Below are positions 1-64,000 of a DNA stretch of 64,000 nucleotides, piece by piece. The translations under genes were made by a program, and so were the position numbers. The notes below the pieces were generated by a model that was given only the letters and a program-made list of their open reading frames with translations, ran no database searches and was not told where the DNA came from. The stretch is from the sequence record PZ452582.1; one strand, written 5' to 3'. Within the stretch, counting starts at the first letter, position 1. Each line of letters starts with the position of its first letter. The stretch comes from a phage.

Positions 1-2
1 TG

Positions 3-371
3 TACGCGGATTATCAGGCTAATCCATCTGAAAAGCCAGATTGCCAAATTGGATGGGCTCATGATACCCTGCTTGAAGCAGTAGATGCTGCTCAAAAATT
101 AGGATATAGTTATGTAGATATTGTTCAACCTGGTGGAACAGTTATTACTCTTGAAGAGTTTAATAATATTAAACCAAACTTTTTACTTTTTGCAGGTGAT
201 AATTATTATCCTCGTGGTGGATATGCTGATTTAATCGCGAAAGCCGCTACCGAAGATGAACTCCGTGATATTATCAAAGAAAATGAAAACAAACCGATGT
301 ATGGTTCTAATCGCTTTGATTGGTGGCAAATTGTAAATGCCCACACTCATACTATTGTTGATGAAGGCTGA
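3..371 (+). CDS. hypothetical protein, C-terminal fragment (5' end outside window)
   Basis: Open frame from window edge to TGA at 369-371; stop overlaps next start (TGATAATG); phage-like codon usage. Confidence 0.45.
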   Translation, partial: YADYQANPSEKPDCQIGWAHDTLLEAVDAAQKLGYSYVDIVQPGGTVITLEEFNNIKPNFLLFAGDNYYPRGGYADLIAKAATEDELRDIIKENENKPMYGSNRFDWWQIVNAHTHTIVDEG

Positions 372-373
372 TA

Positions 374-661
374 ATGATTCTTTATGCTAAAGTATCATCC
401 ATTGAAAATGGATATAAATATGATCAAGACGCGGCTAAAGCCTTGATTGATGATTATGGCGTTTTAACATGTTTTGAAGTTGAAAAGGTTTATGTTGACC
501 GTTCATCTTCTCAAGTTAAATTAGTGAAGGAAGACCGTAAATTTAATACAGTAAATTTTGATTTCTTTATTGAAACAGAAAAAGGTCCTCTTGAATATGA
601 TATTTTCAAGAATCCTTTGGGTCTTGAATGCATCGTAAATATGTATTATCATAAATGGTAA
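374..661 (+). CDS. hypothetical protein (95 aa)
   Basis: ATG ORF coupled to upstream stop; no recognisable motifs. Confidence 0.45.
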   Translation: MILYAKVSSIENGYKYDQDAAKALIDDYGVLTCFEVEKVYVDRSSSQVKLVKEDRKFNTVNFDFFIETEKGPLEYDIFKNPLGLECIVNMYYHKW

Positions 662-758
662 ATATGCTTTAAGAATTATTTGTTATTATTAACTCATACC
701 GCACTGATTAATACCCTCTATCATCAAGGGTTCTTGTTTGAGAGCCTTTGTTAATAAT

Positions 759-831
759 TGGGAATTAGCCAAGTTGGTAAGGCATAGCACTTTGACTGCT
801 AGATGCAAAGGTTCGAGTCCTTTATTCCCAG
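759..831 (+). tRNA. tRNA-Gln (anticodon UUG)
   Basis: Cloverleaf: acceptor tgggaat/attccca, anticodon loop cTTTGAc... read as UUG at 792-794, T-loop ttcgagt. Confidence 0.85.
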
Positions 832-832
832 C

Positions 833-919
833 GCGAGAATGGTCAAATTGGTAAAGGCACAGCACTTAAAATGCTGCGGAATGATTTCCTTGTGGGTTCG
901 AGTCCCACTTCTCGCACCA
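833..919 (+). tRNA. tRNA-Leu (anticodon UAA), class II with long variable arm, CCA encoded
   Basis: Acceptor gcgagaa/ttctcgc, anticodon loop cttaaaa, T-loop ttcgagt, 3' CCA. Confidence 0.85.
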
Positions 920-924
920 AATTT

Positions 925-998
<74 letters not shown>

Positions 999-1008
999 AT
1001 TTAATTTA

Positions 1009-1082
1009 CTCCGTGTAGCTCAGTTTGGTAGAGCGCCTGATTTGGGATCAGGAGGTCCAAGGTTCAAATCCTTGTATGGAGA
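1009..1082 (+). tRNA. tRNA-Pro (anticodon UGG)
   Basis: Acceptor ctccgtg/tatggag (G-U pairs), anticodon stem cctga/tcagg loop tttggga, T-loop ttcaaat. Confidence 0.8.
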
Positions 1083-1084
1083 CT

Positions 1085-1174
1085 GGAGGCGTGGCAGAGT
1101 GGTTTAATGCACCGGTCTTGAAAACCGGCAGTCGCTCCGGCGACTCATAGGTTCAAATCCTATCGCCTCCGCCA
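1085..1174 (+). tRNA. tRNA-Ser (anticodon UGA), class II
   Basis: Acceptor ggaggcg/cgcctcc, anticodon loop cttgaaa, long variable arm, T-loop ttcaaat, CCA encoded. Confidence 0.85.
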
Positions 1175-1179
1175 GTTTT

Positions 1180-1255
1180 GCTGATTTAGCTCAGTAGGTA
1201 GAGCAACTCACTTGTAATGAGAAGGTCGGCGGTTCGATTCCGTCAATCAGCGCCA
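1180..1255 (+). tRNA. tRNA-Thr (anticodon UGU)
   Basis: Acceptor gctgatt/aatcagc, anticodon stem actca/tgaga loop cttgtaa, T-loop ttcgatt, CCA encoded. Confidence 0.85.
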
Positions 1256-1256
1256 A

Positions 1257-1331
1257 GGCCCTGTAGCTGGAAGGTTCAAGCAAGCGACTCATAATCGCCA
1301 GATGGTGGTTCAATTCCACCCAGGGCCACCA
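1257..1331 (+). tRNA. tRNA with CAU anticodon (Ile2 by T4 analogy, or Met)
   Basis: Acceptor ggccctg/cagggcc, anticodon loop ctcataa, T-loop ttcaatt; T4 has an AUA-reading tRNA-Ile here (from memory). Confidence 0.75.
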
Positions 1332-1340
1332 AATTAATTT

Positions 1341-1427
1341 GGGGAGTTATCCCGTAGAGGTAGCGGTGTGGACTGTAAATTCATTGTCATTGCGACTCGG
1401 GTGGTTCGACTCCATCACTCCCCACCA
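1341..1427 (+). tRNA. tRNA-Tyr (anticodon GUA), class II
   Basis: Anticodon loop ctgtaaa and variable arm gtcattgcgactc closely match recalled E. coli tRNA-Tyr; acceptor ggggagt/actcccc; weak anticodon stem. Confidence 0.65.
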
Positions 1428-1431
1428 ATTT

Positions 1432-1506
1432 GGATGTGTAGCTCAATGGCAGAGCGATCGCCTGTTAAGCGATTGGTTATAGGTTCGAATCCTATCACGT
1501 CCGCCA
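1432..1506 (+). tRNA. tRNA-Asn (anticodon GUU)
   Basis: Acceptor ggatgtg/cacgtcc, anticodon stem atcgc/gcgat loop ctgttaa, T-loop ttcgaat, CCA encoded. Confidence 0.75.
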
Positions 1507-1620
1507 AATTTGTGACAACTGTCACATTAATATCTACTTGACGCGATTATAGGGGTTGAACTGATCACTCTTCTCTTAATTTCGTGTGAAGACATCTTGA
1601 TTGTTGGAGTAGGTATTAAT

Positions 1621-1696
1621 GTGGCCGTAGTTCAGTTGGTAGAACTCGAGATTGTGATTCTCGTAGTCATGGGTTCGACTCCCATCGGTCACCCCA
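1621..1696 (+). tRNA. tRNA-His (anticodon GUG)
   Basis: Acceptor gtggccg/cggtcac, anticodon stem cgaga/tctcg loop ttgtgat, T-loop ttcgact, CCA encoded. Confidence 0.75.
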
Positions 1697-1700
1697 ATTA

Positions 1701-1776
1701 CGGGGCATAGCTCAGAAGGAAGAGCAAGGACCTTCTAAGTCCTAGGTCGTAGGTTCGATCCCTACTGCCTCGACCA
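1701..1776 (+). tRNA. tRNA-Arg (anticodon UCU)
   Basis: Acceptor cggggca/tgcctcg, anticodon stem aggac/gtcct loop cttctaa, T-loop ttcgatc, CCA encoded. Confidence 0.85.
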
Positions 1777-1794
1777 ATTATAAGTGAGGAAAAT

Positions 1795-2145
1795 ATGAAA
1801 GGTAATGTTTATTTAGTAGTTCATGATTTAACATTTTACTTCAATGAATATGAAAAACATATCTCATTTCGTGAAATTAATTTACTTTATCAACATGCGG
1901 ATTATATTTATATTCAAAACGAATTTGGTCATTGGCAATTTCTCAAAAATCGTTCATTTGGCTTAGATGGTTACGAATATTTTGAACGTAAAGACCTTTT
2001 AGATAAAATTCCGTTATCTACACAATATCAAAATCACAAATCTTTATATAAATGCCGTCCAATTCGAAATGTTGAATCCGCGTATGAAGCAATTGATTTA
2101 TGGCGTGAACGCCGTAAACAGATTGATGCTTTAAAAGAATATTAA
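1795..2145 (+). CDS. hypothetical protein (116 aa)
   Basis: ATG with SD gtgagga 8 nt upstream, directly after tRNA-Arg. Confidence 0.6.
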   Translation: MKGNVYLVVHDLTFYFNEYEKHISFREINLLYQHADYIYIQNEFGHWQFLKNRSFGLDGYEYFERKDLLDKIPLSTQYQNHKSLYKCRPIRNVESAYEAIDLWRERRKQIDALKEY

Positions 2146-2454
2146 GAAACCGGGTCGCTACCGGTAAGTCGTCGGACTGATGTTCCCTGAGTAAGGAATT
2201 GCGTTAATAATCTTTGCGTTTATTGATGCCCTCTTACATCACAGCAGAAACGGCGCACCGAATTATCGATTCGAGGAAATATCTTTGCCGTAAGCCGAGT
2301 AGCGTTTTTGACGGAACGTTCGGATATGGTCGAGATATGGCCTTTTAAAAATATTGAGTAGCGTCAACTGCTTAATAACCGGGTTCGAATCCCGGCGTTT
2401 CGTACAAACACTTGCCTTAGCAGGTGGAACCCCGACAAGGTTGCCGCAAGGCTT
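2146..2454 (+). ncRNA. putative stable RNA(s) with tRNA-like T-arm; candidate counterpart of T4 species 1/2 RNAs
   Basis: About 300 nt GC-rich with no ORF, hairpins (accgggtcgctaccggt), T-arm-like gggttcgaatccc, ends at an intrinsic terminator. Confidence 0.4.
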
Positions 2455-2482
2455 AGCCCCGACCGAAAGGTTGGGGCTTTTT
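2455..2482 (+). terminator. rho-independent terminator
   Basis: agccccgacc-gaaa-ggttggggct stem followed by TTTTT. Confidence 0.7.
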
Positions 2483-2484
2483 GG

Positions 2485-2492
2485 TATAAATA
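2485..2492 (+). promoter_or_regulatory. T4-type late promoter core TATAAATA
   Basis: Exact TATAAATA about 40 nt upstream of the CTS-bearing ORF at 2533. Confidence 0.5.
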
Positions 2493-2532
2493 TAGTAGTA
2501 TATTAAATCCACGAATTAAAACAGGAAATAAG

Positions 2533-2706
2533 ATGAAATCATATACTCAATTTTTAAATGAAGCGGTGTTAAATGAAGCATCTAGCACCGAAATTCAAGC
2601 TGTCGCAAAAGCAGCCATTGCAGCGGGTAAATATTCTTATAAAGATGCTTCTGATGAATCGCGATTCCAGTTCGCACGCGACATGAAAGCGGAAGGATTT
2701 ACGTGA
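2533..2706 (+). CDS. small protein (57 aa) with capsid-targeting-sequence-like N-terminus (candidate internal protein)
   Basis: N-terminus MKSYTQFLNEA resembles T4 internal-protein CTS MKTYQEFIAEA; SD agga; late promoter upstream. Confidence 0.5.
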   Translation: MKSYTQFLNEAVLNEASSTEIQAVAKAAIAAGKYSYKDASDESRFQFARDMKAEGFT

Positions 2707-2718
2707 AATGCAGTTAGT

Positions 2719-3006
2719 ATGGCCTGGAAAAGTTTAGTTGCTACTGGAGCTGCTTTTGCAAAGGCTTCAGGTAAACCTGCTCCTAAGGCTGACCCTAAAG
2801 CAGCACAAGAAAAAAATATTGCTAAAGGAATTATCTCTAGGTATGAAGCAATTCTTAAAGAACTTTTGATAATTAAGACCGAAGGCCAGAAACTTGCGCG
2901 AGCTCATAGTTTCAAAGATAACCCACATGCTCACTCTCTTGAGTATGTTGAAGACATCCAAAAAATTATTAAAGACCGCATTTGGTCTGCTAAACAAATC
3001 AAATAA
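2719..3006 (+). CDS. hypothetical protein (95 aa), Lys/Ala-rich N-terminus
   Basis: ATG ORF ending just before a terminator hairpin. Confidence 0.55.
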   Translation: MAWKSLVATGAAFAKASGKPAPKADPKAAQEKNIAKGIISRYEAILKELLIIKTEGQKLARAHSFKDNPHAHSLEYVEDIQKIIKDRIWSAKQIK

Positions 3007-3013
3007 CATTCTT

Positions 3014-3042
3014 AGCCCCGACCAAAAGGTTGGGGCTTTTTG
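3014..3042 (+). terminator. rho-independent terminator (second copy of the 2455 hairpin)
   Basis: agccccgacc-aaaa-ggttggggct plus TTTTT; near-identical to 2455-2482. Confidence 0.7.
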
Positions 3043-3133
3043 GTATCTAGGCCTTTCCGGGCCTCTCTAGACATCATTTAGTTTCTACCCTTTATAATAT
3101 ATTATCCTATCTTTTAATTGCCCCTCCCTGCCC

Positions 3134-3250
3134 TAGAATTCCCCAAAACTTTTTAAAAATTTTTTCACAAAACAGTTTACATCCTTACCCTTCCATGGTA
3201 CTATACAACTATCAACTACTGATACAGAAAACAACTTGGAGAATGAAATG
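3134..3250 (+). repeat. promoter-leader cassette copy A (PeSL-like), near-identical to 46217-46316
   Basis: Shared tagaattcc...ttttcacaaaac(a/t)gtttaca...ccatggtactatacaactatcaactactgatacag...ttggagaat(g/a)aaatg. Confidence 0.7.
3176..3204 (+). promoter_or_regulatory. early sigma70-type promoter (TTTACA-17-TACTAT, A/T-rich UP region)
   Basis: GTTTAC -35 motif typical of T4 early promoters; 17 bp spacer. Confidence 0.7.
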
Positions 3251-3511
3251 GATAATTACGGCGAACTGTTCAACTTCTTTATGAAATGTGTTTCAGAAGA
3301 TTTTGGTCGTACAGTGAATGATATTAAAGTTATCGGTCCTGATCATCCGATGTTTGAAACTTACGCAGTAATGGGTAATGAAGATGGTCAGTGGTATACT
3401 GTAAAGGTTGTGATTAACATGTTCACTGCTGAAGGTTATGTTAAACTGTCTTCTAAAGTTTACCATGATAACGATGAAATCGCAGAAGAATATTTCAATA
3501 ATATGAAATAA
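3248..3511 (+). CDS. hypothetical protein (87 aa)
   Basis: Track ORF starts at TTG 3236; ATG 3248 has SD GGAG 6 nt upstream. Confidence 0.6.
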   Translation: MDNYGELFNFFMKCVSEDFGRTVNDIKVIGPDHPMFETYAVMGNEDGQWYTVKVVINMFTAEGYVKLSSKVYHDNDEIAEEYFNNMK

Positions 3512-3512
3512 G

Positions 3513-3541
3513 TTTACACAGGCTCATGATTGAGATATTAT
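3513..3541 (+). promoter_or_regulatory. early promoter (TTTACA-17-TATTAT) with 8 bp inverted repeat bracketing the -10
   Basis: GTTTAC motif; aggctcat (3520-3527) and atgagcct (3540-3547) flank the -10 hexamer. Confidence 0.6.
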
Positions 3542-3567
3542 GAGCCTATAACTTTGAGGAGAACATT

Positions 3568-3900
3568 ATGAAACGTAACTTTAGTAAAGCTTTTTGTAAT
3601 AGAAATTATTATCCTGAAGAGCTTTTTGAATCTAAGGACTTTAAAGAGTTTAACGAACGTTCTCAAAACATGCCTGTACAATGGGTGTTAGATTATGCCA
3701 AACGTATCTTTGAAGGTGTACGTTGGTTCAGTCCTGATGATGAAGCCCCATATTTTCAAAGGGCATGGTCTATAGTCAATCAAGCTTATATTGATGCTTT
3801 AGAAAATATTAATATTATGGATGATGATGCTTTGTTAATCATCGATGAGTCTATTAATAGTAGTATCGATAAATTTATTGATGAATTGGACGAAGAATAA
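3568..3900 (+). CDS. hypothetical protein (110 aa)
   Basis: ATG with SD gaggag. Confidence 0.65.
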   Translation: MKRNFSKAFCNRNYYPEELFESKDFKEFNERSQNMPVQWVLDYAKRIFEGVRWFSPDDEAPYFQRAWSIVNQAYIDALENINIMDDDALLIIDESINSSIDKFIDELDEE

Positions 3901-3901
3901 G

Positions 3902-3930
3902 TTTACAAACTCTTGGGAGTAGAGTATAAT
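3902..3930 (+). promoter_or_regulatory. early promoter (TTTACA-17-TATAAT) with inverted repeat gggagta/tactccc around the -10
   Basis: Consensus -10 and GTTTAC -35; inverted repeat 3915-3936. Confidence 0.7.
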
Positions 3931-3975
3931 ACTCCCACGGATTATAAAAACCCTTAATTAACTAAAGGAAATGCT

Positions 3976-4569
3976 ATGAACATGCTGAAGAAAATTGTTG
4001 AGTTTATTCGCACTAAACTTGGTTCTGCTATGGCTAAAAATTTATCTGTTGAAGAACAGTATACTGCTGCGGCAGCAAAACTACTTGATAAGATTAAAGA
4101 TCTAAAAACTGCTTCTGTTAAATCTATTAATGAAGAAAAACGTATTCGTGAACTTATTGTCGAAAAGAATCGACAGGCCGAATCAAAAGAGCGTGAAATT
4201 CGCAAGCTTCTTTCTGAAGGTCAAGATGTAACAATGCATGCTAAACTCGGCTTGCTATATCGTCGAACAGCTGAACAGTTGACTACTAAAGCTGATGGTT
4301 ATGCTGAAATGCGAATTGAAATCGCCAAGAAAGTAGTTGAATTGGATGATGCTCGCCAAGAACTTGCAGTTAAATTGGAATATATCCGTGAAACTCGTGC
4401 AGCAAATGCCCTTGGAATTAGTACTGCTGATGATGTAGTTGAAATTGCAGCGCTAACTAAAGTTGATATTGAAGATACTCTCGCCCGAGTTGAAACCTTT
4501 AATGGTAATATTTCTGGGGTTGAAACTACCTCTGCCGATGTTCAGGAATATATTAATTCTCTGAAATAA
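3976..4569 (+). CDS. coiled-coil protein (197 aa), possibly PspA/IM30-like
   Basis: SD aagga; Lys/Glu-rich heptad-like sequence; PspA resemblance is tentative. Confidence 0.6.
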
Positions 4570-4610
4570 TGATAAGGGGCTTCGGCCCCTATTACTTGGA
4601 GTAAGTAGGA

Positions 4611-5216
4611 ATGAAAATGCAAAGTGATTTCAATTCAATGTTTGAAGAGTTCCAAAGACAGGTTGATGTTCCAGACCAATTATTAAATGCTCTTAAACGT
4701 ATGGCAGAAGGACGTAATTATTATTGGGGTTCTTCATATGAAACTGATGAAAGTCTTTCTGGATTTTATAAAGGTAAAAAGTCTTTAATACGTCCTGGAA
4801 TACTTATTAACAGTATTGAATCAATTCATTTATTAACATGCGATTTTGACGTTGAATTTACTGATTTTGTTTCTCCTGAATGGACGGTCTGTTATTTAAA
4901 CGACGATTATGATTATCTTGGCGTTTATAGTTTAAGTGATGCATGGTTTAAACGTAATTTACAAAAGTCAAATTTATTCTATATTGATACTACTGTAAAA
5001 TTTCAGGGCAAGAAATATTTCTTTACTCTTATAGTTGATTCTGAAACGAAGCATGAAAATAAACGTATTCTTAGTAAAAAGAATATCTTAACTATTGTCG
5101 ATGATCTTTTTGATAAATTCGTAGAAAATCCCAATTTTGAAAGCGATTTATTATTAGAAAAATTTGTGAAGGAATGCAGAGAATATGTCAAAGCCATCAA
5201 TGTATCTTCCAAGTAA
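4611..5216 (+). CDS. hypothetical protein (201 aa)
   Basis: SD ggagtaagtagga; C-terminal FVKECR motif shared with the three downstream genes. Confidence 0.6.
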   Translation: MKMQSDFNSMFEEFQRQVDVPDQLLNALKRMAEGRNYYWGSSYETDESLSGFYKGKKSLIRPGILINSIESIHLLTCDFDVEFTDFVSPEWTVCYLNDDYDYLGVYSLSDAWFKRNLQKSNLFYIDTTVKFQGKKYFFTLIVDSETKHENKRILSKKNILTIVDDLFDKFVENPNFESDLLLEKFVKECREYVKAINVSSK

Positions 5217-5577
5217 ACCCTTAAAGTATGAATTAAAGCGTCAGATAATTTCTACTGATGTGTTAATAGGTCCTGTGGTAGCTGTATCATTTGTGATTCT
5301 GCTGATTGCTGGAATGGTTATAGACGTTATGACTGATATTGAATCTGGTGCAATATTTGGAGCAACACTAATTCTTCCATTGGTAGTTCCGCTTTTATTA
5401 GTACCTATAAATTGGATAGGATATTGGTATCAAGGAAGACACTATCGTAAACGTGTACGTGATTGGAAAGCTCAGTGTAAAAAGATTAAAAAGGAACATC
5501 AGCTTAAACTTGCTGCGCATGAATTTGATGAAATTATGAAATTTGTTAAGGAATCACGATGCAAAAGCCAAAACTAA
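5185..5577 (+). CDS. small membrane protein (130 aa, two predicted TM helices)
   Basis: Hydrophobic core; basic C-terminus; overlaps upstream gene. Confidence 0.55.
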   Translation: MSKPSMYLPSKPLKYELKRQIISTDVLIGPVVAVSFVILLIAGMVIDVMTDIESGAIFGATLILPLVVPLLLVPINWIGYWYQGRHYRKRVRDWKAQCKKIKKEHQLKLAAHEFDEIMKFVKESRCKSQN

Positions 5578-5921
5578 ATAAAGTCAAATATTCTCTTCCT
5601 GAGGCACTATTAATTCTTGCCGTATCAGCATTTGCAGCTCTTGCGGGTAGTCTTTTTGGATTGTTAATTGACTGTCTTATTTTAAACATTGACGGCACAG
5701 TAAATATAATAGAAGTTTGGAGTGAACTTCACTATACTAAAATTATTTCATTATTTTCATTCTTTGGTACAATGTTATATTTTCATTATGATAATTTTAA
5801 AATAAATTGGCAAAGAAAAAAGGATTACAAAATACAATTAAAGGAATATAATAGCTACATGTCTTATATTGAAAAAGAATCAATGGAAGAGTTTGTGAGT
5901 GATTGTAGGAAAATTAAATGA
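5559..5921 (+). CDS. small membrane protein (120 aa), paralog-like
   Basis: Two hydrophobic segments; C-terminal EEFVSDCRKIK; start overlaps upstream stop. Confidence 0.55.
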   Translation: MQKPKLNKVKYSLPEALLILAVSAFAALAGSLFGLLIDCLILNIDGTVNIIEVWSELHYTKIISLFSFFGTMLYFHYDNFKINWQRKKDYKIQLKEYNSYMSYIEKESMEEFVSDCRKIK

Positions 5922-6402
5922 TTTTAAAAACTCGCTGGTATGATTTAGATGATGGGGATGATGGCATTTCAGTTGATAGAGTTGACTGGAATGGTTGTTC
6001 CGAAGATATGAAAAATTTGTTGATTAGGGAGTTTAGAATGGAATATCAAGCAGCTAAGCCATCTATTATAACAGATGATAAATTCGTGTGTATTCATAAT
6101 GGTCGTGCTAAGTTAACGAACGCTGATTGGTTCACAGATAAAATTATGATTCTGTGGTATATTATTAGTCTTCCTGTGACATCATTCGTATTTTACTTTT
6201 TTATAAAAAATCCAATGGACAGAATAGGAGATTGGATTCTTTTAACCATACTTGTTAATATTTTTACAGCAGCAATATTATCAGGAATATGGTGCATATT
6301 CATTGAAATGCCATGGCGTTTACGCAGACAGCAAAAGATTTTTGATGAAAAGAAATACGCTCAAAATTTAAATAACTTTATCACTGAATGCAGGAAATTA
6401 AA

Positions 6403-6406
<4 letters not shown>
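5918..6406 (+). CDS. membrane protein (162 aa), paralog-like
   Basis: TM segments; C-terminal NNFITECRKLK; ATGA overlap with upstream gene. Confidence 0.55.
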
Positions 6407-7375
<969 letters not shown>

Positions 7376-7380
7376 AGTTG

Positions 7381-7409
7381 TTTACTTTCTCCTAGAATTG
7401 TGATAGTAT
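7381..7409 (+). promoter_or_regulatory. early promoter (TTTACT-17-TAGTAT)
   Basis: GTTTAC motif upstream of denV. Confidence 0.55.
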
Positions 7410-7434
7410 ATTCACAGTTACTTGGAGGGATAAA

Positions 7435-7851
7435 ATGACTCGTATTAATTTGACTTTAGTATCTGAACTTGCTGATCAACATTTAATCGCAGAATACCGT
7501 GAATTGCCACGTGTTTTTGGTATAGTTCGTAAGCATGTGGCAAATGGTAAGCGCGTTAAAGATTTTAAAATATCTTCTAAATTTATTTTAGGTTCTGGTC
7601 ATGTTACTTTCTTTTACGATAAGTTAGAATTTTTGCGAAAGCGTCAATCGGACATTATAACGGAATGCTTAAAACGCGGGTTCAGTATAAAAGATACTGA
7701 AGTTCCTGACATCAGCGATATTCCAGTAGAATGGAAAAATGATTATAATCCATGCAAATCAGCTATTAAATTGAGTCAACAACGACTTGATGAAAAAATT
7801 TTAATGAAACCACATTGGTATAAGTATTACGGTAAAAATATTTACATTTAA
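7435..7851 (+). CDS. denV: endonuclease V (pyrimidine dimer DNA glycosylase)
   Basis: 138 aa, strong similarity to recalled T4 EndoV ([17 protein letters not shown]...[10 protein letters not shown]). Confidence 0.95.
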
Positions 7852-7860
7852 AGGAAACAT

Positions 7861-8334
7861 ATGAAAACATATCAAGAATTTATCACTGAAGCAGCTATTA
7901 ATTCTCAAATTATTGCTGAATCTTTTACTGATCTTTTGAAATTTAAAAAAGGTCAAAAAATCACTGCTGTATTGGATGATGGTACAGAAGTTGAGATGGA
8001 TGTACAGGGATATAATTATGCAGTAGATGGAAAACTGTATAATAAATCTCATGCTAAATTTGATTCATTTGACGACTTTGTTAATACAGTTGAAGATGAA
8101 AAAACTCGTAGATCCATTGCAACTGGTGATGCTAAGGTTCTTATGGCACATGGTCATGAACGCATTCGCGCTAAACAGAATAAAATGGGTGAAGATAATT
8201 TTGCATTAGTTGGTTATCAATCTGGTAAACAAACTTATGGCTATCAACGTACTGCTACCATGTATAATAAAAATGGTAAAATTGCCTTTGTGAATAGTAA
8301 GGGTTCTATTCAGTACGTTAAATCGTTCAAATAA
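7861..8334 (+). CDS. internal protein with capsid targeting sequence (IPII/IPIII family)
   Basis: N-terminus MKTYQEFITEA matches T4 internal-protein CTS; sits at the IP locus next to denV. Confidence 0.7.
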   Translation: MKTYQEFITEAAINSQIIAESFTDLLKFKKGQKITAVLDDGTEVEMDVQGYNYAVDGKLYNKSHAKFDSFDDFVNTVEDEKTRRSIATGDAKVLMAHGHERIRAKQNKMGEDNFALVGYQSGKQTYGYQRTATMYNKNGKIAFVNSKGSIQYVKSFK

Positions 8335-8468
8335 TATGGGAACAGCCTGGACCTCATTTGAGGTATTCCCGCCAACCTGTGATAAGGTCGAGCCAAAGCG
8401 CGGTAATGGGTAATGCAGGAATGGACAATTCATGCGCCACGGAATGGCCCAAATTTAGAGAGAATAAA

Positions 8469-9008
8469 ATGAGAACATTTTTAACTGGTCCTTATCTATC
8501 CCTGATGAATGCTTTTACACACCATTCTGACGCTAGAGTAGAAGAAATTTGTAAAAACGAATATATCCCGCCATTTGAAGAATTACTTAAACAGTACTGC
8601 ACACTTCGTATAGATGGTGGACGTCAATCCGGTAAATCAATTGCTGTGACTAACTTTGCTGCTAATTGGTTGTATGATGGCGGAACAGTTATTGTTCTTT
8701 CTAATACTTCAGCTTACGCTAAAATTTCTGCAAATAACATTAAAAAGGAATTTTCGCGTTATTCTAATGATGATATGCGTTTTCGTTTATTTACTGATTC
8801 TGTGCGCAGTTTTATTGGTAATAAAGGAAGCAAGTTCAGAGGTTTATCGCTTTCGCGAATTTTGTATATAATTGATGAGCCTGTCAAATCTCCTGATATG
8901 GATAAGATTTATAGCGTCCATATTGACACTGTACACTACTGCTGTAATAGTAAATGTTGCATTGGTGGTATTACTCGTCCACAGTTTTTCGTAATCGGAA
9001 TGCAATAA
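8469..9008 (+). CDS. hypothetical P-loop protein (179 aa)
   Basis: Walker A-like GGRQSGKS and Walker B-like LYIIDEP; track ORF extends upstream from TTG 8358 through a GC-rich leader. Confidence 0.5.
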   Translation: MRTFLTGPYLSLMNAFTHHSDARVEEICKNEYIPPFEELLKQYCTLRIDGGRQSGKSIAVTNFAANWLYDGGTVIVLSNTSAYAKISANNIKKEFSRYSNDDMRFRLFTDSVRSFIGNKGSKFRGLSLSRILYIIDEPVKSPDMDKIYSVHIDTVHYCCNSKCCIGGITRPQFFVIGMQ

Positions 9009-9334
9009 TGACAGACACACAGCTTTTCGAATATCTCTATTTTTCGCCAAAAACTATTAAAAATAAATTGGTAAATCATTTTGAAATTTTGGCAAATAAC
9101 AACATTTTAAGCGAATTTTATCCCAAGCAATACAAATTACAAAAAGGCGTATTCAAAGGATGCAGAGTTTTGTGCACTGCTCCTAACGCGCAGTTAATGA
9201 ATAAAATTCCATATTTTACCATGGAATTTATTGATGGACCTTTTAAAGGACTAATCACCCAAAGTTTAATGGCATATGATTCTGAGCCATTTTTAATTAA
9301 AGAACAATCTTGGATAAATTTATTTTCTAATTGA
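9008..9334 (+). CDS. hypothetical protein (108 aa)
   Basis: ATG overlaps upstream stop (TAATG); track ORF started earlier at a non-ATG codon. Confidence 0.5.
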
Positions 9335-9341
9335 GGTTTAT

Positions 9342-9704
9342 ATGAAAGCATATCAAATTCTTGAAGGCACACATAAAGGTACTATTTATTTTGAAGATGG
9401 TATTCAAGCACGAATTATTGTCTCTAAAACCTTTAAAGAGGACTCTTTTGTAGACCCGGAAATTTTCTACGGTTTGCATGCCCGTGAAATTGAAATTGAA
9501 ACACAACCTACAGTTAAAATTGAAGGTGGTCAACACCTGAACGTTAACGTTCTGCGTCGTGAAACTCTGGAAGATGCAGTTAAGCATCCGGAAAAATATC
9601 CGCAGCTGACCATCCGTGTATCCGGTTATGCAGTTCGCTTTAACTCTCTGACTCCGGAACAGCAGCGCGACGTTATCGCTCGTACCTTTACTGAGAGTTT
9701 GTAA
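9342..9704 (+). CDS. autonomous glycyl-radical cofactor, GrcA/YfiD-like (T4 Y06I-like)
   Basis: C-terminal 63 aa match recalled E. coli GrcA incl. RVSGYAVRF glycyl-radical motif; SD gagg. Confidence 0.85.
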
Positions 9705-9925
9705 TGGCAAAGATAATTATTGAAGGTTCTAAAGATGTGCTAAATGCTTTCGCCAAGTGGTTTAGTAATTCAGGCGAACAGCAATTTAACGAAGCCTGGA
9801 ATATGGGTGATATTGATGGAATTTATCCTACGACAGAAATTTCTGTTCAGGGATATGGCATTCATGAACCTATTCGTTTAGTTGAATATGATTTATGTAC
9901 TGGTGAGGAAGTCAAATATGATTGA
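9704..9925 (+). CDS. hypothetical protein (73 aa)
   Basis: ATG overlapping upstream stop. Confidence 0.5.
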   Translation: MAKIIIEGSKDVLNAFAKWFSNSGEQQFNEAWNMGDIDGIYPTTEISVQGYGIHEPIRLVEYDLCTGEEVKYD

Positions 9926-10184
9926 AGACATTAAAGGTTATAAGCCGCATACTGAAGAGAAAATCGGTAAAGTGAATGCTATCAAAGACGCTGAAGTTCG
10001 TTTAGGACTTATCTTTGATGCTTTATACGATGAATTTTGGGAAGCATTTGATAGCTGTGAAGATGATGAACTCGCGAAGAATTACGCCGAAAGCCTCGAT
10101 CAGTTAACTATTGCTAAAACGAAACTCAAAGAAGCTAGTATGTGGGCTTGTCGCGCAGTGTTCCAACCAGAGGAAAAATACTAA
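9918..10184 (+). CDS. hypothetical protein (88 aa)
   Basis: ATG 9918 with SD gagga; track ORF started at 9882. Confidence 0.5.
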
Positions 10185-10462
10185 TGGCTCAATTAAGCGC
10201 AGGGTTTGGTTATGAGTATTATACTGCCCCTCGTCGTGTATCTGTTGCTCCTAAGAAAATTCAAAGTCTTGATGATTTCCAGGAAGTAGTTCGTAACGCT
10301 TTTCAGGACTATGCACGTTATCTTAAAGAAGATTCACAGGACTGTCTCGAAGAAGATGAAATTGCTTACTATGAACAGCGTCTTGAACAGCTTAAAAACT
10401 TACATGAGGTTCGTGCAGAAGTTTCAAAGTCTATGAATAAATTGATCAGATTTAAAGAATAA
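10184..10462 (+). CDS. hypothetical protein (92 aa)
   Basis: TAATG overlap with upstream gene; SD gagga. Confidence 0.5.
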
Positions 10463-10465
10463 TTG

Positions 10466-10494
10466 TTTACTTTTCCTCTTGACTGTGGTATAAT
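10466..10494 (+). promoter_or_regulatory. early promoter (TTTACT-17-TATAAT)
   Basis: GTTTAC motif with consensus -10 upstream of regB. Confidence 0.75.
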
Positions 10495-10521
10495 TTTTCT
10501 ATCAGTTAAGAGGAGAATAAC

Positions 10522-10983
10522 ATGACTATCAATACAGAAGTTTTTATCCGTCGAAATAAGCTTCGTCGTCACTTTGAGTCGGAGTTTCGTCAAATTAACA
10601 ATGAGATTCGTGAGGCATCAAAAGCAGCAGGAGTCTCATCGTTTCATCTAAAATATTCTCAGCATCTTCTTGATCGCGCAATTCAACGGGAGATTGATGA
10701 GACATACGTTTTTGAATTATTCCATAAAATAAAAGACCATGTTTTAGAAGTTAATGAATTCCTGAGTATGCCTCCGCGTCCTGACATTGACGAGGATTTT
10801 ATTGATGGGGTTGAATATCGTCCTGGACGTTTAGAAATCACAGATGGAAATCTTTGGCTTGGATTTACAGTTTGTAAGCCTAATGAGAAGTTCAAAAACC
10901 CGTCACTTCAATGCAGGATGGCAATTATCAACAGTCGTCGTTTACCAGGAAAGGCTTCTAAAGCAGTAATTAAAACTCAATGA
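10522..10983 (+). CDS. regB: RegB site-specific endoribonuclease
   Basis: 153 aa, position between vs.x genes and vs, strong SD gaggag; matches T4 RegB size and context. Confidence 0.8.
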   Translation: MTINTEVFIRRNKLRRHFESEFRQINNEIREASKAAGVSSFHLKYSQHLLDRAIQREIDETYVFELFHKIKDHVLEVNEFLSMPPRPDIDEDFIDGVEYRPGRLEITDGNLWLGFTVCKPNEKFKNPSLQCRMAIINSRRLPGKASKAVIKTQ

Positions 10984-10990
10984 GGTAAGC

Positions 10991-11536
10991 ATGAGAAAAG
11001 CACTACTCGCTGGTCTATTGGCCATTTCAATGATGGCACATAGCTCCGAGCATACTTTCAGTAATGTCCAACTCGATAACATGCGTTACGCGTATCAATT
11101 CGGGGAACAATTTTCTAAGGATGGAAAATATAAAACACACAAAAATATCCACAAGAGCGGATTAGGTCATATAATGGCTGCTATTTTATGGCAAGAAAGC
11201 TCTGGCGGAGTTAATTTAAAATCTAAACCAAAGCATCACGCCTACGGAATGTTCCAAAATTATTTGCCTACTATGCGAGCAAGAGTTAAGGAACTTGGTT
11301 ATAATATGACCGATGCTGAAATAAAAAGAATGTTGAATAAACGGTCCAATTCAGCTTCCTGGGCGTACATTGAACTTTCTTATTGGTTAAATATACATAA
11401 GGGCGATATAAGAAAAGCAATATCCTCTTATAATTCGGGATGGAATGTTAAAGCTGGTTCTAAATATGCTTCTGAAGTCCTAGAAAAGGCTAATTACCTT
11501 AAAAATAATAAACTTTTGGAAATAGTAAATGACTAA
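10991..11536 (+). CDS. secreted lytic transglycosylase-like protein (T4 vs.1-like)
   Basis: Signal peptide MRKALLAGLLAISMMAHS; SLT motifs LWQESSGG and AYGMFQ. Confidence 0.65.
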   Translation: MRKALLAGLLAISMMAHSSEHTFSNVQLDNMRYAYQFGEQFSKDGKYKTHKNIHKSGLGHIMAAILWQESSGGVNLKSKPKHHAYGMFQNYLPTMRARVKELGYNMTDAEIKRMLNKRSNSASWAYIELSYWLNIHKGDIRKAISSYNSGWNVKAGSKYASEVLEKANYLKNNKLLEIVND

Positions 11537-11876
11537 AATTTTGGTTTTATGTATAGGATTAATTTCATTTTCTGCTTCTGCATCAGCAGATACATCATAT
11601 ACTGAAATTAGAGAATATGTAAACCGTACTGCAGCGGATTATTGCGGGAAAAATAAAGCATGCCAAGCTGAATTTGCGCAGAAATTAATATATGCATATA
11701 AAGACGGAGAAAGAGATAAATCAAGCAGATACAAAAATGATACATTGTTAAAACGATATGCTAAAAAGTGGAATACCTTAGAATGTTCAGTTGCGGAGGA
11801 GAAAGATAAAGCCGCTTGTCATTCAATGGTTGACCGTTTGGTAGATTCTTATAATCGAGGATTGAGTACTAGATGA
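11529..11876 (+). CDS. vs: Vs-like protein (valyl-tRNA synthetase modifier position), signal peptide
   Basis: 115 aa at the vs position upstream of tk; N-terminal signal-like segment. Confidence 0.45.
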   Translation: MTKILVLCIGLISFSASASADTSYTEIREYVNRTAADYCGKNKACQAEFAQKLIYAYKDGERDKSSRYKNDTLLKRYAKKWNTLECSVAEEKDKAACHSMVDRLVDSYNRGLSTR

Positions 11877-12352
11877 TTGTAAAATATATCAAGGGCGATA
11901 TTGTCGCCCTATTTCTTCAAGGTAATATTATTGCGCACGGGTGCAATTGTTTTCATACTATGGGTTCAGGTGTAGCTGGTCAATTAGCAAGAGCCTATCC
12001 CAAAATTTTAGAAATAGATAAAACCACTACTGAGTACGGTTCTCGTGATAAATTAGGCGATATGTCTATTGTTTTTAAACATAAACCTAATGGTTTTGGT
12101 ATATGCTATAACCTGTATACGCAATACGAACCAGGTCCTAATCTTGATTATGGTGCTTTAGTAAACTGCATGATAGAATTAAATCTACAGGCAGAAACCC
12201 TTTTGTTTAAACCAGTAATTTACATTCCACGCATAGGTTGTGGTATTGCTGGCGGCGATTGGGATAAGGTTTCTAAATTAATCGACATGTTTACTCCTGA
12301 TATTGATTTAATAGTGGTGGATTATGAAAGTACATTACCCACATCCGTTTGA
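11873..12352 (+). CDS. macro-domain protein (ADP-ribose binding/processing fold)
   Basis: GDIVALF...AHGCNC...GSGVAGQL and IGCGIAGG parallel the macro-domain GDIT/NAAN/GGGV/G-x-G motifs. Confidence 0.6.
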   Translation: MIVKYIKGDIVALFLQGNIIAHGCNCFHTMGSGVAGQLARAYPKILEIDKTTTEYGSRDKLGDMSIVFKHKPNGFGICYNLYTQYEPGPNLDYGALVNCMIELNLQAETLLFKPVIYIPRIGCGIAGGDWDKVSKLIDMFTPDIDLIVVDYESTLPTSV

Positions 12353-12536
12353 TCCTAAAAACAAAGTGGAAATTATTCGTCAATGGGAACGCATTTGCCG
12401 TACTAAATGTCCAATTAATAGTCCACATGATGTAGATAAAGACTACATTGGAACATTCGTTGAATATACCTTTATTGATAAGAAAGGTCGTAAACAACAT
12501 GTAGAAGAATATTGCTTAAAGGTTACATGGTTATGA
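12324..12536 (+). CDS. hypothetical protein (70 aa)
   Basis: ATG ORF overlapping the 3' end of the macro gene by 29 nt. Confidence 0.4.
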   Translation: MKVHYPHPFDPKNKVEIIRQWERICRTKCPINSPHDVDKDYIGTFVEYTFIDKKGRKQHVEEYCLKVTWL

Positions 12537-12739
12537 GCCAAACTAGTATTCTTAAAAATGCCCATTGTGAAAAGTGTAAATGGCCTGTTGTTTTTGCTTT
12601 ATGTAATGATGAAATGGCTTGTGATTTCGATTATTGGTGCTATTGTTCTAATAAAGGATGCATCAATCATAAAGGTGAAGGATTTTATTCAGGATTTTAT
12701 CCTTATCCTGATTTCGTTAAAGAAGGTAAACCAAAATGA
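12527..12739 (+). CDS. Cys-rich small protein (about 70 aa), zinc-finger-like
   Basis: CEKCKW...C-x...CDFDYWCYCSNKGC cysteine clusters; start ATG 12527 or 12533. Confidence 0.45.
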   Translation: MVMSQTSILKNAHCEKCKWPVVFALCNDEMACDFDYWCYCSNKGCINHKGEGFYSGFYPYPDFVKEGKPK

Positions 12740-12909
12740 ATAGTTTTGAGTTACAATACGAAGTGTTACGTGAGCTTGATAATTTAATTGAACTCGCTGT
12801 TAATAAAGGTTTTGCCATTGGAATCGGTCAAAAAGATACTGGTCATTTAACTATGGAAATATTTAAGCAAAAGCGAATTATTTTAAAACTCCTGGAAATT
12901 AATATATGA
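12736..12909 (+). CDS. hypothetical small protein (57 aa)
   Basis: ATGA overlap with upstream stop and with next start; below track size cutoff. Confidence 0.4.
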   Translation: MNSFELQYEVLRELDNLIELAVNKGFAIGIGQKDTGHLTMEIFKQKRIILKLLEINI

Positions 12910-13091
12910 GTCTGAGTAAAGAACAAAAAGATAAATTGTTTGAGCTTATCCATGAACTTCTAGATGAGCATATAGAAGCAAACACCTTTTATGATGAATA
13001 CGGCCCGCTATCTCCCGAACAGCAGGAAGAATTTGCTGATCGGTTTGATAAGAAAGAAAATGAATTAATAGCTTATGTGAATACGCTTTAA
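12906..13091 (+). CDS. hypothetical acidic protein (61 aa)
   Basis: ATG ORF coupled to upstream. Confidence 0.5.
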   Translation: MSLSKEQKDKLFELIHELLDEHIEANTFYDEYGPLSPEQQEEFADRFDKKENELIAYVNTL

Positions 13092-13100
13092 GAAGGTGAT

Positions 13101-13682
13101 ATGGCGAGTTTAATTTTTACTTATGCAGCAATGAATGCTGGAAAATCTGCTTCTCTTTTGACTGCTGCACATAATTATAAAGAACGTGGAATGAGTGTAT
13201 TAGTTCTTAAGCCTGCTATTGATACTCGCGATTCTGTCTGTGAAGTTGTTTCTCGCATTGGAATTAAACAGGAAGCGAATATTATTACAGATGATATGGA
13301 TATTTTCGAGTTCTATAAATGGGCTGAAGCACAAAAAGATATTCATTGCGTATTTGTAGATGAAGCTCAGTTTTTAAAAACTGAACAAGTGCATCAATTA
13401 AGTCGAATTGTTGATACATATAATGTTCCTGTTATGGCTTATGGATTAAGGACTGATTTCGCTGGAAAATTGTTTGAAGGTTCTAAAGAACTTTTAGCGA
13501 TTGCAGATAAACTTATTGAACTAAAGGCAGTTTGTCATTGCGGCAAAAAAGCGATTATGACAGCTCGATTAATGGAAGATGGAACACCAGTTAAAGAAGG
13601 TAATCAAATCTGTATTGGTGATGAAATTTATGTTTCTTTGTGTAGAAAACATTGGAATGAATTAACTAAAAAGCTCGGTTAG
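13101..13682 (+). CDS. tk: thymidine kinase
   Basis: 193 aa; P-loop NAGKSASLL; strong similarity to recalled T4 Tk. Confidence 0.95.
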   Translation: MASLIFTYAAMNAGKSASLLTAAHNYKERGMSVLVLKPAIDTRDSVCEVVSRIGIKQEANIITDDMDIFEFYKWAEAQKDIHCVFVDEAQFLKTEQVHQLSRIVDTYNVPVMAYGLRTDFAGKLFEGSKELLAIADKLIELKAVCHCGKKAIMTARLMEDGTPVKEGNQICIGDEIYVSLCRKHWNELTKKLG

Positions 13683-13691
13683 TGCAAAAGT

Positions 13692-13699
13692 TATAAATA
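13692..13699 (+). promoter_or_regulatory. T4-type late promoter core TATAAATA
   Basis: Exact TATAAATA 26 nt upstream of ATG 13725. Confidence 0.55.
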
Positions 13700-13724
13700 G
13701 GTTTATCTAACTAAAGGGGTATAT

Positions 13725-13937
13725 ATGCTACAATTAACTGAAAAGCAACTTCGCAATCTTACTGTGCTTCAATTAGATGAAATTCGTAGGGAAGTTGGAA
13801 ATGTTATTTCAGCTTTGCGTCGAGAAGTATCACTCAACCAATCTCCGGCAGACTATACTAGATTGCGAAATTTTGAAAAATACCTTGATAAAGTTAAGGC
13901 CGTGCATCGGCATAAAGTAAATACAGGACAAAAATGA
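13725..13937 (+). CDS. hypothetical protein (70 aa)
   Basis: SD aaagggg; late promoter upstream. Confidence 0.55.
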
Positions 13938-13949
13938 TAGGAGGCCTTT

Positions 13950-14243
13950 ATGGCCTTAAAAGCAACGGCACTATTTGCCATGCTAGGATTGTCATTTGTT
14001 TTATCTCCATCGATTGAAGCGAATGTCGATCCTCATTTTGATAAATTTATGGAATCTGGTATTAGGCACGTTTATATGCTTTTTGAAAATAAAAGCGTAG
14101 AATCGTCTGAACAATTCTATAGTTTTATGAGAACGACCTATAAAAATGACCCGTGCTCTTCTGATTTTGAATGTATAGAACGAGGCGCGGAGATGGCACA
14201 ATCATACGCTAGAATTATGAACATTAAATTGGAGACTGAATGA
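13950..14243 (+). CDS. rI: lysis inhibition regulator rI
   Basis: 97 aa with N-terminal signal-anchor; matches recalled T4 RI length and context next to tk. Confidence 0.85.
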   Translation: MALKATALFAMLGLSFVLSPSIEANVDPHFDKFMESGIRHVYMLFENKSVESSEQFYSFMRTTYKNDPCSSDFECIERGAEMAQSYARIMNIKLETE

Positions 14244-14626
14244 AATTCAGCGACTTTTCACAAAGTGGAAAACCTTCAAAGGCAGATGAATACTTAGGTT
14301 TATTAATGGCTGCACAAGCTTATTTTCATTCTGCACATTTTGAAACTAAAAGTTATGCTAGACACAAAGCATACGATTTTATTTTCTCCGAGTTGCCAGA
14401 TTTGATTGATAAATTTGGTGAGCAATATTTGGGGTATTCTGGTAGAAAATACACACCTTCAATTCCAGATGCCAGTAAACTTCCTACCGACACAATTAAA
14501 ATGATTGATCGCATACTAGACCAATCTAACAGCATTTATAAAGAAATGCCTCCAGCCATTCAAAGCACGATAGATGATATTACTGGAATGTTTTACCAGA
14601 GTAAGTATCTTCTTTCCCTCGAATAA
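14240..14626 (+). CDS. hypothetical protein (128 aa)
   Basis: ATGA overlap with rI stop. Confidence 0.55.
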
Positions 14627-14630
14627 CATT

Positions 14631-14654
14631 AGTCTCCTTCGGGAGACTTTTTTC
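14631..14654 (+). terminator. rho-independent terminator (UUCG tetraloop)
   Basis: agtctcc-ttcg-ggagact followed by TTTTTT. Confidence 0.8.
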
Positions 14655-14664
14655 ATTTTACCGG

Positions 14665-14693
14665 TTTACTTTCCGTTTGAGCTGTGGTACTAT
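14665..14693 (+). promoter_or_regulatory. early promoter (TTTACT-17-TACTAT)
   Basis: GTTTAC motif; shares ggtactatacaactatc leader with other copies. Confidence 0.65.
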
Positions 14694-14721
14694 ACAACTA
14701 TCGGATAAAGAGGAGAACATC

Positions 14722-14910
14722 ATGAAAATTGAAGCACTCAATCAAGAAGGAAATATCTACGTCATCATTAATGGTGATTTTTTCGTCGACATGGATGAAG
14801 TTACTAGTGAAGAACTTGTAGAACTTCTTAAGAAACGTTATAATATGTGTGATGAAGTTGCAACTCACATGGCGTGTGCAATATTCTCTCTTTCATATGT
14901 GGTGGAATAA
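14722..14910 (+). CDS. hypothetical protein (62 aa)
   Basis: ATG with SD gaggag; track ORF began at TTG 14677 inside the promoter. Confidence 0.5.
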
Positions 14911-15113
14911 TGATTAGTATAGAGCAAGCAGATAAAATCAAGGAATTAGTGGCTTCAATTCGTAAAGCAGATGAGGAACTTAGTGACTTTGCTTGGTTTT
15001 CGTCAGGCATTGCAAATAAAGGTATTGATGAACTTGAAGCTAAAGTTGATAATGCTTTAGAAGCGTTAGATATGTTTCTTGATGAAATTATCGATCATAA
15101 TACGAGAGTTTAA
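14910..15113 (+). CDS. hypothetical protein (67 aa)
   Basis: TAATG overlap with upstream stop. Confidence 0.5.
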   Translation: MISIEQADKIKELVASIRKADEELSDFAWFSSGIANKGIDELEAKVDNALEALDMFLDEIIDHNTRV

Positions 15114-15115
15114 GT

Positions 15116-15310
15116 ATGCTAACACGCGAACAGTTTGAAAAAATCATTAAATTAGCACGTGATATTGAAATAGATTCATATCAATTAGCAGTTGAGCATT
15201 GTGAAGGATATTCATACGACGGTATAGAAGCAGCTAAAAAGGATTTGGATAAATCTAAAGCTAAGTTAGTTCAATATCTTGAAATGATTAGGTGGAATAA
15301 TGAAAACTGA
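15116..15310 (+). CDS. hypothetical protein (64 aa)
   Basis: ATG ORF. Confidence 0.5.
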   Translation: MLTREQFEKIIKLARDIEIDSYQLAVEHCEGYSYDGIEAAKKDLDKSKAKLVQYLEMIRWNNEN

Positions 15311-15473
15311 AAAGCAGATGTTTTTAATGAAACTAATTGAAGAATATGCTAATGCAGTTTCTGACTATGAGTATTCTGCTCGGGAAAGAGGCACAGCTTT
15401 CGCAAAAGAAGAAATGAAAATCATGGTTGATGCTCACACAAAGCTTCAGAATTTTATTGAAAACGTCATTTAA
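15300..15473 (+). CDS. hypothetical protein (57 aa)
   Basis: ATG overlapping upstream gene end; below track cutoff. Confidence 0.4.
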   Translation: MKTEKQMFLMKLIEEYANAVSDYEYSARERGTAFAKEEMKIMVDAHTKLQNFIENVI

Positions 15474-15476
15474 TGG

Positions 15477-15505
15477 TTTACAAGTTGGCAAGGTTATGGT
15501 ATAGT
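15477..15505 (+). promoter_or_regulatory. early promoter (TTTACA-17-TATAGT)
   Basis: GTTTAC motif. Confidence 0.6.
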
Positions 15506-15637
15506 AATCTTGTCAACTGTCAAGGAGAAGAGAATGAAAATTTTGTTTGTTGTGTATGTGATGATTCAATATAATTACCCAATGTTTACTTATAATCTGG
15601 TGAACAACATTATTGATATGATTCAGAGGAGTATACA

Positions 15638-16183
15638 ATGATGAGTGAGGCGAAACGATTAGTATTAGAAGTTAGTTCACTTTTTGGTGAATTGGCTATA
15701 GAAAAAGTAAATAATATGTATCGTTTGACACAAGAAGACGATATGCTATATTTTACGCCTAACGAAATTGTTCGTTTAACCCAAATTGAAAATTCTTATA
15801 CTGATAAAATTGTAAGCATTAATGATGAGCATAAAATTCATTTCTATTCTTTATGCCCAGGATTTAATATTGAAAGCGAGTCAATATGCTTATCAATTAA
15901 TAATTGGGATAATTTTATAACTAAGATTAAATATTTTTATTATTCTAATGAAAGAAAACATAGTTTAAAATGGTTTAAAAATTGCAATGCTATTATTACT
16001 AACGCTTGCAATCAGAATGATGAAACTGTTTTAAACGTATCAAAATGTTATGAAGATGGAGATGTCTTAACTATTCGTCAAATTGATGATTTTCGATCGC
16101 ATATTGTCACATTTACCAAAGACGAAGCTATTGCACTAAAGACTTATCTTGATTCTGTTATTCCAACTATGATTTCAAAGTGA
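15638..16183 (+). CDS. hypothetical protein (181 aa), paralog of 16190-16711
   Basis: Shared motifs GFNIE(S/D)E and C-terminal (A/E)(L/M)(K/I)(T/K)YL(D/T)(S/T)V(I/T)P(T/S)M. Confidence 0.6.
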   Translation: MMSEAKRLVLEVSSLFGELAIEKVNNMYRLTQEDDMLYFTPNEIVRLTQIENSYTDKIVSINDEHKIHFYSLCPGFNIESESICLSINNWDNFITKIKYFYYSNERKHSLKWFKNCNAIITNACNQNDETVLNVSKCYEDGDVLTIRQIDDFRSHIVTFTKDEAIALKTYLDSVIPTMISK

Positions 16184-16189
16184 GGAAAT

Positions 16190-16711
16190 ATGTTTATTTC
16201 AAGTGAAAGCGGTTTAATTCGTGTTGAATTTAAAAATGACATCTTTCTTAGTCAAGGAGATGATATTATTAAAATGAGTTATGACGAAATCAAGAAAATT
16301 TGTCATACTCTTGAAAGCCGTGGAAAAGTAAATGCTGTTATTGACATCGGTGATTTATGGGTAACACTTTATGAAGTATCCGAAGGATTTAACATTGAAG
16401 ATGAAAATAACATTTTAGCTATTGATAAAAGAAGTGATTTGTTTGATGTATTAAAAGTTTATGAACAGTCAAACGGTGGAAGAAAAGCTGTATTGATTTA
16501 TCAAAAACCACATTCGTGTGGAACTGCTTCAATCATTTCAAATATTGAAGGCGAAGTTGATACTTATATGTGTGTTTTAAAAGCCGGTGGTGACCGTCAT
16601 CCGGATTTTATTTCTATTCGTCAAAACAATGGAGAAATTTCATTATCAAAATCAGAAGCTGAAGCTATGATTAAGTATTTAACAACCGTTACGCCTTCAA
16701 TGAAAGGATAA
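16190..16711 (+). CDS. hypothetical protein (173 aa), paralog of 15638-16183
   Basis: SD gtgagga; shared motifs with upstream gene. Confidence 0.6.
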   Translation: MFISSESGLIRVEFKNDIFLSQGDDIIKMSYDEIKKICHTLESRGKVNAVIDIGDLWVTLYEVSEGFNIEDENNILAIDKRSDLFDVLKVYEQSNGGRKAVLIYQKPHSCGTASIISNIEGEVDTYMCVLKAGGDRHPDFISIRQNNGEISLSKSEAEAMIKYLTTVTPSMKG

Positions 16712-16713
16712 TT

Positions 16714-17175
16714 ATGATTATTAATGAAAACTCTTGGCACTATAAATTATTCAAATTGTTTAACGATGAATGGCAACGACCTAAGACACTATGCGCATAT
16801 TTTTGGTCTATTGCCATTCCTATATTTTTCGTTTCTATTTTTGGGTGTGCTATACTCGTAGGGCTAACAATTATTTGTGCAGAAAGCCTACAACGCTGGC
16901 TTATTTTTGGTAGTTTATGGACTCTTATTCCATCAGCATTTATACTTGCCATTTTGCTTGTTTTACTTATTATTGGTTCATTTGTTATTCCTGCACAACT
17001 GCATGAAAAATATAAAGATTATAAATGGAAAAAGGATTATGCTTTACATGTAGAAAATATTGATAGGGCGTATAAAGGTTTACCTCCTATTCAACCCAAG
17101 AAATCTATTATCGTCGAATTTTTAAAAGCGCGTAAAGCTAAAGTATGTCCTGTTATTGAATATAAGGCTGAATGA
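16714..17175 (+). CDS. membrane protein (153 aa, 3-4 TM helices)
   Basis: Long hydrophobic segments; overlaps next gene (ATGA). Confidence 0.6.
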   Translation: MIINENSWHYKLFKLFNDEWQRPKTLCAYFWSIAIPIFFVSIFGCAILVGLTIICAESLQRWLIFGSLWTLIPSAFILAILLVLLIIGSFVIPAQLHEKYKDYKWKKDYALHVENIDRAYKGLPPIQPKKSIIVEFLKARKAKVCPVIEYKAE

Positions 17176-18185
17176 TGAAAACAGTAATGAAAAGCTATTT
17201 TGGTAGTCATCTTTATGGAACTTCTACTCCAGAATCTGATGTAGATTTTAAAGAAATCTTTGTTCCTCCTGCTCGCGATATTCTTATCGGAAATGTTAAA
17301 GAGCATATGAGCAAAAACACTAACAATACATCATCTAAAAACACTAAAGATGATATTGACCATGAACTATACAGTCTTAAATATTTCTTTAAATTAGCAG
17401 CAGATGGTGAAACTGTAGCATTGGATATGCTTCACACTCCACCTGAACTAGTGGTTAAATCTGATTTGCCTGATGTGTGGAAGTTTATTCAAGACAACCG
17501 TTCTCGTTTTTATACGACTAACATGAAATCCTATTTAGGATATGTCCGCAAGCAAGCTTCTAAATACGGTGTCAAGGGTTCTCGTTTGGCTGCATTACGT
17601 GATGTATTGAAAGTAGTTAATCAAATCCCCGAGCAATGGGTTGATTACCAAGAAGACGGTTCCATTAAGCAGCGTCGCACTAAAGTTGAAGATATTAAGC
17701 ATCGTCTTCCAGAAAACGAATTCTGTGAATGGGTGTTCCATAATCATGAGAAAACAGGCCCACAAACGTTCTACACTGTGTTGGGTCGTAAATATCAGAC
17801 AACGCTTTCTCTTATTGAGCTTAAGCAGTCACTGAACAAATTAGATGCTGAATATGGTGAACGTGCTCGTAAGGCCGAAGCCAATGAAGGTATTGACTGG
17901 AAAGCTCTGAGTCATGCTTGCCGTGGTGGACTCCAACTATTGGAAATTTACAAAACTGGTGACTTGGTTTATCCACTCAAAGATGCTCCATTTATTCTCG
18001 ACGTGAAGTTGGGTAAACATCCATTTAAAACGGTTCAAGAGTTTTTGGAAGATGTGGTCGATCAAGTAGAAGCAGCATCTACTGAAGCTTCTAAGAACGG
18101 TATGCAGCAAAAAGTAGACATGGGTTTCTGGGATGACTTCCTTGAGAAGGTCTATCTTGAAAACCACCGAAGTTATTATAAATGA
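17172..18185 (+). CDS. nucleotidyltransferase-fold protein (Pol-beta superfamily-like), 337 aa
   Basis: N-terminal GSHLYGTSTPESDVDF matches the G-S-x(n)-[DE]-h-[DE] NTase signature. Confidence 0.6.
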   Translation: MMKTVMKSYFGSHLYGTSTPESDVDFKEIFVPPARDILIGNVKEHMSKNTNNTSSKNTKDDIDHELYSLKYFFKLAADGETVALDMLHTPPELVVKSDLPDVWKFIQDNRSRFYTTNMKSYLGYVRKQASKYGVKGSRLAALRDVLKVVNQIPEQWVDYQEDGSIKQRRTKVEDIKHRLPENEFCEWVFHNHEKTGPQTFYTVLGRKYQTTLSLIELKQSLNKLDAEYGERARKAEANEGIDWKALSHACRGGLQLLEIYKTGDLVYPLKDAPFILDVKLGKHPFKTVQEFLEDVVDQVEAASTEASKNGMQQKVDMGFWDDFLEKVYLENHRSYYK

Positions 18186-18187
18186 TA

Positions 18188-18211
18188 GGGAGCCTTCGGG
18201 CTCCCTTTTTT
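18188..18211 (+). terminator. rho-independent terminator (UUCG tetraloop)
   Basis: gggagcc-ttcg-ggctccc plus TTTTTT. Confidence 0.8.
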
Positions 18212-18236
18212 ATTTCAAAAATTTTTCACAAAACTG

Positions 18237-18265
18237 TTTACAAGCATAAAGCTTTATGGTACTAT
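18237..18265 (+). promoter_or_regulatory. early promoter (TTTACA-17-TACTAT)
   Basis: GTTTAC motif; conserved ttttcacaaaac upstream and ggtactatacaactatcaa downstream. Confidence 0.65.
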
Positions 18266-18303
18266 ACAACTATCAAAACAAATGAGTAAATTGGAGATAC
18301 AAA

Positions 18304-18504
18304 ATGACTACTTTGAATAAACGTTTCGGTAAAGCTAAATCTGGTTGTGCAGCTGAACGTCGTTATGTTTTCGCTCAGTTAGAAGATGTAGAGTATCAGA
18401 TTAATCAAGTTCACATTACTGGTATCGAGCCTATGTGTGGCCTTGAAGCTCTTCGTGAAGTTCGTGACGGGTATCGTCGTGCCATCGAAGAAATGTCAAA
18501 ATAA
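18304..18504 (+). CDS. hypothetical protein (66 aa)
   Basis: SD ggag; ATG ORF. Confidence 0.5.
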   Translation: MTTLNKRFGKAKSGCAAERRYVFAQLEDVEYQINQVHITGIEPMCGLEALREVRDGYRRAIEEMSK

Positions 18505-18505
18505 G

Positions 18506-18534
18506 TATACAAACTGATAGGACTATGTTATAGT
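18506..18534 (+). promoter_or_regulatory. early promoter variant (TATACA-17-TATAGT) with inverted repeat taggacta/tagtccta around the -10
   Basis: Inverted repeat 18518-18541 flanks the -10 hexamer. Confidence 0.5.
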
Positions 18535-18561
18535 AGTCCTATCAAATCAAAGGAGAATAAA

Positions 18562-19530
18562 ATGAAAACTGTAACTATCAATAAGGGTATCTACTTCGGT
18601 AAAGAAATCTCTGGAACTTTTGAGCTCTTAGGTGAATGGTTCCCAGATAATGCTCCGGTAGATGCACAAGGAGATGGTAAAGTTTTTGTTGAAATTGACG
18701 GTAAGCGTCGCGGTGTTTGGGTTTACAAATCAGACATTTCATATGATGGTGTAAAAGTTGAAGAAGTTAAAGAATCATATGAAGATATGAAAACCCGCAT
18801 TAATAAAAGATTTAATGTTATGGGAATGATGACGAATGGTATTATTAACGGAAACATTCGTTCATTAATTATCTCGGGAGCAGCAGGTATTGGTAAAACG
18901 TATTCTTTAGATAAAGCTTTAAATAAAGCAAATGATATTGGATACATTGAATATAAAAGCATTAACGGTAAAATCTCTGGTATTGGTCTTTATGAGCAGC
19001 TTTGGAATAATCGTGAAGAGAATTCTGTCCTTTTGATTGATGATGTGGATGTTTTCTCTGATATGGACATTCTTAATCTTCTGAAAGCTGCTCTGGACAC
19101 TGGAGAGACCCGTAAAGTCTGCTGGAGCACTGCATCTTCTTACTTAGAAGAAAAAGGCATTGAGCGTGAGTTTGAATTTAAAGGAACGATTGTTTTTATC
19201 ACAAACGTTGACATTGACCGCGAATTAGACCGTGGTACTAAACTTGCTCCACATTTACAAGCATTAGTGTCCCGCTCAGTTTATTTGGATTTGGGTGTTC
19301 ACACTAATGAAGAAATTATGGTCAGGGTTGAAGATGTTATTCTTTCAACTGACATGATGCAAAAGCGCGGTCTTTCTGATGAAGAAACTTATAAAGCATT
19401 ATCATGGATGAAAGTCAATGTTAATCGTTTACGCAATGTTTCACTGCGTACTGCTCTTTATCTTGCTGACTTTATTATGACCGACAAAAACGGTTGGGAA
19501 GAAATTGCTGAGGTTACTCTTCTGAAATAA
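18562..19530 (+). CDS. AAA-type ATPase (322 aa)
   Basis: Walker A GAAGIGKT, Walker B LLIDDVD; SD aaggag. Confidence 0.7.
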   Translation: MKTVTINKGIYFGKEISGTFELLGEWFPDNAPVDAQGDGKVFVEIDGKRRGVWVYKSDISYDGVKVEEVKESYEDMKTRINKRFNVMGMMTNGIINGNIRSLIISGAAGIGKTYSLDKALNKANDIGYIEYKSINGKISGIGLYEQLWNNREENSVLLIDDVDVFSDMDILNLLKAALDTGETRKVCWSTASSYLEEKGIEREFEFKGTIVFITNVDIDRELDRGTKLAPHLQALVSRSVYLDLGVHTNEEIMVRVEDVILSTDMMQKRGLSDEETYKALSWMKVNVNRLRNVSLRTALYLADFIMTDKNGWEEIAEVTLLK

Positions 19531-19631
19531 TTCATAAGAGGACTTCTATGACAAAAAGGCAGTTCAGAAATAGATTATATGGACTGCCATTAAAAAGATG
19601 ACTAGAATTAAACTGGTGAATGGAGGTAGTG

Positions 19632-19934
19632 ATGTTATACTCAAAGGCTCGTGAAATTTATGAAACTAAAATTAAAGACGCGGTTCATCAGTTCGCAACG
19701 ACAATGCGTTGGACAAATGATTGGGAGTATTCAAAAAATCATAAGAAGCCCTTGGTGACAAGAAAGGCTCATATGTTAGTGTTAATAGACCGTGAGCAGA
19801 TTAAAGCCCGAGAAGCCCTCCAGAATCATAAAAAGGCTGCCTTTGAATGGTTTATGGATAACACTGCTCCTGAGACTAAGAAAGCAGTGAGCGCTTGGTT
19901 CAGTGGAAAAAATTGTGAAAGAAGTTTCTTTTAG
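19632..19934 (+). CDS. hypothetical protein (100 aa)
   Basis: ATG 19632 with SD ggagg; alternative ATG 19620. Confidence 0.5.
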   Translation: MLYSKAREIYETKIKDAVHQFATTMRWTNDWEYSKNHKKPLVTRKAHMLVLIDREQIKAREALQNHKKAAFEWFMDNTAPETKKAVSAWFSGKNCERSFF

Positions 19935-19937
19935 TTG

Positions 19938-19966
19938 TTTACAAGACCGTTCCTCTGTGGTACTAT
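19938..19966 (+). promoter_or_regulatory. early promoter (TTTACA-17-TACTAT)
   Basis: GTTTAC motif; same leader ggtactatacaactatcaactac. Confidence 0.6.
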
Positions 19967-19994
19967 ACAACTATCAACTACGGAGGAACACAAA

Positions 19995-20522
19995 ATGAAC
20001 GCTAAAGATATTTTCAACCTGGTAAATTACAACGATGGTAAATTTAAATCTGAAGCACAAAGCAAGTTCTTTAATGACATCTCAATCGGAGGTGAAATCA
20101 CGGTTGATGGAGGACAAATTTACAAATCCCGTTGGAATTGGATCGTTATTATCGATGAGATTGGTATTGTAGAAATTTACAAGAATACGAATAAAAATCG
20201 TACATTACACTGGTCTCGTGATACTAACGAACAGTACAAAAAGGATAAAGCATCTAAATTATCTCGTGTAACTCAAGAAGATATTGAGTTCATCAAGAAA
20301 GATATTTTGATGTATGATAAATTAATTGCTGAAGAGCAAGCTGTTATTGATAAATTTGACGAGATTAAAGCTTCTCGTGAAATTCCTGATTTTATGAAAG
20401 AATCAGTAAATGAACGATACACTCTCATTTCAGAGCGTATTGAAACTTACAAAAAGCAAAGAGCTGAACGCCAAAATACTCTTCGGAAGTTTGAAGAACG
20501 GTTAAAGACGGTACTCGCATAA
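19995..20522 (+). CDS. hypothetical protein (175 aa)
   Basis: ATG with SD ggagg; track ORF started at TTG within the promoter. Confidence 0.6.
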   Translation: MNAKDIFNLVNYNDGKFKSEAQSKFFNDISIGGEITVDGGQIYKSRWNWIVIIDEIGIVEIYKNTNKNRTLHWSRDTNEQYKKDKASKLSRVTQEDIEFIKKDILMYDKLIAEEQAVIDKFDEIKASREIPDFMKESVNERYTLISERIETYKKQRAERQNTLRKFEERLKTVLA

Positions 20523-20577
20523 CCGCTTTATACCAAGGATGGTATAATGGTTCTAAGCCCTTTTAATTGAGATTATT

Positions 20578-20985
20578 ATGAAACAGTTGATAATTAAAAG
20601 ATTGAATTTATTGATATGTTGTTTATGCGTAGTAGTTGCATATGGTTATTATGCTATTAATGATTATATGCATTATAAAGATTATGATGTTACTGTAGTT
20701 AATACCCTTACAGGAACTCAAGGAAAGGGGTCTAGTTTATCGTTTATTGCCGTATATGAACTCAAAGACGGCTATAGATTTAGCGAATATATTTCGCCAG
20801 AGATGTATTCATCAATAGAAAAAGGCGATAATATTACTGTAAGTTTACGTCCTTTCGACGTAAAACAGACATTGTTTGATAATATTGTTTGGTTCTTTGG
20901 AATGGTATTAGTTCAATCTGTGTGTGGTGCTTATATAGTCTGTTCCATCTTATTCTGTATATTTAGTAAAATTGAAATTGAGTGA
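20578..20985 (+). CDS. membrane protein (135 aa)
   Basis: N- and C-terminal hydrophobic helices. Confidence 0.55.
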   Translation: MKQLIIKRLNLLICCLCVVVAYGYYAINDYMHYKDYDVTVVNTLTGTQGKGSSLSFIAVYELKDGYRFSEYISPEMYSSIEKGDNITVSLRPFDVKQTLFDNIVWFFGMVLVQSVCGAYIVCSILFCIFSKIEIE

Positions 20986-20992
20986 GGAAAAT

Positions 20993-21880
20993 ATGTCAGT
21001 AGTAATTAATAATGTCAATGCAGTAATTAAATCTTTAGTTAATAAAAAATTGAATGAATGGATTGTACTTCGTCGTGGAGAGCCAGATAAATTTTTTCAT
21101 AGATTTAACCCAACTTTGGATTTGAATGTTATTGACAGAGATGTTCATGCTGAAATTTTAGATAAATTTAAAGTTGATATTGGGTTTGGATTAGATAAAC
21201 ATTTACAACGAACAAACGGGTCTGGAATGGGTTTATCTAATCGCATCATGAAAGCCCTTAATAAAATTGGAGCGTTGTCTCGTATTAATGCGAGTGAAAT
21301 CCTTCGCAATTATAATAAAGGATATGACCTTTATGGTCGGCTAATGCCGAAATTATCATTTGACCAAATGATCGCAGATTTGTGGGAAAATCAACGACGA
21401 TTATTAGCATTAGGCGCTCGATTAGCTAAAGGTCTAGATAAACAAATGATTTTTAAGACCAATAATACAGAAGACCTTAAATGCTTTAAATTTAGTATTC
21501 GGGGCGATGATTATTATATCAGAGCTCGCTCTACAGATTATGTTAATATGGGGCATCATCTCTGTTTAGCTTTTGAAGTTTTAAAAGAAGCCGGAACATT
21601 AGAATATTCATCTGGTGCAAAATGTCCAATTGGTTCAAGTTGTATTTTAATTTATCGCCCGGATGAATCCAGTTCAACTAAATTGCCTACAAAACCTGTA
21701 CCAGTTCGTAGTAACGAAAAACATTCTGAGCAAATTGATTATTTTAATAAGCAAATTGAAGAGCTGAATATTTCTATTCAACAATATGATGATGAAATTT
21801 TTAGACTATCTGGATTGAGTAGTAAAGCTAAATCTGAGCGTGAAAAATTAATTAAAATTGTTGATTTACTTAAATCTTAA
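20993..21880 (+). CDS. hypothetical protein with C-terminal coiled coil (295 aa), member of 4-gene tandem family
   Basis: SD gtgagga; C-terminal heptad-rich Lys/Glu segment. Confidence 0.6.
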   Translation: MSVVINNVNAVIKSLVNKKLNEWIVLRRGEPDKFFHRFNPTLDLNVIDRDVHAEILDKFKVDIGFGLDKHLQRTNGSGMGLSNRIMKALNKIGALSRINASEILRNYNKGYDLYGRLMPKLSFDQMIADLWENQRRLLALGARLAKGLDKQMIFKTNNTEDLKCFKFSIRGDDYYIRARSTDYVNMGHHLCLAFEVLKEAGTLEYSSGAKCPIGSSCILIYRPDESSSTKLPTKPVPVRSNEKHSEQIDYFNKQIEELNISIQQYDDEIFRLSGLSSKAKSEREKLIKIVDLLKS

Positions 21881-21888
21881 GGAACACT

Positions 21889-22908
21889 ATGAAAACTCGT
21901 TCTCAAATTGAAGATATGGTTCGTAATGCCAGCTATACTCGTGATGTTATGACATTTTTGTGCCAAAATAATTTAGACCCTGATAAAGTTAATCGTGATA
22001 TTCACTTTAAATATATGAATAGCAGTGAATGGTTACGTCATTTTAGTAAAGCGGGGTATATTACACAAATGACTGCTCGTGAGCAGCTCACCGATTTCTG
22101 TAAAACTATTGATTATAAAAATCCTCTGTTTGTTCAAGGTGTTGGTCAGAGTAAGGTCGATTTATCATCTGGATTTTTTAATCCAAATCATTATCGTCTT
22201 GAATGGAGATTTATTGCTCTATTCCGTAAACAATTAAAGCAAATTTTGTCGACGGCTAGTCGATTAAAAGGCTCTGATATTAACTTAAAGAATCTGAAAT
22301 TTGATGGTTATACTCTTCAGATGGAAGTAAGACCATTAAAAGAAAATAATAGAACTGCACGAATTAGCTTTAAACCTAATACAAAAAATTCTCTTTCAAT
22401 TTGTGAATGCCTTAAATCACAGTTGACAGAAGCATTTAAGTATATGGATGTTGTTGCCGCTGTTCAGTCTAAGATTTCACAGCATTTCGAACGATTTAAA
22501 TTAGACACAACAACGTATGAACTTGATATGATCGTTTCATTTAAATATGAATTTTTGAGAAAAGATGAAGTCCCGCAAGAGAAAAAGCAGGAAGTGCAAG
22601 ATAACTTAAATTTATCTAATTACTCATCAAACGATCCTAAATTTTGGATGTATAGTTCAGGTAATAAAGATGCATGGAAATTCAATAAAGTGAATTTTCT
22701 TCCTGTTGAAAATCCGAGTCTTAAACCTGTTGAAAAATGGCACGCGGATGCGATTGAGAAGTCTCTTAAGGCAGTAGATGATGAACTCGTTAAAGCGACC
22801 AATGAAGTGTTAGAAGCTGAAAAGATGCTAGAAAAAGCACAAGAAAAAGTCAAAAATCTCACGAAGCAACGTTCTAAATTGAACAATGCACTAAATGCAC
22901 TGAACTAG
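21889..22908 (+). CDS. hypothetical protein with C-terminal coiled coil (339 aa)
   Basis: Starts MKTR like 24020 ORF; C-terminal coiled coil. Confidence 0.6.
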   Translation: MKTRSQIEDMVRNASYTRDVMTFLCQNNLDPDKVNRDIHFKYMNSSEWLRHFSKAGYITQMTAREQLTDFCKTIDYKNPLFVQGVGQSKVDLSSGFFNPNHYRLEWRFIALFRKQLKQILSTASRLKGSDINLKNLKFDGYTLQMEVRPLKENNRTARISFKPNTKNSLSICECLKSQLTEAFKYMDVVAAVQSKISQHFERFKLDTTTYELDMIVSFKYEFLRKDEVPQEKKQEVQDNLNLSNYSSNDPKFWMYSSGNKDAWKFNKVNFLPVENPSLKPVEKWHADAIEKSLKAVDDELVKATNEVLEAEKMLEKAQEKVKNLTKQRSKLNNALNALN

Positions 22909-22937
22909 TTTACTTTGCCACAAGGATGTGGTATAAT
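22909..22937 (+). promoter_or_regulatory. early promoter (TTTACT-17-TATAAT)
   Basis: GTTTAC motif with consensus -10. Confidence 0.7.
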
Positions 22938-22965
22938 GTTCTTACTTTCTACTGAGGAGATTATT

Positions 22966-23967
22966 ATGACTCGTAACGAATATATCAAATCATTCAATAG
23001 CGTTATTGATGATAAAGCTATACCGATGTTTGGCCAAAATAGCGTTCTTTCTATTATCAATCAATGGCTCAATAGTGTTGATGCAGGTATTGTTTCTTCT
23101 GCTAAATTTATTCATGAAATTCGTAAAATTTCTAGCCGTGTAGATAAAGATAATATCAAGAAAACTTTTAAAGAGTCTCGTCTTCTTTCATATTTGGTTA
23201 ATCGGGATATTCTAGGTAATTTTGGGAAAGAAATTAAACGAACCAAAGATGTAGTAGGATATAATTGGTTCGGTGATGTTAATTCTTATCATCTTAATAA
23301 TAAAGAAGACCCTGAGAATATTTTTACTCGTCGTTGGATTAGTAATTTCAGACTTTTCAAAGGACAGATTCTAAAATCAGCTTCTAAATTATGTTATGGC
23401 GATTATCGTCAAATTCATCCTTTGGCTTCTGATATGATTATCATAAAAGAATATGAACTTGATAAAAATAAAGTATCTATTTTTGTGAATTATGGATTTT
23501 TTACACCAGAAACTAACCAAAAGAACATTAATAAATTTTTCTCAATTGCTAGCACTATAACTCGTCAATTAGAGACCGCATTACTTTGTATGGAAACAGT
23601 AGAAAATATTCATACATATCCTTTTAAGAATATATGCGGCTGGGAAGGATATAAAATTGTAATTAGTCTTCGTGAAGTAAAGTGCGCGTACTCACCGACT
23701 AATAAAGAAATTTACCAACAAAAATGTGAGGAAATTGTGAATACTCCTAAAGAAGAAACTACCCTTGAGGAACTAATGGATAATCTTGATGATTCGCCTG
23801 AACCGGCAGAAATTCGTCCAGAAGTTATTGCACTAGAAAAAGCTTATAAAGAAGTTCTAGAAATTTCTAATAAAGCGCAGAAAGAATATGAGCAGGCTAA
23901 AAAGATTTGGGAAGAATCCGTTAATCGTCTTGATCGTCTTGAACAAGCTTTACAGTTAATTAAGTAA
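22966..23967 (+). CDS. hypothetical protein with C-terminal coiled coil (333 aa)
   Basis: ATG with SD gaggag; track ORF began at 22915 inside the promoter. Confidence 0.6.
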   Translation: MTRNEYIKSFNSVIDDKAIPMFGQNSVLSIINQWLNSVDAGIVSSAKFIHEIRKISSRVDKDNIKKTFKESRLLSYLVNRDILGNFGKEIKRTKDVVGYNWFGDVNSYHLNNKEDPENIFTRRWISNFRLFKGQILKSASKLCYGDYRQIHPLASDMIIIKEYELDKNKVSIFVNYGFFTPETNQKNINKFFSIASTITRQLETALLCMETVENIHTYPFKNICGWEGYKIVISLREVKCAYSPTNKEIYQQKCEEIVNTPKEETTLEELMDNLDDSPEPAEIRPEVIALEKAYKEVLEISNKAQKEYEQAKKIWEESVNRLDRLEQALQLIK

Positions 23968-24019
23968 TTTAAAGCCAAGGATGGCTCGGAGTATAAACCA
24001 TTAACCAAGTGAGAAGAAT

Positions 24020-24943
24020 ATGAAAACTCGTAAACATTATATTGATTATTTTGACAGTCTTATTACTAAACACCGTAATTATCAGATCGGACACAGAGCA
24101 GTAATCAATAATATTCTTCGTGATTTTTTAGACTATATTGGATGGGAAAACCATATTTGTAAAGATACACAAAATGCGTATTCACATTCTCTTGGTTCTT
24201 TGCTCGAGTGGTTCAAACGTTCCCGATTACTATCTTCTGTGATAGCTGTTAATAATGTTAAAAAATTTATGTATCCAAGCTACATTGAGACTAATGTATC
24301 AAATGCTAATGTTGTTACATTTAATATTATTAATGACGTGAAAAGAACTTATTTAGAAGAATGGTTTTCTAAAAATAGTAAAGAAAAATTTGCTAGTGAG
24401 TTTTCACACGAATTTAATAATAATGTGAATATGCTTTTTAAGCATTCTCGTAGACTGTTTTGTCATGGCGATGACCGTACTATTAATGTAAATGTAAAAG
24501 ATTGGGTTACGGCTAAATTCATTCCATCGCAGAATGGACCAGTTGAATTGTCAATTATTGTTTGTGCTCCACATGAAATATATAAAAATCTTCCATATAT
24601 GAAACCATGCGAAGCTAATAAACATAATAAAACGATTCGTTCTTTGACTTATAATCTTCGTACGTTATTGTCTAAAATGGACGTAGTTGAATCCTTTGAT
24701 GATAATACAAATTATGGTCTTTCACTGTTTGAAACTAAAATTGTTATTAAGTTAAAGGACCCTAGTAAATTTAAACCTACACCAAAGCCCAATCATGGGA
24801 ATGATACTATGAAAGAAGAACGCGAATATCTCAGTGCTCGTTTGATTGAAGTTGAAAAACAGATTGAAGAGCATACTAAAGTTCTTAAGGCTTTAACAGC
24901 CAAAGCAAATGGTTTACGTGATGCTATTGAGGTACTGAAATGA
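24020..24943 (+). CDS. hypothetical protein with C-terminal coiled coil (307 aa)
   Basis: SD gagaag; C-terminal coiled coil. Confidence 0.6.
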   Translation: MKTRKHYIDYFDSLITKHRNYQIGHRAVINNILRDFLDYIGWENHICKDTQNAYSHSLGSLLEWFKRSRLLSSVIAVNNVKKFMYPSYIETNVSNANVVTFNIINDVKRTYLEEWFSKNSKEKFASEFSHEFNNNVNMLFKHSRRLFCHGDDRTINVNVKDWVTAKFIPSQNGPVELSIIVCAPHEIYKNLPYMKPCEANKHNKTIRSLTYNLRTLLSKMDVVESFDDNTNYGLSLFETKIVIKLKDPSKFKPTPKPNHGNDTMKEEREYLSARLIEVEKQIEEHTKVLKALTAKANGLRDAIEVLK

Positions 24944-25257
24944 AAAAGCGTTTATTAGAAGATATTGCAGCTTCAAGTAATTCCAGTCTAATTAAAATTA
25001 TTATGGCTGGTGAGGAAGATGATATGGAAATGCGTGGAAAGATTCACGGCTGCGACGATTTAGATTTTAAACCTCCAGCATGGGATGCTATTATGGCTAT
25101 GGTTGAACGACGTGAAAGAGCTTCTAAAAACGTTCCTAATTGCCCTGAGTGTGGAACTGAACAGGTGCAATTGGTCCATTGGCAGACTAATAATCTTCGT
25201 TATAAATGTCGTCATTGTAAACACCGATTTGACCGAGAAGAAAATGACAAAGCGTAA
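24940..25257 (+). CDS. zinc-ribbon protein (105 aa)
   Basis: CPECG...CRHCKH motif; ATGA overlap. Confidence 0.55.
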
Positions 25258-25486
25258 AGAATATATGGAGGCTGCTGAAAAGGCAGTCCGTGAATTAGCA
25301 ATAGCTTATTATAATGAACATGGTAAATTTCCTGATAGATACAGCGTGCTTAAATCAGCTTTAACTCGTTCATATAAAAATATGCTATCAGAAGTAAGTG
25401 ATATTATATACAAACATAAAGAACAAACGGGCCAAAGTCTTGATTACGACGAGACTTTTAAACAAGTACTAGGAATTAAGGAATAA
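25244..25486 (+). CDS. hypothetical protein (80 aa)
   Basis: ATG overlapping upstream end; track ORF 25085 is a spurious N-terminal extension. Confidence 0.45.
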
Positions 25487-25487
25487 T

Positions 25488-25751
25488 ATGTTTAAAGTAT
25501 ATGGTTATGATAGCAACATCCATAAATGCGTGTACTGCGATAATGCAAAACGTCTTTTGACTGTGAAGAAACAGCCGTTTGAATTTATCAACATTATGCC
25601 AGAAAAAGGTGTTTTTGATGATGAGAAAATTGCTGAGCTTCTGACTAAACTAGGTCGTGATACTCAAATCGGCTTGACAATGCCTCAGGTATTTGCTCCT
25701 GATGGAAGTCATATTGGTGGATTTGACCAATTGCGAGAATATTTTAAATGA
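25488..25751 (+). CDS. nrdC: glutaredoxin/thioredoxin NrdC
   Basis: 87 aa, CVYC active site, matches recalled T4 NrdC. Confidence 0.9.
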   Translation: MFKVYGYDSNIHKCVYCDNAKRLLTVKKQPFEFINIMPEKGVFDDEKIAELLTKLGRDTQIGLTMPQVFAPDGSHIGGFDQLREYFK

Positions 25752-25963
25752 TGCTTGAAGGAACTGACTATATTCACGATTACCGCGGCAGCGCGGTATA
25801 TGTAGGTGATGAAGTTGCAGTTTACTATGGGTATGGAACTTTGATGACAGCCAAGGTTATTCAAATTAAAAATAATCGTGCTAAACTCGAAGTTTATTAT
25901 TCTAACGGCGAAAAGTCTATTTCTAAGTGGAAATACGGCGATTGCATGGTCAAACTGGGGTAA
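25748..25963 (+). CDS. hypothetical protein (71 aa)
   Basis: ATGA overlap with nrdC. Confidence 0.5.
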   Translation: MMLEGTDYIHDYRGSAVYVGDEVAVYYGYGTLMTAKVIQIKNNRAKLEVYYSNGEKSISKWKYGDCMVKLG

Positions 25964-25965
25964 AT

Positions 25966-26136
25966 ATGATATACGATATTAGTGCAGCAAGAGCTCCATC
26001 AATGGTTACTATTCCTGTTGAAGAATTAGATCGTCTTCATAAAATTGAAGAACTTCTTTGGGAAATTGAATGTGACCTGCCATCAGGATTAGAATCCTGG
26101 ATTGATTATGAAGAACTTAATAAGCTTCGGGGTTAA
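25966..26136 (+). CDS. hypothetical protein (56 aa)
   Basis: First ATG after upstream stop. Confidence 0.4.
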   Translation: MIYDISAARAPSMVTIPVEELDRLHKIEELLWEIECDLPSGLESWIDYEELNKLRG

Positions 26137-26258
26137 ACCTTGGTGGGCGGCTAGATGGGAAACTGTAGAGCCAGAGCCGGAAGAACCGGTTTACACTGAT
26201 GAAGAAACAGTATATAATGAACCAACGATAAATGACTTAATTGATATGGAGATGGGAC

Positions 26259-26744
26259 ATGATTACAGTAGATAAGTGGTTTAGAATTAATCGTGCTGAT
26301 ACAGGGCTGTGTAATTACTGGCCGGAACTTAGTGCAGGTACTGTCTTTAAAGTTCGTGAACTTGCAAAAGAATGTGAAGATGATATAGAGCCTGACACTG
26401 GAATTATTGAAATTGAACTTTCTGATGGAAAAATTATTAACATCTACGATAAGCCAATTACGTATTGGTGCTTGTGGAATACTGAATCAGTCGAAAATGG
26501 CGAAATTGAAGAAGTTGTAGAGCGAACTAATCAAGTTGTTCAGAAGCCTAAAGCCGATTTTCAAGGTGAACGTATTTCATACGCATTAGCTAAATTAGCT
26601 GCACAAGAAAATAACGATGGCTATGAAGGAAATTTGATGCAAGCTGCGGCAGAATATATTGAATGGCTTGAAACCCAAATTTCTTTTTCTGACCAAAAGA
26701 TTCGGCAATATAAGCGATTGAATCAAATGTTTTACAATACTTGA
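26259..26744 (+). CDS. pin: hypothetical protein at the T4 pin position (161 aa)
   Basis: Position between nrdC and gene 49; size matches T4 Pin; no diagnostic motif. Confidence 0.45.
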   Translation: MITVDKWFRINRADTGLCNYWPELSAGTVFKVRELAKECEDDIEPDTGIIEIELSDGKIINIYDKPITYWCLWNTESVENGEIEEVVERTNQVVQKPKADFQGERISYALAKLAAQENNDGYEGNLMQAAAEYIEWLETQISFSDQKIRQYKRLNQMFYNT

Positions 26745-26755
26745 AAATAATAAAT

Positions 26756-26783
26756 ACCCTTATCTATTTAAGGTAAGGGTTTT
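26756..26783 (+). terminator. hairpin, weak intrinsic terminator
   Basis: accctta-(11 nt loop)-taagggt followed by TTT. Confidence 0.5.
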
Positions 26784-26786
26784 ATT

Positions 26787-27260
26787 ATGTTATTGACTGG
26801 CAAATTATACAAAGAAGAAAAACAGAAATTTTATGATGCACAAAATGGTAAATGCTTAATTTGCCAACGAGAACTAAATCCTGACGTTCAAGCTAATCAC
26901 CTCGACCATGACCATGAATTAAATGGACCAAAAGCAGGAAAGGTACGTGGATTGCTTTGTAATCTCTGCAATGCCGCAGAAGGTCAAATGAAGCATAAAT
27001 TTAATCGTTCTGGCTTAAAGGGACAGGGTGTTGATTATCTTGAATGGTTAGAAAATTTACTTACTTATTTAAAATCCGATTACACCCAAAATAATATTCA
27101 CCCTAACTTTGTTGGAGATAAATCAAAGGAATTTTCTCGTTTAGGAAAAGAGGAAATGATGGCTGAGATGCTTCAAAGAGGATTTGAATATAATGAATCT
27201 GACACTAAAACACAATTAATAGCTTCATTTAAGAAGCAGCTTAGAAAGAGTTTAAAATGA
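26787..27260 (+). CDS. 49: endonuclease VII (Holliday junction resolvase)
   Basis: 157 aa; zinc-binding CLICQ...CNLC; matches recalled T4 gp49. Confidence 0.95.
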   Translation: MLLTGKLYKEEKQKFYDAQNGKCLICQRELNPDVQANHLDHDHELNGPKAGKVRGLLCNLCNAAEGQMKHKFNRSGLKGQGVDYLEWLENLLTYLKSDYTQNNIHPNFVGDKSKEFSRLGKEEMMAEMLQRGFEYNESDTKTQLIASFKKQLRKSLK

Positions 27261-29074
27261 CAATTGAAAAAGAAATTGAAGGATTGATTCATAAAACTAA
27301 TAAAGACCTTTTAAACGAGAATGCTAATAAAGATTCTCGTGTTTTTCCAACTCAACGGGACCTTATGGCTGGTATTGTGTCTAAACACATTGCCAAAAAT
27401 ATGGTCCCGTCTTTTATTATGAAAGCGCATGAAAGCGGAATTATTCATTTCCATGATATTGATTATTCCCCTGCTCTTCCATTTACTAATTGTTGTTTAG
27501 TAGATTTAAAAGGAATGCTTGAGAACGGATTTAAGCTTGGTAATGCACAGATTGAAACTCCTAAATCAATTGGAGTTGCTACTGCAATTATGGCACAAAT
27601 TACTGCACAGGTTGCTTCCCATCAATACGGCGGAACGACTTTTGCTAATGTAGATAAAGTACTTTCTCCTTATGTTAAACGCACCTATGCAAAACATATT
27701 GAGGATGCAGAAAAATGGCAAATCGCTGATGCGTTGAATTATGCTCAATCTAAAACAGAAAAAGACGTATACGATGCATTCCAAGCTTATGAATATGAAG
27801 TAAATACTCTCTTTAGTTCAAACGGGCAAACACCTTTTGTAACAATTACATTTGGTACAGGAACTGACTGGACTGAACGAATGATTCAGAAAGCAATTCT
27901 GAAAAATCGTATTAAAGGTCTCGGTCGTGATGGGATAACTCCTATTTTCCCTAAGCTTGTTATGTTCGTTGAAGAAGGTGTTAATCTTTATAAAGACGAT
28001 CCGAATTACGACATTAAGCAACTTGCTCTAGAGTGCGCAAGCAAAAGGATGTATCCTGATATTATTTCAGCTAAGAACAATAAAGCTATCACTGGTTCAT
28101 CTGTTCCTGTTTCTCCAATGGGTTGCCGTAGTTTCTTGAGCGTATGGAAAGATTCGACTGGTAATGAAATTCTTGATGGACGTAATAATCTTGGTGTTGT
28201 AACACTGAATCTTCCTCGCATCGCGTTAGATTCTTATATTGGAACACAATTCAATGAACAGAAATTTGTTGAGCTATTTAATGAACGAATGGATTTATGT
28301 TTTGAAGCTTTGATGTGTAGAATTAGTTCCTTAAAAGGAGTTAAAGCTACTGTTGCTCCTATTCTTTACCAAGAAGGTGCATTCGGGGTTCGTCTTAAAC
28401 CTGATGACGACATAATTGAGTTATTTAAAAACGGTAGAAGTTCAGTGTCTTTAGGATACATTGGTATTCACGAATTGAATATTCTTGTCGGTCGTGATAT
28501 TGGACGAGAAATTTTAACTAAAATGAATGCTCATCTTAAACAGTGGACTGAAAGAACTGGATTTGCTTTTAGTTTATATTCGACTCCTGCTGAAAACCTT
28601 TGTTATCGCTTCTGTAAACTCGATACAGAAAAATATGGAAGCGTAAAAGATGTTACCGATAAAGGCTGGTACACTAACAGTTTCCATGTTTCAGTAGAAG
28701 AAAATATTACTCCGTTTGAAAAGATTTCTCGCGAAGCCCCGTATCATTTCATTGCAACAGGTGGTCACATTTCTTATGTTGAACTTCCTGATATGAAAAA
28801 TAACTTAAAAGGTCTTGAGGCTGTATGGGATTATGCTGCACAACATTTAGATTATTTTGGTGTTAATATGCCAGTAGATAAATGTTTTACATGTGGAAGT
28901 ACCCATGAAATGACTCCTACTGAAAACGGATTTGTTTGTTCTATTTGTGGAGAAACTGATCCTAAAAAGATGAACACAATAAGAAGAACATGTGGTTATT
29001 TGGGAAATCCGAACGAACGCGGATTTAATCTCGGTAAAAATAAAGAAATCATGCATAGGGTTAAACACCAATGA
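27257..29074 (+). CDS. nrdD: anaerobic ribonucleotide reductase NrdD (class III, glycyl radical)
   Basis: 605 aa continuous ORF; C-terminal zinc ribbon CFTCGS...CSICG. Confidence 0.95.
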   Translation: MTIEKEIEGLIHKTNKDLLNENANKDSRVFPTQRDLMAGIVSKHIAKNMVPSFIMKAHESGIIHFHDIDYSPALPFTNCCLVDLKGMLENGFKLGNAQIETPKSIGVATAIMAQITAQVASHQYGGTTFANVDKVLSPYVKRTYAKHIEDAEKWQIADALNYAQSKTEKDVYDAFQAYEYEVNTLFSSNGQTPFVTITFGTGTDWTERMIQKAILKNRIKGLGRDGITPIFPKLVMFVEEGVNLYKDDPNYDIKQLALECASKRMYPDIISAKNNKAITGSSVPVSPMGCRSFLSVWKDSTGNEILDGRNNLGVVTLNLPRIALDSYIGTQFNEQKFVELFNERMDLCFEALMCRISSLKGVKATVAPILYQEGAFGVRLKPDDDIIELFKNGRSSVSLGYIGIHELNILVGRDIGREILTKMNAHLKQWTERTGFAFSLYSTPAENLCYRFCKLDTEKYGSVKDVTDKGWYTNSFHVSVEENITPFEKISREAPYHFIATGGHISYVELPDMKNNLKGLEAVWDYAAQHLDYFGVNMPVDKCFTCGSTHEMTPTENGFVCSICGETDPKKMNTIRRTCGYLGNPNERGFNLGKNKEIMHRVKHQ

Positions 29075-29541
29075 ATTACGATAGATTTTATCCCTGTGAT
29101 TTTGTGAATGGCCCTGGATGCAGGGTCGTTCTTTTCGTTACAGGTTGTTTGCATAAATGCGAAGGGTGTTATAATAAATCGACATGGAATGCTAGAAATG
29201 GTGTTCCATTCACTGGTGAAACACTAGAACAATTAATTGAATGTTTGAATAATGATTATATAGAAGGATTGACTATAACCGGAGGTGACCCTCTCTATCC
29301 TGATAACAGAGACGTGATTCACTCTGTGGTTCAAACTATTAAAAATCTTTATCCCAATAAAAGCATTTGGTTGTGGACAGGATATAAGTTTGAAGATATT
29401 AAACAACTAGAAATGCTTAAATATGTTGATGTTATTATTGATGGGAAGTATGAGAAAAATCTTCCGACTAAAAAGCTGTGGCGAGGATCAGATAATCAGC
29501 GACTTTGGTCAAATACCGATGGGGTGTGGACACATGATTAA
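29071..29541 (+). CDS. nrdG: anaerobic RNR activating enzyme NrdG (radical SAM)
   Basis: 156 aa; CLHKCEGCYN radical-SAM cysteine motif; ATGA overlap with nrdD. Confidence 0.9.
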   Translation: MNYDRFYPCDFVNGPGCRVVLFVTGCLHKCEGCYNKSTWNARNGVPFTGETLEQLIECLNNDYIEGLTITGGDPLYPDNRDVIHSVVQTIKNLYPNKSIWLWTGYKFEDIKQLEMLKYVDVIIDGKYEKNLPTKKLWRGSDNQRLWSNTDGVWTHD

Positions 29542-29656
29542 ATTGAATTACATTATGGATACTATAAATGATATGATTTTTCATTTTGGTCCAGAATTTT
29601 ATTCGCAATATAGTTTAGTGCTTATCAATGCTTGGTTAATCAATTAAGGGTAAAAT

Positions 29657-29869
29657 ATGTATAAATTTCGTAAAGGTTTAGCTGATTTTCTTACAACTGT
29701 AACATTCTTTCTGTTTATGGCAGTTGGAGCTATTTTCCTTATTCCTTTTATTGCTATATTTTTCGTGATTAGTTTAATTTCTCCAGAAAAGGGCTTATCT
29801 TCTAGTGAGTTCAATAAGCGTCTGGATAAAATTACTAACAAGCTGAATGCTGCTCTTAGTAAGGAATAG
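29657..29869 (+). CDS. small membrane protein (70 aa)
   Basis: Two hydrophobic segments; SD aaggg. Confidence 0.5.
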   Translation: MYKFRKGLADFLTTVTFFLFMAVGAIFLIPFIAIFFVISLISPEKGLSSSEFNKRLDKITNKLNAALSKE

Positions 29870-29871
29870 TT

Positions 29872-30180
29872 GTGAAACAAAATAAGATTGAAGTCTATGG
29901 AATTCCAGATGAAGTAGGTCGTTGTCCTGGATGTCAATCAGTTACAAAACTTCTAAAGGAGCTCAATGCTCCTTTTACTTTCTATAAAGTTCTTACAAAT
30001 AATGGTAAGATTGAGTATGATCGTCCGCTGATTGTATCTCTTGCTAAACGCGCTGGATTCACATCTCTTAACATTCGTTATCCAGTCATTTTCATTAATG
30101 ATTCTAGACAAAAGAACATTAAACACTTCAAAGAAACTCTCATTTCACTTGGATATGATAGAGATATCATAGAAGACTAA
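29872..30180 (+). CDS. nrdH: glutaredoxin-like protein NrdH
   Basis: GTG start with SD aagga; CPGC redox motif; position after nrdG. Confidence 0.7.
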   Translation: MKQNKIEVYGIPDEVGRCPGCQSVTKLLKELNAPFTFYKVLTNNGKIEYDRPLIVSLAKRAGFTSLNIRYPVIFINDSRQKNIKHFKETLISLGYDRDIIED

Positions 30181-30184
30181 GACG

Positions 30185-30207
30185 GGCCCTCTGGGCCTTT
30201 CTTTCTT
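30185..30207 (+). terminator. rho-independent terminator
   Basis: ggccc-tct-gggcc hairpin followed by T-rich tract. Confidence 0.6.
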
Positions 30208-30279
30208 ACATTCTGTATATTACCATTCTAAGCTATCGTTCCCTTCTTATCATTCCCTAAAATAATTTTCACAAAGTTG

Positions 30280-30308
30280 TTTACAACAAGTTCAAACCGT
30301 GGTATTAT
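30280..30308 (+). promoter_or_regulatory. early promoter (TTTACA-17-TATTAT)
   Basis: GTTTAC motif with ttttcacaaag upstream element. Confidence 0.6.
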
Positions 30309-30338
30309 TAACATATGAATTGCCTTTGAGGATTTGAT

Positions 30339-30521
30339 ATGGTTGTGGTTGATAAAGAAATTAAAAAGGGACAATATTATTTTATTAATGGTAATGTTGT
30401 TCGTGTTACTTACGTAAATGGTTATGATGTTTATTATCTTATACTTAAGTTACATAAACACATGATTTGTGATCGTGCTGTATTTAGTTCAGTTGCTAAG
30501 GAAATTAAACTCCATGGGTAA
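30339..30521 (+). CDS. hypothetical protein (60 aa)
   Basis: ATG with SD gagg. Confidence 0.5.
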   Translation: MVVVDKEIKKGQYYFINGNVVRVTYVNGYDVYYLILKLHKHMICDRAVFSSVAKEIKLHG

Positions 30522-30807
30522 AACGTATCGTCGTAAAGACTTGAAAGTTCGTGATTATGACTATTTCGGAAAGCGTAAAGCCCCTGATGGGGTAAGTCAT
30601 AAAGATATGGTTGAAAACATTTTTCGCTCAGATAAATGGCGTAGAATGAAAGGCATTGATTCAGAAGTTAAAGATGAGCTAAATCGCCAATTACGTGGTG
30701 AAGTAAGAAAGTTGAAAAAATCAGTTTACATTGACGATGATTTTGATTATAATACTTCTCAACGAGTTGCTAAACGTAAATCAAACGAGTGTTATCGTTA
30801 CAGCTGA
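30514..30807 (+). CDS. basic protein (97 aa)
   Basis: ATG overlapping upstream end; Arg/Lys-rich. Confidence 0.5.
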   Translation: MGKTYRRKDLKVRDYDYFGKRKAPDGVSHKDMVENIFRSDKWRRMKGIDSEVKDELNRQLRGEVRKLKKSVYIDDDFDYNTSQRVAKRKSNECYRYS

Positions 30808-30946
30808 GGAAAATATGAATATCAAACGAATGCTTTTTAAGCAAGGGCTATATACTTTAAATGTTACTCCAAAAGGTGATACAACTAAGTGGTCAGTAAA
30901 TGACTGGATTAAATTTATTGATGAAAACGGTAACTGGAAAATTTAA

Positions 30947-31147
30947 ATGAATCCTGAATCTAAATTATCACAACGAATTGCCGAATCTCGTCGTCAGTTC
31001 TTTGAAAATATGATAGCCCAAGGTATTGATGATGAAGTTTTTCTAAACTGGTTTTGGAATCACAAATATTCAAGTTGCTCAGGAGCAATATTAATATCAG
31101 CCGCAATGATGTATGAAGGCTGGAAGGGTGCCAAAAAGTTTAGCTAA
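30947..31147 (+). CDS. hypothetical protein (66 aa)
   Basis: ATG ORF ending at a terminator hairpin. Confidence 0.5.
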   Translation: MNPESKLSQRIAESRRQFFENMIAQGIDDEVFLNWFWNHKYSSCSGAILISAAMMYEGWKGAKKFS

Positions 31148-31164
31148 GGGCTTCGGCCCTTTTT
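31148..31164 (+). terminator. rho-independent terminator (UUCG tetraloop)
   Basis: gggc-ttcg-gccc plus TTTTT. Confidence 0.7.
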
Positions 31165-31199
31165 GGATAATAAAATTTTAACGTAATTGAGGATAATGT

Positions 31200-31526
31200 A
31201 TGACTATTCAAATTAAAAACGTCATTAATTCTTACGCATATGATAAAGTAGTTTCTTTGCTAGAAAAAGGCGATATTGTAACTCCTCAAATTTTGGATAA
31301 ATGGGAAAAAGAGCTTCATCAAACGATGAAACAGAATGATCAGAAGATTGGACGCAATACTGTCCGTGAATTGTTGGTTCAATATATCTTGTCAGAATTT
31401 GATGTTAAAGCTTTTGGCGTAGAATCTAAAGCTTATCAAAAGCATGAAATTTCCGATAAAACTATTCGTCGCATGAAAAATCAACGCAAGAAAAAATTTG
31501 CAGACCTGAAAATTACTAAGGTATAA
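31200..31526 (+). CDS. hypothetical protein (108 aa)
   Basis: SD gagga. Confidence 0.55.
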   Translation: MTIQIKNVINSYAYDKVVSLLEKGDIVTPQILDKWEKELHQTMKQNDQKIGRNTVRELLVQYILSEFDVKAFGVESKAYQKHEISDKTIRRMKNQRKKKFADLKITKV

Positions 31527-31528
31527 TT

Positions 31529-31744
31529 ATGAACGAAGCTCTTATTAACGATTTGCGTCTTGCCGGATATGAAGTAAATACAAATGGCATTGGTTTAACT
31601 CAAATTGAAGGAAATGGATTCATCCTTGAGTATGAATTTAGCCAATGGTGGTTATACGCTAATTACGGCGAATTGATTGAATATGTTGATCAATTTGATT
31701 CACTAGATGCAGCTCTTGAAGCGGCTAAGTTGATGAATGTATGA
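31529..31744 (+). CDS. hypothetical protein (71 aa)
   Basis: Coupled ATG. Confidence 0.5.
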   Translation: MNEALINDLRLAGYEVNTNGIGLTQIEGNGFILEYEFSQWWLYANYGELIEYVDQFDSLDAALEAAKLMNV

Positions 31745-32010
31745 AATTTATTAATATTTCTATTACTATTGAAAATTATGGCATTTTCTATGTTGACCAA
31801 TACATGAAAATTTCATTTTTCCCAAATAAGACTGGTGTTGGATATTGGGAAAGCCATGTTTCTGAATTAAATGAAAGTGAATATGTTAGTACACATGAAA
31901 AGTTTTTAGACTTTTTATATCATGCTGATCTAACTAGTCATTATATAGATATTCATGAATTTAAAAAGATGATGGAGAAAGTATTCCAAGCATACTGTTT
32001 ACTTAGATAA
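31741..32010 (+). CDS. hypothetical protein (89 aa)
   Basis: ATGA overlap. Confidence 0.5.
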   Translation: MKFINISITIENYGIFYVDQYMKISFFPNKTGVGYWESHVSELNESEYVSTHEKFLDFLYHADLTSHYIDIHEFKKMMEKVFQAYCLLR

Positions 32011-32088
32011 CTGATATCCTCTATGCTTTAAGATAGATCTTCAAATATTATGATATAATAGATCTATGAATTGAGCTAAGAGGTGAAA

Positions 32089-32646
32089 ATGTCAGAAACT
32101 AAGCCTAAATATAATTACGTAAACAATAAAGAGCTTTTACAAGCTATTATTGATTGGAAAACAGAATTAGCAAATAATAAAGACCCAAATAAAGTAGTTC
32201 GTCAGAATGATACTATCGGATTAGCCATTATGCTTATTGCAGAAGGCTTATCTAAACGTTTCAACTTTTCAGGATACACCCAGTCTTGGAAACAAGAAAT
32301 GATTGCAGATGGTATAGAAGCTTCTATTAAGGGGCTTCACAATTTTGATGAAACGAAATATAAAAACCCGCATGCATATATAACTCAAGCTTGTTTTAAT
32401 GCATTCGTCCAGCGTATTAAAAAAGAACGTAAGGAAGTTGCAAAGAAATATAGTTACTTCGTTCACAATGTCTATGACAGTCGTGACGACGATATGGTTG
32501 CGTTAGTAGATGAAACTTTTATTCAAGACATCTATGATAAAATGACGCATTACGAAGAATCAACCTATAGAACACCGGGGGCTGAAAAGAAAAGTGTTGT
32601 AGACGATTCTCCTAGTTTGGATTTTTTATATGAGGCTAACGATTAA
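32089..32646 (+). CDS. 55: late sigma factor gp55
   Basis: 185 aa from ATG 32089 (SD aagagg); matches recalled T4 gp55 ([20 protein letters not shown]...). Confidence 0.95.
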
Positions 32647-32848
32647 CCTCTCCGGATTCTTGGAAGAAATACCTGAAGTTGAAGCTATTCCCTATTTACT
32701 TAAAATGTATCTCAGGGAAGTTTTAGCTCTTGACATTGATATTGATCCAGAAAATCCGTATGATACCGCTTTTAAATCTAATGGTGTAGAATTAAACTAT
32801 CGGTATCATTTAACAGATGATGATTTTTATTTTATATTAGAGAAATAA
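32630..32848 (+). CDS. hypothetical protein (72 aa)
   Basis: ATG ORF overlapping 3' end of gene 55. Confidence 0.45.
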
Positions 32849-32849
32849 T

Positions 32850-33167
32850 ATGACTGATAAACCCGAAATTAATGATGAAGTGGAAAAGCTTATTTCTTCT
32901 ATTGAAGAAAAGAACCGTCTTGAAGCAGAAAGAAAAGCAAATAAGTTATTGTCTAAAAACAAACGCGAACTGAATCGTCTTTATAAGCACGCTCAGATCG
33001 CAGCTGAAAATAATAATTTTGCTCAATACGAATATGCTATCAAGAAAAGTCGGGATATTCTAAAACAGCCATATAACGATGAACTCATCAGTATTCTTTG
33101 GAAGACTACTAGATCGCAAATTGAGGATATGATTGATGCTTACACACGTAAAATTCAAGCGTCTTAA
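32850..33167 (+). CDS. hypothetical protein (105 aa)
   Basis: ATG ORF. Confidence 0.55.
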   Translation: MTDKPEINDEVEKLISSIEEKNRLEAERKANKLLSKNKRELNRLYKHAQIAAENNNFAQYEYAIKKSRDILKQPYNDELISILWKTTRSQIEDMIDAYTRKIQAS

Positions 33168-33339
33168 AATTAATGCAGGATTTACTGAATCTTTGAATGG
33201 TCATCTTTGTGTGAAAATTTCTGAAAAAGAATACCATGATAGTTCAATTAAAGAAGTTAATCCTCCTATTGTAAGAGCAGACCCTAATATGAAAGTGTGG
33301 GTTGATTCTTATCAAGTCAAAAAATGGTGGCAGTTATGA
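33136..33339 (+). CDS. hypothetical protein (67 aa)
   Basis: Overlaps upstream gene by 32 nt; weak support. Confidence 0.35.
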   Translation: MLTHVKFKRLKINAGFTESLNGHLCVKISEKEYHDSSIKEVNPPIVRADPNMKVWVDSYQVKKWWQL

Positions 33340-33342
33340 AAG

Positions 33343-33516
33343 ATGAACACCCAGACTTCTGAAATAGATTATAATAAAATTCGTTCCTCTAAAGAGGAAA
33401 TGATGAGACTCTTTAAAGCGTCTCATGATAAAGCTAAAGCAGAAGGAACTATAAAATATAAGCGCATAAAATTTAAAAGTTCTAACGAGCCTCTGTATGG
33501 CGTATTATGTGGATAG
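33343..33516 (+). CDS. hypothetical small protein (57 aa)
   Basis: ATG ORF ending in the hairpin at 33515; weak SD. Confidence 0.35.
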   Translation: MNTQTSEIDYNKIRSSKEEMMRLFKASHDKAKAEGTIKYKRIKFKSSNEPLYGVLCG

Positions 33517-33582
33517 GAGCTTCGGCTCCTATATTGCTTTATAAATTTTTGGTAAAATAAACCAAAACAAAGAGGATATTAA

Positions 33583-34785
33583 ATGAAAGTATGTATTTTT
33601 ATGGCTCGAGGTCTTGAAGGTTGTGGTGTAACTAAATTTTCTCTTGAGCAACGTGATTGGTTTATTAAGAATGGTCATGAAGTAACTTTGGTTTATGCTA
33701 AAGATAAATCATTTACTCGTAATTGCGCGCATGATTATAAATCATTTTCAATTCCGGTTTTATTGGCAAAAGAATATGATAAAACACTTAAGCTGGTAAA
33801 TGATTGTGATATTCTAATTATCAATTCAGTTCCTGCTACTTCGGTTGAAGAAGACACTATTAATAACTATAAAAAAATTATTGATAACATTAAACCTTCT
33901 GTTCGTGTTGTAGTTTATCAACATGACCATTCTTCTCTTTCTTTGCGCCGAAATTTGGGATTAGAAGAAACTGTTCGTCGAGCTGATGTTATTTTTAGCC
34001 ATTCTGATAATGGTGATTTTAATAAAGTTCTGATGAAAGAATGGTATCCTGAAACAGTTTCTCTGTTTGATGATATTGAAGAAGCACCGACAGTATATAA
34101 CTTTCAGCCTCCTATGGATATTGCGAAGGTTCGGTCAACCTACTGGAAAGATGTTTCTGAAATTAACATGAATATCAACCGTTGGATTGGTCGTACGACT
34201 ACATGGAAAGGTTTTTATCAGATGTTTGATTTTCATGAAAAACATCTTAAACCTGCAGGACTAAGTACTATTATGGAAGGTCTGGAACGTTCTCCAGCGT
34301 TCATTCCTATTAAAGAAAAAGGAATTCCATACGAGTATTATCGTCTTCATCAAGTAGACCAAATTAAAATTGCTCCTAATTTGCCAACGCAAATTCTTGA
34401 CCGTTATGTAAATAGCGAAATGCTTGAACGCATGAGTAAATCCGGTTTTGGTTATCAGCTGAGTAAGTTGGACAAAAAATATCTACAGCGTTCTTTAGAA
34501 TATACTCATCTCGAGCTTGGTGCATGCGGAACAATTCCGGTATTTTGGAAATCTACTGGCGAAAATTTAAAATTCCGTGTTGATAATACTCCTTTGACCT
34601 CGCATGATAGCGGTATCATTTGGTTTGATGAAAATGATATGGAATCAACATTTGAACGTATTAAAGAACTGTCATCTGACCGAACTCTTTATGACCGCGA
34701 ACGTGAAAAAGCTTATGAATTTTTGTATCAGCATCAAGATTCAAGCTTCTGCTTTAAAGAACAGTTTGACATTATTACAAAATAA
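33583..34785 (+). CDS. agt: DNA alpha-glucosyltransferase
   Basis: 400 aa, near-identical to recalled T4 Agt (M..CIFMARGLEGCGVTKFSLEQRDWFIKNGHEVTLVYAKDKSF...). Confidence 0.95.
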   Translation: MKVCIFMARGLEGCGVTKFSLEQRDWFIKNGHEVTLVYAKDKSFTRNCAHDYKSFSIPVLLAKEYDKTLKLVNDCDILIINSVPATSVEEDTINNYKKIIDNIKPSVRVVVYQHDHSSLSLRRNLGLEETVRRADVIFSHSDNGDFNKVLMKEWYPETVSLFDDIEEAPTVYNFQPPMDIAKVRSTYWKDVSEINMNINRWIGRTTTWKGFYQMFDFHEKHLKPAGLSTIMEGLERSPAFIPIKEKGIPYEYYRLHQVDQIKIAPNLPTQILDRYVNSEMLERMSKSGFGYQLSKLDKKYLQRSLEYTHLELGACGTIPVFWKSTGENLKFRVDNTPLTSHDSGIIWFDENDMESTFERIKELSSDRTLYDREREKAYEFLYQHQDSSFCFKEQFDIITK

Positions 34786-34824
34786 AGGGCTTCGGCCCTT
34801 TAGCTTTATACGGAGTTTGATATA

Positions 34825-34965
34825 ATGATATTTCTTGGATATGTGATACTTTTTCTAGCGTTTTATCTGTTCACCAGAGCATGTTGGATTGGGTTCTTTA
34901 GCACTCCGGACGGATTTATTTCAATAATTTTATTTTGCATTTCAATGACGGTTCTTGATATATGA
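34825..34965 (+). CDS. small hydrophobic protein (46 aa)
   Basis: SD ggag; ATGA-coupled to gene 47; two hydrophobic stretches. Confidence 0.45.
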   Translation: MIFLGYVILFLAFYLFTRACWIGFFSTPDGFISIILFCISMTVLDI

Positions 34966-35981
34966 AAATTTTAAATTTAGGTGATTGGCATTTAGGTGTT
35001 AAAGCCGATGATGAGTGGGTTCAATCCATTCAGTTGGATGGAATTAAACAAGCAATAGAATATTCTAAGAAAAATGGAATTACTACATGGATTCAATACG
35101 GCGATATTTTTGATGTGCGAAAAGCAATCACACATAAAACTATGGAGTTCGCTCGTGAAATAGTTCAAATGCTTGATGATGCTGGTATTACCCTACATAC
35201 TGTTGTAGGAAACCATGATATGCACTTTAAAAATACTTTAACTCCAAATGCTTCTACTGAGCTTTTGGCTAAATATCCTAATGTTAAAGTATATGATAAG
35301 CCTACTACAGTAGATTTTGACGGATGTTTGATTGATTTAATTCCTTGGATGTGTGAAGAAAATACTGGTGAAATTCTTGAACATATTAAAACTTCATCCG
35401 CTTCTTTTTGTGTTGGTCACTGGGAACTGAATGGGTTTTATTTTTATAAAGGAATGAAATCTCACGGTCTTGAACCTGATTTCCTTAAGACTTATAAAGA
35501 GGTGTGGTCTGGTCACTTCCATACTATCTCTGAGGCTGCTAACGTCAGATATATTGGGACACCATGGACACTAACTGCAGGTGACGAGAATGACCCTCGT
35601 GGGTTCTGGATGTTTGATACAGAAACAGAACGAATGGAATTTATTCCAAACAATACTACCTGGCATCGTAGAATTCATTATCCATTTAAAGGAAAAATTG
35701 ACTATAAAGATTTTACAAATCTATCAGTACGTGTTATAGTAACTGAAGTAGACAAAAATCTAACGAAGTTCGAATCTGAACTAGAAAAAGTTGTGCATTC
35801 ATTACGAGTTGTGTCAAAAATTGATAACTCTGTCGAGTCAGATGACAGTGAAGAAGTTGAAGTTCAATCTCTTCAGACGTTAATGGAAGAATACATTAAT
35901 GCAATTCCAGACATCACTGATTCTGACCGTGAAGCACTTATTCAATATGCGAATCAGCTATATGTAGAGGCAACACAATGA
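34962..35981 (+). CDS. 47: recombination nuclease subunit gp47 (Mre11-like)
   Basis: 339 aa; phosphoesterase motifs GDWHLG, GDIFD, GNHD. Confidence 0.95.
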   Translation: MKILNLGDWHLGVKADDEWVQSIQLDGIKQAIEYSKKNGITTWIQYGDIFDVRKAITHKTMEFAREIVQMLDDAGITLHTVVGNHDMHFKNTLTPNASTELLAKYPNVKVYDKPTTVDFDGCLIDLIPWMCEENTGEILEHIKTSSASFCVGHWELNGFYFYKGMKSHGLEPDFLKTYKEVWSGHFHTISEAANVRYIGTPWTLTAGDENDPRGFWMFDTETERMEFIPNNTTWHRRIHYPFKGKIDYKDFTNLSVRVIVTEVDKNLTKFESELEKVVHSLRVVSKIDNSVESDDSEEVEVQSLQTLMEEYINAIPDITDSDREALIQYANQLYVEATQ

Positions 35982-36241
35982 CTTTTGATGAATTTAAAAA
36001 TGTTATGATGAGTCAGCATTTTGAATGCGAAGTAAAAGATGATATTGGTCATAAAGAAATTATTGAATATTGGTTTGAACCGCTAGAGGTTGAACATAAT
36101 TGTATTAAAAAGGTTACGGTCTGCACTGACTGGGCTGTATCCTTTAACTTCAACATTTTAGATAATGACACACCTAAATCATTGCGAGATATGGCCGTAT
36201 CTTGTATTAAGGATGCATACTGTGAAGTTTTCGACATTTGA
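35978..36241 (+). CDS. hypothetical protein (87 aa)
   Basis: ATGA overlap with gene 47. Confidence 0.5.
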   Translation: MTFDEFKNVMMSQHFECEVKDDIGHKEIIEYWFEPLEVEHNCIKKVTVCTDWAVSFNFNILDNDTPKSLRDMAVSCIKDAYCEVFDI

Positions 36242-36428
36242 CATTAATGATGAATTCATAGCAAACATTGATTATACCGAAGAAGATTCTAGATATGTTG
36301 GAATAATTTATATTACATCAAAAACAGCACAAGGCGTTGTTTGCATGGCTGAATTTGATGAATACTTTTTAGATTATGATGATATGATAGAATGGTCTAA
36401 AAGATACATTAAAAGGAATCTTTTGTGA
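36213..36428 (+). CDS. hypothetical protein (71 aa)
   Basis: 5' end shares about 30 nt with the start of the downstream HNH gene. Confidence 0.45.
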   Translation: MHTVKFSTFDINDEFIANIDYTEEDSRYVGIIYITSKTAQGVVCMAEFDEYFLDYDDMIEWSKRYIKRNLL

Positions 36429-37279
36429 AGAATTTTAAACTTGACATTAATGATGAATTTTTAATAAAGGAATTAGTTGAAAAATTAGCGTTGAGTGAAG
36501 AAGACGCCAAGTCTTACATTAATTTTATTTCTATGAATTCAACTGTTAAAACTCCAGGTAAAACGGAAGCACATCACGTGCTTCCTAAATCAATATTTCC
36601 TGAATATTTAAAATCTACATGGAATTTAGTTAATTTAAGTCATTTTAATCATTTTAAAGCACATTTCTTATTAGCAAAAGGTAAAAATGGAAAAATGCTA
36701 AATGCTTTAAATAGAATGATGTCAGGAAAAACATATAAAAATTTATCTTTAGCCGAAGTTGATTTAATAGCTGCTGAATATAGTTTTATAAAACAAGATG
36801 TAAGTGACACAATATCAAAAAGGCTTCAACAATATTATTCAAATCCGCAAAATAGAAATGCTGCTAGAGAAAGGGCATTAAAATATTTTTCAGTAGCAAA
36901 AAATAGGAAAGATAACAAAGAAAGATTAAATAATTTTAAAACAAAACAAAAAATTTCAATGGCTTCAAGGGAATGGTTTAATAACGAAGAAAATAAAATT
37001 AAACACCAAAAGGCTGTTCGTGCTGCTTTATCAAAACCTGAATATAAAATAGCTATATCAAATTCAGTAGCTGCTAGTTGGAAAAATCCGGAGATTAGAA
37101 AAGCTCATATAGCATCTCGACGAAAAGGCTATCATTGGGATAATAAAGATAAATTGTATGAATTGTGGATATCATATAATCGTCCTAAACATGTGATGTT
37201 TAGGAAAATGTTAGTTAAGAATGGATATCCAATAGAGGCTTCATTACAGGCTTTAGTTAAAGAATTTTCTTCATTGTGA
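36425..37279 (+). CDS. free-standing HNH homing endonuclease with NUMOD-like DNA-binding repeats
   Basis: HNH motif AHHVLPKS...NLVNLSHFNHFKAH; repeated IS.S..W motifs; GTG start overlapping upstream stop; AT-rich. Confidence 0.65.
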   Translation: MKNFKLDINDEFLIKELVEKLALSEEDAKSYINFISMNSTVKTPGKTEAHHVLPKSIFPEYLKSTWNLVNLSHFNHFKAHFLLAKGKNGKMLNALNRMMSGKTYKNLSLAEVDLIAAEYSFIKQDVSDTISKRLQQYYSNPQNRNAARERALKYFSVAKNRKDNKERLNNFKTKQKISMASREWFNNEENKIKHQKAVRAALSKPEYKIAISNSVAASWKNPEIRKAHIASRRKGYHWDNKDKLYELWISYNRPKHVMFRKMLVKNGYPIEASLQALVKEFSSL

Positions 37280-37294
37280 ACAATTGGATACAAA

Positions 37295-38977
37295 ATGAAA
37301 TCATTTAAACTTAATAGAGTAAAATATAAAAATATAATGTCAGTTGGTCAAAATGGAGTTGACATTCAATTAGATAAGGTTCAAAAAACTCTTATTACTG
37401 GACGAAATGGCGGTGGTAAGTCTACTATGTTAGAAGCCATCACATTTGGGCTTTTTGGCAAGCCATTTCGTGATGTAAAGAAAGGCCAATTAATAAACAG
37501 CACAAATAAGAAAGAACTTTTAGTTGAACTGTGGATGGAATATGATGAGAAAAAGTACTATATCAAAAGAGGACAAAAACCAAACGTTTTCGAAATCACC
37601 GTTAACGGTACACGTCTTAATGAATCTGCCAGCAGTAAAGATTTCCAAGCAGAATTTGAACAGCTTATCGGAATGTCATATGCCAGTTTCAAGCAGATTG
37701 TTGTCCTTGGTACAGCAGGGTATACCCCTTTCATGGGTTTGTCGACCCCTGCACGAAGAAAGCTTGTGGAAGACCTGCTTGAGGTAGGAACATTAGCTGA
37801 AATGGATAAGCTTAATAAAGCACTAATACGTGAATTAAATTCACAAAACCAAGTGCTTGATGTTAAAAAAGATAGTATTATCCAACAAATTAAAATATAT
37901 AATGATAATGTTGAACGCCAGAAAAAATTGTCTGGTGACAACCTTACTCGTCTTCAAAATATGTATGATGATTTGGCAAAAGAAGCTAGAACGCTAAAAT
38001 CAGAAATAGAAGAAGTTAATGAAAGATTAGTTAATATTGTTTTAGATGAAGACCCGACTGATGCATTTAATAAAATCGGTCAAGAAGCAGTTTTAATTAA
38101 ATCAAAAATTGACTCGTATAATAAAGTCATTAATATGTATCACGAAGGCGGATTATGCCCAACCTGCTTGTCACAATTAAGTTCAGGTGATAAAGTTGTT
38201 TCTAAAATTAAAGATAAAGTTTCTGAATGTACGCATTCGTTTGAACAGCTTTCAACACATCGTGATAATTTAAAAGTTCTTGTTGATGAATACCGAGATA
38301 ATATTAAAACCCAACAGTCGTTGGCAAATGATATTCGCAATAAAAAGCAATCTCTAATCACGACGGTAGATAAAGCTAAAAAAGTTAAAGCAGCTATAGA
38401 AAAAGCATCTTCTGAGTTTATTGACCATGCTGATGAAATAGCACTGCTTCAAGAAGAACTTGATAAAATTGTTAAGACAAAAACTAATTTAGTAATGGAA
38501 AAATACCACCGAGGAATTTTGACTGATATGCTCAAAGATTCTGGTATTAAAGGTGCTATTATTAAAAAGTACATTCCATTATTTAATAAGCAGATTAACC
38601 ATTATCTTAAAATAATGGAAGCGGATTATGTGTTTACATTAGATGAAGAATTTAATGAGACAATTAAATCCCGTGGTCGTGAAGATTTTAGTTATGCTTC
38701 ATTCAGTCAAGGTGAAAAAGCACGAATTGATATTGCTCTTTTATTTACTTGGCGTGATATTGCTGAAAAAGTTTCAGGTGTTAAAATAAACACACTAATT
38801 CTTGATGAAGTTTTTGATTCAGCGACCGATGTTGAAGGTGTAAAAGCTATTTCAACTATTTTAGATAGTTTAAAAAATACTAATGTTTTTGTTATTTCGC
38901 ATAGAGACCATGACCCACAAGCATATGGTCAGCACCTTCAAATGAAGAAAGTTGGTCGATTTACTGTAATGGTTTAA
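37295..38977 (+). CDS. 46: recombination ATPase gp46 (Rad50/SbcC-like)
   Basis: 560 aa; Walker A GRNGGGKST; zinc-hook CPTC; long coiled coil. Confidence 0.95.
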   Translation: MKSFKLNRVKYKNIMSVGQNGVDIQLDKVQKTLITGRNGGGKSTMLEAITFGLFGKPFRDVKKGQLINSTNKKELLVELWMEYDEKKYYIKRGQKPNVFEITVNGTRLNESASSKDFQAEFEQLIGMSYASFKQIVVLGTAGYTPFMGLSTPARRKLVEDLLEVGTLAEMDKLNKALIRELNSQNQVLDVKKDSIIQQIKIYNDNVERQKKLSGDNLTRLQNMYDDLAKEARTLKSEIEEVNERLVNIVLDEDPTDAFNKIGQEAVLIKSKIDSYNKVINMYHEGGLCPTCLSQLSSGDKVVSKIKDKVSECTHSFEQLSTHRDNLKVLVDEYRDNIKTQQSLANDIRNKKQSLITTVDKAKKVKAAIEKASSEFIDHADEIALLQEELDKIVKTKTNLVMEKYHRGILTDMLKDSGIKGAIIKKYIPLFNKQINHYLKIMEADYVFTLDEEFNETIKSRGREDFSYASFSQGEKARIDIALLFTWRDIAEKVSGVKINTLILDEVFDSATDVEGVKAISTILDSLKNTNVFVISHRDHDPQAYGQHLQMKKVGRFTVMV

Positions 38978-38991
38978 TTTATAAGAGATTA

Positions 38992-39015
38992 TGCTTTAAT
39001 TTATTAGAGTATAAT
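38992..39015 (+). promoter_or_regulatory. candidate MotA-dependent middle promoter (MotA box TGCTTTA, 11 bp, TATAAT)
   Basis: tATGCTTTAa then 11 bp then TATAAT; embedded in 9 bp inverted repeat agagattat/ataatctct. Confidence 0.5.
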
Positions 39016-39032
39016 CTCTGTGGAGGAAAAAC

Positions 39033-39221
39033 ATGGAATATTCAACTGGACAACATCTATTAACTATTCCTGAAATAAAACGATATATTCTGAGAAATAA
39101 TTTTTCTAATGAAGAGCATATAGTTACTGAATCTATGCTTAGGAATGCATTTAAAGCAGAATATACAAAAATAATGTCCAATAGAAATGAAGCTTGGACT
39201 GTTACTGATTATTATGACTAA
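39033..39221 (+). CDS. hypothetical protein (62 aa)
   Basis: SD ggagga. Confidence 0.5.
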   Translation: MEYSTGQHLLTIPEIKRYILRNNFSNEEHIVTESMLRNAFKAEYTKIMSNRNEAWTVTDYYD

Positions 39222-39230
39222 AGGTGTATT

Positions 39231-39620
39231 ATGACTAAAATTACTGTGAATTATACTGTTGATGTAAAAGATATTCAGCCAAAACACGTGCGTTCTGAAT
39301 CAAATCCACAAAACCAAAATAAAATTCGTCGAGCATGGGTTTTGTCTCTTTCTGATAACGCAATGGAAGTTATTCAGAACAAAATTAAATCTGCACCTGC
39401 TCGTCATGCGTATTATGAAGCTATCGATCGTGAAGTAAGTAATAAATGGATTGAACTAATGCGCAAACATACTACAGAATCCCTAAATGCCGGTGCTAAA
39501 TTTATTATGACTTCATGTGGTGAACGCCTTGAAGATGAATATTGCGGTAATGCAGATGAACGTCTAATTGTTGCTGCTCAAATTGTTGCCGAAACAATTG
39601 TGGCCGAGTTTAATAAATGA
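39231..39620 (+). CDS. rpbA: RNA polymerase-binding protein RpbA-like (129 aa)
   Basis: Size and position between 46 and 45 match T4 rpbA; no diagnostic motif. Confidence 0.5.
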
Positions 39621-40504
39621 ATTTAGTATATCTTATTAGCTTTCCAGAGCGGGAAGCTAAAAATATTTTTCCGTGTTATTATATAGGTTCAAAAATTAAC
39701 GCAATTTTCGATGGAACAAATATAATTGATTCAGCTGGAAAGATTTATACTGGAAGCGTGTCATCGAGTTATAGCGATGAATATTTTGAACTTATTAAAA
39801 CCACTAAATATACCGTCAAAATTTTAGCTGAAACTATATTAGATCCAAGAAAATTGGAGAGATTTTTTCAATTAAAAGTTAAAGCAAAAAGTAATATAAA
39901 ATATTTTAATAAAGCATACGCAGATGAAAATACTTTAATTGGTGCTAAAGGATATGGAACATATAAAAATGTTTTAACTGGAAAAATTGTAAAGCTTTCG
40001 CAATCTGAAATTACGCCTGAGTATGTCGGTATTCGTAAAGGTTACAAACATAGTTCTGAAGTAAAATACAAAATATCTAATTCAATGAAGAATCACTGGA
40101 CCGATGAGAAAAAGCTTAAACTCTCAAATAAGATGAAATTGAAATATCTTGATTGTAGTTATGCTAAAAAGTTTAGTGATATAATGAATTCAGAAAGTGT
40201 AAGATCAAAAATTTCTAAATCTCAAAAAGAATTATGGAATAATGCTGAAAGAAGACAGAGAGCTTCAATTCAAGCAACTGTTAGAAATAATTTACCGGAA
40301 TTCAAATCAAAATTTAGAAAATCTAAAGCTAGAGGAACTTGGATTGAACATGAAGATGAATTAAAATCTTTATGGCATGCTTACGGAAAACCAAGTTATA
40401 ATAAATTTCGTAAAATTGCAGTAGCTAATGGGTTTAACGACGAATCTTATCAGGGTGCTGTACGGTCCTGGTCTAACTATTATGTAAATAGGAAATTGAA
40501 ATGA
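39617..40504 (+). CDS. free-standing GIY-YIG homing endonuclease (Seg-like) with NUMOD-like repeats
   Basis: LVYLISF...(11 aa)...YYIGSK matches GIY-YIG; C-terminal domain resembles that of the HNH ORF at 36425. Confidence 0.65.
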
Positions 40505-41187
40505 AATTATCTAAAGACACACTGAATATTTTGAAAAATTTCGCTACTATTAACTCCGGTATTATGCTTAAATCCGGTCAATTTATTATGACTCGTGCAG
40601 TTAATGGTACAACTTATGCGGAAGCAAATATTTCTGACGTTATTGATTTTGATGTAGCAATTTACGATTTGAACGGTTTTCTCGGTATTCTGTCTCTAGT
40701 TAATGATGATGCAGAAATTTCCCAGTCAGAAGATGGAAATATTAAAATTGCTGATGCCCGCTCAACAATTTTTTGGCCAGCAGCCGATCCGAGTACAGTA
40801 GTTGCTCCTAATAAACCAATTCCATTCCCGGTAGCATCTGTTGTTACTGAAATTAAAGCTGAAGACCTTCAACAACTGTTGCGTGTATCTCGTGGTCTGC
40901 AAATTGATACAATTGCTATCACGGTAAAAGAAGGTAAAATCGTAATTAATGGTTTTAATAAAGTAGAAGATTCTGCTCTTACCCGTGTTAAATATTCTTT
41001 GACTCTTGGTGATTATGATGGTGAAAATACATTTAATTTCATTATCAATATGGCAAATATGAAAATGCAACCAGGAAATTATAAACTTCTGCTTTGGGCA
41101 AAAGGTAAACAAGGTGCTGCTAAATTTGAAGGTGAACACGCGAATTATGTAGTAGCTCTTGAAGCTGATTCTACCCACGATTTTTAA
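40501..41187 (+). CDS. 45: sliding clamp gp45
   Basis: 228 aa, matches recalled T4 gp45 ([21 protein letters not shown]...). Confidence 0.95.
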   Translation: MKLSKDTLNILKNFATINSGIMLKSGQFIMTRAVNGTTYAEANISDVIDFDVAIYDLNGFLGILSLVNDDAEISQSEDGNIKIADARSTIFWPAADPSTVVAPNKPIPFPVASVVTEIKAEDLQQLLRVSRGLQIDTIAITVKEGKIVINGFNKVEDSALTRVKYSLTLGDYDGENTFNFIINMANMKMQPGNYKLLLWAKGKQGAAKFEGEHANYVVALEADSTHDF

Positions 41188-41190
41188 TAG

Positions 41191-41206
41191 AGGGCTTCGG
41201 CCCTTT
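41191..41206 (+). terminator. UUCG tetraloop hairpin, weak terminator
   Basis: agggc-ttcg-gccct followed by TTT. Confidence 0.5.
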
Positions 41207-41238
41207 ATAATTTACACTAAAACTTGAATGAGGAAATT

Positions 41239-42198
41239 ATGATTACCGTAAATGAAAAAGAACACATTCTTGAACAGAAATATCGTCCATCTACTATCGA
41301 TGAATGTATTCTTCCCGCCTTTGATAAAGAAACCTTTAAATCTATTACAAGTAAAGGTAAGATTCCACATATTATTCTTCATTCTCCTTCTCCAGGAACA
41401 GGTAAAACAACTGTAGCAAAAGCATTGTGTCATGATGTAAATGCTGATATGATGTTTGTGAATGGATCAGATTGTAAAATTGATTTCGTTCGTGGTCCTT
41501 TGACTAATTTTGCCAGTGCAGCTTCATTTGATGGTCGTCAAAAAGTAATCGTTATTGATGAATTTGACCGCTCAGGGTTAGCAGAGTCTCAGCGACATCT
41601 TCGTTCCTTTATGGAAGCTTATAGTTCAAACTGTAGTATTATTATTACTGCTAACAATATTGATGGTATTATTAAACCGCTTCAGTCACGCTGCCGAGTT
41701 ATTACGTTCGGTCAACCGACCGATGAAGATAAAATTGAAATGATGAAGCAGATGATTCGTCGATTGACTGAAATCTGCAAGCATGAAGGAATTGCTATAG
41801 CTGATATGAAAGTTGTAGCAGCTTTGGTTAAAAAGAATTTTCCTGATTTTCGTAAAACTATTGGCGAGCTCGATAGTTATTCATCTAAAGGTGTTTTGGA
41901 TGCTGGTATTTTATCACTGGTTACTAACGATCGTGGTGCTATTGATGATGTTCTTGAGTCTCTCAAAAATAAAGATGTTAAACAACTCAGAGCTTTAGCA
42001 CCAAAATATGCAGCCGATTATTCGTGGTTCGTGGGTAAACTTGCCGAAGAAATCTATTCACGTGTAACTCCACAGAGTATTATTCGTATGTACGAAATTG
42101 TCGGCGAAAATAATCAGTATCATGGTATTGCAGCTAATACTGAATTGCATCTAGCTTATCTTTTCATTCAATTAGCATGCGAAATGCAGTGGAAGTGA
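41239..42198 (+). CDS. 44: clamp loader large subunit gp44
   Basis: 319 aa from ATG 41239 (SD gagga); Walker [10 protein letters not shown]. Confidence 0.95.
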
Positions 42199-42199
42199 T

Positions 42200-42763
42200 A
42201 TGAGCTTATTTGAAGATGATATTCAATTAAACGAGCATCAAGTTGCTTGGTATTCTAAAGATTGGACAGCTGTCCAATCTGCTGCTGATACTTTTAAAGA
42301 AAAAGCTGAAAATGAATTTTTTGAAATAATTGGAGCTATTAATAATAAAACTAAATGCTCTATTGCTCAAAAAGATTATTCAAAATTCATGGTTGAAAAT
42401 GCATTATCACAATTTCCAGAGTGCATGCCAGCTGTATATGCTATGAATTTAATTGGATCAGGCTTAAGTGATGAAGCTCATTTTAATTATCTAATGGCTG
42501 CAGTTCCTCGTGGTAAAAGATATGGTAAATGGGCAAAACTAGTTGAAGATTCCACCGAAGTATTGATTATTAAGTTACTTGCTAAGCGGTATCAAGTTAA
42601 TACAAATGATGCAATTAACTATAAATCAATTCTTACTAAAAATGGAAAACTACCTTTAGTATTAAAAGAACTTAAAGGATTAGTCACGGATGATTTTTTA
42701 AAAGAAGTGACTAAGAACGTAAAAGAACAGAAACAACTCAAAAAACTAGCATTGGAATGGTAA
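42200..42763 (+). CDS. 62: clamp loader small subunit gp62
   Basis: 187 aa directly after gene 44. Confidence 0.9.
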
Positions 42764-42764
42764 A

Positions 42765-43133
42765 ATGATTGAAATTACTCTTAAAAAACCTGAAGATTTT
42801 CTGAAAGTAAAAGAAACTTTGACTCGTATGGGAATTGCTAATAATAAAGATAAAGTTCTGTATCAGTCCTGTCATATTCTTCAGAAAAAAGGACTATACT
42901 ATATCGTTCATTTTAAAGAAATGCTTCGTATGGATGGTCGCCAAGTTGAAATGACAGAAGAAGATGAAGTTCGTCGTGATTCGATTGCATGGCTGTTAGA
43001 AGATTGGGGACTGATTGAAATCGTTCCTGGTCAAAGAACTTTTATGAAAGATTTAACTAATAACTTCCGAGTTATTTCTTTTAAACAAAAACATGAATGG
43101 AAACTCGTTCCTAAATATACGATTGGTAATTAA
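42765..43133 (+). CDS. regA: translational repressor RegA
   Basis: 122 aa between 62 and 43; matches T4 RegA size and context. Confidence 0.9.
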   Translation: MIEITLKKPEDFLKVKETLTRMGIANNKDKVLYQSCHILQKKGLYYIVHFKEMLRMDGRQVEMTEEDEVRRDSIAWLLEDWGLIEIVPGQRTFMKDLTNNFRVISFKQKHEWKLVPKYTIGN

Positions 43134-43134
43134 T

Positions 43135-43356
43135 ATGACTGCTATAACTCCACAAGAATACATGGCGTCTCTTAAAGAAAAATATAATCTTTCTGCGACA
43201 GAAACACTTTTTGATTTACCAGAAAACCTCCAACTAAAATTTCAAGTAGAATTTCAAAAACTAGTTCACCCAGAACAAAAACATTTTACTGCAGTCATTA
43301 AGTCAATTAATGCAGATGGATTGACAATTTTCACCCGGCAAATAGTACTAATTTAA
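43135..43356 (+). CDS. hypothetical protein (73 aa)
   Basis: ATG immediately after regA stop; track ORF 43093 started earlier. Confidence 0.5.
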   Translation: MTAITPQEYMASLKEKYNLSATETLFDLPENLQLKFQVEFQKLVHPEQKHFTAVIKSINADGLTIFTRQIVLI

Positions 43357-43358
43357 GC

Positions 43359-43374
43359 AGGGGCTTCGGCCCCT
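43359..43374 (+). terminator. UUCG tetraloop hairpin (aggggc-ttcg-gcccct), no strong U-tract
   Basis: Perfect 6 bp stem; followed by tatttgg. Confidence 0.5.
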
Positions 43375-43433
43375 TATTTGGAGTATAATATATCAAGAGC
43401 CTAATAACTCGGGCTATAAACTAAGGAATATCT

Positions 43434-46130
43434 ATGAAAGAATTTTATATCTCTATTGAAACAGTCGGAAATAACATTGTTGAACGTTATATTGATGAAA
43501 ACGGAAAGGAACGTACTCGTGAAGTAGAATATCTTCCGACTATGTTTAGGCATTGTAAGGAAGAGTCAAAATACAAAGACATCTATGGTAAAAACTGCGC
43601 TCCTCAAAAATTTCCATCAATGAAAGATGCTCGAGATTGGATGAAGCGAATGGAAGACATCGGTCTCGAAGCTCTCGGTATGAACGATTTTAAACTCGCT
43701 TATATCAGTGATACATATGGTTCAGAAATTGTTTATGACCGAAAATTTGTTCGTGTAGCTAACTGTGACATTGAGGTTACTGGTGATAAATTTCCTGACC
43801 CAATGAAAGCTGAATATGAAATTGATGCTATCACTCATTACGATTCAATTGATGATCGTTTTTATGTTTTCGACCTTTTGAATTCAATGTATGGTTCAGT
43901 ATCAAAATGGGATGCAAAGTTAGCTGCTAAGCTTGACTGTGAAGGTGGTGATGAAGTTCCTCAAGAAATTCTTGACCGAGTAATTTATATGCCATTCGAT
44001 AACGAGCGTGATATGCTCATGGAATATATCAATCTCTGGGAACAGAAACGACCTGCTATTTTTACTGGTTGGAATATTGAGGGATTTGACGTTCCGTATA
44101 TCATGAATCGCGTTAAAATGGTTCTCGGTGAACGTAGTATGAAACGCTTCTCTCCAATCGGTCGAGTAAAATCTAAACTAATTCAAAATATGTACGGTAG
44201 CAAAGAAATTTATTCTATTGATGGCGTATCTATTCTTGATTATTTAGATTTGTACAAGAAATTCGCTTTTACTAATTTGCCGTCATTCTCTTTGGAATCA
44301 GTTGCTCAACATGAAACCAAAAAAGGTAAATTACCATATGATGGCCCTATTAATAAACTTCGTGAGACTAATCATCAACGATACATTAGTTATAACATCA
44401 TTGACGTAGAATCAGTTCAAGCAATTGATAAAATTCGCGGGTTTATCGATCTAGTTTTAAGTATGTCTTATTATGCTAAAATGCCTTTTTCTGGTGTAAT
44501 GAGTCCTATTAAAACTTGGGATGCTATTATTTTTAACTCATTGAAAGGTGAACATAAGGTTATTCCTCAACAAGGTTCGCATGTTAAACAGAGTTTTCCG
44601 GGTGCATTTGTGTTTGAACCTAAACCAATTGCTCGTCGATATATTATGAGTTTTGACTTGACGTCTCTGTATCCGAGCATTATTCGTCAGGTTAACATTA
44701 GTCCTGAGACTATTCGTGGTCAGTTTAAAGTTCATCCAATTCATGAATATATCGCAGGAACAGCTCCTAAACCAAGTGATGAATATTCTTGTTCTCCGAA
44801 TGGATGGATGTATGATAAGCATCAAGAAGGTATCATTCCAAAGGAAATCGCTAAAGTATTTTTCCAGCGTAAAGATTGGAAAAAGAAAATGTTCGCTGAA
44901 GAAATGAATGCCGAAGCTATTAAAAAGATTATTATGAAAGGCGCAGGGTCTTGTTCAACTAAACCTGAAGTTGAACGATATGTTAAGTTCAGTGATGATT
45001 TCTTAAATGAATTATCGAATTACACTGAATCTGTTCTTAATAGTCTGATCGAAGAATGTGAAAAAGCAGCTACACTTGCTAACACAAATCAGCTGAACCG
45101 TAAAATTCTTATTAACAGTCTTTATGGTGCTCTTGGTAATATTCATTTCCGTTACTATGATTTGCGAAATGCTACTGCTATCACAATTTTCGGCCAAGTT
45201 GGTATTCAGTGGATTGCTCGTAAAATTAATGAATATCTGAATAAAGTATGCGGAACTAATGGCGAAGATTTCATTGCAGCAGGTGATACTGATTCGGTAT
45301 ATGTTTGTGTAGATAAAGTTATTGAAAAAGTTGGTCTTGACCGATTCAAAGAGCAGAACGATTTAGTTGAATTCATGAATCAGTTCGGTAAGAAAAAAAT
45401 GGAACCGATGATTGATGTTGCATATCGTGAGTTATGTGATTATATGAATAACCGCGAGCATCTGATGCATATGGACCGTGAAGCTATTTCTTGCCCTCCG
45501 CTTGGTTCAAAGGGTGTCGGTGGATTTTGGAAAGCGAAAAAGCGTTATGCTCTGAACGTTTATGATATGGAAGATAAGCGATTTGCTGAACCGCATCTAA
45601 AAATCATGGGTATGGAAACTCAGCAAAGTTCAACGCCTAAAGCGGTTCAAGAAGCTCTCGAAGAAAGTATTCGTCGTATTCTTCAGGAAGGTGAAGAGTC
45701 TGTCCAAGAATATTACAAAAACTTCGAGAAAGAATATCGTCAACTTGACTATAAAGTTATTGCTGAAGTAAAAACTGCGAACGATATAGCGAAATATGAT
45801 GATAAAGGTTGGCCAGGATTTAAATGCCCGTTCCATATTCGTGGGGTGCTAACTTATCGTCGAGCTGTTAGCGGTTTAGGTGTAGCTCCAATTTTGGATG
45901 GAAATAAAGTAATGGTTCTTCCATTGCGTGAAGGAAATCCATTTGGTGACAAGTGCATTGCTTGGCCGTCGGGTACAGAACTTCCAAAAGAAATTCGTTC
46001 TGACGTACTGTCTTGGATTGACTACTCAACTTTGTTCCAAAAATCGTTTGTTAAACCGCTTGCAGGCATGTGTGAATCGGCTGGTATGGACTATGAAGAA
46101 AAAGCTTCGTTAGACTTCCTGTTTGGCTGA
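43434..46130 (+). CDS. 43: DNA polymerase gp43 (family B)
   Basis: 898 aa; exonuclease and polymerase motifs incl. YGDTDS. Confidence 0.97.
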   Translation: MKEFYISIETVGNNIVERYIDENGKERTREVEYLPTMFRHCKEESKYKDIYGKNCAPQKFPSMKDARDWMKRMEDIGLEALGMNDFKLAYISDTYGSEIVYDRKFVRVANCDIEVTGDKFPDPMKAEYEIDAITHYDSIDDRFYVFDLLNSMYGSVSKWDAKLAAKLDCEGGDEVPQEILDRVIYMPFDNERDMLMEYINLWEQKRPAIFTGWNIEGFDVPYIMNRVKMVLGERSMKRFSPIGRVKSKLIQNMYGSKEIYSIDGVSILDYLDLYKKFAFTNLPSFSLESVAQHETKKGKLPYDGPINKLRETNHQRYISYNIIDVESVQAIDKIRGFIDLVLSMSYYAKMPFSGVMSPIKTWDAIIFNSLKGEHKVIPQQGSHVKQSFPGAFVFEPKPIARRYIMSFDLTSLYPSIIRQVNISPETIRGQFKVHPIHEYIAGTAPKPSDEYSCSPNGWMYDKHQEGIIPKEIAKVFFQRKDWKKKMFAEEMNAEAIKKIIMKGAGSCSTKPEVERYVKFSDDFLNELSNYTESVLNSLIEECEKAATLANTNQLNRKILINSLYGALGNIHFRYYDLRNATAITIFGQVGIQWIARKINEYLNKVCGTNGEDFIAAGDTDSVYVCVDKVIEKVGLDRFKEQNDLVEFMNQFGKKKMEPMIDVAYRELCDYMNNREHLMHMDREAISCPPLGSKGVGGFWKAKKRYALNVYDMEDKRFAEPHLKIMGMETQQSSTPKAVQEALEESIRRILQEGEESVQEYYKNFEKEYRQLDYKVIAEVKTANDIAKYDDKGWPGFKCPFHIRGVLTYRRAVSGLGVAPILDGNKVMVLPLREGNPFGDKCIAWPSGTELPKEIRSDVLSWIDYSTLFQKSFVKPLAGMCESAGMDYEEKASLDFLFG

Positions 46131-46143
46131 TAGAATAAATCTA

Positions 46144-46164
46144 GGGACCTCCGGGTCCCTTTTT
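46144..46164 (+). terminator. rho-independent terminator
   Basis: gggacc-tccg-ggtccc plus TTTTT. Confidence 0.8.
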
Positions 46165-46216
46165 CATACAAGTAATATAAATCTATACTTATGAAAAACA
46201 GATGATTCTGGACCTT

Positions 46217-46316
46217 TAGAATTCCCTAAAAAATTTTCACAAAACTGTTTACAAGACTGTTCTTCCATGGTACTATACAACTATCAACTACTGATACAGA
46301 TTTGGAGAATAAAATG
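46217..46316 (+). repeat. promoter-leader cassette copy B (PeSL-like), near-identical to 3134-3250
   Basis: Same -35/-10, leader and ttggagaat.aaaatg start context as copy A. Confidence 0.7.
46248..46276 (+). promoter_or_regulatory. early promoter (TTTACA-17-TACTAT)
   Basis: GTTTAC motif. Confidence 0.65.
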
Positions 46317-46550
46317 AAAATTGTTATGGGATGCTTAGCAGTTTGTTTAGTTGCATTAGCAGCAGTTCCATTTGTTAGTGTTGAAAATGATACTCAACCT
46401 GCGATTGAATCTAGCACCGTTATTCACACTAATGGTAAAATATCAGTTAAAATTGATGATAATCTTCATGTGAATACAAATGGATCTTTAGGTGTGCAAA
46501 TGGGTAATACCTGCATAAGCACTACTGGAGTAATTACTACTTGCATTTGA
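46314..46550 (+). CDS. secreted small protein (78 aa) with N-terminal signal peptide
   Basis: MKIVMGCLAVCLVALAAVPF hydrophobic N-terminus; SD ggag; track ORF began at TTG 46302. Confidence 0.55.
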   Translation: MKIVMGCLAVCLVALAAVPFVSVENDTQPAIESSTVIHTNGKISVKIDDNLHVNTNGSLGVQMGNTCISTTGVITTCI

Positions 46551-46560
46551 GGAAATTATT

Positions 46561-46941
46561 ATGAAAATCGCTATTTTGGTTATTGCATTAGGTCTTACTG
46601 GTTGTGTAGCTCAAGGACCGGTAGTAAATCAGTCTGATGTAGGAAAAATTGTAAACTGTTCAAGCAAATTTTATAATCCTAATGTCAAGTGTTATAAAGA
46701 AGCTCCAAAGCAAACAGTAGAACAAATGCAGGCGAATTTTGACGAAGCTATTCGTCCAGATGAATCTGCTCAAGCATATCGTAATTCGGATGTAATTACA
46801 CGCGAAGAAAAAATTGAAAATTACTGCGCCGAGCTTTGGGCTAATTGGGCTAATAATTACCAATGGCGTACTGGTAAAAATGCTCCGATGGAGTATGTAG
46901 TGAATTCTTATAATTCATGTGTAAAAAATTTGACTAAGTGA
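46561..46941 (+). CDS. predicted lipoprotein (126 aa)
   Basis: Signal peptide with lipobox LTGC (MKIAILVIALGLTGC); SD gagga. Confidence 0.6.
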   Translation: MKIAILVIALGLTGCVAQGPVVNQSDVGKIVNCSSKFYNPNVKCYKEAPKQTVEQMQANFDEAIRPDESAQAYRNSDVITREEKIENYCAELWANWANNYQWRTGKNAPMEYVVNSYNSCVKNLTK

Positions 46942-46948
46942 GGAAAAT

Positions 46949-47263
46949 ATGGAAACTTTAGTAGCAGGTTCAATTTTTATGGTTTTAGTTTCAGGTGTGT
47001 TGGCTATTATTATATACATGCTTCCATGGTTTATTGCTTTGATGCGTGGGTCAAAATCGACAGTAGGAATCTTTTTCACATCTTTACTGTTTAACTGGTC
47101 AATTATTGGTTGGTTTATTACATTTATTTGGTCAATTGCGGGTGAAACTAAAAAGTCTGCACAACCAAATCAGGTAATTATCATCAGAGAGAGAAGGAAT
47201 GAAAAGCAAAATTATAGCAGTGTTGCTTTTAATCTTGATGATTATAATAAGTATATACTATAG
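46949..47263 (+). CDS. imm: membrane protein at the imm position (immunity to superinfection-like)
   Basis: Two to three TM helices; directly upstream of gene 42 as T4 imm; SD gtgagga. Confidence 0.5.
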   Translation: METLVAGSIFMVLVSGVLAIIIYMLPWFIALMRGSKSTVGIFFTSLLFNWSIIGWFITFIWSIAGETKKSAQPNQVIIIRERRNEKQNYSSVAFNLDDYNKYIL

Positions 47264-47355
47264 TGTAACGGTTCCTCTTATGATTCCGACTATTATTTTA
47301 GGTTGGAGCTTATTACTGTTACAAGTTAAATATGAATGTATCAATTGAGGTTTAA

Positions 47356-48096
47356 ATGATTAGTGACTCTATGACAGTTGAAGAAATCCGTCTTCATTTG
47401 GGGCTTGCATTAAAAGAAAAAGATTTCGTAGTTGATAAAACCGGTGTTAAAACTATTGAAATTATTGGCGCATCATTTGTAGCAGATGAACCGTTTATTT
47501 TTGGTGCTCTTAATGATGAATACATTCAGCGTGAACTTGAATGGTATAAATCTAAGAGCTTGTTCGTTAAAGATATTCCAGGTGAAACACCGAAGATTTG
47601 GCAACAAGTAGCATCTTCTAAAGGCGAAATTAACTCGAACTATGGTTGGGCTATTTGGTCAGAAGATAACTATGCCCAGTATGATATGTGTTTAGCTGAA
47701 CTTGGTCAAAATCCTGATTCTCGACGTGGTATCATGATTTATACTCGTCCATCCATGCAATTTGACTACAATAAAGATGGTATGTCAGATTTCATGTGTA
47801 CTAATACAGTACAGTACCTGATTCGTGATAAGAAAGTCAATGCAGTAGTAAGCATGCGCTCAAATGACGTGGTCTTCGGATTCCGTAATGATTATGCATG
47901 GCAAAAATACGTATTAGATAAATTAGTATCTGATTTGAATGCCGGCGATTCATCTCGTCAGTATAAAGCAGGTTCTATTATATGGAATGTCGGAAGTCTT
48001 CATGTATATTCTCGTCATTTTTACTTGGTTGATCATTGGTGGAATACTGGCGAAACTCATATTGTGAAAAAAGACTATAAAGGTGAGTGGAAATGA
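47356..48096 (+). CDS. 42: dCMP hydroxymethylase gp42
   Basis: 246 aa thymidylate-synthase-like fold; position between imm and glycosyltransferase. Confidence 0.95.
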   Translation: MISDSMTVEEIRLHLGLALKEKDFVVDKTGVKTIEIIGASFVADEPFIFGALNDEYIQRELEWYKSKSLFVKDIPGETPKIWQQVASSKGEINSNYGWAIWSEDNYAQYDMCLAELGQNPDSRRGIMIYTRPSMQFDYNKDGMSDFMCTNTVQYLIRDKKVNAVVSMRSNDVVFGFRNDYAWQKYVLDKLVSDLNAGDSSRQYKAGSIIWNVGSLHVYSRHFYLVDHWWNTGETHIVKKDYKGEWK

Positions 48097-48935
48097 TTCA
48101 ATTCGTAATTCCAAGTTATCAGCGTGTCAGGGCAGTTTCTGCCCTTGATATGTTTCCGACTGATTATGAACCGCATATTGTAGTGCGTGAACATGAAGAA
48201 AAAGCTTATCATGACGCTTATGGGTCTAGAGCTAAAATTATAACTATTCCTGATGATGTAAACGGAATTGCCGGTACTCGTAAAGCAATTACCGATATAT
48301 ATGCAGGTCAACGAATCTGGATGATTGACGATGATACTACTATTCGTATGAGTTCAATGCGAAAAAGAGATGATCGTCGTTGCGTAGATAAAGTCAATCA
48401 ATTGACTCGTGAACAGTTCTATGAATTGATTCAATATGTTGAGGATGCCATGGATTGCGGGTATTATCATGGCCATGCTCGTCTACCTATTTTTAAAATT
48501 ACTTCATCTTGGGGTAATTATCGTGAAAATTCATATGGATTCACGAATACATGGTATGACCTCGGAAAACTTACGACAGAACAAATTGGGTATGGAAAAA
48601 TTGATTTATGCGAAGATATGTATGCATTTCTCAATTTAATTAATCAAGGTTATCCGCATTTGGCCTTGTTCAAATATCTAGTTGTATCTGGAAAAGCACA
48701 AGCTCCTGGCGGGTGCAGTTCAATTCGTAGTAATTCTAAACATAATAGAGCGCTTGAGCAGATTAATAGAGAGTTTCCAGAGCAAGCTCGTTGGAAAACT
48801 TCTAATATTGAAAAACGAAAATCGTTGGGTGAAGAAGACGAACCATTAAAGGTTCTTCGCATGTGCGTTTCACGTAAAGAAAAATCAGAAGCATTTCATA
48901 AGTTTAATGCTATTCATCCAATAGCAGTTGATTAA
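48093..48935 (+). CDS. GT-A fold glycosyltransferase (DxD motif) at the T4 beta-gt position; not T4 beta-gt
   Basis: WMIDDDTT DxD motif; ATGA-coupled to gene 42; 280 aa vs 351 aa for T4 beta-gt. Confidence 0.6.
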   Translation: MIQFVIPSYQRVRAVSALDMFPTDYEPHIVVREHEEKAYHDAYGSRAKIITIPDDVNGIAGTRKAITDIYAGQRIWMIDDDTTIRMSSMRKRDDRRCVDKVNQLTREQFYELIQYVEDAMDCGYYHGHARLPIFKITSSWGNYRENSYGFTNTWYDLGKLTTEQIGYGKIDLCEDMYAFLNLINQGYPHLALFKYLVVSGKAQAPGGCSSIRSNSKHNRALEQINREFPEQARWKTSNIEKRKSLGEEDEPLKVLRMCVSRKEKSEAFHKFNAIHPIAVD

Positions 48936-49012
48936 TGCCTAAATTTATTGTGTTATAATTACTCTATCTTTAACCAGTGAGGAAAATATAATGATGCCTA
49001 TGGAAAAAATGA

Positions 49013-50194
49013 ATGTCTATTGCAGATTTAAAATCCCGTTTGATTAAAGCTTCCACTTCTAAAATGACTGCTGAACTGACTACATCTAAATTCTTTAATG
49101 AAAAGGATGTAATTCGTACAAAAATTCCAATGCTTAATATTGCTATTTCTGGTGCGATTGATGGCGGCATGCAGTCTGGTTTAACTATTTTCGCAGGGCC
49201 TTCTAAACACTTTAAATCAAATATGTCTTTGACTATGGTTGCGGCATATTTGAACAAATATCCTGACGCGGTTTGTCTATTCTATGATAGTGAATTTGGT
49301 ATTACTCCAGCTTATTTGCGATCCATGGGAGTTGACCCGGAACGAGTAATTCATACGCCGATTCAGTCAGTTGAACAGCTGAAAATTGATATGGTGAACC
49401 AGCTTGAAGCTATTGAGCGTGGTGAAAAGGTTATTGTATTCATCGACTCAATTGGTAATATGGCTTCTAAGAAAGAAACGGAAGATGCCTTGAATGAAAA
49501 ATCTGTGGCAGATATGACTCGTGCTAAATCACTGAAGTCATTATTCCGTATTGTTACTCCTTACTTTAGCATTAAAAATATTCCATGTGTTGCGGTTAAC
49601 CATACAATTGAAACAATTGAAATGTTTAGTAAAACCGTGATGACAGGTGGTACAGGCGTAATGTATTCGGCTGATACTGTATTCATTATCGGTAAGCGTC
49701 AGATTAAAGATGGTTCTGATCTTCAGGGGTATCAATTTGTTCTAAATGTAGAAAAATCTCGTACCGTTAAAGAAAAAAGTAAATTCTTTATTGATGTTAA
49801 ATTTGACGGTGGTATCGATCCTTATTCTGGATTGTTAGATATGGCTCTAGAATTAGGATTTGTAGTAAAACCTAAAAATGGTTGGTATGCTCGTGAATTT
49901 CTTGACGAAGAAACCGGCGAGATGATTCGCGAAGAAAAATCTTGGCGTGCAAAAGATACTAACTGCACTACATTCTGGGGTCCTTTATTTAAGCATCAAC
50001 CATTCCGAGATGCTATTAAGCGTGCTTATCAGTTAGGTGCTATTGATAGTAATGAAATTGTTGAAGCGGAAGTTGATGAATTAATTAACTCAAAGGTTGA
50101 AAAATTTAAATCCTCAGAAAGTAAAAGTAAATCAGCAGCTGATTTAGAAACTGACCTCGAGCAGTTAAGTGATATGGAAGAATTTAATGAATAA
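49013..50194 (+). CDS. uvsX: recombinase UvsX (RecA-like)
   Basis: 393 aa, near-identical to recalled T4 UvsX over most of its length. Confidence 0.95.
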   Translation: MSIADLKSRLIKASTSKMTAELTTSKFFNEKDVIRTKIPMLNIAISGAIDGGMQSGLTIFAGPSKHFKSNMSLTMVAAYLNKYPDAVCLFYDSEFGITPAYLRSMGVDPERVIHTPIQSVEQLKIDMVNQLEAIERGEKVIVFIDSIGNMASKKETEDALNEKSVADMTRAKSLKSLFRIVTPYFSIKNIPCVAVNHTIETIEMFSKTVMTGGTGVMYSADTVFIIGKRQIKDGSDLQGYQFVLNVEKSRTVKEKSKFFIDVKFDGGIDPYSGLLDMALELGFVVKPKNGWYAREFLDEETGEMIREEKSWRAKDTNCTTFWGPLFKHQPFRDAIKRAYQLGAIDSNEIVEAEVDELINSKVEKFKSSESKSKSAADLETDLEQLSDMEEFNE

Positions 50195-50531
50195 AGATGA
50201 TTTAGATTTAGATCTAGAAATTATCGATGAATCCCCCTCTTCGGAGGGGGAAGAAGAAAGAAAAGAACGTCTTTTTAATGAATCTCTTAAGATAATTAAA
50301 TCTGCCATGGAAAATGTTATCCAGGAGATTGTCATTAAACTAGAAGATGGTTCTACACATATAGTGTATGTAACTAAACTGGATTGGGTTGATGGAAAGG
50401 TTGTAATGGACTTTGCTGTTCTTGACCAAGAAAGAAAAGCTGAGTTAGCTCCTCATGTAGAAAAATGTATTACAATGCAACTACAAGATGCATTTAATAA
50501 AAGGTCAAAGAAAAAGTTTAAATTCTTTTAA
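50187..50531 (+). CDS. 40: gp40-like head assembly protein (114 aa)
   Basis: Position between uvsX and 41; acidic N-terminus; ATG 50187 overlapping uvsX end. Confidence 0.6.
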   Translation: MNKDDLDLDLEIIDESPSSEGEEERKERLFNESLKIIKSAMENVIQEIVIKLEDGSTHIVYVTKLDWVDGKVVMDFAVLDQERKAELAPHVEKCITMQLQDAFNKRSKKKFKFF

Positions 50532-50540
50532 GGAGTAAGT

Positions 50541-51968
50541 GTGGTAGAAATTATTCTTTCTCATCTTATATTTGATCAAGCTTATTTTTCAAAAGTTTGG
50601 CCATATATGGATTCAGAATATTTTGAAAGTGGTCCAGCTAAAAATACATTCAAATTAATTAAATCTCATGTCAACGAGTACCATAGCGTTCCATCTATTA
50701 ATGCGTTAAATGTTGCATTAGAAAATAGTTCATTTACTGAAACAGAATATTCTGGTGTAAAAACACTTATTTCAAAACTGGCTGATTCTCCAGAAGACCA
50801 CAGCTGGTTAGTAAAAGAAACAGAAAAATATGTTCAGCAAAGGGCGATGTTTAATGCTACGTCTAAAATAATCGAAATTCAAACTAATGCTGAGCTTCCT
50901 CCGGAAAAACGAAATAAGAAAATGCCGGATGTTGGTGCTATTCCTGACATCATGCGGCAAGCATTATCTATTTCATTTGATAGTTACGTTGGTCATGATT
51001 GGATGGATGACTATGAAGCACGTTGGCTATCTTATATGAATAAAGCTCGTAAAGTTCCATTTAAACTCAGAATTCTAAACAAAATTACTAAAGGCGGAGC
51101 TGAAACAGGAACACTGAACGTTTTAATGGCTGGCGTTAACGTTGGTAAATCATTAGGATTGTGTTCATTAGCGGCAGATTATTTACAGCTCGGACATAAT
51201 GTTCTTTACATTTCCATGGAAATGGCAGAAGAAGTCTGTGCTAAGCGTATTGACGCTAACATGCTTGATGTTTCTCTTGATGACATTGATGATGGGCATA
51301 TTTCTTACGCTGAATATAAAGGAAAAATGGAAAAATGGCGTGAGAAATCTACCCTTGGTCGTTTAATCGTTAAGCAATATCCTACTGGTGGAGCAGACGC
51401 TAATACATTTCGATCACTTTTAAATGAATTAAAGCTCAAGAAGAATTTTGTTCCAACAATCATTATTGTCGACTATCTAGGTATTTGTAAATCTTGCCGC
51501 ATTAGAGTTTATTCAGAAAATAGTTACACAACTGTTAAAGCTATCGCAGAGGAATTGCGTGCTCTGGCTGTTGAAACCGAAACTGTTCTTTGGACTGCAG
51601 CACAGGTTGGTAAACAAGCTTGGGACTCTTCCGATGTTAACATGAGCGATATTGCAGAATCTGCTGGTCTTCCAGCAACAGCTGATTTTATGCTTGCGGT
51701 CATTGAAACCGAGGAGCTAGCAGCTGCTGAACAACAACTCATTAAGCAAATCAAATCACGATATGGTGATAAGAATAAGTGGAATAAGTTTTTGATGGGT
51801 GTTCAAAAAGGAAATCAAAAATGGGTAGAAATTGAACAAGATTCTACTCCAACTGAAGTGAGTGAAGTAGCAGGTTCACAACAGATTCAGGCTGAGCAGA
51901 ATCGCTATCAAAGAAATGAATCCACTCGAGCTCAGTTAGATGCTTTGGCAAATGAATTAAAATTTTAG
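50541..51968 (+). CDS. 41: replicative DNA helicase gp41 (DnaB-like)
   Basis: GTG start with SD aaggag; Walker A GVNVGKS; 475 aa. Confidence 0.95.
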   Translation: MVEIILSHLIFDQAYFSKVWPYMDSEYFESGPAKNTFKLIKSHVNEYHSVPSINALNVALENSSFTETEYSGVKTLISKLADSPEDHSWLVKETEKYVQQRAMFNATSKIIEIQTNAELPPEKRNKKMPDVGAIPDIMRQALSISFDSYVGHDWMDDYEARWLSYMNKARKVPFKLRILNKITKGGAETGTLNVLMAGVNVGKSLGLCSLAADYLQLGHNVLYISMEMAEEVCAKRIDANMLDVSLDDIDDGHISYAEYKGKMEKWREKSTLGRLIVKQYPTGGADANTFRSLLNELKLKKNFVPTIIIVDYLGICKSCRIRVYSENSYTTVKAIAEELRALAVETETVLWTAAQVGKQAWDSSDVNMSDIAESAGLPATADFMLAVIETEELAAAEQQLIKQIKSRYGDKNKWNKFLMGVQKGNQKWVEIEQDSTPTEVSEVAGSQQIQAEQNRYQRNESTRAQLDALANELKF

Positions 51969-51997
51969 TTTACAAGCTGACAAGACTATGGTATAGT
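51969..51997 (+). promoter_or_regulatory. early promoter (TTTACA-17-TATAGT) with inverted repeat caagacta/tagtcttg
   Basis: GTTTAC motif; inverted repeat 51981-52003 around the -10. Confidence 0.6.
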
Positions 51998-52026
51998 AGT
52001 CTTGTTGGTTAAATGAGGAGATTGTT

Positions 52027-52209
52027 ATGGAATTGGTAAAGGTAGTTTTTATGGGGTGGTTTAAGAATGAAAGCATGTTTACTAAAGAAACCACAATGAT
52101 GAAAGATGACGTTCAATGGGCTACTACTCAATATGCTGAAGTTAATAAAGCATTAGTTAAAGCTTTCATTGATGACAAGAAAGTATGTGAAGTAGATTGC
52201 CGAGGATAA
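52027..52209 (+). CDS. dmd: Dmd-like antitoxin (T4 61.5)
   Basis: 60 aa, near-identical to recalled T4 Dmd (MELVKVVFMGWFKNESMF...). Confidence 0.8.
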   Translation: MELVKVVFMGWFKNESMFTKETTMMKDDVQWATTQYAEVNKALVKAFIDDKKVCEVDCRG

Positions 52210-52210
52210 T

Positions 52211-52468
52211 ATGCATATTGTTTTATTTAAACCTACTCCGTATAACGTCAGGAAAAATACGCAATTCAAAGCACTTATTGCAGATACGTGGGAATTGGTG
52301 CTAGATATTCCAACAGAAGAAAGTCCTCCATTTGGTCGAGTGGAATTTATTAAGTTTGCTGTACGTCCTACGAAGAGGCAGATTCGTCAGTGTAAAAGGT
52401 ATTTTCGTAAAATCGTCAAGTTAGAGAAACAGTTTGTAACATGTGATTATGCAGAAGTTTTAAAATAG
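52211..52468 (+). CDS. T4 61.4-like small protein (85 aa)
   Basis: Position and size match T4 61.4 (reported as ToxN inhibitor TifA, from memory). Confidence 0.5.
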   Translation: MHIVLFKPTPYNVRKNTQFKALIADTWELVLDIPTEESPPFGRVEFIKFAVRPTKRQIRQCKRYFRKIVKLEKQFVTCDYAEVLK

Positions 52469-52471
52469 CTG

Positions 52472-52500
52472 TTTACTTTTGTTGGAAATTGAGATACTAT
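52472..52500 (+). promoter_or_regulatory. early promoter (TTTACT-17-TACTAT)
   Basis: GTTTAC motif. Confidence 0.6.
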
Positions 52501-52528
52501 ATAAACATAAACTACTGAGGAGATTATC

Positions 52529-52822
52529 ATGAAAAAATTTATCTTTGCTGCAATTTTTGCTTTAGCTTCTTGTGCTGCTCAGCCTGCTATGGCAGGTTAT
52601 GATAAAGATTTGTGTGAATGGTCTATGACTGCGGATCAGACTGAAGTTGAAACTCAAATTGAAGCGGATATTATGAATATCGTTGAGCGCGATCGTCCTG
52701 AAATGAAAGCTGAAGTGCAAAAACAGCTTAAGTCTGGTGGTGTAATGCAGTATAATTATGTTCTGTATTGCGATAAAAACTTTAATAACAAAAATATCGT
52801 AACCGAAATCACAGGTGAATAA
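52529..52822 (+). CDS. sp: spackle-like periplasmic protein (T4 sp / 61.3)
   Basis: 97 aa with signal peptide MKKFIFAAIFALASCAAQPAMA; matches T4 Sp size and position. Confidence 0.7.
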   Translation: MKKFIFAAIFALASCAAQPAMAGYDKDLCEWSMTADQTEVETQIEADIMNIVERDRPEMKAEVQKQLKSGGVMQYNYVLYCDKNFNNKNIVTEITGE

Positions 52823-53456
52823 TATGATTTATTATATGCACAAAAATCCACCGTTTAAATACGGTAAATTTCCTGATGCACAATGTTATAATATAACGCC
52901 TGATGAAAATAACCGTGGATATCTTATTGGCACAATTTTTGTAATTGTTAAAGATAACGAAATCGTTGCCTGGGCAGATTTTAAAGGTACAACACATGAT
53001 GTTAATCCGGTGCCTTTCACATATTACAATATAATGGATTTGGCATATGATTATAATTGGTTTAATCATGACACGTTGGCTCATATTGAAGGTGTAGGAT
53101 TTGACATCTCTTATTCTAGCTACTCATTGTGTCCTATGAGTCGGGCTCATAAAGAACCTGAATATTTTTCATTTAGGAAACGTGTAAACTTTAAACGCAA
53201 CACAGAGTATGTCGGTGGAATATTTGTTAAAGATAATCGAATTATTCGTATTAATTATCCTTTGAGCGTTAGTCAAAAAGATATTGATGTTGATTTAGAT
53301 TTCACTGAAAATAATATTAATCATATTGCTTCTGTGTATTTTGGTATCGATCACAAAATTGTAATATGTGGATATGAATTACCGTTTGAAGAACAGCCTA
53401 AAGTAAATGTTTCTATTGATGACCAAATTTTTAATGCTTTTATGAATAAAGGTTAA
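52815..53456 (+). CDS. T4 61.2-like protein (213 aa)
   Basis: Position and size match T4 61.2 (reported anti-DarT factor AdfA family, from memory). Confidence 0.5.
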   Translation: MNNMIYYMHKNPPFKYGKFPDAQCYNITPDENNRGYLIGTIFVIVKDNEIVAWADFKGTTHDVNPVPFTYYNIMDLAYDYNWFNHDTLAHIEGVGFDISYSSYSLCPMSRAHKEPEYFSFRKRVNFKRNTEYVGGIFVKDNRIIRINYPLSVSQKDIDVDLDFTENNINHIASVYFGIDHKIVICGYELPFEEQPKVNVSIDDQIFNAFMNKG

Positions 53457-53460
53457 TATG
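53409..53460 (+). repeat. direct repeat copy 1 (gene 3' end plus next start), repeated at 53767-53818
   Basis: tctattgatgaccaaatttttaatgcttttatgaata(a/g)aggttaatatg. Confidence 0.8.
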
Positions 53461-53814
53461 TATAGTTCTGAATTTTCATATTTAAAAATGGAAAAAATTT
53501 CATACGATTTTATAGATGAAAAGGTTTATTACAGTTTCCATGAACCACGTTTTAATAGTGAGGTTGGGTTTATTGTAGTAAAAGACAATTTTATTTTAAA
53601 AATATATTCAGCATTAAAGGATTTTCATTACGAAAATATTAACCTAAAATTTAATAAAGAAAACGTTCGTAATTGCGCAGTAACAATTACGGGAAATAAA
53701 GGTACATGTGTTATGCTATCTGATGAAATTAATGATTTGCTAAATGATGCAGAAAATATTACTGCACCATCTATTGATGACCAAATTTTTAATGCTTTTA
53801 TGAATAGAGGTTAA
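53458..53814 (+). CDS. T4 61.1-like protein (118 aa)
   Basis: C-terminal SIDDQIFNAFMNRG duplicates the tail of the upstream gene. Confidence 0.5.
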   Translation: MYSSEFSYLKMEKISYDFIDEKVYYSFHEPRFNSEVGFIVVKDNFILKIYSALKDFHYENINLKFNKENVRNCAVTITGNKGTCVMLSDEINDLLNDAENITAPSIDDQIFNAFMNRG

Positions 53815-53818
53815 TATG
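53767..53818 (+). repeat. direct repeat copy 2
   Basis: Near-identical to 53409-53460. Confidence 0.8.
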
Positions 53819-53980
53819 AAAACATATAAAGAATTTATCAAAGAAGATATGGTCGCTGGAGATTCAGGTGGTAGTCCTGAAAATATCTCTACTGGAACAA
53901 CGTCAGGCGCTGTAGTAAATAAAGGTCCTGAACAGATTCCTAAAAAGAAAAAAGAGGAATCTAAAGAAAAAGAAGAGTAA
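53816..53980 (+). CDS. small Lys/Glu-rich protein (54 aa) with CTS-like N-terminus
   Basis: MKTYKEFIKE matches the T4 internal-protein capsid targeting sequence; stop 3 nt before gene 61 ATG. Confidence 0.45.
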   Translation: MKTYKEFIKEDMVAGDSGGSPENISTGTTSGAVVNKGPEQIPKKKKEESKEKEE

Positions 53981-53983
53981 AGA

Positions 53984-55012
53984 ATGTCATCAATACCTTG
54001 GATTGATAATGAGTTTGCATACCGTGCATTAGCTCATTTACCTAAATTCACACAAGTAAATAATAGTTCAACTTTTAAATTACGGTTTAGATGCCCTGTT
54101 TGTGGAGATTCAAAAACCGACCAAAATAAAGCCCGTGGATGGTATTATGGTGATAATAATGAAGGAAATATTCATTGTTATAACTGTAACTATCATGCAC
54201 CAATCGGAATATATTTAAAGGAGTTTGAACCTGATTTATATCGTGAGTATATCTTTGAAATAAGAAAAGAAAAAGGTAAAAGTCGTCCAGTAGAAAAACC
54301 TAAAGAACTTCCTAAACAACTTGAGAAGAAAATAATTAAATCTCTTCCGTCATGTGTTAGATTAGATAAACTGGCGGAAGACCATCCAATTATAAAATAT
54401 GTAAAAGCTCGTTGTATTCCAAAGGATAAATGGAAATATCTTTGGTTTACAACCGAATGGCCTAAATTAGTTAATAGCATAGCACCGGGAACATATAAAA
54501 AGGAAATACCTGAGCCTCGTCTTGTTATTCCAATTTATAATGCTAATGGAAAAGCTGAGTCTTTTCAAGGACGTGCATTAAAGAAAGATGCTCCCCAAAA
54601 ATATATCACCATCAAAGCTTATCCTGAAGCAACAAAAATCTATGGAGTCGAACGAGTTAAAGATGGTGATGTATATGTTCTAGAAGGACCTATAGATTCA
54701 CTTTTTATTGAAAATGGTATAGCTATTACGGGTGGTCAATTAGACCTAGAAGTTGTTCCATTTAAAGATAGACGTGTGTGGGTTTTAGATAATGAACCTC
54801 GTCATCCTGACACTATTAAGCGAATGACTAAATTAGTTGATGCAGGAGAAAGGGTTATGTTTTGGGATAAATCTCCCTGGAAATCAAAAGATGTTAATGA
54901 TATGATTAGAAAGGAAGGTGCAACCCCTGAACAAATTATGGAATATATGAAAAATAATATTGCACAGGGGTTGATGGCTAAAATGCGGCTATCTAAATAT
55001 GCCAAGATTTAA
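53984..55012 (+). CDS. 61: DNA primase gp61
   Basis: 342 aa; N-terminal zinc finger CPVCGDS...CYNC; Toprim-like core. Confidence 0.95.
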   Translation: MSSIPWIDNEFAYRALAHLPKFTQVNNSSTFKLRFRCPVCGDSKTDQNKARGWYYGDNNEGNIHCYNCNYHAPIGIYLKEFEPDLYREYIFEIRKEKGKSRPVEKPKELPKQLEKKIIKSLPSCVRLDKLAEDHPIIKYVKARCIPKDKWKYLWFTTEWPKLVNSIAPGTYKKEIPEPRLVIPIYNANGKAESFQGRALKKDAPQKYITIKAYPEATKIYGVERVKDGDVYVLEGPIDSLFIENGIAITGGQLDLEVVPFKDRRVWVLDNEPRHPDTIKRMTKLVDAGERVMFWDKSPWKSKDVNDMIRKEGATPEQIMEYMKNNIAQGLMAKMRLSKYAKI

Positions 55013-55209
55013 ATTAACCCAACTAAAGCAAATGCTAGATCTACGAATGTATCAAGAGTAACCACTGGAATATTAATACCATGTGCAATTGCAATAGGTG
55101 ATAGAATAAAGTTCCAGAGTAAAATTCCTACCATAGCAGAAATAGTAAAAGCTATACGTTTTTTATTACCTTTTATGGCATTAACAAGTGCCATTAATTT
55201 TTGTACCAT
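55009..55209 (-). CDS. small membrane protein (66 aa) on the opposite strand
   Basis: Minus-strand ATG preceded by AAGGAGGA; hydrophobic helices; convergent with gene 61. Confidence 0.5.
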   Translation of the reverse strand: MVQKLMALVNAIKGNKKRIAFTISAMVGILLWNFILSPIAIAHGINIPVVTLDTFVDLAFALVGLI

Positions 55210-55254
55210 ATGTCCTCCTTTAAATTAATATTTATCACAAATTTCATAAATTTG

Positions 55255-55283
55255 TTTACTTTCTCAGCTTGTTATGGTATTAT
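55255..55283 (+). promoter_or_regulatory. early promoter (TTTACT-17-TATTAT)
   Basis: GTTTAC motif upstream of the 55309 ORF / dam operon. Confidence 0.6.
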
Positions 55284-55308
55284 AAAATAAATTGCTGAGG
55301 ATGATATA

Positions 55309-56648
<1,340 letters not shown>

Positions 56649-56649
56649 C

Positions 56650-56674
56650 TGCTTACATATTCAAATGATATAAT
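56650..56674 (+). promoter_or_regulatory. possible MotA-box middle promoter (TGCTTAC ... TATAAT)
   Basis: cTGCTTAca followed 13 bp later by TATAAT; box deviates from consensus. Confidence 0.35.
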
Positions 56675-56708
56675 TATTTAACTTATTAATGAATTGAAAG
56701 GAAAAATA

Positions 56709-57227
56709 ATGGCTCACTTTAATGAATGTGCTCATTTGATCGAAGGTGTTGATAAAGCAAATCGTGCATATGCTGAGAATATTATGCACAATATTGACCC
56801 ACTGCAGGTTATGCTTGACATGCAGCGGCATTTACAGATTCGTTTGGCTAATGATAAACCAGAAACAAATCGTCATCCTGATTCACTTGAAACTGCAGGA
56901 GAAGTTCTTGCTTGGTTGCGAAACCAAGACGATTATATCGCAGATGAAACCCGCGAGTTATATACTTCTCTTGGTGGTATGAGTAATGGCGAAAAAGAAG
57001 CTTCTGCTGTATGGAAACCTTGGAAGAAACGTTATTCTGAAATGCAATCCAAGAAAATTCAAGATTTATCTCCCGAAGATCAGCTTGAAATTAAATTTGA
57101 ACTTATTGACCAATTTCATTTTTTCATGAATAAATTTATTGCTCTTGGAATGTCAGCTGAAGAAATCTTTAAACTTTATTACCTGAAAAATGCTGAAAAC
57201 TTCGCTCGTCAAGACCGAGGTTATTAA
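56709..57227 (+). CDS. 56: dCTPase/dUTPase gp56 (MazG-like)
   Basis: 172 aa from ATG 56709 (SD aagga); matches recalled T4 gp56 N-terminus MAHFNECAHL. Confidence 0.9.
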   Translation: MAHFNECAHLIEGVDKANRAYAENIMHNIDPLQVMLDMQRHLQIRLANDKPETNRHPDSLETAGEVLAWLRNQDDYIADETRELYTSLGGMSNGEKEASAVWKPWKKRYSEMQSKKIQDLSPEDQLEIKFELIDQFHFFMNKFIALGMSAEEIFKLYYLKNAENFARQDRGY

Positions 57228-57421
57228 TGGCTCGTTTAAATAAGCGTCAGCTTAAGAAAGCCCATAAGAAACGTATTGACCAGCTATTTAAAGATTATAA
57301 CAAAGAGCTCGTGTGTGAGCTCTTAACTAATCAACTTCGTATGGTTGAAATTATAGAAGGTCCTGACGAAATTTTTGTCAGTGAAGAAGCTTTAAAATTA
57401 ATTATAGAGCATTCAAAATGA
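57227..57421 (+). CDS. hypothetical basic protein (64 aa)
   Basis: ATG overlapping upstream stop. Confidence 0.5.
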   Translation: MARLNKRQLKKAHKKRIDQLFKDYNKELVCELLTNQLRMVEIIEGPDEIFVSEEALKLIIEHSK

Positions 57422-57627
57422 AATTTGATTTTTATGCATGGCAAAAAGCTGGGAGACCAGCTACTCGAGCATTTGGTTCTGATGGATATAATATTAGAGC
57501 CCATTGGAAATTTAATGCTCCAGAAGATTATTCTCCGGTAATTATTAACGGCGATGTTGTTATATTAACTAAAATCGGGTATTTTAACGTTCCGCGAGAA
57601 TTTATTATAAATAATCATGTAATTTAA
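57418..57627 (+). CDS. hypothetical protein (69 aa)
   Basis: ATGA overlap. Confidence 0.5.
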   Translation: MKFDFYAWQKAGRPATRAFGSDGYNIRAHWKFNAPEDYSPVIINGDVVILTKIGYFNVPREFIINNHVI

Positions 57628-57643
57628 ATAAAAGGAGAATTAC

Positions 57644-57889
57644 ATGGCTAGTACTCGCGGTTATGTTAATATTAAAACATTTGAGCAGAAATTAGATGGA
57701 AATAAGAAAATTGAAGGAAAGGAAATTTCTGTAGCTTTCCCTCTTTATTCTGACGTTCACAAAATTTCTGGTGCTCATTACCAGACGTTCCCTTCAGAAA
57801 AAGCAGCATATTCTACAGTATATGAAGAAAATCAACGTACTGAATGGATTGCTGCAAATGAAGATTTGTGGAAAGTAACTGGTGAATAA
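57644..57889 (+). CDS. soc: small outer capsid protein Soc
   Basis: 81 aa, matches recalled T4 Soc; SD aaggag. Confidence 0.9.
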   Translation: MASTRGYVNIKTFEQKLDGNKKIEGKEISVAFPLYSDVHKISGAHYQTFPSEKAAYSTVYEENQRTEWIAANEDLWKVTGE

Positions 57890-57895
57890 ATGCAA

Positions 57896-57918
57896 GGACT
57901 CCTTCGGGAGTCCTTTTT
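57896..57918 (+). terminator. rho-independent terminator (UUCG tetraloop)
   Basis: ggactcc-ttcg-ggagtcc plus TTTTT. Confidence 0.8.
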
Positions 57919-57929
57919 CATTTAAACGG

Positions 57930-57958
57930 TTTACATATCAAAATGAGTATGGTATAAT
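57930..57958 (+). promoter_or_regulatory. early promoter (TTTACA-17-TATAAT)
   Basis: GTTTAC motif, consensus -10. Confidence 0.7.
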
Positions 57959-57984
57959 AGAATTATCTTATAGAGGAGAGCACT

Positions 57985-58191
57985 ATGTTAAATCGCTGGA
58001 TTAAACCAAATGAAGATTTAGATATTATCATTTCACGACATGTAATGAAGAAATATGAACTACAGCCATGGTCTACAGAAGTTGTTGTGCATTCATTTAT
58101 GATGTACGCAGATGGTTCTGTTGAATTTAATGCAGAGATTCGATATGATTATGGCGAGAAGCAAGTCGAATTTAAGAGAGGCTTTTTGTAA
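57985..58191 (+). CDS. hypothetical protein (68 aa)
   Basis: SD gaggag. Confidence 0.5.
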   Translation: MLNRWIKPNEDLDIIISRHVMKKYELQPWSTEVVVHSFMMYADGSVEFNAEIRYDYGEKQVEFKRGFL

Positions 58192-58523
58192 TGTTTATCT
58201 TTAATTGGTTTAAAAGTTTCTTTACAGATTTTTTCTCTACGACTCCTGGAGAAGGTGTAGTTCCTATTTCAAATGACTACCTTCCTTTAACTGTAGTTGA
58301 GTATGTTTATATGGGAGATGGAACAGTAGAAGCAGTCACTATGACTTATGAAGAAGCCCAAGAATATTATAAAAATCCTTGGCGCTGGTCAACACCTACT
58401 ACATCATCTAATACACAGTCTAGTTCTGATTCATATGATACAAATGTCCCTGTTCATGTATGGGCAGGTGATTCATGCGGAAGTTCTTGTGATTCTAGCT
58501 GTTCATCTACATCTTGTGATTGA
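58191..58523 (+). CDS. hypothetical protein (110 aa) with Ser/Cys-rich C-terminal tail
   Basis: Tail [18 protein letters not shown]; TAATG coupling. Confidence 0.5.
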
Positions 58524-59017
58524 GGAAAATTATGGAAGCAATTTTGTTTGAAATGTATATTAGCAGTAATAGCATGTCGTTTGCTAAAGATGTTCCAATT
58601 ACTGTAGCCGTAGTGATTGATAAGGGTTATTGTAACCCTATGTATCTCGTAGAAAATTTCGTTTCAATGCCAGTTCCAGAAGATGTTGAAATAAAACTTA
58701 AAAAGATCGGAATTATTGAAACTGTGCCAAATAGTCCGTTTAGAGCAATTGAAGCATTTACTAAATCCGAATACATTAATGTTAGCGCAGAACAATATAA
58801 TGGTAATCCTTTATCTTTTTATTCGTACGATTCAGTATATGACTGGAAAATAAATGAAGGAAATAAATTTATAATTGCGAGTGAAGATGCTTTATCATAC
58901 TTTATTTATTATGTATGGAATAATTTAAATCCAAAATTGCTAAAAATTCATGAATTTGACGATGCTCCTACTATTGTTTTAGGTAAAACAAATGAAAGTT
59001 CTGAAGAAAATGCTTGA
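58520..59017 (+). CDS. hypothetical protein (165 aa), at the T4 mrh position
   Basis: Size and position only. Confidence 0.4.
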
Positions 59018-59195
59018 ATGGTTCAATAGACCAAACTCAATGTATATTGACGATGGTTGGGTTGAACAAGCAAATAAAGAAATGCAGAACGAATCGGAAG
59101 AATGGATGAAATCAATGATTAGTGCTGAGAAAGAAAAGAAATTAGAACGCTCAGCGCTTAAATTGATGAGAGACATCTATGGTGATAAATCATGA
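58992..59195 (+). CDS. hypothetical protein (67 aa)
   Basis: ATG ORF overlapping upstream 3' end. Confidence 0.4.
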
Positions 59196-59356
59196 GCAAA
59201 GATATGACATTGGAAGAGGCTAAAGCAAAAGCAAATGAAGCAATGGATTTGCTTCTTAAAATTGGTAGTAAAATGATGGAAGAAAATGAGAAATATATCC
59301 AGGAAAATAAAATTCCTGACGGTCCATTAGTAGGCAAAAGGAAATCACATGATTGA
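59192..59356 (+). CDS. hypothetical small protein (54 aa)
   Basis: ATGA-coupled on both sides; below track cutoff. Confidence 0.35.
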
Positions 59357-59819
59357 AGTAGCAAAACTATATTCAATAGAATTTATGTCTAAAGAAGGTA
59401 AATCAGTAAATACACTTGATAAAAAATGCTCATTAATTATTCCTTTGGCAGAAAATCCGGATTTTTTAATTAAAGATATAAAAGAAAGAAAATATCCAGA
59501 AAATATTATTCTAATTATAAAGCATACTGAAGATATTTTGCAGAATACTGATTCGCCGTTTTCTTCTTCTGAAGCTTTAACTATTAAAGGCTATAAAAGA
59601 GCCCATGAATATGGTCTTTTTGACATGTTTGAAGACGATAAAGTTAAATTAGTGAGTCAACCTTCTAAAAGTAAAACATTCATTATTGAAGATATTAAAG
59701 ATATAAATGCATTTGTTAAGATGGTCTGGGCTCATTTTGATGTTGGACTACGTTGGAGAATGTCCGAAGAAGAAAGAAAGATTATTGAAGCTAATCGTCA
59801 ATTTGGTTTTTATCGCTAG
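59349..59819 (+). CDS. hypothetical protein (156 aa)
   Basis: ATG ORF. Confidence 0.5.
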
Positions 59820-59827
59820 GAATTAGT

Positions 59828-60010
59828 ATGGATTTATTTGAGATGTTAGAAGATAATCATTCTACGAATATCCAGAATGATTCTAGTGATTATAAGAAAG
59901 AATACCGTATAGTATTACAGAATTATGGAATTGAAGCCCCAGATGCTCTTCTAGAAGAACTAGCTTCATACCATCTTGACCCTCCGCCTTGGGCTCCCTG
60001 GGCAAAATAA
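59828..60010 (+). CDS. hypothetical protein (60 aa)
   Basis: ATG ORF. Confidence 0.45.
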   Translation: MDLFEMLEDNHSTNIQNDSSDYKKEYRIVLQNYGIEAPDALLEELASYHLDPPPWAPWAK

Positions 60011-60022
60011 TTCAAAAAGTTG

Positions 60023-60051
60023 TTTACTTTCCTTTCTAACGATGATATGAT
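60023..60051 (+). promoter_or_regulatory. early promoter (TTTACT-17-TATGAT)
   Basis: GTTTAC motif. Confidence 0.55.
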
Positions 60052-60077
60052 AGCTTCTGAAGTATACGGAGGCTATC

Positions 60078-60701
60078 ATGATTATTAATCCTGCAGATGT
60101 TGAACAGTTATCTATAAAAGCTGAAAGCGTTGATTTTCAATATGATATGTATAAAAAAGTCTGTGAAAAATTTACTGACTTCGAGCAGTCTGTTCTTTGG
60201 CAATGTATGGAAGCCAAAAAGAATGAAGCTCTTCACAGACAGTTGAATAAAATCATTAAAAAGCATTTAACTAAATCGCCTTATCAATTATATCGTGGTA
60301 TATCAAAATCGACAAAAGAACTTATTAAAGATTTACAGGTTGGAGAAGTGTTTTCAACGAACAGGGTAGATTCATTTACTACTAGTTTACACACAGCGTG
60401 TTCTTTTTCTTATGCTGAATATTTCACTGAAACAATACTTCATTTAAAAACTGATAAAGCTTTTAATTATTCTGACCATATCAGCGATATTATACTTTCT
60501 TCTCCTAATACTGAGTTTAAGTATACATATGAAGATACTGATGGATTAGATTCAGAGCGTACTGATAACTTAATGATGATTGTGCATGAACAAGAATGGA
60601 TGATTCCAATTGGAAAGTATAAAATAACTTCTATTTCAAAAGAAAAATTACACGATTCATTTGGAACATTTAAAGTTTATGATATTGAGGTAATTGAATG
60701 A
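60078..60701 (+). CDS. modB: ADP-ribosyltransferase (ModB-like, 207 aa)
   Basis: R-S-EXE-like triad: LYRG, FTTS, EQEWMIP; modA/modB assignment is by length only. Confidence 0.6.
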   Translation: MIINPADVEQLSIKAESVDFQYDMYKKVCEKFTDFEQSVLWQCMEAKKNEALHRQLNKIIKKHLTKSPYQLYRGISKSTKELIKDLQVGEVFSTNRVDSFTTSLHTACSFSYAEYFTETILHLKTDKAFNYSDHISDIILSSPNTEFKYTYEDTDGLDSERTDNLMMIVHEQEWMIPIGKYKITSISKEKLHDSFGTFKVYDIEVIE

Positions 60702-61300
60702 AATACTCAGTAATGCAACTAAAAGATTTTAAAATAAAATCAATGGATGCATCGGTGCGTGCTTCTATTCGTGAAGAATTACTTTCTGAAGGGTTTAATT
60801 TATCTGAAATTGAACTTTTAATTCATTGTATTACCAACAAACCAGATGACCATACTTGGTTAAATGAAATAATCAAATCTCGTTTGGTTCCAAACGATAA
60901 ACCTCTTTGGAGAGGTGTTCCAGCTGAGACTAAGCAGGTGTTAAATCAAGGAATTGATATTATTACATTTGATAAAGTCGTATCAGCTTCATATGATAAA
61001 AATATAGCTCTACATTTTGCTTCCGGTTTAGAGTATAACACACAAGTTATTTTTGAATTCAAAGCTCCTATGGTATTCAATTTCCAGGAGTATGCTATAA
61101 AAGCTCTACGCTGTAAAGAATACAATCCAAACTTTAAGTTTCCGGATAGCCATCGTTATCGTAATATGGAATTAGTTTCAGATGAACAAGAAGTAATGAT
61201 ACCAGCTGGAAGTGTATTTAGAATTGCAGATAGATATGAGTATAAAAAGTATTCAACATACACTATCTATACTCTTGATTTTGAAGGATTTAATCTATAA
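60698..61300 (+). CDS. modA: ADP-ribosyltransferase (ModA-like, 200 aa)
   Basis: LWRG, SAS, EQEVMIP motifs; paralog of upstream gene. Confidence 0.6.
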   Translation: MKYSVMQLKDFKIKSMDASVRASIREELLSEGFNLSEIELLIHCITNKPDDHTWLNEIIKSRLVPNDKPLWRGVPAETKQVLNQGIDIITFDKVVSASYDKNIALHFASGLEYNTQVIFEFKAPMVFNFQEYAIKALRCKEYNPNFKFPDSHRYRNMELVSDEQEVMIPAGSVFRIADRYEYKKYSTYTIYTLDFEGFNL

Positions 61301-61357
61301 TGGAAGGACTTAGATTCATTATACCATGAAATTTTTGAAGCATTTTTCATAAAATTG

Positions 61358-61386
61358 TTTACAAGCCAAGGTAAAAATGTTATAGT
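61358..61386 (+). promoter_or_regulatory. early promoter (TTTACA-17-TATAGT)
   Basis: GTTTAC motif. Confidence 0.6.
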
Positions 61387-61421
61387 ATAGTAGTCAATCG
61401 TCCGTAAGATGTGAGAAAAAT

Positions 61422-62168
61422 ATGAAACTGTCTAATAATCAAATTCGTAAAATTAAACGTCGTTTAGAGCACACTCAGGCATCTGCAAAAAGACGTTCTA
61501 AAGATTTTAACTTAGACTTCAATTACATTAAGAACATTTTAGACCAAAAAGTTTGCGCTTACTCGGGAGAACCTTTTGATAATCGTATTGAAGGAGAGAA
61601 ATTATCATTAGAACGTTTTGATAATAACGTTGGATACATTAAAGGGAATGTTATTGCAGTAAAGAAAAAGTATAATACATTTCGTTCTGATTATACTTTA
61701 GAGGAGTTGATTGAAAAACGTGATTTGTTTGCTTTGCGAATTGGTCGTTCATCTGCGAAAAAAGTTCATAAACTAAATTTAGATGAAAAGAAATGGGCTA
61801 AAATCAAAAAGACTTATAATCAAATTAAAGCTATACAGAAAAAACGTGAAAACCGAATTGAACACATTTCTCAGCTTTCTAAATCAAAACAGACCTCTGA
61901 CATTAAGCTAAGAATTATAGCACTTAAAGCTCGTATTGATGGTTCTCGTATAGCAGAAGGCGCTGAAGTTGTTAAATTGAACGTTCTTCTTAAAGGCTCG
62001 GATTGGAAAACTGTGAAAAAGTTGTCAGAAGCAGAAATGCAATATGATATGTGTGATAAAATTATTCAAGGTGTAGAGCGGTATCAAAACTTGTCTTTTA
62101 TTGATAAACTTAAACTGAAAAGAGGATATCCGCTGAATTGTTCAATTTTTAAACTTATCCGAGGATAA
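61422..62168 (+). CDS. hypothetical protein (248 aa), at the T4 srd position
   Basis: Position between mod genes and dda; basic N-terminus; no diagnostic motif. Confidence 0.45.
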   Translation: MKLSNNQIRKIKRRLEHTQASAKRRSKDFNLDFNYIKNILDQKVCAYSGEPFDNRIEGEKLSLERFDNNVGYIKGNVIAVKKKYNTFRSDYTLEELIEKRDLFALRIGRSSAKKVHKLNLDEKKWAKIKKTYNQIKAIQKKRENRIEHISQLSKSKQTSDIKLRIIALKARIDGSRIAEGAEVVKLNVLLKGSDWKTVKKLSEAEMQYDMCDKIIQGVERYQNLSFIDKLKLKRGYPLNCSIFKLIRG

Positions 62169-62169
62169 T

Positions 62170-62481
62170 ATGGTTTATGTATATGCGATAGTTTACCGAG
62201 ACAAAGACGGATTTACGGCGCCAGTTCCACTTGATGAACATCGTCCTGCTGTGTTTTTTGAAAGAGAGATTGCTGATAGAGTTTTTACTACTCTCAAAGA
62301 CCAATATAAATTAGCTTTAGGTATGGGAATTCCAAGATTAGTTGAGACTCCACGCAAGTTTTGGTTTAATAAAATAGAAGTTAAACATGTTAAGCCTGAC
62401 GTAGACACACAAAGATTATATCAGCGAATTTTAGATACTGGGCGTATTGTTAGTATACCAATTGCAGGGACTTTCCGATGA
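62170..62481 (+). CDS. hypothetical protein (103 aa), dda.1 position
   Basis: ATG ORF; ATGA-coupled to dda. Confidence 0.5.
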   Translation: MVYVYAIVYRDKDGFTAPVPLDEHRPAVFFEREIADRVFTTLKDQYKLALGMGIPRLVETPRKFWFNKIEVKHVKPDVDTQRLYQRILDTGRIVSIPIAGTFR

Positions 62482-63797
62482 CATTTGATGATTTGACCGA
62501 AGGCCAGAAAAATGCCTTTAACATTGTTATGAAGGCTATTAAAGAAAAGAAACATCATGTAACTATTAATGGACCTGCTGGTACTGGTAAGACTACTCTT
62601 ACTAAGTTCATCATTGAAGCTTTAATATCTACGGGTGAAACTGGTATTATTTTAGCAGCTCCTACTCATGCAGCTAAAAAGATTCTTTCAAAACTATCAG
62701 GGAAAGAAGCGAGTACTATTCATAGTATTCTTAAAATTAACCCAGTAACATATGAAGAAAACGTTCTTTTTGAACAGAAGGAAGTACCAGATTTAGCTAA
62801 ATGCAGGGTATTAATCTGCGACGAAGTGTCAATGTATGATAGAAAGCTATTTAAAATTCTGCTTTCAACTATCCCGCCATGGTGTACTATAATTGGAATA
62901 GGTGATAATAAGCAAATTAGACCTGTTGACCCAGGAGAAAATACTGCTTATATCAGTCCATTCTTTACACACAAAGATTTTTATCAGTGTGAACTTACTG
63001 AAGTTAAACGCAGTAATGCTCCTATTATTGATGTAGCTACTGATGTTCGTAATGGTAAGTGGATTTATGATAAAGTTGTTGACGGGCATGGAGTACGTGG
63101 ATTTACTGGTGATACCGCTTTACGCGATTTTATGGTAAATTATTTTTCAATCGTCAAATCACTAGATGATTTGTTTGAAAATCGCGTAATGGCATTTACG
63201 AATAAATCTGTTGACAAGTTAAACAATATTATTCGTAAAAAGATTTTTGAAACTGATAAAGATTTTATTGTTGGTGAAATTATTGTAATGCAGGAACCAT
63301 TAATTAAAACATATAAAATTGATGGAAAGCCTGTATCAGAAATTATTTTTAATAATGGACAATTAGTTCGTATTATAGAAGCAGAGTATACATCAACATT
63401 TGTTAAAGCTCGTGGTGTTCCTGGAGAATACTTAATTCGTCATTGGGATTTAACAGTAGAAACTTACGGCGATGATGAATATTATCGTGAAAAGATTAAA
63501 ATAATTTCATCTGATGAAGAGCTGTATAAGTTTAACTTATTTTTAGGTAAAACGGCAGAAACATATAAAAATTGGAATAAAGGCGGAAAAGCTCCATGGA
63601 GTGATTTTTGGGATGCTAAATCACAGTTCAGTAAAGTGAAAGCACTTCCTGCATCAACATTCCATAAAGCTCAGGGTATGTCTGTAGACCGTGCTTTCAT
63701 TTATACGCCTTGTATTCATTATGCAGATGCTGAATTGGCCCAACAACTTCTTTATGTTGGTGTAACACGTGGTCGTTATGATGTGTTTTATGTGTGA
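62478..63797 (+). CDS. dda: Dda DNA helicase (SF1B)
   Basis: 439 aa; Walker A GPAGTGKTT; matches recalled T4 Dda. Confidence 0.95.
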   Translation: MTFDDLTEGQKNAFNIVMKAIKEKKHHVTINGPAGTGKTTLTKFIIEALISTGETGIILAAPTHAAKKILSKLSGKEASTIHSILKINPVTYEENVLFEQKEVPDLAKCRVLICDEVSMYDRKLFKILLSTIPPWCTIIGIGDNKQIRPVDPGENTAYISPFFTHKDFYQCELTEVKRSNAPIIDVATDVRNGKWIYDKVVDGHGVRGFTGDTALRDFMVNYFSIVKSLDDLFENRVMAFTNKSVDKLNNIIRKKIFETDKDFIVGEIIVMQEPLIKTYKIDGKPVSEIIFNNGQLVRIIEAEYTSTFVKARGVPGEYLIRHWDLTVETYGDDEYYREKIKIISSDEELYKFNLFLGKTAETYKNWNKGGKAPWSDFWDAKSQFSKVKALPASTFHKAQGMSVDRAFIYTPCIHYADAELAQQLLYVGVTRGRYDVFYV

Positions 63798-63803
63798 GGC
63801 TAT

Positions 63804-64000
63804 ATGATTAACATCAATTCAAAATATTTAAATCGTCTAATAGATGGTATAAGGAAGCATACTAATAAGCAAGATAATCTCGATGTTATGGTAACAGGAG
63901 CTGAGCTCCTTCATAAGCTTTATCTTATAAGTGATACTATATTAGCAATTAAACGAATTGAAAAACAATCATATCACAGTAATACAGATACGGTAATTAC
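63804..64000 (+). CDS. hypothetical protein, N-terminal fragment (3' end outside window)
   Basis: ATG with SD gagg after dda; open to window end. Confidence 0.45.
   Translation, partial: MININSKYLNRLIDGIRKHTNKQDNLDVMVTGAELLHKLYLISDTILAIKRIEKQSYHSNTDTVI

Follow-up and report, generated by a model that had tools for sequence, protein, structure and literature searches.

The T4 gene nrdC.5 overcomes Dsr1, a SIR2 defence of E. coli ECOR17 (Srikant, Guegler and Laub, eLife 2022, PMC9391042). On a plasmid, nrdC.5 alone restored infection of a host with Dsr1; the accessible part of that article does not specify what other nrdC genes remained in the deletion mutant. The same part terms nrdC.5 an early gene and makes no mention of paralogy with nrdC.6, nrdC.4 or nrdC.3, of how the protein is built, or of its mechanism. 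Beyond this article, we found no other names or functions for nrdC.3 to nrdC.6, or for anti-Dsr1 proteins, in the searchable literature. Another phage, SPbeta, encodes the protein DSAD1, which inhibits the SIR2 defence protein DSR2; DSR2 is itself triggered by the tail tube protein (PMC10973363, PMC11087589, PMC10981675). The trigger of Dsr1 is reportedly the major capsid protein (preprint PMC12803255). Finally, gene 49.2 of T4 and T6, a neighbor of nrdC.5, inhibits OLD (PMC13096335).

We analyzed a 64,000-nucleotide stretch of phage DNA (PZ452582.1; "the window"). It contains the orthologue of T4 NrdC.5 (94.4% amino-acid identity to the T4T protein, at the same position) together with three other genes whose products, as we show below, are paralogues of NrdC.5.

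Four tandem genes and their relationship

The window is from a T4-like phage (Tequatrovirus), with about 95% nucleotide identity to T4. A preliminary description of the window had noted four consecutive open reading frames (ORFs) of 295, 339, 333, and 307 amino acids, and had stated that two of them start with MKTR. Both points are exactly right (Table 1): the MKTR starts belong to the second and fourth ORFs, and the third begins with MTR. The ORFs are, in order, orthologues of T4 nrdC.6, nrdC.5, nrdC.4, and nrdC.3. All are in the same orientation, with short or no gaps between neighbors, and each is preceded by a Shine-Dalgarno (SD) sequence. Compared to T4, dN/dS ranges from 0.08 to 0.22 across the genes, which indicates purifying selection, so these are real genes. 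We looked for gene-wide positive selection in the same comparison and found none, which is a point against the role that we favor below.

Table 1. Features of the nrdC.6 to nrdC.3 array, in window coordinates
Feature	Position	Strand	Basis or remark
nrdC.6 orthologue, 295 aa	20993..21880	+	ORF with SD; T4T annotation; PHROG 2257 (full length, E = 1e-152); most divergent paralogue
NrdC.6 helix-kink-helix, aa 245-271 and 277-294 (predicted)	21725..21874	+	AlphaFold2 secondary structure
nrdC.5 orthologue, 339 aa	21889..22908	+	Pfam DUF7235 (PF23882); PHROG 2351
NrdC.5 alpha/beta core, approximate, aa ~100-227 (predicted)	22186..22569	+	Two helices, beta-hairpin, helix, beta-hairpin, helix
NrdC.5 disordered Pro-containing linker, aa 226-281 (predicted)	22564..22731	+	pLDDT < 50 over 226-281
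NrdC.5 56-residue helix, aa 283-338, probable coiled coil	22735..22902	+	Single helix in AlphaFold2 model
T4 early-type promoter upstream of nrdC.4 (predicted)	22909..22937	+	Consensus match: GTTTACT, 17 nt spacer, TG-n-TATAAT
nrdC.4 orthologue, 333 aa	22966..23967	+	PHROG 1435 (full length, E = 8e-169)
NrdC.4 Pro-free tail, aa 286-333	23821..23964	+	48 residues after last Pro
nrdC.3 orthologue, 307 aa, T4-type ("type A") allele	24020..24943	+	PHROG 1435 (full length, E = 3e-101)
NrdC.3 Pro-free tail, aa 258-307	24791..24940	+	50 residues after last Pro

The preliminary description had also placed an early promoter in front of nrdC.4. Our consensus scan supports a putative early-type promoter at that site (10 of 12 consensus positions, with the TG of an extended -10), and phage NBG1 has an annotated promoter at the corresponding site. 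The genes lie on the early strand, in the early accessory region that runs from nrdC to 49.

Curated resources split these proteins into three families. PHROG 1435 and Pfam PF26897 already unite NrdC.3 and NrdC.4 (PF26897, or Phage_T4_Y04OP, is a precomputed label on close homologues of NrdC.3), but NrdC.5 (PF23882, PHROG 2351) and NrdC.6 (PF26899, PHROG 2257) are kept separate. (PF26899 is a precomputed label on NrdC.6 homologues, among them P0174 at 98% identity.) In our Pfam search, NrdC.5 matched DUF7235 with 410.8 bits (cut-off 30; E = 5e-123; residues 1-339 on model positions 1-307), and the ORFs for NrdC.6, NrdC.4, and NrdC.3 had no match to this model.

Pairwise BLASTP and phmmer searches among the four proteins link only NrdC.4 and NrdC.3 (23% identity over 274 amino acids by BLASTP, E = 3e-5), a link that hhalign strengthens (probability 97.8%, E = 1e-12). 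The links to NrdC.5 and NrdC.6 emerged only with broader profiles. NrdC.5 aligns to NrdC.3/NrdC.4 across 298 columns (hhalign probability 94%, E = 9e-8), and a superfamily profile of NrdC.5, NrdC.4, and NrdC.3 aligns to NrdC.6 over 244 collinear columns (probability 93%, E = 3.3e-7). Small family profiles did not link NrdC.6 to the others (E = 0.02-0.06). Furthermore, all three family HMMs match an intermediate sequence (P0212), and all four proteins share the motif (A/S)(R/K)L..G.D as well as a terminal motif, L..A(L/I)..LK (more fully, L-x-x-[A/I]-[L/I/V]-x-x-L-K).

By these profile comparisons, nrdC.6, nrdC.5, nrdC.4, and nrdC.3 are tandem paralogues at the level of the whole gene, and their products stay collinear all the way from M-(K)-T-R at the N-terminus to the C-terminus. 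The preliminary description had viewed the N-terminal domains as dissimilar and had proposed a common C-terminal module on diversified N-termini. The proteins do form one family with a C-terminal helical module, and outside this module each protein has diverged strongly, but the N-terminal parts are homologous rather than unrelated: the profile alignments join all four over almost their whole length. The genes themselves were known; modestly new are their union in one superfamily, across three families that Pfam and PHROGs curate separately, and the predicted fold described next.

Predicted fold and C-terminal helices

We compared folds for two of the proteins, using AlphaFold2 models of NrdC.5 (pLDDT 72) and NrdC.6 (pLDDT 77). 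The models have their secondary-structure elements in identical order, and both match the same three BFVD proteins, from phages PM2 (A0A0A0PZG4), Acj61 (E5E4A2), and fHe-Yen9-01 (A0A1V0DXL6), over nearly their full length (about 320-350 columns, E = 3e-3 to 4.5e-6). The likeness of the two models was judged by the order of elements and by these common neighbors rather than by direct superposition, and it suggests a common fold. Every copy is predicted to have an N-terminal helical region, an alpha/beta core, a proline-rich disordered linker, and then a proline-free amphipathic helix of 48-59 residues that reaches the last residue. Within Tequatrovirus, the core is the most conserved part of NrdC.5 and the linker is the most polymorphic part (51% of columns vary).

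The predicted core of NrdC.5 resembles tail terminator or completion proteins (lambda gpU, T5 p142, SPP1 gp17-like proteins, and the collar proteins of Mu and pyocin). However, sequence identity is just 4-13%, NrdC.5 has no Pfam match to these proteins, and by sequence it is not a member of their families. NrdC.5 also differs in its additional N-terminal helical region, its long linker, and its putative C-terminal coiled coil, and its gene is early and sits in an accessory region, whereas tail terminators are late virion genes. We therefore take the similarity between the model and these proteins as a fold resemblance only, not as descent.

The residues that are invariant across NrdC.5, NrdC.4, and NrdC.3 are mostly hydrophobic (F70, L126, M186, V189, L331, and A334), and no obvious catalytic motif stands out among the invariant residues of the family. 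NrdC.6 has a conserved polar block (N99, D112, R116, N133, Q134, R136, R143, Q151, K155, and T156 are invariant, and D149 nearly so). These residues might belong to an active site rather than to a surface for binding, which would count against the role that we favor. We also sought one variable specificity region that all of the paralogues would share and did not find it, since nrdC.3 varies in its central part while the core of NrdC.5 is conserved.

The preliminary description had proposed that the C-termini are conserved, heptad-rich Lys/Glu coiled coils that dock to one partner. The tails are certainly charged and proline-free: the last 45 residues of each protein have 8-9 lysines or arginines, 8-9 aspartates or glutamates, no proline, and at most one glycine, and the proline-free C-terminus spans 48-61 residues in every family member. 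They are also helical in both models. A crude a/d heptad score (our own uncalibrated measure, compared to 300 shuffles of each sequence) was matched by 1, 0, and 8 shuffles for NrdC.5, NrdC.3, and NrdC.6. For NrdC.4, it was matched by 18 shuffles and was not significant, and the best window lay outside the tail; this weakens the case for a coiled coil in all four. In NrdC.5 proteins from different genera, the tails have 59 or 52 residues, a difference of exactly one heptad, which fits a coiled coil.

As to conservation, the paralogues' tails are only weakly alike. In end-anchored comparisons, the last 21 residues share 3-6 identities, with z = 1.6-3.6 relative to composition-preserving shuffles in all six pairs. 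We rejected the idea that the tail is a shared module that is better conserved between paralogues, because the tails (16-39% identity) are no more similar to each other than the N-terminal parts are (19-28%). Tail length also differs among the paralogues (48, 50, 58, and 59 residues). Instead, the tail is the best-conserved part within the NrdC.6, NrdC.4, and NrdC.3 lines. Among NrdC.6 orthologues, the tail is 56-70% identical, versus 26-45% for the N-terminal part, with invariant positions K243, Q247, I248, F251, L258, I262, D266-I269, L272, K280, E282, R283, and L292-K294. The NrdC.4 tail has 48 residues in all NrdC.4-type sequences. Conservation within orthologue lines, and not especially between paralogues, favors self-association over docking. 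It suggests that each paralogue associates with itself or has partners of its own, and it makes a single shared docking partner less likely.

One sequence (P0091, 173 aa) has an unrelated N-terminus joined to an exact NrdC.5 tail, and we considered it as a module swap. It comes from an 803-base contig, and its N-terminal part has no match in any phage genome, so we rejected it. Its two partial tblastn matches proved to be an ordinary NrdC.5 in phage LYE-01 and a frameshifted NrdC.5 in Ec_YwIITB1, and we did not count P0091 as evidence.

Copy number and alleles across T4-like phages

Among 1.84 billion representative sequences, the family has 22 matches, all confined to T4-like phages. As the preliminary description had suggested, we compared copy number across these phages, and it varies from one to four. 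nrdC.4 is missing from LYE-01 and nrdC.6 from Pinarejo; Manna carries a fusion of nrdC.6 to nrdC.4 and has no nrdC.5; and in Ec_YwIITB1, nrdC.5 is broken by a frameshift. Klebsiella-type T4-like phages have a single copy. (The genes just upstream of single-copy members, which encode proteins of 272 and 262 amino acids in L010 and L013 and of 241 amino acids in L008, are not family members.)

nrdC.3 is dimorphic. About 140 phage records show identities of 90% or more, and about 359 are at 60-80% (the records that we sampled from this band are 60-63% identical). The second allele is a mosaic: 20 of 28 positions are identical between the two alleles in the last 30-column block, versus 9-15 of 29-30 in several central blocks, so the variable region is the central part.

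Candidate roles

The four genes form a paralogous accessory family, probably of counter-defence proteins by homology to nrdC.5, the only one of them with an experimental link to defence. Because nrdC.5 neutralizes Dsr1, its three paralogues are good candidates for additional immune-evasion genes. And because the adjoining 49.2 is an inhibitor of OLD, the locus is a counter-defence hot spot.

We tentatively propose, as the best explanation available though short of an even bet, that these are coiled-coil oligomers that stoichiometrically inactivate different host immune proteins. The array would have arisen by duplication of one ancestral gene, which is still single-copy in the Klebsiella-type phages. 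The C-terminal helix would assemble each protein into a coiled-coil oligomer of its own kind. The oligomer would act non-enzymatically, by binding a host immune protein and holding it inactive; for NrdC.5, the target would be Dsr1. Different paralogues and alleles would be aimed at different host defences, which would make the array a host-range toolkit.

Alternatively, the genes might have a non-immune early role (in host transcription, the nucleoid, or metabolism), and the effect of nrdC.5 on Dsr1 might be indirect. We consider this unlikely: the genes are dispensable and vary in copy number, the family is limited to a narrow group of phages, the locus holds other counter-defence genes, and nrdC.3 has two forms, one of them a mosaic allele. 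Such a pattern typifies host-range genes, not housekeeping genes.

We also considered that the proteins might be adaptors, with the C-terminal helix docking all four on one shared host or phage partner and the N-terminal parts providing specificities. The shared end motif after a long proline-free helix, the better-than-shuffled similarity of the tails, and their conservation within three of the lines would all fit. But between paralogues, divergence of the tails equals that of the N-terminal parts, and the tails are of unequal length. The helix is kinked in the NrdC.6 model and not in the NrdC.5 model. Also, the N-terminal parts are homologous instead of swapped in, and the sole apparent foreign N-terminus on an NrdC.5 tail is the short contig discussed above. 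Overall, an adaptor role seems quite unlikely.

A more speculative idea, which we consider improbable, builds on the modeled resemblance to tail terminators. Early proteins with a virion-like fold might form coiled-coil oligomers that serve as decoys or plugs for sensors of phage structural proteins, so that each paralogue and allele would blind a different bacterial pattern-recognition sensor. The TPR sensor of Dsr1 reportedly senses the major capsid protein (preprint PMC12803255). If this idea were true, the phage would have recruited its own structural fold for immune evasion.

More improbable still is that the four paralogues join via their C-terminal helices into one hetero-oligomeric complex with one function. 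The genes are adjacent and co-oriented, and the helices have similar lengths and related terminal motifs; however, phages that are otherwise alike have lost, fused, or broken single genes (LYE-01, Pinarejo, Manna, and Ec_YwIITB1), and plasmid-borne nrdC.5 alone restored infection, in a mutant whose other nrdC genes are, as mentioned, unstated in the accessible text. Finally, it is very unlikely that these are enzymes (acting on NAD+-derived molecules, for instance, or modifying host proteins) whose coiled coil merely sets the oligomeric state: the polar block of NrdC.6 from N99 to T156 and the shared (A/S)(R/K)L..G.D motif might suggest so, but searches of Pfam, NCBIfam, and PDB sequences gave no enzyme family and only chance coiled-coil matches, the structural neighbors are non-enzymatic virion proteins, and the invariant residues of NrdC.5, NrdC.4, and NrdC.3 are mainly hydrophobic.

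A family of duplicated inhibitors, as we favor, would not be a new type of system. Three genes with no assigned function now belong to the same family as the sole T4 gene that is known to defeat the NAD+-depleting Dsr1 defence, and the anti-Dsr1 protein gains a predicted domain plan. The locus also adds an example of the turnover of copy number and alleles in a phage counter-defence hot spot. DSAD1 has no sequence or fold similarity to this family. By analogy, though, NrdC.5 as we propose it would work like DSAD1: both are phage-encoded and act against a defence-associated sirtuin with a sensor for a virion protein.

Four tandem paralogues upstream of nrdC

The window is from a T4-like phage: positions 20500-25300 match 594 phage records, nearly all of them from Tequatrovirus, and are 95.2% identical to T4. 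The coordinates and lengths of the four open reading frames agree with the preliminary description. In the annotated T4T record, these genes are named nrdC.6, nrdC.5, nrdC.4, and nrdC.3; they are flanked by nrdC.7 (a membrane protein) on one side and nrdC.2 on the other, with nrdC (glutaredoxin) and gene 49 downstream. Relative to T4, the dN/dS ratio of the four genes is 0.08-0.22, which marks them as real genes under purifying selection; they evolve faster than nrdC, gene 49, and nrdC.10 (dN/dS ≤0.03). An early promoter had also been proposed within the array. The site does have a T4 early-type sequence, and a promoter is annotated at the equivalent position in phage NBG1.

Features of the array and its surroundings (the four array genes and the promoter lie on the + strand)
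Feature	Position	Length or sequence	Remarks
nrdC.10 orthologue	18562-19530	322 aa	P-loop
nrdC.6 orthologue	20993-21880	295 aa	Shine-Dalgarno present
nrdC.5 orthologue	21889-22908	339 aa	Shine-Dalgarno present
Early-type promoter (predicted)	22909-22937	GTTTACT, 17 nt, TG-n-TATAAT	T4 early type
Short GC-containing hairpin	22916-22933		Within the spacer of the early promoter 5' of nrdC.4
Shine-Dalgarno region of nrdC.4	22950-22965	TGAGGAGATTATT	GGAG inside
nrdC.4 orthologue	22966-23967	333 aa	Shine-Dalgarno present
Short GC-containing hairpin	23975-23989	CCAAGGATGGCTCGG (+ strand)	In the 52-base nrdC.4-nrdC.3 gap
nrdC.3 orthologue	24020-24943	307 aa	Shine-Dalgarno present
nrdC.2 orthologue	24940-25257	105 aa	4-base overlap with the end of nrdC.3
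Small ORF	25748-25963	71 aa	
Small ORF	ending 26136	~56 aa	

The preliminary description held that the N-terminal domains are dissimilar. This key claim is wrong: the array is very probably a set of four whole-gene tandem paralogues. NrdC.4 and NrdC.3 are 23% identical over 274 residues (BLASTP, E = 3e-5) and share PHROG 1435 and Pfam PF26897 (Phage_T4_Y04OP). For profile-profile comparison, we added database homologues and the orthologues of Gaprivervirus, Dhakavirus, and Mosigvirus. This linked the NrdC.3/4 family and NrdC.5 in an alignment that runs from residue 2 to the final residue (probability 94%, E = 9e-8, 298 columns). A profile of NrdC.5, NrdC.4, NrdC.3, and more distant members was in turn linked to NrdC.6 (probability 93%, E = 3.3e-7, 244 collinear columns). 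Furthermore, the three group HMMs all recognize P0212, a distant single-copy homologue (E = 9e-10, 1.4e-8, and 2e-5, computed for a 5-sequence target set), and the weakest of these matches covers HMM columns 7-262.

Shared motifs and predicted structures agree with the profiles. NrdC.5, NrdC.4, and NrdC.3 have in common an N-terminal M-(K)-T-R, so the MKTR start that had been noticed in two of the proteins is a family signature; they also share an L..FGK motif and an MD-VE motif. All four proteins have (A/S)(R/K)L..G.D, following a conserved helix. The models of NrdC.5 and NrdC.6 follow one common layout: first several helices and a helical pair, then a beta-hairpin, a helix, and a second beta-hairpin, and finally a linker and the C-terminal helix. 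Both models match the same three viral models near full length (Foldseek): A0A0A0PZG4 from Pectobacterium phage PM2 (6.7e-6 and 6.5e-6), E5E4A2 from Acinetobacter phage Acj61 (4.5e-6 and 2.8e-4), and A0A1V0DXL6 from Yersinia phage fHe-Yen9-01 (2.3e-5 and 3.1e-3). The four genes themselves and one function were already known. What is new is a single superfamily of four paralogues that brings together three curated families, a domain plan with a core that appears tail-terminator-like in the NrdC.5 model, and the allele and copy-number dynamics of the array.

We also noticed several features of the surrounding sequence. GGAG, which is present in the Shine-Dalgarno region of nrdC.4, is the motif cleaved by the T4 RegB endoribonuclease; nrdC.6, nrdC.5, and nrdC.3 have GAGG/AAGG/GAGA, without GGAG. 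A scan flagged both hairpins as terminator-like, but on the + strand both lack a convincing stretch of T. NrdC.10 is highly conserved (99.7% amino acid identity to T4, dN/dS 0.03), with weak, sub-threshold matches to the AAA / STAND NTPase families AAA_14 (E = 6e-5) and nSTAND3 (E = 5e-4). The C-terminus of NrdC.2 has a zinc-ribbon pattern (CPEC...CRHC) and weak matches to many zinc-ribbon families.

The C-terminal helix

All four proteins had been described as ending in a common heptad-rich Lys/Glu coiled coil. Their last 45 residues do contain 8-9 Lys or Arg, 8-9 Asp or Glu, no proline, and at most one glycine, and every family member that we collected has a proline-free tail of 48-61 residues from the last proline to the C-terminus. 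AlphaFold2 models NrdC.5 283-338 as one 56-residue helix (pLDDT 78-89) that follows a disordered linker (226-281), and models the C-terminus of NrdC.6 as two helices (245-271 and 277-294) with an SGLSS kink between them. The NrdC.5 tail has 59 residues in Tequatrovirus instead of 52 in Gaprivervirus and Dhakavirus, a gap of exactly one heptad. The tails share the ending L-x-x-[A/I]-[L/I/V]-x-x-L-K, and the end-anchored last 21 residues score above composition-preserving shuffles in 6 of 6 pairs (z = 1.6-3.6). By our own crude heptad score, shuffles reached the observed value in 1 of 300 cases for NrdC.5, 0 of 300 for NrdC.3, and 8 of 300 for NrdC.6, but the score of NrdC.4 was not significantly above its shuffles. 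On these data, the C-terminal module is real and helical, and probably a coiled coil.

Between genera, the last 50 residues are better conserved than the rest of the protein in orthologues of NrdC.6 (56-70% versus 26-45%, in comparisons with Tequatrovirus or Mosigvirus), NrdC.4 (57-74% versus 42-51%), and NrdC.3 (67% versus 56%); in NrdC.5 orthologues, the tail is about as conserved as the rest or slightly more so. When the four paralogues are compared with one another, their tails are not more alike (16-39%) than the N-terminal parts (19-28%). So each paralogue conserves its own tail, as would be expected if the tails self-associate or have partners specific to each paralogue. This argues against the idea that the C-terminal modules dock to one common partner, although it leaves that idea some room. 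Apart from the N-termini, then, the preliminary observations were largely correct, and their interpretation is supported in part.

Distribution, rearrangement, and alleles

A search of 1.84 billion representative proteins with the NrdC.5/NrdC.4/NrdC.3 profile found only 22 proteins at E ≤1e-3, and the matches that were examined are all from T4-like phages. There is a single copy, at the same place upstream of nrdC, in Klebsiella T4-like phages and two metagenomic T4-like lineages; three copies in Mosigvirus, Dhakavirus, and Gaprivervirus; and four in most Tequatrovirus. Structural relatives (11-16% identity) are found in T4-like phages of Erwinia, Klebsiella, Acinetobacter, Pectobacterium, Serratia, Citrobacter, Enterobacter, and Aeromonas. 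In the T4-like phages with a single member, its immediate upstream neighbor is a gene for a conserved protein (262-272 amino acids; L010 5116-5934, L013 4115-4903, and L008 1-726, all loci of such phages), which is unrelated to the NrdC.3-.6 family and has neither the C-terminal helix tail nor a Pfam label.

The array is unstable within Tequatrovirus. LYE-01 lacks nrdC.4, all that Pinarejo retains of nrdC.6 is its last 47 codons, and nrdC.5 is frameshifted in Ec_YwIITB1. Salmonella phage Manna has lost nrdC.5 and has an NrdC.6::NrdC.4 fusion (L006 4215-5252). Another homologue (P0056) is a fusion of NrdC.5(145-271) to NrdC.3(134-307), with the junction at a short N-x-V-N match, and NrdC.6 of Shigella phage Sf25 (P0092) has an 83-residue internal tandem duplication. 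We also found a 173-residue protein (P0091, from an 803-base ENA contig) that joins 120 residues to the last 53 of NrdC.5, 98% identical to the window's copy. Those 120 residues match no phage genome, and the protein may be a genuine recombinant or else an artefact of assembly or gene calling.

nrdC.3 is dimorphic in Tequatrovirus, with about 140 records at least 90% identical to the T4-type allele of the window (type A) and about 359 at 60-80% (60-63% in the records sampled from this band). Besides the window's gene, we examined the alleles at L006 5305-6234 and L007 7287-8216. In the second allele, both ends are of Tequatrovirus type but the center (roughly residues 85-270) is close to the Mosigvirus gene, which suggests exchange between genera.

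A proposed role in counter-defense

The anti-Dsr1 role of nrdC.5 was shown by others: a T4 deletion mutant fails on E. coli ECOR17 due to the SIR2-domain defense protein Dsr1, and growth on dsr1-carrying cells is regained if nrdC.5 alone is expressed (Srikant, Guegler and Laub, eLife 2022, PMC9391042). NrdC.5 from the window is 94.4% identical to that of T4. For nrdC.6, nrdC.4, and nrdC.3, a literature search turned up no published account. The product of the adjoining T4/T6 gene 49.2, gp49.2, inhibits the OLD defense (PMC13096335), which makes this region a counter-defense hot spot.

T4-type genes 49.3 and 49.2 are absent from the window in the interval between nrdC and 49.1/pin, where the two small ORFs stand in their place. 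Phage Pinarejo has the same pair, and its second member carries the annotation "antitoxin from a toxin-antitoxin system." A cassette within the hot spot seems to have been replaced.

We propose that the NrdC.3-.6 proteins are non-enzymatic binding proteins that would oligomerize, each via its own C-terminal coiled coil. The oligomers would hold host immune proteins inactive, and different paralogues and alleles would be aimed at different defenses. As a whole, this proposal is tentative, with slightly less than an even chance of being right. The family's paralogy, its architecture, and its accessory, fast-turnover character are shown by the present analysis; any detail of its mechanism is much less certain than the paralogy.

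There is a parallel in DSR2, a defense protein related to Dsr1, which is blocked by DSAD1 from phage SPbeta (PMC10973363, PMC11087589, PMC10981675). DSR2 responds to the tail tube protein, and a 2026 preprint (PMC12803255) reports that a phage major capsid protein sets off the TPR sensor of Dsr1.

Follow-up and report, generated by a model that had tools for sequence, protein, structure and literature searches.

A putative Mob-type HNH homing endonuclease gene inserted in the 5′ end of phage gene 46 appears to use the native gene 46 start

Results

Genes and features at the locus

The window analysed here is a 64-kb stretch of phage DNA (PZ452582.1), in which a 284-aa ORF is listed at 36425-37279 on the + strand. 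By homology, this ORF is a free-standing Mob-type HNH homing endonuclease gene (HEG) lying between 46.1 and gene 46. As a sequence-only reading of the window had noticed, the start codon of the HEG, GTG at 36425-27, overlaps the stop of 46.1 (TGA, 36426-28) in the context TTGTGAAG. The insertion upstream of gene 46 which that reading had proposed is borne out by the absence of the cassette from T4 and from about 85% of Tequatrovirus records. The features of the locus are as follows.

36222..36428, + strand: gene 46.1 (DUF5487, 68 aa, GTG start), intact; Pfam DUF5487 E = 2.3e-49, and phrog_2327
36238..36256, + strand: repeat copy A, TTGACATTAATGATGAATT, 46.1 codons 6-12 (FDINDEF), read as the source copy; repeat scan
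36413..36442, + strand: native translation-initiation region of gene 46, now that of the HEG; SD AAGGAA at 36413-18, GTG at 36425 and six codons, GTGAAGAATTTTAAACTT
36441..36459, + strand: repeat copy B, HEG codons 6-12 (LDINDEF), at the left junction; repeat scan
36443..37303, + strand: cassette inserted relative to T4; three-way T4 alignment, 15-phage junction table, and 72 HEG+ records covering 36400-37320
36563..36676, + strand: putative beta-beta-alpha metal motif, residues 47-84 (EAHHVLPKS...WNLVNLSHFNHFKAH); invariant residues and AF2 secondary structure
36565..36585, + strand: strong predicted RNA hairpin, GGAAGCAC-AUCAC-GUGCUUCC, within the HNH-motif codons; MFE -15.6 kcal/mol, z -4.8
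37024..37050, + strand: MotA-box middle-promoter-like site inside the HEG, TGCTTTA-N12-TATAAA; pattern scan, consensus match only
37286..37308, + strand: relic of an ancestral HEG C-terminal tail (GGATACAAAATGAAATCATTTAA), now out of frame; compare Melville GGATATTAAATGAAAACTTTTAA, encoding ..ILNENF and a stop
37295..38977, + strand: gene 46 (Rad50/SbcC-like, 560 aa), with a cassette-borne ATG at 37295 and the start ATGAAATCA
37357..37358, + strand: HEG-linked AG (gp46 V22), GA (I22) in T4-type HEG-less alleles; loci inspected

The open reading frame and its product

Profile searches matched the HEG protein to phrog_655 ('homing endonuclease', E = 7.8e-45) and to phrog_12434 ('HNH endonuclease', E = 4.4e-15), and tblastn aligned it with T4 mobD at 30% identity (residues 47-281, 83% of the query, E = 2e-11 to 3e-11) and with RB43 mobE (E = 2e-6). 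In total, 975 relatives of the protein were found at E <= 1e-3. The HNH motif named in the sequence-only reading is upheld by alignments of 51 and 54 relatives sharing 20-45% identity, in which the motif residues H50, H51, N67, H76 and H80, as well as P54, are invariant. Furthermore, strand 47-51, strand 68-72 and helix 73-84 follow one another in the same order in both AF2 models (pLDDT 90-95). The AF2 model of the 284-aa protein has a pLDDT of 94.7, with residues 1-10 unstructured. Fold searches with the protein found no HNH structure, Pfam and NCBIfam scans gave no match to HNH or NUMOD models, and neither the protein nor a 51-sequence profile matched any PDB entry by sequence.

The NUMOD-like repeats that had also been claimed stand for the relatives but not for the HEG protein itself: Pfam matches among the 51 relatives include NUMOD3 (16/51), I-HmuI_NUMOD-like (4/51) and NUMOD1 (in 2), and NUMOD profiles searched against the HEG protein gave no match at E <= 0.1. 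Over residues 106-232, helices of ~15 residues follow one another and repeat an S..(W/Y).N(P/E)..(R/K) pattern; this region is akin in kind to NUMOD without being a member of a profile. I-HmuI of SPO1 is an intron-encoded HNH nicking endonuclease with NUMOD modules. The window HEG is similar in design, with an N-terminal HNH motif and an extended helical DNA-binding region, but it is free-standing, and no sequence or structure match between it and I-HmuI or any PDB entry was detectable.

The DNA-binding half is far closer to the HEGs of phages F2 and Melville than to mob genes at other loci. A chimeric origin, with the HNH domain and the DNA-binding half taken from different mob lineages, was considered and rejected, the HNH domain being equally close (59-61%) to both groups. 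The closest T4 paralogue is MobD, which lies at a different locus (the nrdC.11/mobD.1 interval) and, at its 30% identity, is not an orthologue; T4 MobD has no known target (PMC2988022).

GenBank and RefSeq label the ORF 'homing endonuclease', and several GenBank records carry 'mobD' or 'MobD-like'. We found no published account of this locus in the literature, where reviews count mob-like HEGs in T2, T6 and RB51. As a member of the Mob family the HEG is uncharacterised, but it is already annotated, so its detection is not new.

Inside the HEG, the stem of the hairpin at 36565-36585 is followed by no U-tract. Paralogous mob genes of UFV-AREG1 and Klebsiella phage Roth78 have exactly the same stem, with a changed loop in Roth78, and the hairpin is absent from the F2 and Melville HEGs. 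[quoted passage not shown] A scan of sigma-70 promoters and terminators returned background level only.

Boundaries of the inserted cassette

Comparison with T4 bounded the cassette at 36443-37303. Through 36442 the sequence is the same as the T4 46.1/46 junction (T4 alignment and junction table of 15 phages), and about 460 HEG-less records match at 100% over 36400-36441/2, with none matching beyond. The insertion point lies after gene 46 codon 6, with the left junction between 36442 and 36443. The GenBank M10160 entry for gene 46 reads 'g46 (gtg start codon)', the family-conserved HEG residues 13-36 are preceded by no in-frame start other than GTG 36425, and HEG codons 1-6 are gene 46 codons, not HEG-family residues. 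Judged by these alignments, the HEG opens with the native gene 46 start, from which it has its GTG, its ribosome-binding site and its first six codons (GTGAAGAATTTTAAACTT).

The cassette runs from a 46.1-derived patch through the HEG body, its stop and a 15-nt spacer to a new gene 46 start, ATGAAATCA. The HEG stop is at 37277-79, gene 46 restarts 15 nt later behind a weak SD (GGA at 37286-88), and from TTTAAACTT (37304) onward gene 46 is T4-type. RB69 gene 46 begins ATGAAATCATTTAAA, and the replacement start ATGAAATCA is identical to the RB69-type. The gp46 protein is altered at two positions only, N3S and the linked I22V. By the same comparison, a diverged second copy of the first gene 46 codons forms the right end of the cassette.

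The sequence-only reading had taken the duplicated segment around the insert to be the 5′ end of the upstream ORF. The T4 alignment contradicts this and identifies the true duplication flanking the insert as gene 46's own 5′ end. A transposon-like target-site duplication was examined and rejected, the flanking copies of the first 18 nt of gene 46 being identical at 13/18 positions, with only the last 9 exact. The right flanking copy matches the RB69-type allele; we read it as a donor-borne gene start and not as a duplication made on insertion.

The 19-nt repeat and gene 46.1

The DUF5487 and phrog_2327 matches of the upstream gene both begin at residue 4 of the 71-aa ORF, the T4 annotation of 46.1 gives the same 207-nt gene, and phage KIT03 has ATG at the 46.1 start position. 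The repeat described from the sequence as some 30 nt encoding DINDEF is real and in frame, with an exact length of 19 nt. The copy assigned there to the 5′ end of a 71-aa ORF at 36213 is 46.1 codons 6-12; by its family profile, the gene itself starts at GTG 36222 (68 aa) and not at the ATG at 36213. In the 64-kb window TTGACATTAATGATGAATT occurs exactly twice, both times on the + strand, in frame and in the same codon register. Similarity around the 19-mer reaches 45 nt at 78% identity (36221-65 vs 36424-68), and within it TGTGAAG pre-exists in HEG-less T4, between the 46.1 and gene 46 starts.

None of 200 Markov-1 simulated 64-kb sequences contained an exact 19-mer direct repeat within 500 nt, and the number of matches to the 19-mer expected with up to 3 mismatches is 0.16; the repeat is not due to chance. 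As F6, I8 and D10 are invariant in the 46.1 homologues of RB69 and KMB17, we take the 19-nt segment to be native to 46.1, and 46.1 to be the source. Copy B is present in T6, RB68, KIT03 and BMB16, and in T2 with one C>T change. In both sequence and codon register, the 17-19 nt that lie immediately within the left junction reproduce T4-type 46.1 codons 6/7-12. The 19-mer is most likely a footprint of insertion or recombination, as had been suggested, but in the form of a patch inside the left junction and not of a flanking target duplication.

Distribution and polymorphism among Tequatrovirus

Of 519 Tequatrovirus records, about 72 contain the cassette, its junctions the same in all of them, and the HEG+ flanks are 98-100% identical to those of HEG-less phages. 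HEG-less alleles include the T4-type (about 65 records, at least 99% identical to T4) and the AR1-type (about 366). Such a presence/absence polymorphism at one precise site of otherwise near-identical genomes, between conserved flanking genes, is the pattern expected of a free-standing homing endonuclease gene. Most HEG copies are intact at an identity of at least 99% (53 records), copies in T2, RB51 and RB68 are frameshifted, and the haplotypes flanking the HEG are mosaic within 1.5 kb among HEG+ phages.

The AG dinucleotide at 37357-37358 is found at 7/7 HEG+ and 0/6 HEG-less loci inspected, a small sample with which the identity bands agree. A hypervariable RB69-like patch occupies gene 46 nt 18-64 in the ~366 HEG-less records, or about 70% of Tequatroviruses. 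HEG+ and T4-type HEG-less genomes do not differ over the 47-nt stretch of gene 46 from the junction to the linked AG. This counts against the explanation proposed below, since a target in that stretch would leave self-immunity unaccounted for.

Related cassettes in F2 and Melville

The MobD-like HEGs of E. coli phage F2 and of Melville, a Salmonella phage (Gelderlandvirus), are 44% identical to the window HEG and adjoin gene 46, in the gene order gp47, HEG, gp46 in Melville and 46.2, HEG, gp46 in F2. They share the right junction seen in the window, TTTAAA of gene 46 codons 4-5, and like the window HEG they use an initiation codon borrowed from upstream. The stop of each HEG falls inside gene 46 codons 4-5, giving a 14-nt overlap; as the C-terminal end of the HEG thus reaches into the start of gene 46 in these phages, we read 37286-37308 in the window as a relic of the tail.

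The left sides differ. The F2 HEG opens with RB69-type 46.1 codons 1-7 (MTKTDYE), to which it is fused, and the remainder of 46.1 is missing; the Melville HEG directly follows gp47. In the window, the HEG follows an intact 46.1, its leader combines gene 46 codons 1-6 with 46.1 codons 7-12, and its tail is truncated, unlike those of F2 and Melville. No HEG-less Gelderlandviruses were evident in the search made to define the Melville junction, and the HEG seems fixed in Gelderlandvirus.

Discussion

T4 MobE is a free-standing HNH homing endonuclease encoded between nrdA and nrdB (Wilson & Edgell 2009, PMC2790892). Its gene is promoterless, has a start overlapping the upstream stop and contains an internal hairpin, and the enzyme nicks the 5′ end of the downstream gene, with immunity via local polymorphism (PMC2790892). 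The window HEG belongs to the same Mob family by homology, and the two are alike in being promoterless and RBS-less, with a start overlapping an upstream stop, and in having a strong hairpin within the coding region, which in the window has no U-tract. By analogy with MobE, the likely target of the window HEG would be the 5′ end of the conserved downstream gene, and the linked local polymorphism probably confers self-immunity. MobE differs in lying between genes, whereas the window HEG occupies the start codon and six codons of the downstream gene and supplies a substitute start. Nicking has been shown for MobE and is predicted for the window HEG.

We consider it probable that a promoter-less, RBS-less Mob-type cassette (36443-37303) sits inside the 5′ end of gene 46 and arose and operates in the following way. 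The HEG would be expressed via the SD AAGGAA, the GTG and the six codons of gene 46, with TGTGA as a stop/start of the translational-coupling arrangement, and gene 46 would continue from the donor-borne replacement start ATGAAATCA. The cassette or its immediate ancestor would once have formed a fusion with the 5′ end of 46.1, an arrangement found today in F2. Double-strand-break repair, in register and either homeologous or microhomology-mediated, would later have linked it to the start of gene 46 through the similar start regions TGTGAAGAATTTTAAACTT and TGTGAAGTTTTCGACATTT (13/19 identical), with an intact 46.1 retained.

Whether the 19-mer is the recombination scar of a 46.1-fused cassette joined to the gene 46 start is, in our estimate, evenly balanced. 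This part of the proposal draws on the fusion of the F2 HEG to 46.1 codons 1-7, on the non-chance, in-register repeat and on the microhomology-resolved one-sided homing of T4; the independent drift of the 19-mer copies, with variants in T2, BMB16 and ACG-C40, counts against it. In T4 one-sided homing, illegitimate double-strand-break repair gives microhomology junctions, and duplicated recipient sequence when homology is one-sided (Parker, Belisle & Belfort 1999, as summarised in PMC2988022). One-sided homing fits the window in that the right junction in gene 46 is conserved and the left junctions are lineage-specific. The system in that summary is an experimental intron, and the window event is a reconstruction from sequence alone.

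We infer cleavage and homing by the HEG from these comparisons, the indirect hints being the linked AG and the hypervariable patch of HEG-less records. It is rather likely that the intact copies are active and nick or cut gene 46 of HEG-less T4-type alleles close to its first ~70 nt, and spread would then occur by recombination-dependent repair in mixed infections. That the HEG is instead a decaying or domesticated remnant, spread only by ordinary T-even recombination, seems unlikely to us. Frameshifts in T2, RB51 and RB68 and the missing Pfam HNH match would suit a remnant, as would the high general mosaicism and the identical junctions everywhere, which point to a single insertion. However, most copies remain intact, all motif residues are kept in a confidently folded model, and a linked flanking polymorphism with a hypervariable patch beginning at the exact insertion point typifies active conflicts between an HEG and its target.

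Several other accounts of the left junction and the repeat were weighed. The cassette may have inserted directly after gene 46 codon 6, the 19-mer being added by template switch or short-patch conversion from the 46.1 start 203 nt upstream, which we regard as possible but on the unlikely side. A chimeric 218-nt query (46.1 5′ end plus HEG) was compared with 50,697 phage records. Every match listed fell into two pieces separated by 421 nt, and no T4-type 46.1(1-12)::HEG fusion intermediate was among them, in keeping with direct insertion. IMG/VR exact-pattern scans gave 0 matches for the fusion junction and also 0 for the positive control, the window-type junction, and so carry no weight either way. 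The 46.1 and gene 46 starts are alike enough to mis-pair (TGTGAAG plus 6/12), and microhomology use is known for T4 repair. Against direct insertion, F2 shows that fusion to the 46.1 5′ end occurs in the same HEG family, and a template switch leaves unaccounted for why the patch ends at the conserved HEG core (about residue 13). We hold it quite improbable that the HEG+ state is ancestral and the T4-type lost the cassette by deletion between the direct repeats TTTAAACTT (36434-42 and 37304-12). Recombination of these 9-nt exact repeats would indeed give GTGAAGAATTTTAAACTTAATAGAG, the T4 sequence, and the HEG is decaying in T2, RB51 and RB68. Yet the HEG-less 46.1/46 stop/start overlap is found in other genera (RB69, KMB17, RZ), the first six codons of the HEG belong to gene 46 and not to the HEG family, and AG is absent from all T4-type HEG-less alleles inspected, 65 records being at least 99% identical to T4.

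The repeat could also be a functional element (an operator for a translational repressor, an RNA structure needed at GTG-coupled starts, or part of the endonuclease's recognition or immunity site) rather than a scar, given that it lies equally far from two GTG starts, each overlapping the stop codon before it, and is conserved in most HEG+ phages. We judge this very improbable: T4 gene 46 uses the same initiation region without the 19-mer, both copies tolerate substitutions (GATATT in T2; AAC in BMB16 and ACG-C40), the window holds no further copy, and the intact copy in the HEG+ genome's own 46.1 speaks against a cleavage site. A compositional coincidence is the least credible account; the genome is AT-rich and short two-copy repeats are common in it, several at 75-80%, but the simulations, the mismatch expectation and the shared frame and codon register leave it extremely improbable.

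More speculatively, in a reading that we find rather unlikely, the left junction may record the break itself, made by the endonuclease at or near codon 6/7 of T4-type gene 46. Here a 3′ end ...TGTGAAGAATTTTAAACTT would have paired with the 46.1-derived leader of a donor carrying the 46.1::HEG fusion, at the wrong place but in the right register, and this misplaced annealing would have yielded an allele that retains 46.1. If this is true, the gene 46 nt 18-64 patch would be a resistance allele and the AG at nt 63-64 a self-immunity allele, the two sides of a conflict still under way over the start of this essential Rad50-like gene.

For mapping the target of a Mob enzyme, so far achieved for MobE only, the first 70 nt of gene 46 offer substrates in their T4-type, AR1-type and HEG+ forms. 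The element is ordinary in kind, but its insertion scar is unusually readable. Taken together, the locus would provide a base-pair-resolved case of a promoter-less, RBS-less selfish gene expressed via the start codon and coupling signals of a host gene, where the essential host gene would survive through a donor-borne replacement start. Among the phages compared, the left junctions appear to have been improvised in each lineage, with the right junction in gene 46 fixed.

The inserted reading frame is a homing endonuclease gene

The window is a genome segment of a T2/T6-like Tequatrovirus, in which the genes follow the order a-gt, 47.1, gene 47, 46.2, 46.1, the ORF under study, gene 46, 45.2, rpbA, a second endonuclease-like ORF and gene 45. 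Over the interval under study, Shigella phage SHFML-26 is 100% identical, and T6, PP01, ECML-134 and others are about 99% identical.

33583-34785, a-gt
34962-35981, gene 47
35978-36241, 46.2
36222, GTG start of 46.1 (68 aa; DUF5487, E 2e-49), placed by family profiles and the T4 annotation
36425-37279, + strand, 284-aa homing endonuclease gene (HEG), stop at 37277-79
15-nt spacer between the HEG stop and gene 46, with a weak GGA
37295, replacement gene 46 start, ATGAAATCA
37295-38977, gene 46

The sequence-only reading had reported this 284-aa ORF, with a GTG overlapping the TGA of the upstream ORF, and both observations are borne out. That upstream ORF is T4 gene 46.1; the ATG at 36213 proposed as its start gives way to GTG 36222, which profiles and T4 annotation support and where KIT03 has an ATG.

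The 284-aa ORF matches PHROG 655 ‘homing endonuclease’ (E 7.8e-45) and aligns with T4 MobD at 30% identity over 83% of its length; an exhaustive search found 975 relatives at E<=1e-3. When 51 and 54 relatives were aligned, Y31, H50, H51, P54, N67, H76 and H80 proved invariant, within EAHHVLPKS...WNLVNLSHFNHFKAH. AlphaFold models (pLDDT 94.7 for the full length, 90.4 for the N-domain) place the invariant residues on a unit of strand 47-51, strand 68-72 and helix 73-84. Next come many short helices in succession, then a C-terminal domain; residues 1-10 are unstructured. Pfam and NCBIfam scans gave no match for the protein itself, while among 51 relatives Pfam NUMOD3 matches 16, I-HmuI_NUMOD-like 4, and HNH models 3, 2 and 2. 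PDB sequence and fold searches found no HNH structure, so the assignment as a putative Mob-type HNH endonuclease rests on homology and motif. The gene is an uncharacterised yet already annotated Mob-type homing endonuclease gene.

The insertion captured the start of gene 46

In T4, which has no HEG here, the GTG start of gene 46 overlaps the 46.1 stop (...AAAAGGAATCTTTTGTGAAGAATTTTAAACTTAATAGAGTAAAATAT...), and GenBank M10160 carries the annotation ‘g46 (gtg start codon)’. In alignment, the window equals T4 through GTGAAGAATTTTAAACTT (to 36442) and diverges after that; in about 460 HEG-less Tequatrovirus records a 100% match covers 36400-36441/2 and breaks off there. The HEG ORF thus uses gene 46’s own Shine-Dalgarno sequence (AAGGAA, 36413-18), GTG and first six codons. 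T4 homology picks up again at TTTAAACTTAATAGAG (37304), so the inserted cassette spans 36443-37303. The replacement start agrees at every nucleotide with the one that RB69 gene 46 has, ATGAAATCATTTAAA, and gp46 keeps 560 aa as in T4, with N3S and I22V as the differences.

The duplication flanking the cassette is therefore the 5′ end of gene 46 (13/18 identical, the last 9 exactly). The sequence-only reading was right that an HNH-type HEG lies upstream of gene 46 and that it contains a 46.1-like copy, and it missed the gene 46 duplication.

37024-37050, + strand, exact MotA-box-like middle-promoter consensus (TGCTTTA, 12-nt spacer, TATAAA) inside the HEG

This site precedes the replacement start by about 245 nt and, as a consensus match only, could restore middle-mode transcription of gene 46.

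HEGs with 44% identity to the window HEG adjoin gene 46 upstream in Salmonella phage Melville (Gelderlandvirus; gp47, HEG, gp46) and E. coli phage F2 (46.2, HEG, gp46). In both, the HEG stop lies within gene 46 codons 4-5 (TTTAAA), an overlap of 14 nt, and an out-of-frame relic of this tail is kept in the window (GGATACAAAATGAAATCATTTAA vs Melville GGATATTAAATGAAAACTTTTAA). Because the ancestral HEG tail overlapped the gene 46 start, the cassette bears its own version of the first gene 46 codons. The F2 ORF opens with RB69-type 46.1 codons 1-7 (MTKTDYE), the remainder of 46.1 being absent. The right junction is thus constant across lineages and the left was improvised in each. The HNH domain of the window HEG is equally similar to the F2/Melville HEGs and to mob genes at other loci, whereas residues 106-284, the DNA-binding half, are far closer to F2/Melville, as would fit a target in the gene 46 area that these HEGs have in common.

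Loss of the cassette is mechanistically possible, since deletion between the flanking TTTAAACTT repeats would regenerate the T4 sequence. However, other genera show overlapping 46.1/46 without an HEG, the HEG leader is made of gene 46 codons, and the AG marker of cassette-bearing genomes is missing from T4-type HEG-less alleles; these points favour insertion as the primary event.

A 19-nt repeat as a proposed scar of recombination

The repeat noted between the starts of 46.1 and the HEG is real: TTGACATTAATGATGAATT occurs exactly twice in the 64 kb (36238-56 and 36441-59), both copies in frame at codons 6-12 of neighbouring ORFs, and none of 200 Markov-1 simulations of the window gave an exact 19-mer direct repeat within 500 nt. 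Similarity reaches 45 nt at 78% identity. F6, I8 and D10 are kept in the 46.1 homologues of RB69 and KMB17 (FDINDEF, FSIGDGY, FNIGDGW), so the 19-mer belongs originally to 46.1, and the copy in the HEG is derived. As the HEG copy is nucleotide-identical to T4-type 46.1, copying took place in a Tequatrovirus background.

The HEG copy sits immediately inside the left junction, shares the codon register of the 46.1 copy, and stops near residue 12-13, at the beginning of the HEG core that the family conserves. Our preferred reading is that it is the scar of a 46.1::HEG leader joined to the gene 46 start. An ancestral Tequatrovirus cassette would have been fused to 46.1 codons 1-12, by analogy with F2; a HEG-less genome would then have contributed its gene 46 start, linked to this leader by an in-register homeologous or microhomology join, and the resulting allele would have retained an intact 46.1. 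In T4, 46.1 and gene 46 already begin alike (TGTGAAGTTTTCGACATTT vs TGTGAAGAATTTTAAACTT, 13/19), and one-sided T4 homing resolved at microhomologies is documented (according to PMC2988022, citing Parker et al. 1999). Direct copying from 46.1, by template switch or short-patch conversion, is a serious rival, favoured by the fact that a chimeric query against 50,697 phage records found no 46.1(1-12)::HEG fusion intermediate among the matches listed. A functional element is unlikely, because T4 uses the same initiation region and lacks the 19-mer there, substitutions are tolerated in each copy, and the pattern is found nowhere else in the window.

53412-53460 and 53770-53818, + strand, the window’s only other local exact repeat of at least 19 nt

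This 49-nt direct repeat (98% identical) covers the final 15 codons (SIDDQIFNAFMN[K/R]G) of two adjacent ORFs (52815-53456 and 53458-53814) upstream of primase gene 61, together with the stop and the start that follows. The pair has the look of tandem paralogues or of a gene end that was duplicated.

Distribution of the cassette and candidate alleles

Among about 518 Tequatrovirus records, about 72 carry the cassette, with the same junctions in all; the HEG-less ones include about 65 with a T4-type allele (at least 99% identity) and about 366 with an ‘AR1-type’ allele (AR1, RB27, HP3 type). The AR1-type allele has 13-15 substitutions restricted to gene 46 nt 18-64 (window 37312-37358; loci L011, L012 and L013) and coding for RB69-like residues (RYQ...GGNP), in genomes otherwise nearly identical to T4; outside the patch identity is about 99%. 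The left edge of the patch coincides with the HEG insertion point and its right edge with a HEG-linked dinucleotide; the patch may be a resistant allele of the target or the trace of an old co-conversion. In 7/7 cassette-bearing loci inspected the downstream flank is T4-type and carries this linked change, GGGATT to GGAGTT at 37357-58, which is absent in T4, ACG-C40 and PST. Flanking haplotypes of cassette-bearing phages are mosaic within 1.5 kb. Frameshifted copies in T2 (2526-3378 of locus L007; C>T in its 19-mer), RB68 (2526-3379 of locus L008) and RB51 (H53) are decaying versions of one insertion.

MobE is promoterless, with a start overlapping the nrdA stop and an internal hairpin terminator; it nicks nt 122-126 of nrdB, and local polymorphism keeps it from cutting its own genome (PMC2790892). 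The population and flanking-polymorphism patterns of the window HEG resemble this system, and from the sequence we infer its cleavage, target and homing.

36565-36585, + strand, perfect 8-9-bp hairpin GGAAGCAC-AUCAC-GUGCUUCC within the HNH-motif codons

The hairpin (-15.6 kcal/mol, z -4.8), unlike the mobE terminator, has no following U-tract. Its stem is unchanged in mob paralogues at other loci, in UFV-AREG1 (after nrdD) and Klebsiella phage Roth78, the latter with synonymous loop changes, and it is missing from the F2 and Melville HEGs.

Further endonuclease genes lie nearby.

39617-40504, + strand, free-standing 295-aa Seg-like (GIY-YIG-type) ORF between rpbA and gene 45
RB68 (L008 5080-5793) and F2 (locus L006 4976-5692), minus strand, annotated antisense HEG directly downstream of gene 46; not in the window

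The Seg-like ORF overlaps its neighbours at both ends, with its ATG on the rpbA stop and its stop codon on the start of gene 45; about 25 phage records have it at >=95% identity, and T4 and T6 lack it. Its N-terminus is about 40% identical to SegG, and the C-terminal ~200 aa show homology to the Mob-like HEG (26% identity, E 9e-11), so that the two combine different nuclease heads with a common DNA-binding module. With the HEGs on both sides of gene 46 and the Seg-like gene, the 47-46-45 region is a HEG hotspot.

What makes the locus interesting is how its junctions are built: the HEG has taken over a start codon, the donor supplied the essential gene 46 with a substitute start, a formerly overlapping tail persists as a relic, and the proposed scar derives from 46.1. 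The locus also supplies testable candidate alleles for target, immunity and resistance.

Follow-up and report, generated by a model that had tools for sequence, protein, structure and literature searches.

A probable Seg-type homing endonuclease between rpbA and gene 45, and the DNA-binding modules it shares with HNH nucleases

The rpbA/45 locus and its endonuclease genes

The window analysed here, a 64-kb stretch of phage DNA, carries two open reading frames (ORFs) that read as free-standing homing endonuclease genes, one of the Seg type and one resembling MobD (Table 1). The seg ORF overlaps both of its neighbours: its ATG shares bases with the rpbA stop codon (ATGA), and its TGA with the gene 45 start codon (ATG, 40501). 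The gene 45 Shine-Dalgarno sequence, AGGAAA at 40490-40495, lies within the last seg codons. Both TAGGAAA and a Y-x-N-R-K tail are kept in the VR26 and FL31 orthologues. A potential regulatory hairpin at the 5' end of seg (10-bp stem then T-run, 39636-39670) was considered and rejected; it scored z = -1.3 against shuffles and is not in register in VR26 or FL31.

Table 1 Features of the seg locus and of the HNH gene at 36425, in window coordinates
Feature	Position	Strand	Details
Probable Seg-type free-standing homing endonuclease gene	39617..40504	+	295 aa, ATG start
N-terminal GIY-YIG catalytic domain	39617..39931	+	residues ~1-105; Y5, Y22-I23-G24, E81, N98
Linker with small beta-hairpin element	39932..40039	+	residues ~106-141, motif ending ...EYVG
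Helical repeat region, NUMOD3-like	40040..40327	+	residues ~142-237; homologous to HNH ORF middle
C-terminal three-helix module, ~50 aa	40328..40483	+	residues 238-289; W..[DE]EL..LW...GKP....FRKIAV.NGF.D.SY
C-terminal tail codons NRKLK and stop	40484..40504	+	read from sequence
Candidate T4 middle-type promoter for gene 45	40378..40402	+	TGCTTAC-N12-TATAAT; proposed at motif level
Left junction, variant last rpbA codons	39595..39620	+	IVAEFNK, versus IAADFNR in seg-less phages
Right junction, variant gene 45 5' end; putative recognition or immunity region	40501..40535	+	
MobD-like HNH free-standing homing endonuclease gene	36425..37279	+	284 aa, GTG start; between 46.1 and 46
DNA-binding half of HNH ORF	36761..37276	+	residues 113-284; homologous to seg residues 138-289
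HNH ORF terminal module	37121..37276	+	residues 233-284; module HMM E 4e-28

The HNH gene is an insertion relative to T4. Its product matches T4 MobD (30% identity over 243 aa, BLASTP E 3e-17) as well as MobB (2e-7), MobC (7e-7) and MobE (3e-4), and these matches span the HNH motif EAHHVLPKS...N67...H76...H80, in which H50, H51, N67, H76 and H80 are invariant in the HNH family alignment. The earlier note on this DNA had both endonucleases flanking the same essential gene, which is imprecise: the HNH gene does adjoin gene 46, whereas seg lies approximately 640 bp downstream of gene 46, past 45.2 and rpbA, and adjoins gene 45. The two genes are 2.3 kb apart, and besides them the 64-kb window yielded no further copies of the three-helix module and no further T4-type endonuclease genes.

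Among the PHROGs, the seg ORF matches phrog_655 'homing endonuclease' (E 4e-33) and the HNH ORF matches phrog_12434 'HNH endonuclease' (E 4e-15). Neither ORF has a significant match in Pfam or NCBIfam, and Pfam HNH models give no score for the ORF at 36425-37279; the identification of both therefore draws on PHROGs, T4 homologues and fold.

Catalytic domain and DNA-binding region of the Seg protein

The earlier note read the ORF between rpbA and gene 45 as a GIY-YIG homing endonuclease whose N-terminus (LVYLISF…YYIGSK) fits the GIY-YIG motif, and on both points our analysis agrees. The motif is formed by L3-V4-Y5 and Y22-I23-G24, separated by a spacer of 16 residues as in SegG, compared with the canonical 10-11. 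T4 SegG matches residues 1-102 at 39.8% identity (tblastn E 3e-9 in a search of 2.3 Gb; BLASTP E 2e-15), and Y5, Y22, I23, G24, E81 and N98 are invariant in 14 of 14 homologues. Furthermore, E81 and N98 align with E75 and N90 of I-TevI and with their equivalents in SegA-G, and the N-terminus has the three-stranded sheet flanked by helices that characterizes the GIY-YIG fold. Searches of the Pfam GIY-YIG models and NCBIfam gave no GIY-YIG match to Seg at E up to 1, a lack of score that reflects the sensitivity of the models and not the fold. A profile search of PDB sequences with the 14-sequence alignment likewise matched no GIY-YIG chain; its sole match, a zinc finger, was rejected as spurious, stemming from the C-termini of other members of the alignment. 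The catalytic Arg27 of I-TevI has no counterpart in the alignment, either in the window Seg or in any of the seven T4 proteins SegA-G. Five T4 Seg proteins (A, B, E, F and G) are nevertheless reported to be active endonucleases (PMC2330249), so the missing arginine does not exclude activity, and we infer that the window Seg is a functional nuclease.

We propose that residues ~138-290 constitute an extended DNA-binding region, in which NUMOD3-like helical repeats are followed by a three-helix module. The preceding linker has predicted strands at 113-118, 124-128 and 136-138, and its motif is kept in SegG-like relatives and repeated in P0020. Six helices are predicted within residues 142-237. 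'NUMOD3-like' is used here as a description of these repeats, with no claim to family membership: residues 142-158 score 12.9 bits against Pfam NUMOD3 (PF07460), below the cut-off of 20.4 (E 0.11), and hhalign of the seg family with I-TevI gave no catalytic-domain alignment and only a weak match in the NUMOD3 region, the probability for the minor-groove NUMOD3 helix 169-195 being only 4%. PF07460 is, however, present in the relatives P0015, P0017, P0019, P0021, P0143 and P0151. The terminal module follows the pattern W-x3-[DE]-x-[LI]-x2-[LI]-W-x5-P-x4-F-x7-G-[YF]-[PN]-x3-Y, to which Seg conforms, and three helices are predicted within it. No Pfam family matched this module. It may correspond to the domain that Sitbon and Pietrokovski (2003) called 'NUMOD2'; among the papers searched, nothing usable turned up on 'NUMOD2' or on a named rpbA/45 endonuclease.

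Alignment of the two ORFs by domain, the check that the earlier note had asked for, revealed significant similarity between their C-terminal halves. BLASTP aligned seg with the HNH ORF at 26% identity over 221 aa (E 9e-11), and hhalign of the two families placed seg 138-289 on HNH 113-284 with a probability of 98.7% (E 3.4e-16). The shared part thus amounts to approximately 150 aa, three times the length of the C-terminal resemblance of about 50 aa that the note described; the similarity itself stands. In Smith-Waterman comparisons against 500 shuffles, the last 60 aa gave z = 13.4, the middle z = 6.0 and the N-termini z = 0.05, and the catalytic N-termini of the two proteins are unrelated. 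The pairwise similarity is real, yet too weak for detection at database scale with a single sequence: a tblastn search of phages with the 191 C-terminal residues of seg (E up to 1e-3) recovered orthologues plus a small number of HNH or hypothetical proteins, and failed to retrieve the window-type HNH gene from phages that carry it.

The comparison with T4 seg and mob genes, also suggested in the note, places this resemblance in a broader setting. In T4, SegA and SegF (GIY-YIG) and MobD (HNH) terminate in the same three-helix module of ~50 aa. The module also occurs on the HNH proteins P0098, P0132, P0143, P0144 and P0151 and on the GIY-YIG proteins P0136, P0140 and, of SegF-like type, P0090 and P0133. 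In several proteins copies stand in tandem, sometimes two or three together, and dozens of metagenomic GIY-YIG and HNH nucleases carry the module. An HMM of the module, seeded with both window ORFs, returned these at E 4e-26 (seg) and 4e-28 (HNH), with sequences outside the seed scoring between 1e-9 and 1e-17 per copy. In the ranking by identity the terminal modules of the two window ORFs are mid-rank relatives, at 34.7%.

Two other explanations of the resemblance have to be weighed. That it stems from composition alone, two lysine-rich helical tails looking alike without homology, has some points in its favour: both tails are rich in Lys, Arg and Ser and helical, and the score of the middle region is modest. 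The chance that this is correct is negligible, and the reading is already refuted by four kinds of test: none of the 500 shuffles equalled the observed score, with z = 13.4 for the last 60 aa, the BLASTP significance was reached despite composition-based statistics, the hhalign probability is high, and over 25 instances of the module contain a specific motif (W, [DE]-x-L, LW, P, F, G-[YF]-P, Y), with HMM domain E values as low as 1e-17. In its strong form, the earlier idea would have the window seg and HNH genes trade their DNA-binding module directly and recently, and it could appeal to their proximity within one genome and to the ~150 aa of homologous DNA-binding region held in common. We regard it as very improbable and effectively refuted. 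Low identity, both overall and in the terminal module, argues against it, as does the existence of closer relatives elsewhere: the nearest non-orthologous relative of the seg module is that of the HNH protein P0132 (51%), and the nearest relatives of the HNH ORF module are those of T4 MobD, P0133 and P0150 (all 42%). Additionally, no nucleotide-level similarity is reported between the two genes, the tblastn search missed the HNH gene, and the HNH gene is found in many phages that lack seg (T2, RB51, PP01), and vice versa.

Given that the module is found on SegA, SegF, MobD and many other nucleases, and that the window pair is only 34.7% identical, the shuffling is old and family-wide, and nothing points to a specific or recent exchange between seg and HNH. 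Domain shuffling between mobile genes, as the earlier note had it, is hence borne out across nuclease classes, where a DNA-binding region is shared by proteins with unrelated catalytic domains, and is not borne out for these two genes in particular. The DNA-binding modules may be envisaged as an old and widely distributed pool, repeatedly joined to GIY-YIG and HNH catalytic domains; modular, 'beads-on-a-string' DNA-binding domains are known for both endonuclease families (PMC2988022, PMC1564403, PMC2330249). Taken together, our findings make it highly probable that the product of the ORF at 39617-40504 is a free-standing homing endonuclease of the T4 Seg type, built in two parts, and that its resemblance to the HNH gene at 36425 derives from this old module pool.

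Mobility, junctions and candidate embedded gene 45 signals

The seg gene has the distribution of a mobile element. It is present in 25 of the 505 records with flanks at least 95% identical, and approximately 480 records with flanks 95-99% identical are without it. Comparison with RB14, T4, ESh32, HY03 and slur03 gives precise boundaries, within which seg cleanly replaces the conserved 55-bp rpbA-45 intergenic region of a T2/T4-like phage. A minority of Mosigvirus and Gaprivervirus phages carry orthologues with 54-59% identity at this very site, which brings the genera to three, and presence/absence polymorphism at the rpbA/45 site recurs in Mosigvirus. The copy in JM17 is split. The GC content of seg is 27-29%, against 33-37% in its flanks. 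Among four seg alleles, five of the six pairs have a pN/pS of 0.09-0.15 and the closest pair one of 0.30, values resembling those of rpbA; the whole ORF, nuclease domain included, is under purifying selection.

In two genera, substitutions are concentrated next to both junctions, within ~20-35 bp, which is indirect evidence of preferential inheritance of seg with co-conversion of its flanks. On the left, homology to RB14 ends at window position 39614, and none of the five seg-less phages compared has the rpbA substitutions at this junction. On the right, gene 45 differs from that of T4 at 11 positions in the first 33 nt and at 2 in the next 77, and the same clustering is seen in Mosigvirus for FL31 versus KMB38. 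The gene 45 patch as a whole was considered as a seg-specific variant and rejected: its codons 7-11 are identical in the seg-less ESh32, HY03 and slur03, and therefore the patch alone is no evidence of target-site immunity. Of the phages compared, only the seg carrier has the variants at gene 45 nt 7, 9 and 18 and in the last ~20 nt of rpbA.

By analogy with SegA, B, E, F and G, and with Seg homing as described in the literature (PMC2988022, PMC2330249), a mechanism at rpbA/45 can be outlined. Translation of seg is probably coupled to that of rpbA. In mixed infection with a seg-less relative, the Seg protein would bind the seg-less rpbA/45 junction, most likely at the conserved 5' end of gene 45, the intergenic region, or both, and would cut nearby. 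Recombinational repair off the seg-carrying genome would then copy the gene and flanking markers into the recipient, in what would amount to intronless homing, or marker exclusion. The host genome itself would be immune, the insertion having removed the intergenic region and the bases proximal to the junctions being substituted. A more tentative suggestion, which we hold to be possible but on the doubtful side, is that the three-helix module represents a widespread, unnamed DNA-binding family absent from Pfam, and that the first ~30 nt of gene 45 are the region of Seg recognition or immunity. If so, the module would be a swappable specificity unit open to study and engineering, and sequence polymorphism at the 5' end of gene 45 in T-even phages would have an explanation.

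The insertion may also carry gene 45 expression signals. The candidate middle-type promoter listed in Table 1 lies inside seg; the displaced intergenic region of seg-less phages has TGCTTTA...TATAAAAT, and the VR26 and FL31 seg genes have TGCTTTAGG...TATATT at the homologous internal position. Might the ORF, then, be a domesticated, catalytically dead Seg derivative, kept for the gene 45 promoter and ribosome-binding site, or as a DNA-binding regulator comparable to I-TevI in its autorepression? The Shine-Dalgarno sequence within the last seg codons and the MotA-box-like motif in the 3' part of the gene would suit this view, as would the want of an alignable Arg27 equivalent and of any score from curated GIY-YIG models; embedded essential promoters are, moreover, held to shield such genes from deletion (reviewed in PMC2988022). 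We nevertheless think it unlikely. Y5, Y22, E81 and N98 do not vary among orthologues that share as little as 54-59% identity, or in more distant relatives, purifying selection extends over the nuclease domain, active T4 Seg enzymes equally lack an alignable arginine, and sporadic distribution together with decayed copies fits the life cycle of a mobile nuclease gene. An active, homing Seg endonuclease thus remains our preferred reading of the ORF.

Significance and comparison with known systems

The rpbA/45 site, directly upstream of the sliding-clamp gene, adds to the Seg-type insertion sites of T-even phages. Seg and the MobD-like gene upstream of gene 46 stand on either side of a set of replication and recombination genes; bracketing of essential genes by homing endonuclease genes has already been described (PMC10448857), and the layout fits the published homing endonuclease 'islands', which shape marker exclusion and mosaicism among phages in competition. 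The pair also provides a natural example of one DNA-binding architecture serving two catalytic domains in a single genome, although its practical value is modest. The ~50-aa module, without a Pfam entry, could be used in annotation pipelines, as many such genes are deposited as 'hypothetical protein'. Current understanding is not challenged by these findings, modules common to two nuclease classes being a known pattern.

I-TevI resembles the window Seg in its two-domain layout, which includes a linker and an extended DNA-binding region, modular in build and with a small helical domain at its end. It is, however, encoded within the td intron whereas the window Seg is free-standing, its zinc finger and NUMOD1-type HTH were not detected in Seg, and the two catalytic domains have no significant sequence similarity. 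T4 SegA and SegF are GIY-YIG enzymes ending in the same module (HMM E 6e-26 and 1e-22), so that the combination of GIY-YIG domain and module already exists in T4; they differ in catalytic subtype (SegA-E and SegF), in insertion site and in the module itself, which is only 14-22% identical to that of the window Seg. T4 MobD and the HNH protein at 36425 share with Seg a homologous DNA-binding half, composed of NUMOD3-like 'W-x-N-P-E-x-R' helical repeats and then the terminal module, and differ in catalytic class, HNH (beta-beta-alpha-metal fold) as opposed to GIY-YIG.

For the catalytic domain, which is of the SegG subtype, the closest characterised relative is T4 SegG, with the same spacer and YYIGSK sequence. 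Its C-terminal half is unrelated to that of the window Seg, having neither helical repeats nor three-helix module, and it is inserted at 59/32 and not at rpbA/45. Nonetheless, both are promoterless cassettes directly upstream of an essential replication gene, and in segG the expression signals of the downstream gene 32 lie inside the endonuclease gene (PMC2988022).

The seg gene and its neighbourhood

The window is a T-even (Tequatrovirus) segment collinear with the T4 map from ~73 kb down to 9.4 kb. Between rpbA and gene 45 lies the seg ORF, which overlaps both by ATGA: its ATG with the rpbA stop, and its own stop with the gene 45 ATG. The gene 45 Shine-Dalgarno sequence AGGAAA (40490-40495) therefore falls within the last seg codons, and gene 45 now has its ribosome-binding site inside the seg gene. 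A terminator-like element, a 10-bp hairpin containing GC and then a T-run, lies within seg codons 7-18 (39636-39670, +). Its z-score against shuffles in the window was -1.3, and it is not conserved in register because the hairpin close to this position in VR26 is a different one, of 12 bp, and FL31 lacks any.

Features of the rpbA/45 region, of the seg protein and of sites differing from T4
Feature	Position	Strand	Remark
a-gt	33583-34785	+	
47	34962-35981	+	
46.2 and 46.1	between 47 and HNH ORF	+	
HNH ORF	36425-37279	+	284 aa
46	37295-38977	+	
45.2	39033-39221	+	
rpbA	39231-39620	+	
seg ORF	39617-40504	+	295 aa
45	40501-41187	+	
44	41224 onwards	+	
Candidate middle promoter	40378-40402	+	TGCTTAC-N12-TATAAT; MotA-box-like and -10 motifs
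Short beta-hairpin element	seg residues 113-138		predicted by model
Six helices, NUMOD3-like repeats	seg residues 147-235		predicted by model
Compact three-helix unit	seg residues 242-283		predicted by model
T4-difference sites	~16208-17164, 27792-27795, ~29071-29091, 33567-33595, 48078-49025, 57190-57606		

The seg N-terminus had been read as GIY-YIG from its motif, and this assignment holds. Pfam and NCBIfam returned nothing significant for the N-terminus; residues 1-102 share 39.8% identity with the characterised GIY-YIG homing endonuclease SegG of T4, and Y5, Y21, Y22, I23, G24, S25, Y44, S47, E81 and N98 are invariant in 14 homologues. E81 and N98 align with E75 and N90 of I-TevI, whereas I-TevI R27 has no aligned residue in seg or in any of the seven T4 Seg proteins. 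In BFVD, seg matches phage proteins of Seg, GIY-YIG, NUMOD and MobD-like type, and PHROGs places both seg and the HNH ORF in 'homing endonuclease' families.

By its sequence, the HNH ORF at the 46.1/46 site is a MobD-like enzyme: T4 MobD matches it with 30% identity over 243 aa, MobB, MobC and MobE also match across the EAHHVLPKS...N...H...H motif, and H50, H51, N67, H76 and H80 are invariant. The gene is intact in the window and most other records; in T2 (MH751506.1), RB51 (FJ839693.1) and G2133 it aligns in two pieces, which suggests frameshifted copies.

A DNA-binding half common to two nuclease classes

BLASTP aligned the seg and HNH ORFs over 221 aa (26% identity, E 9e-11). When three regions were scored singly (Smith-Waterman against 500 shuffles), the last 60 aa gave z = 13.4, with the observed score reached by 0 of 500 shuffles, and the middle regions gave z = 6.0, whereas the N-termini gave z = 0.05; the catalytic domains are unrelated. 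A profile-profile comparison between the seg orthologues and a Mob-type family aligned seg residues 138-289 with HNH residues 113-284 (98.7% probability, E 3.4e-16). The C-terminal likeness proposed in the earlier note is therefore real, but its extent was underestimated: not just ~50 aa but ~150 aa, the whole DNA-binding half, is common to both proteins.

Within this half, the seg helical repeats match Pfam NUMOD3 below threshold, and the terminal three-helix module has no matching Pfam family. The module may be what Sitbon and Pietrokovski (2003) called 'NUMOD2'. The same unit ends T4 SegA and SegF (GIY-YIG) and MobD (HNH), as the comparison with T4 seg and mob genes suggested in the earlier note brought out. 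An HMM seeded with these three and both window ORFs, run on proteins from an exhaustive phmmer search, found the module in many of them (domain E mostly 1e-9 to 1e-17). Among the carriers are two subtypes of HNH protein (P0098, P0144, P0151; and P0125, P0132, P0143) and GIY-YIG proteins of SegA type (P0136, P0140) and SegF type (P0090, P0133, P0150); in P0090, P0098, P0133, P0140 and P0144 the module stands two or three times in tandem.

Two endonuclease genes with a module in common and on either side of one essential gene had been taken to suggest domain shuffling between mobile genes. Sequence comparison gives good support to domain shuffling across nuclease classes that is old, repeated and family-wide, but not to exchange between these two neighbours, because their modules are only 34.7% identical (49 positions), a mid-list rank, and each has closer relatives elsewhere: the HNH protein P0132 (51%) is the nearest non-orthologue of the seg module, and MobD, P0133 and P0150 (all 42%) are nearest to that of the HNH ORF. 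It is established that GIY-YIG and HNH phage endonucleases have 'beads-on-a-string' DNA-binding modules in common (PMC2988022, PMC1564403).

Most relatives with a SegG-like catalytic domain have C-termini other than this module. P0015-P0018 and P0021 end such a domain with a zinc finger, CPHCxK...RWHFDNC, like that of I-TevIII, a T4 HNH enzyme; judged by this motif, it is a second DNA-binding element common to both classes. The beta-hairpin motif GYGTY.N..TGK.VKL....P.V..GEYVG (seg residues 112-141; 39950-40039, +) is kept after the catalytic domain in SegG-like proteins, is repeated several times in P0020, and may be a further DNA-contacting repeat.

Distribution and possible decay of an occasional occupant

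The region was matched by 692 phage records; in 505 of them the flanks reached 95% identity or more, and the seg gene is present in only 25 of these. Homology between RB14 and the window ends at 39614 and restarts at 40490; the gene substitutes for a 55-bp intergenic region, nearly identical in T4, RB14, ESh32, HY03 and slur03, that holds a MotA-box-like middle-promoter motif, TGCTTTA...TATAAAAT. Exactly the same site is filled by 54-59% identical orthologues in Mosigvirus (FL31 and others) and Gaprivervirus (VR26, TH15), whose stop also overlaps the gene 45 start; the gene is absent from most Mosigvirus records. It has a lower GC content (27-29%) than its flanks (33-37%). In comparisons of four Tequatrovirus alleles, five of six pairs have a pN/pS of 0.09-0.15 (0.30 in the closest pair), comparable to rpbA, and the gene is therefore maintained as a protein. 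The orthologue of the Mosigvirus phage JM17 is split into two ORFs (377-901 and 906-1268) and tblastn matches in FL18, AV115, G2285 and AV111 are in two pieces, consistent with decay of some copies.

Database labels vary, with 'homing endonuclease' in several records and 'hypothetical protein' in many others, and our literature search found no paper naming a seg gene at rpbA/45. In VR26 the GIY-YIG domain is missing from the deposited 'putative DNA endonuclease' because its annotated start is at 1756; the complete ORF (1501-2388) has a GTG start codon at 1501 that overlaps the rpbA stop.

Homing endonuclease genes are known to bracket essential genes (PMC10448857). In the window, an endonuclease gene occupies each of two sites that are vacant in T4 (46.1/46 and rpbA/45), and the T4 elements mobD, the I-TevII intron, mobC, mobB, segA and segF are missing; no segB homologue was detected there. 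Where T4 has b-gt and segA, a 282-aa ORF (48087-48932, +) lies in DNA unrelated to the T4 segment.

Proposed action and known systems

On the model of SegA, B, E, F and G (PMC2330249, PMC2988022), the extended C-terminal region would bind the seg-less rpbA/45 junction, the GIY-YIG domain would then cut nearby, and recombination-dependent repair would use the seg-carrying genome as template, copying the seg gene and the markers next to it. The last ~20 nt of rpbA in the window differ from all five seg-less phages compared, and gene 45 nt 7, 9 and 18 are specific to seg-carrying phage among those compared. In Mosigvirus, differences between FL31 and the seg-less KMB38 crowd into the start of gene 45, with ~13 in the first 27 nt but only 3 in the following 83; the seg-less Mosigvirus sequence ATGAAACTGTCTAAAGATACTAC(T/C)GCT is the same in T4. 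This pattern would fit a recognition or immunity region in the gene 45 5' end, the intergenic region or both; it would fit co-converted donor flanks as well. The patch at gene 45 codons 7-11 differs from T4 and RB14 and is common to some seg-less phages. Tequatrovirus has two alleles there (40519-40533), ACACTGAATATTTTG and ACTACTGCTCTGCTG, independent of seg presence; seg-less ESh32, HY03 and slur03 have the window allele, which resembles the FL31 sequence.

The gene seems to be coupled to rpbA as a cassette with no promoter of its own. A candidate middle promoter in its 3' part, ~100 bp upstream of gene 45, possibly replaces the displaced intergenic one. VR26 and FL31 have TGCTTTAGG...TATATT at the homologous position (L002 2262-2286; L003 2265-2289), making three genera with the window; this promoter is a guess from motifs, since the stretch also codes for conserved module residues.

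The published segG/gene 32 arrangement (PMC2988022) parallels seg/gene 45, and SegG is the closest characterised relative for catalytic domain and genomic logic. MobD is closest for the DNA-binding half, SegA and SegF are GIY-YIG enzymes with the same module, and I-TevI is closest for fold and overall layout.
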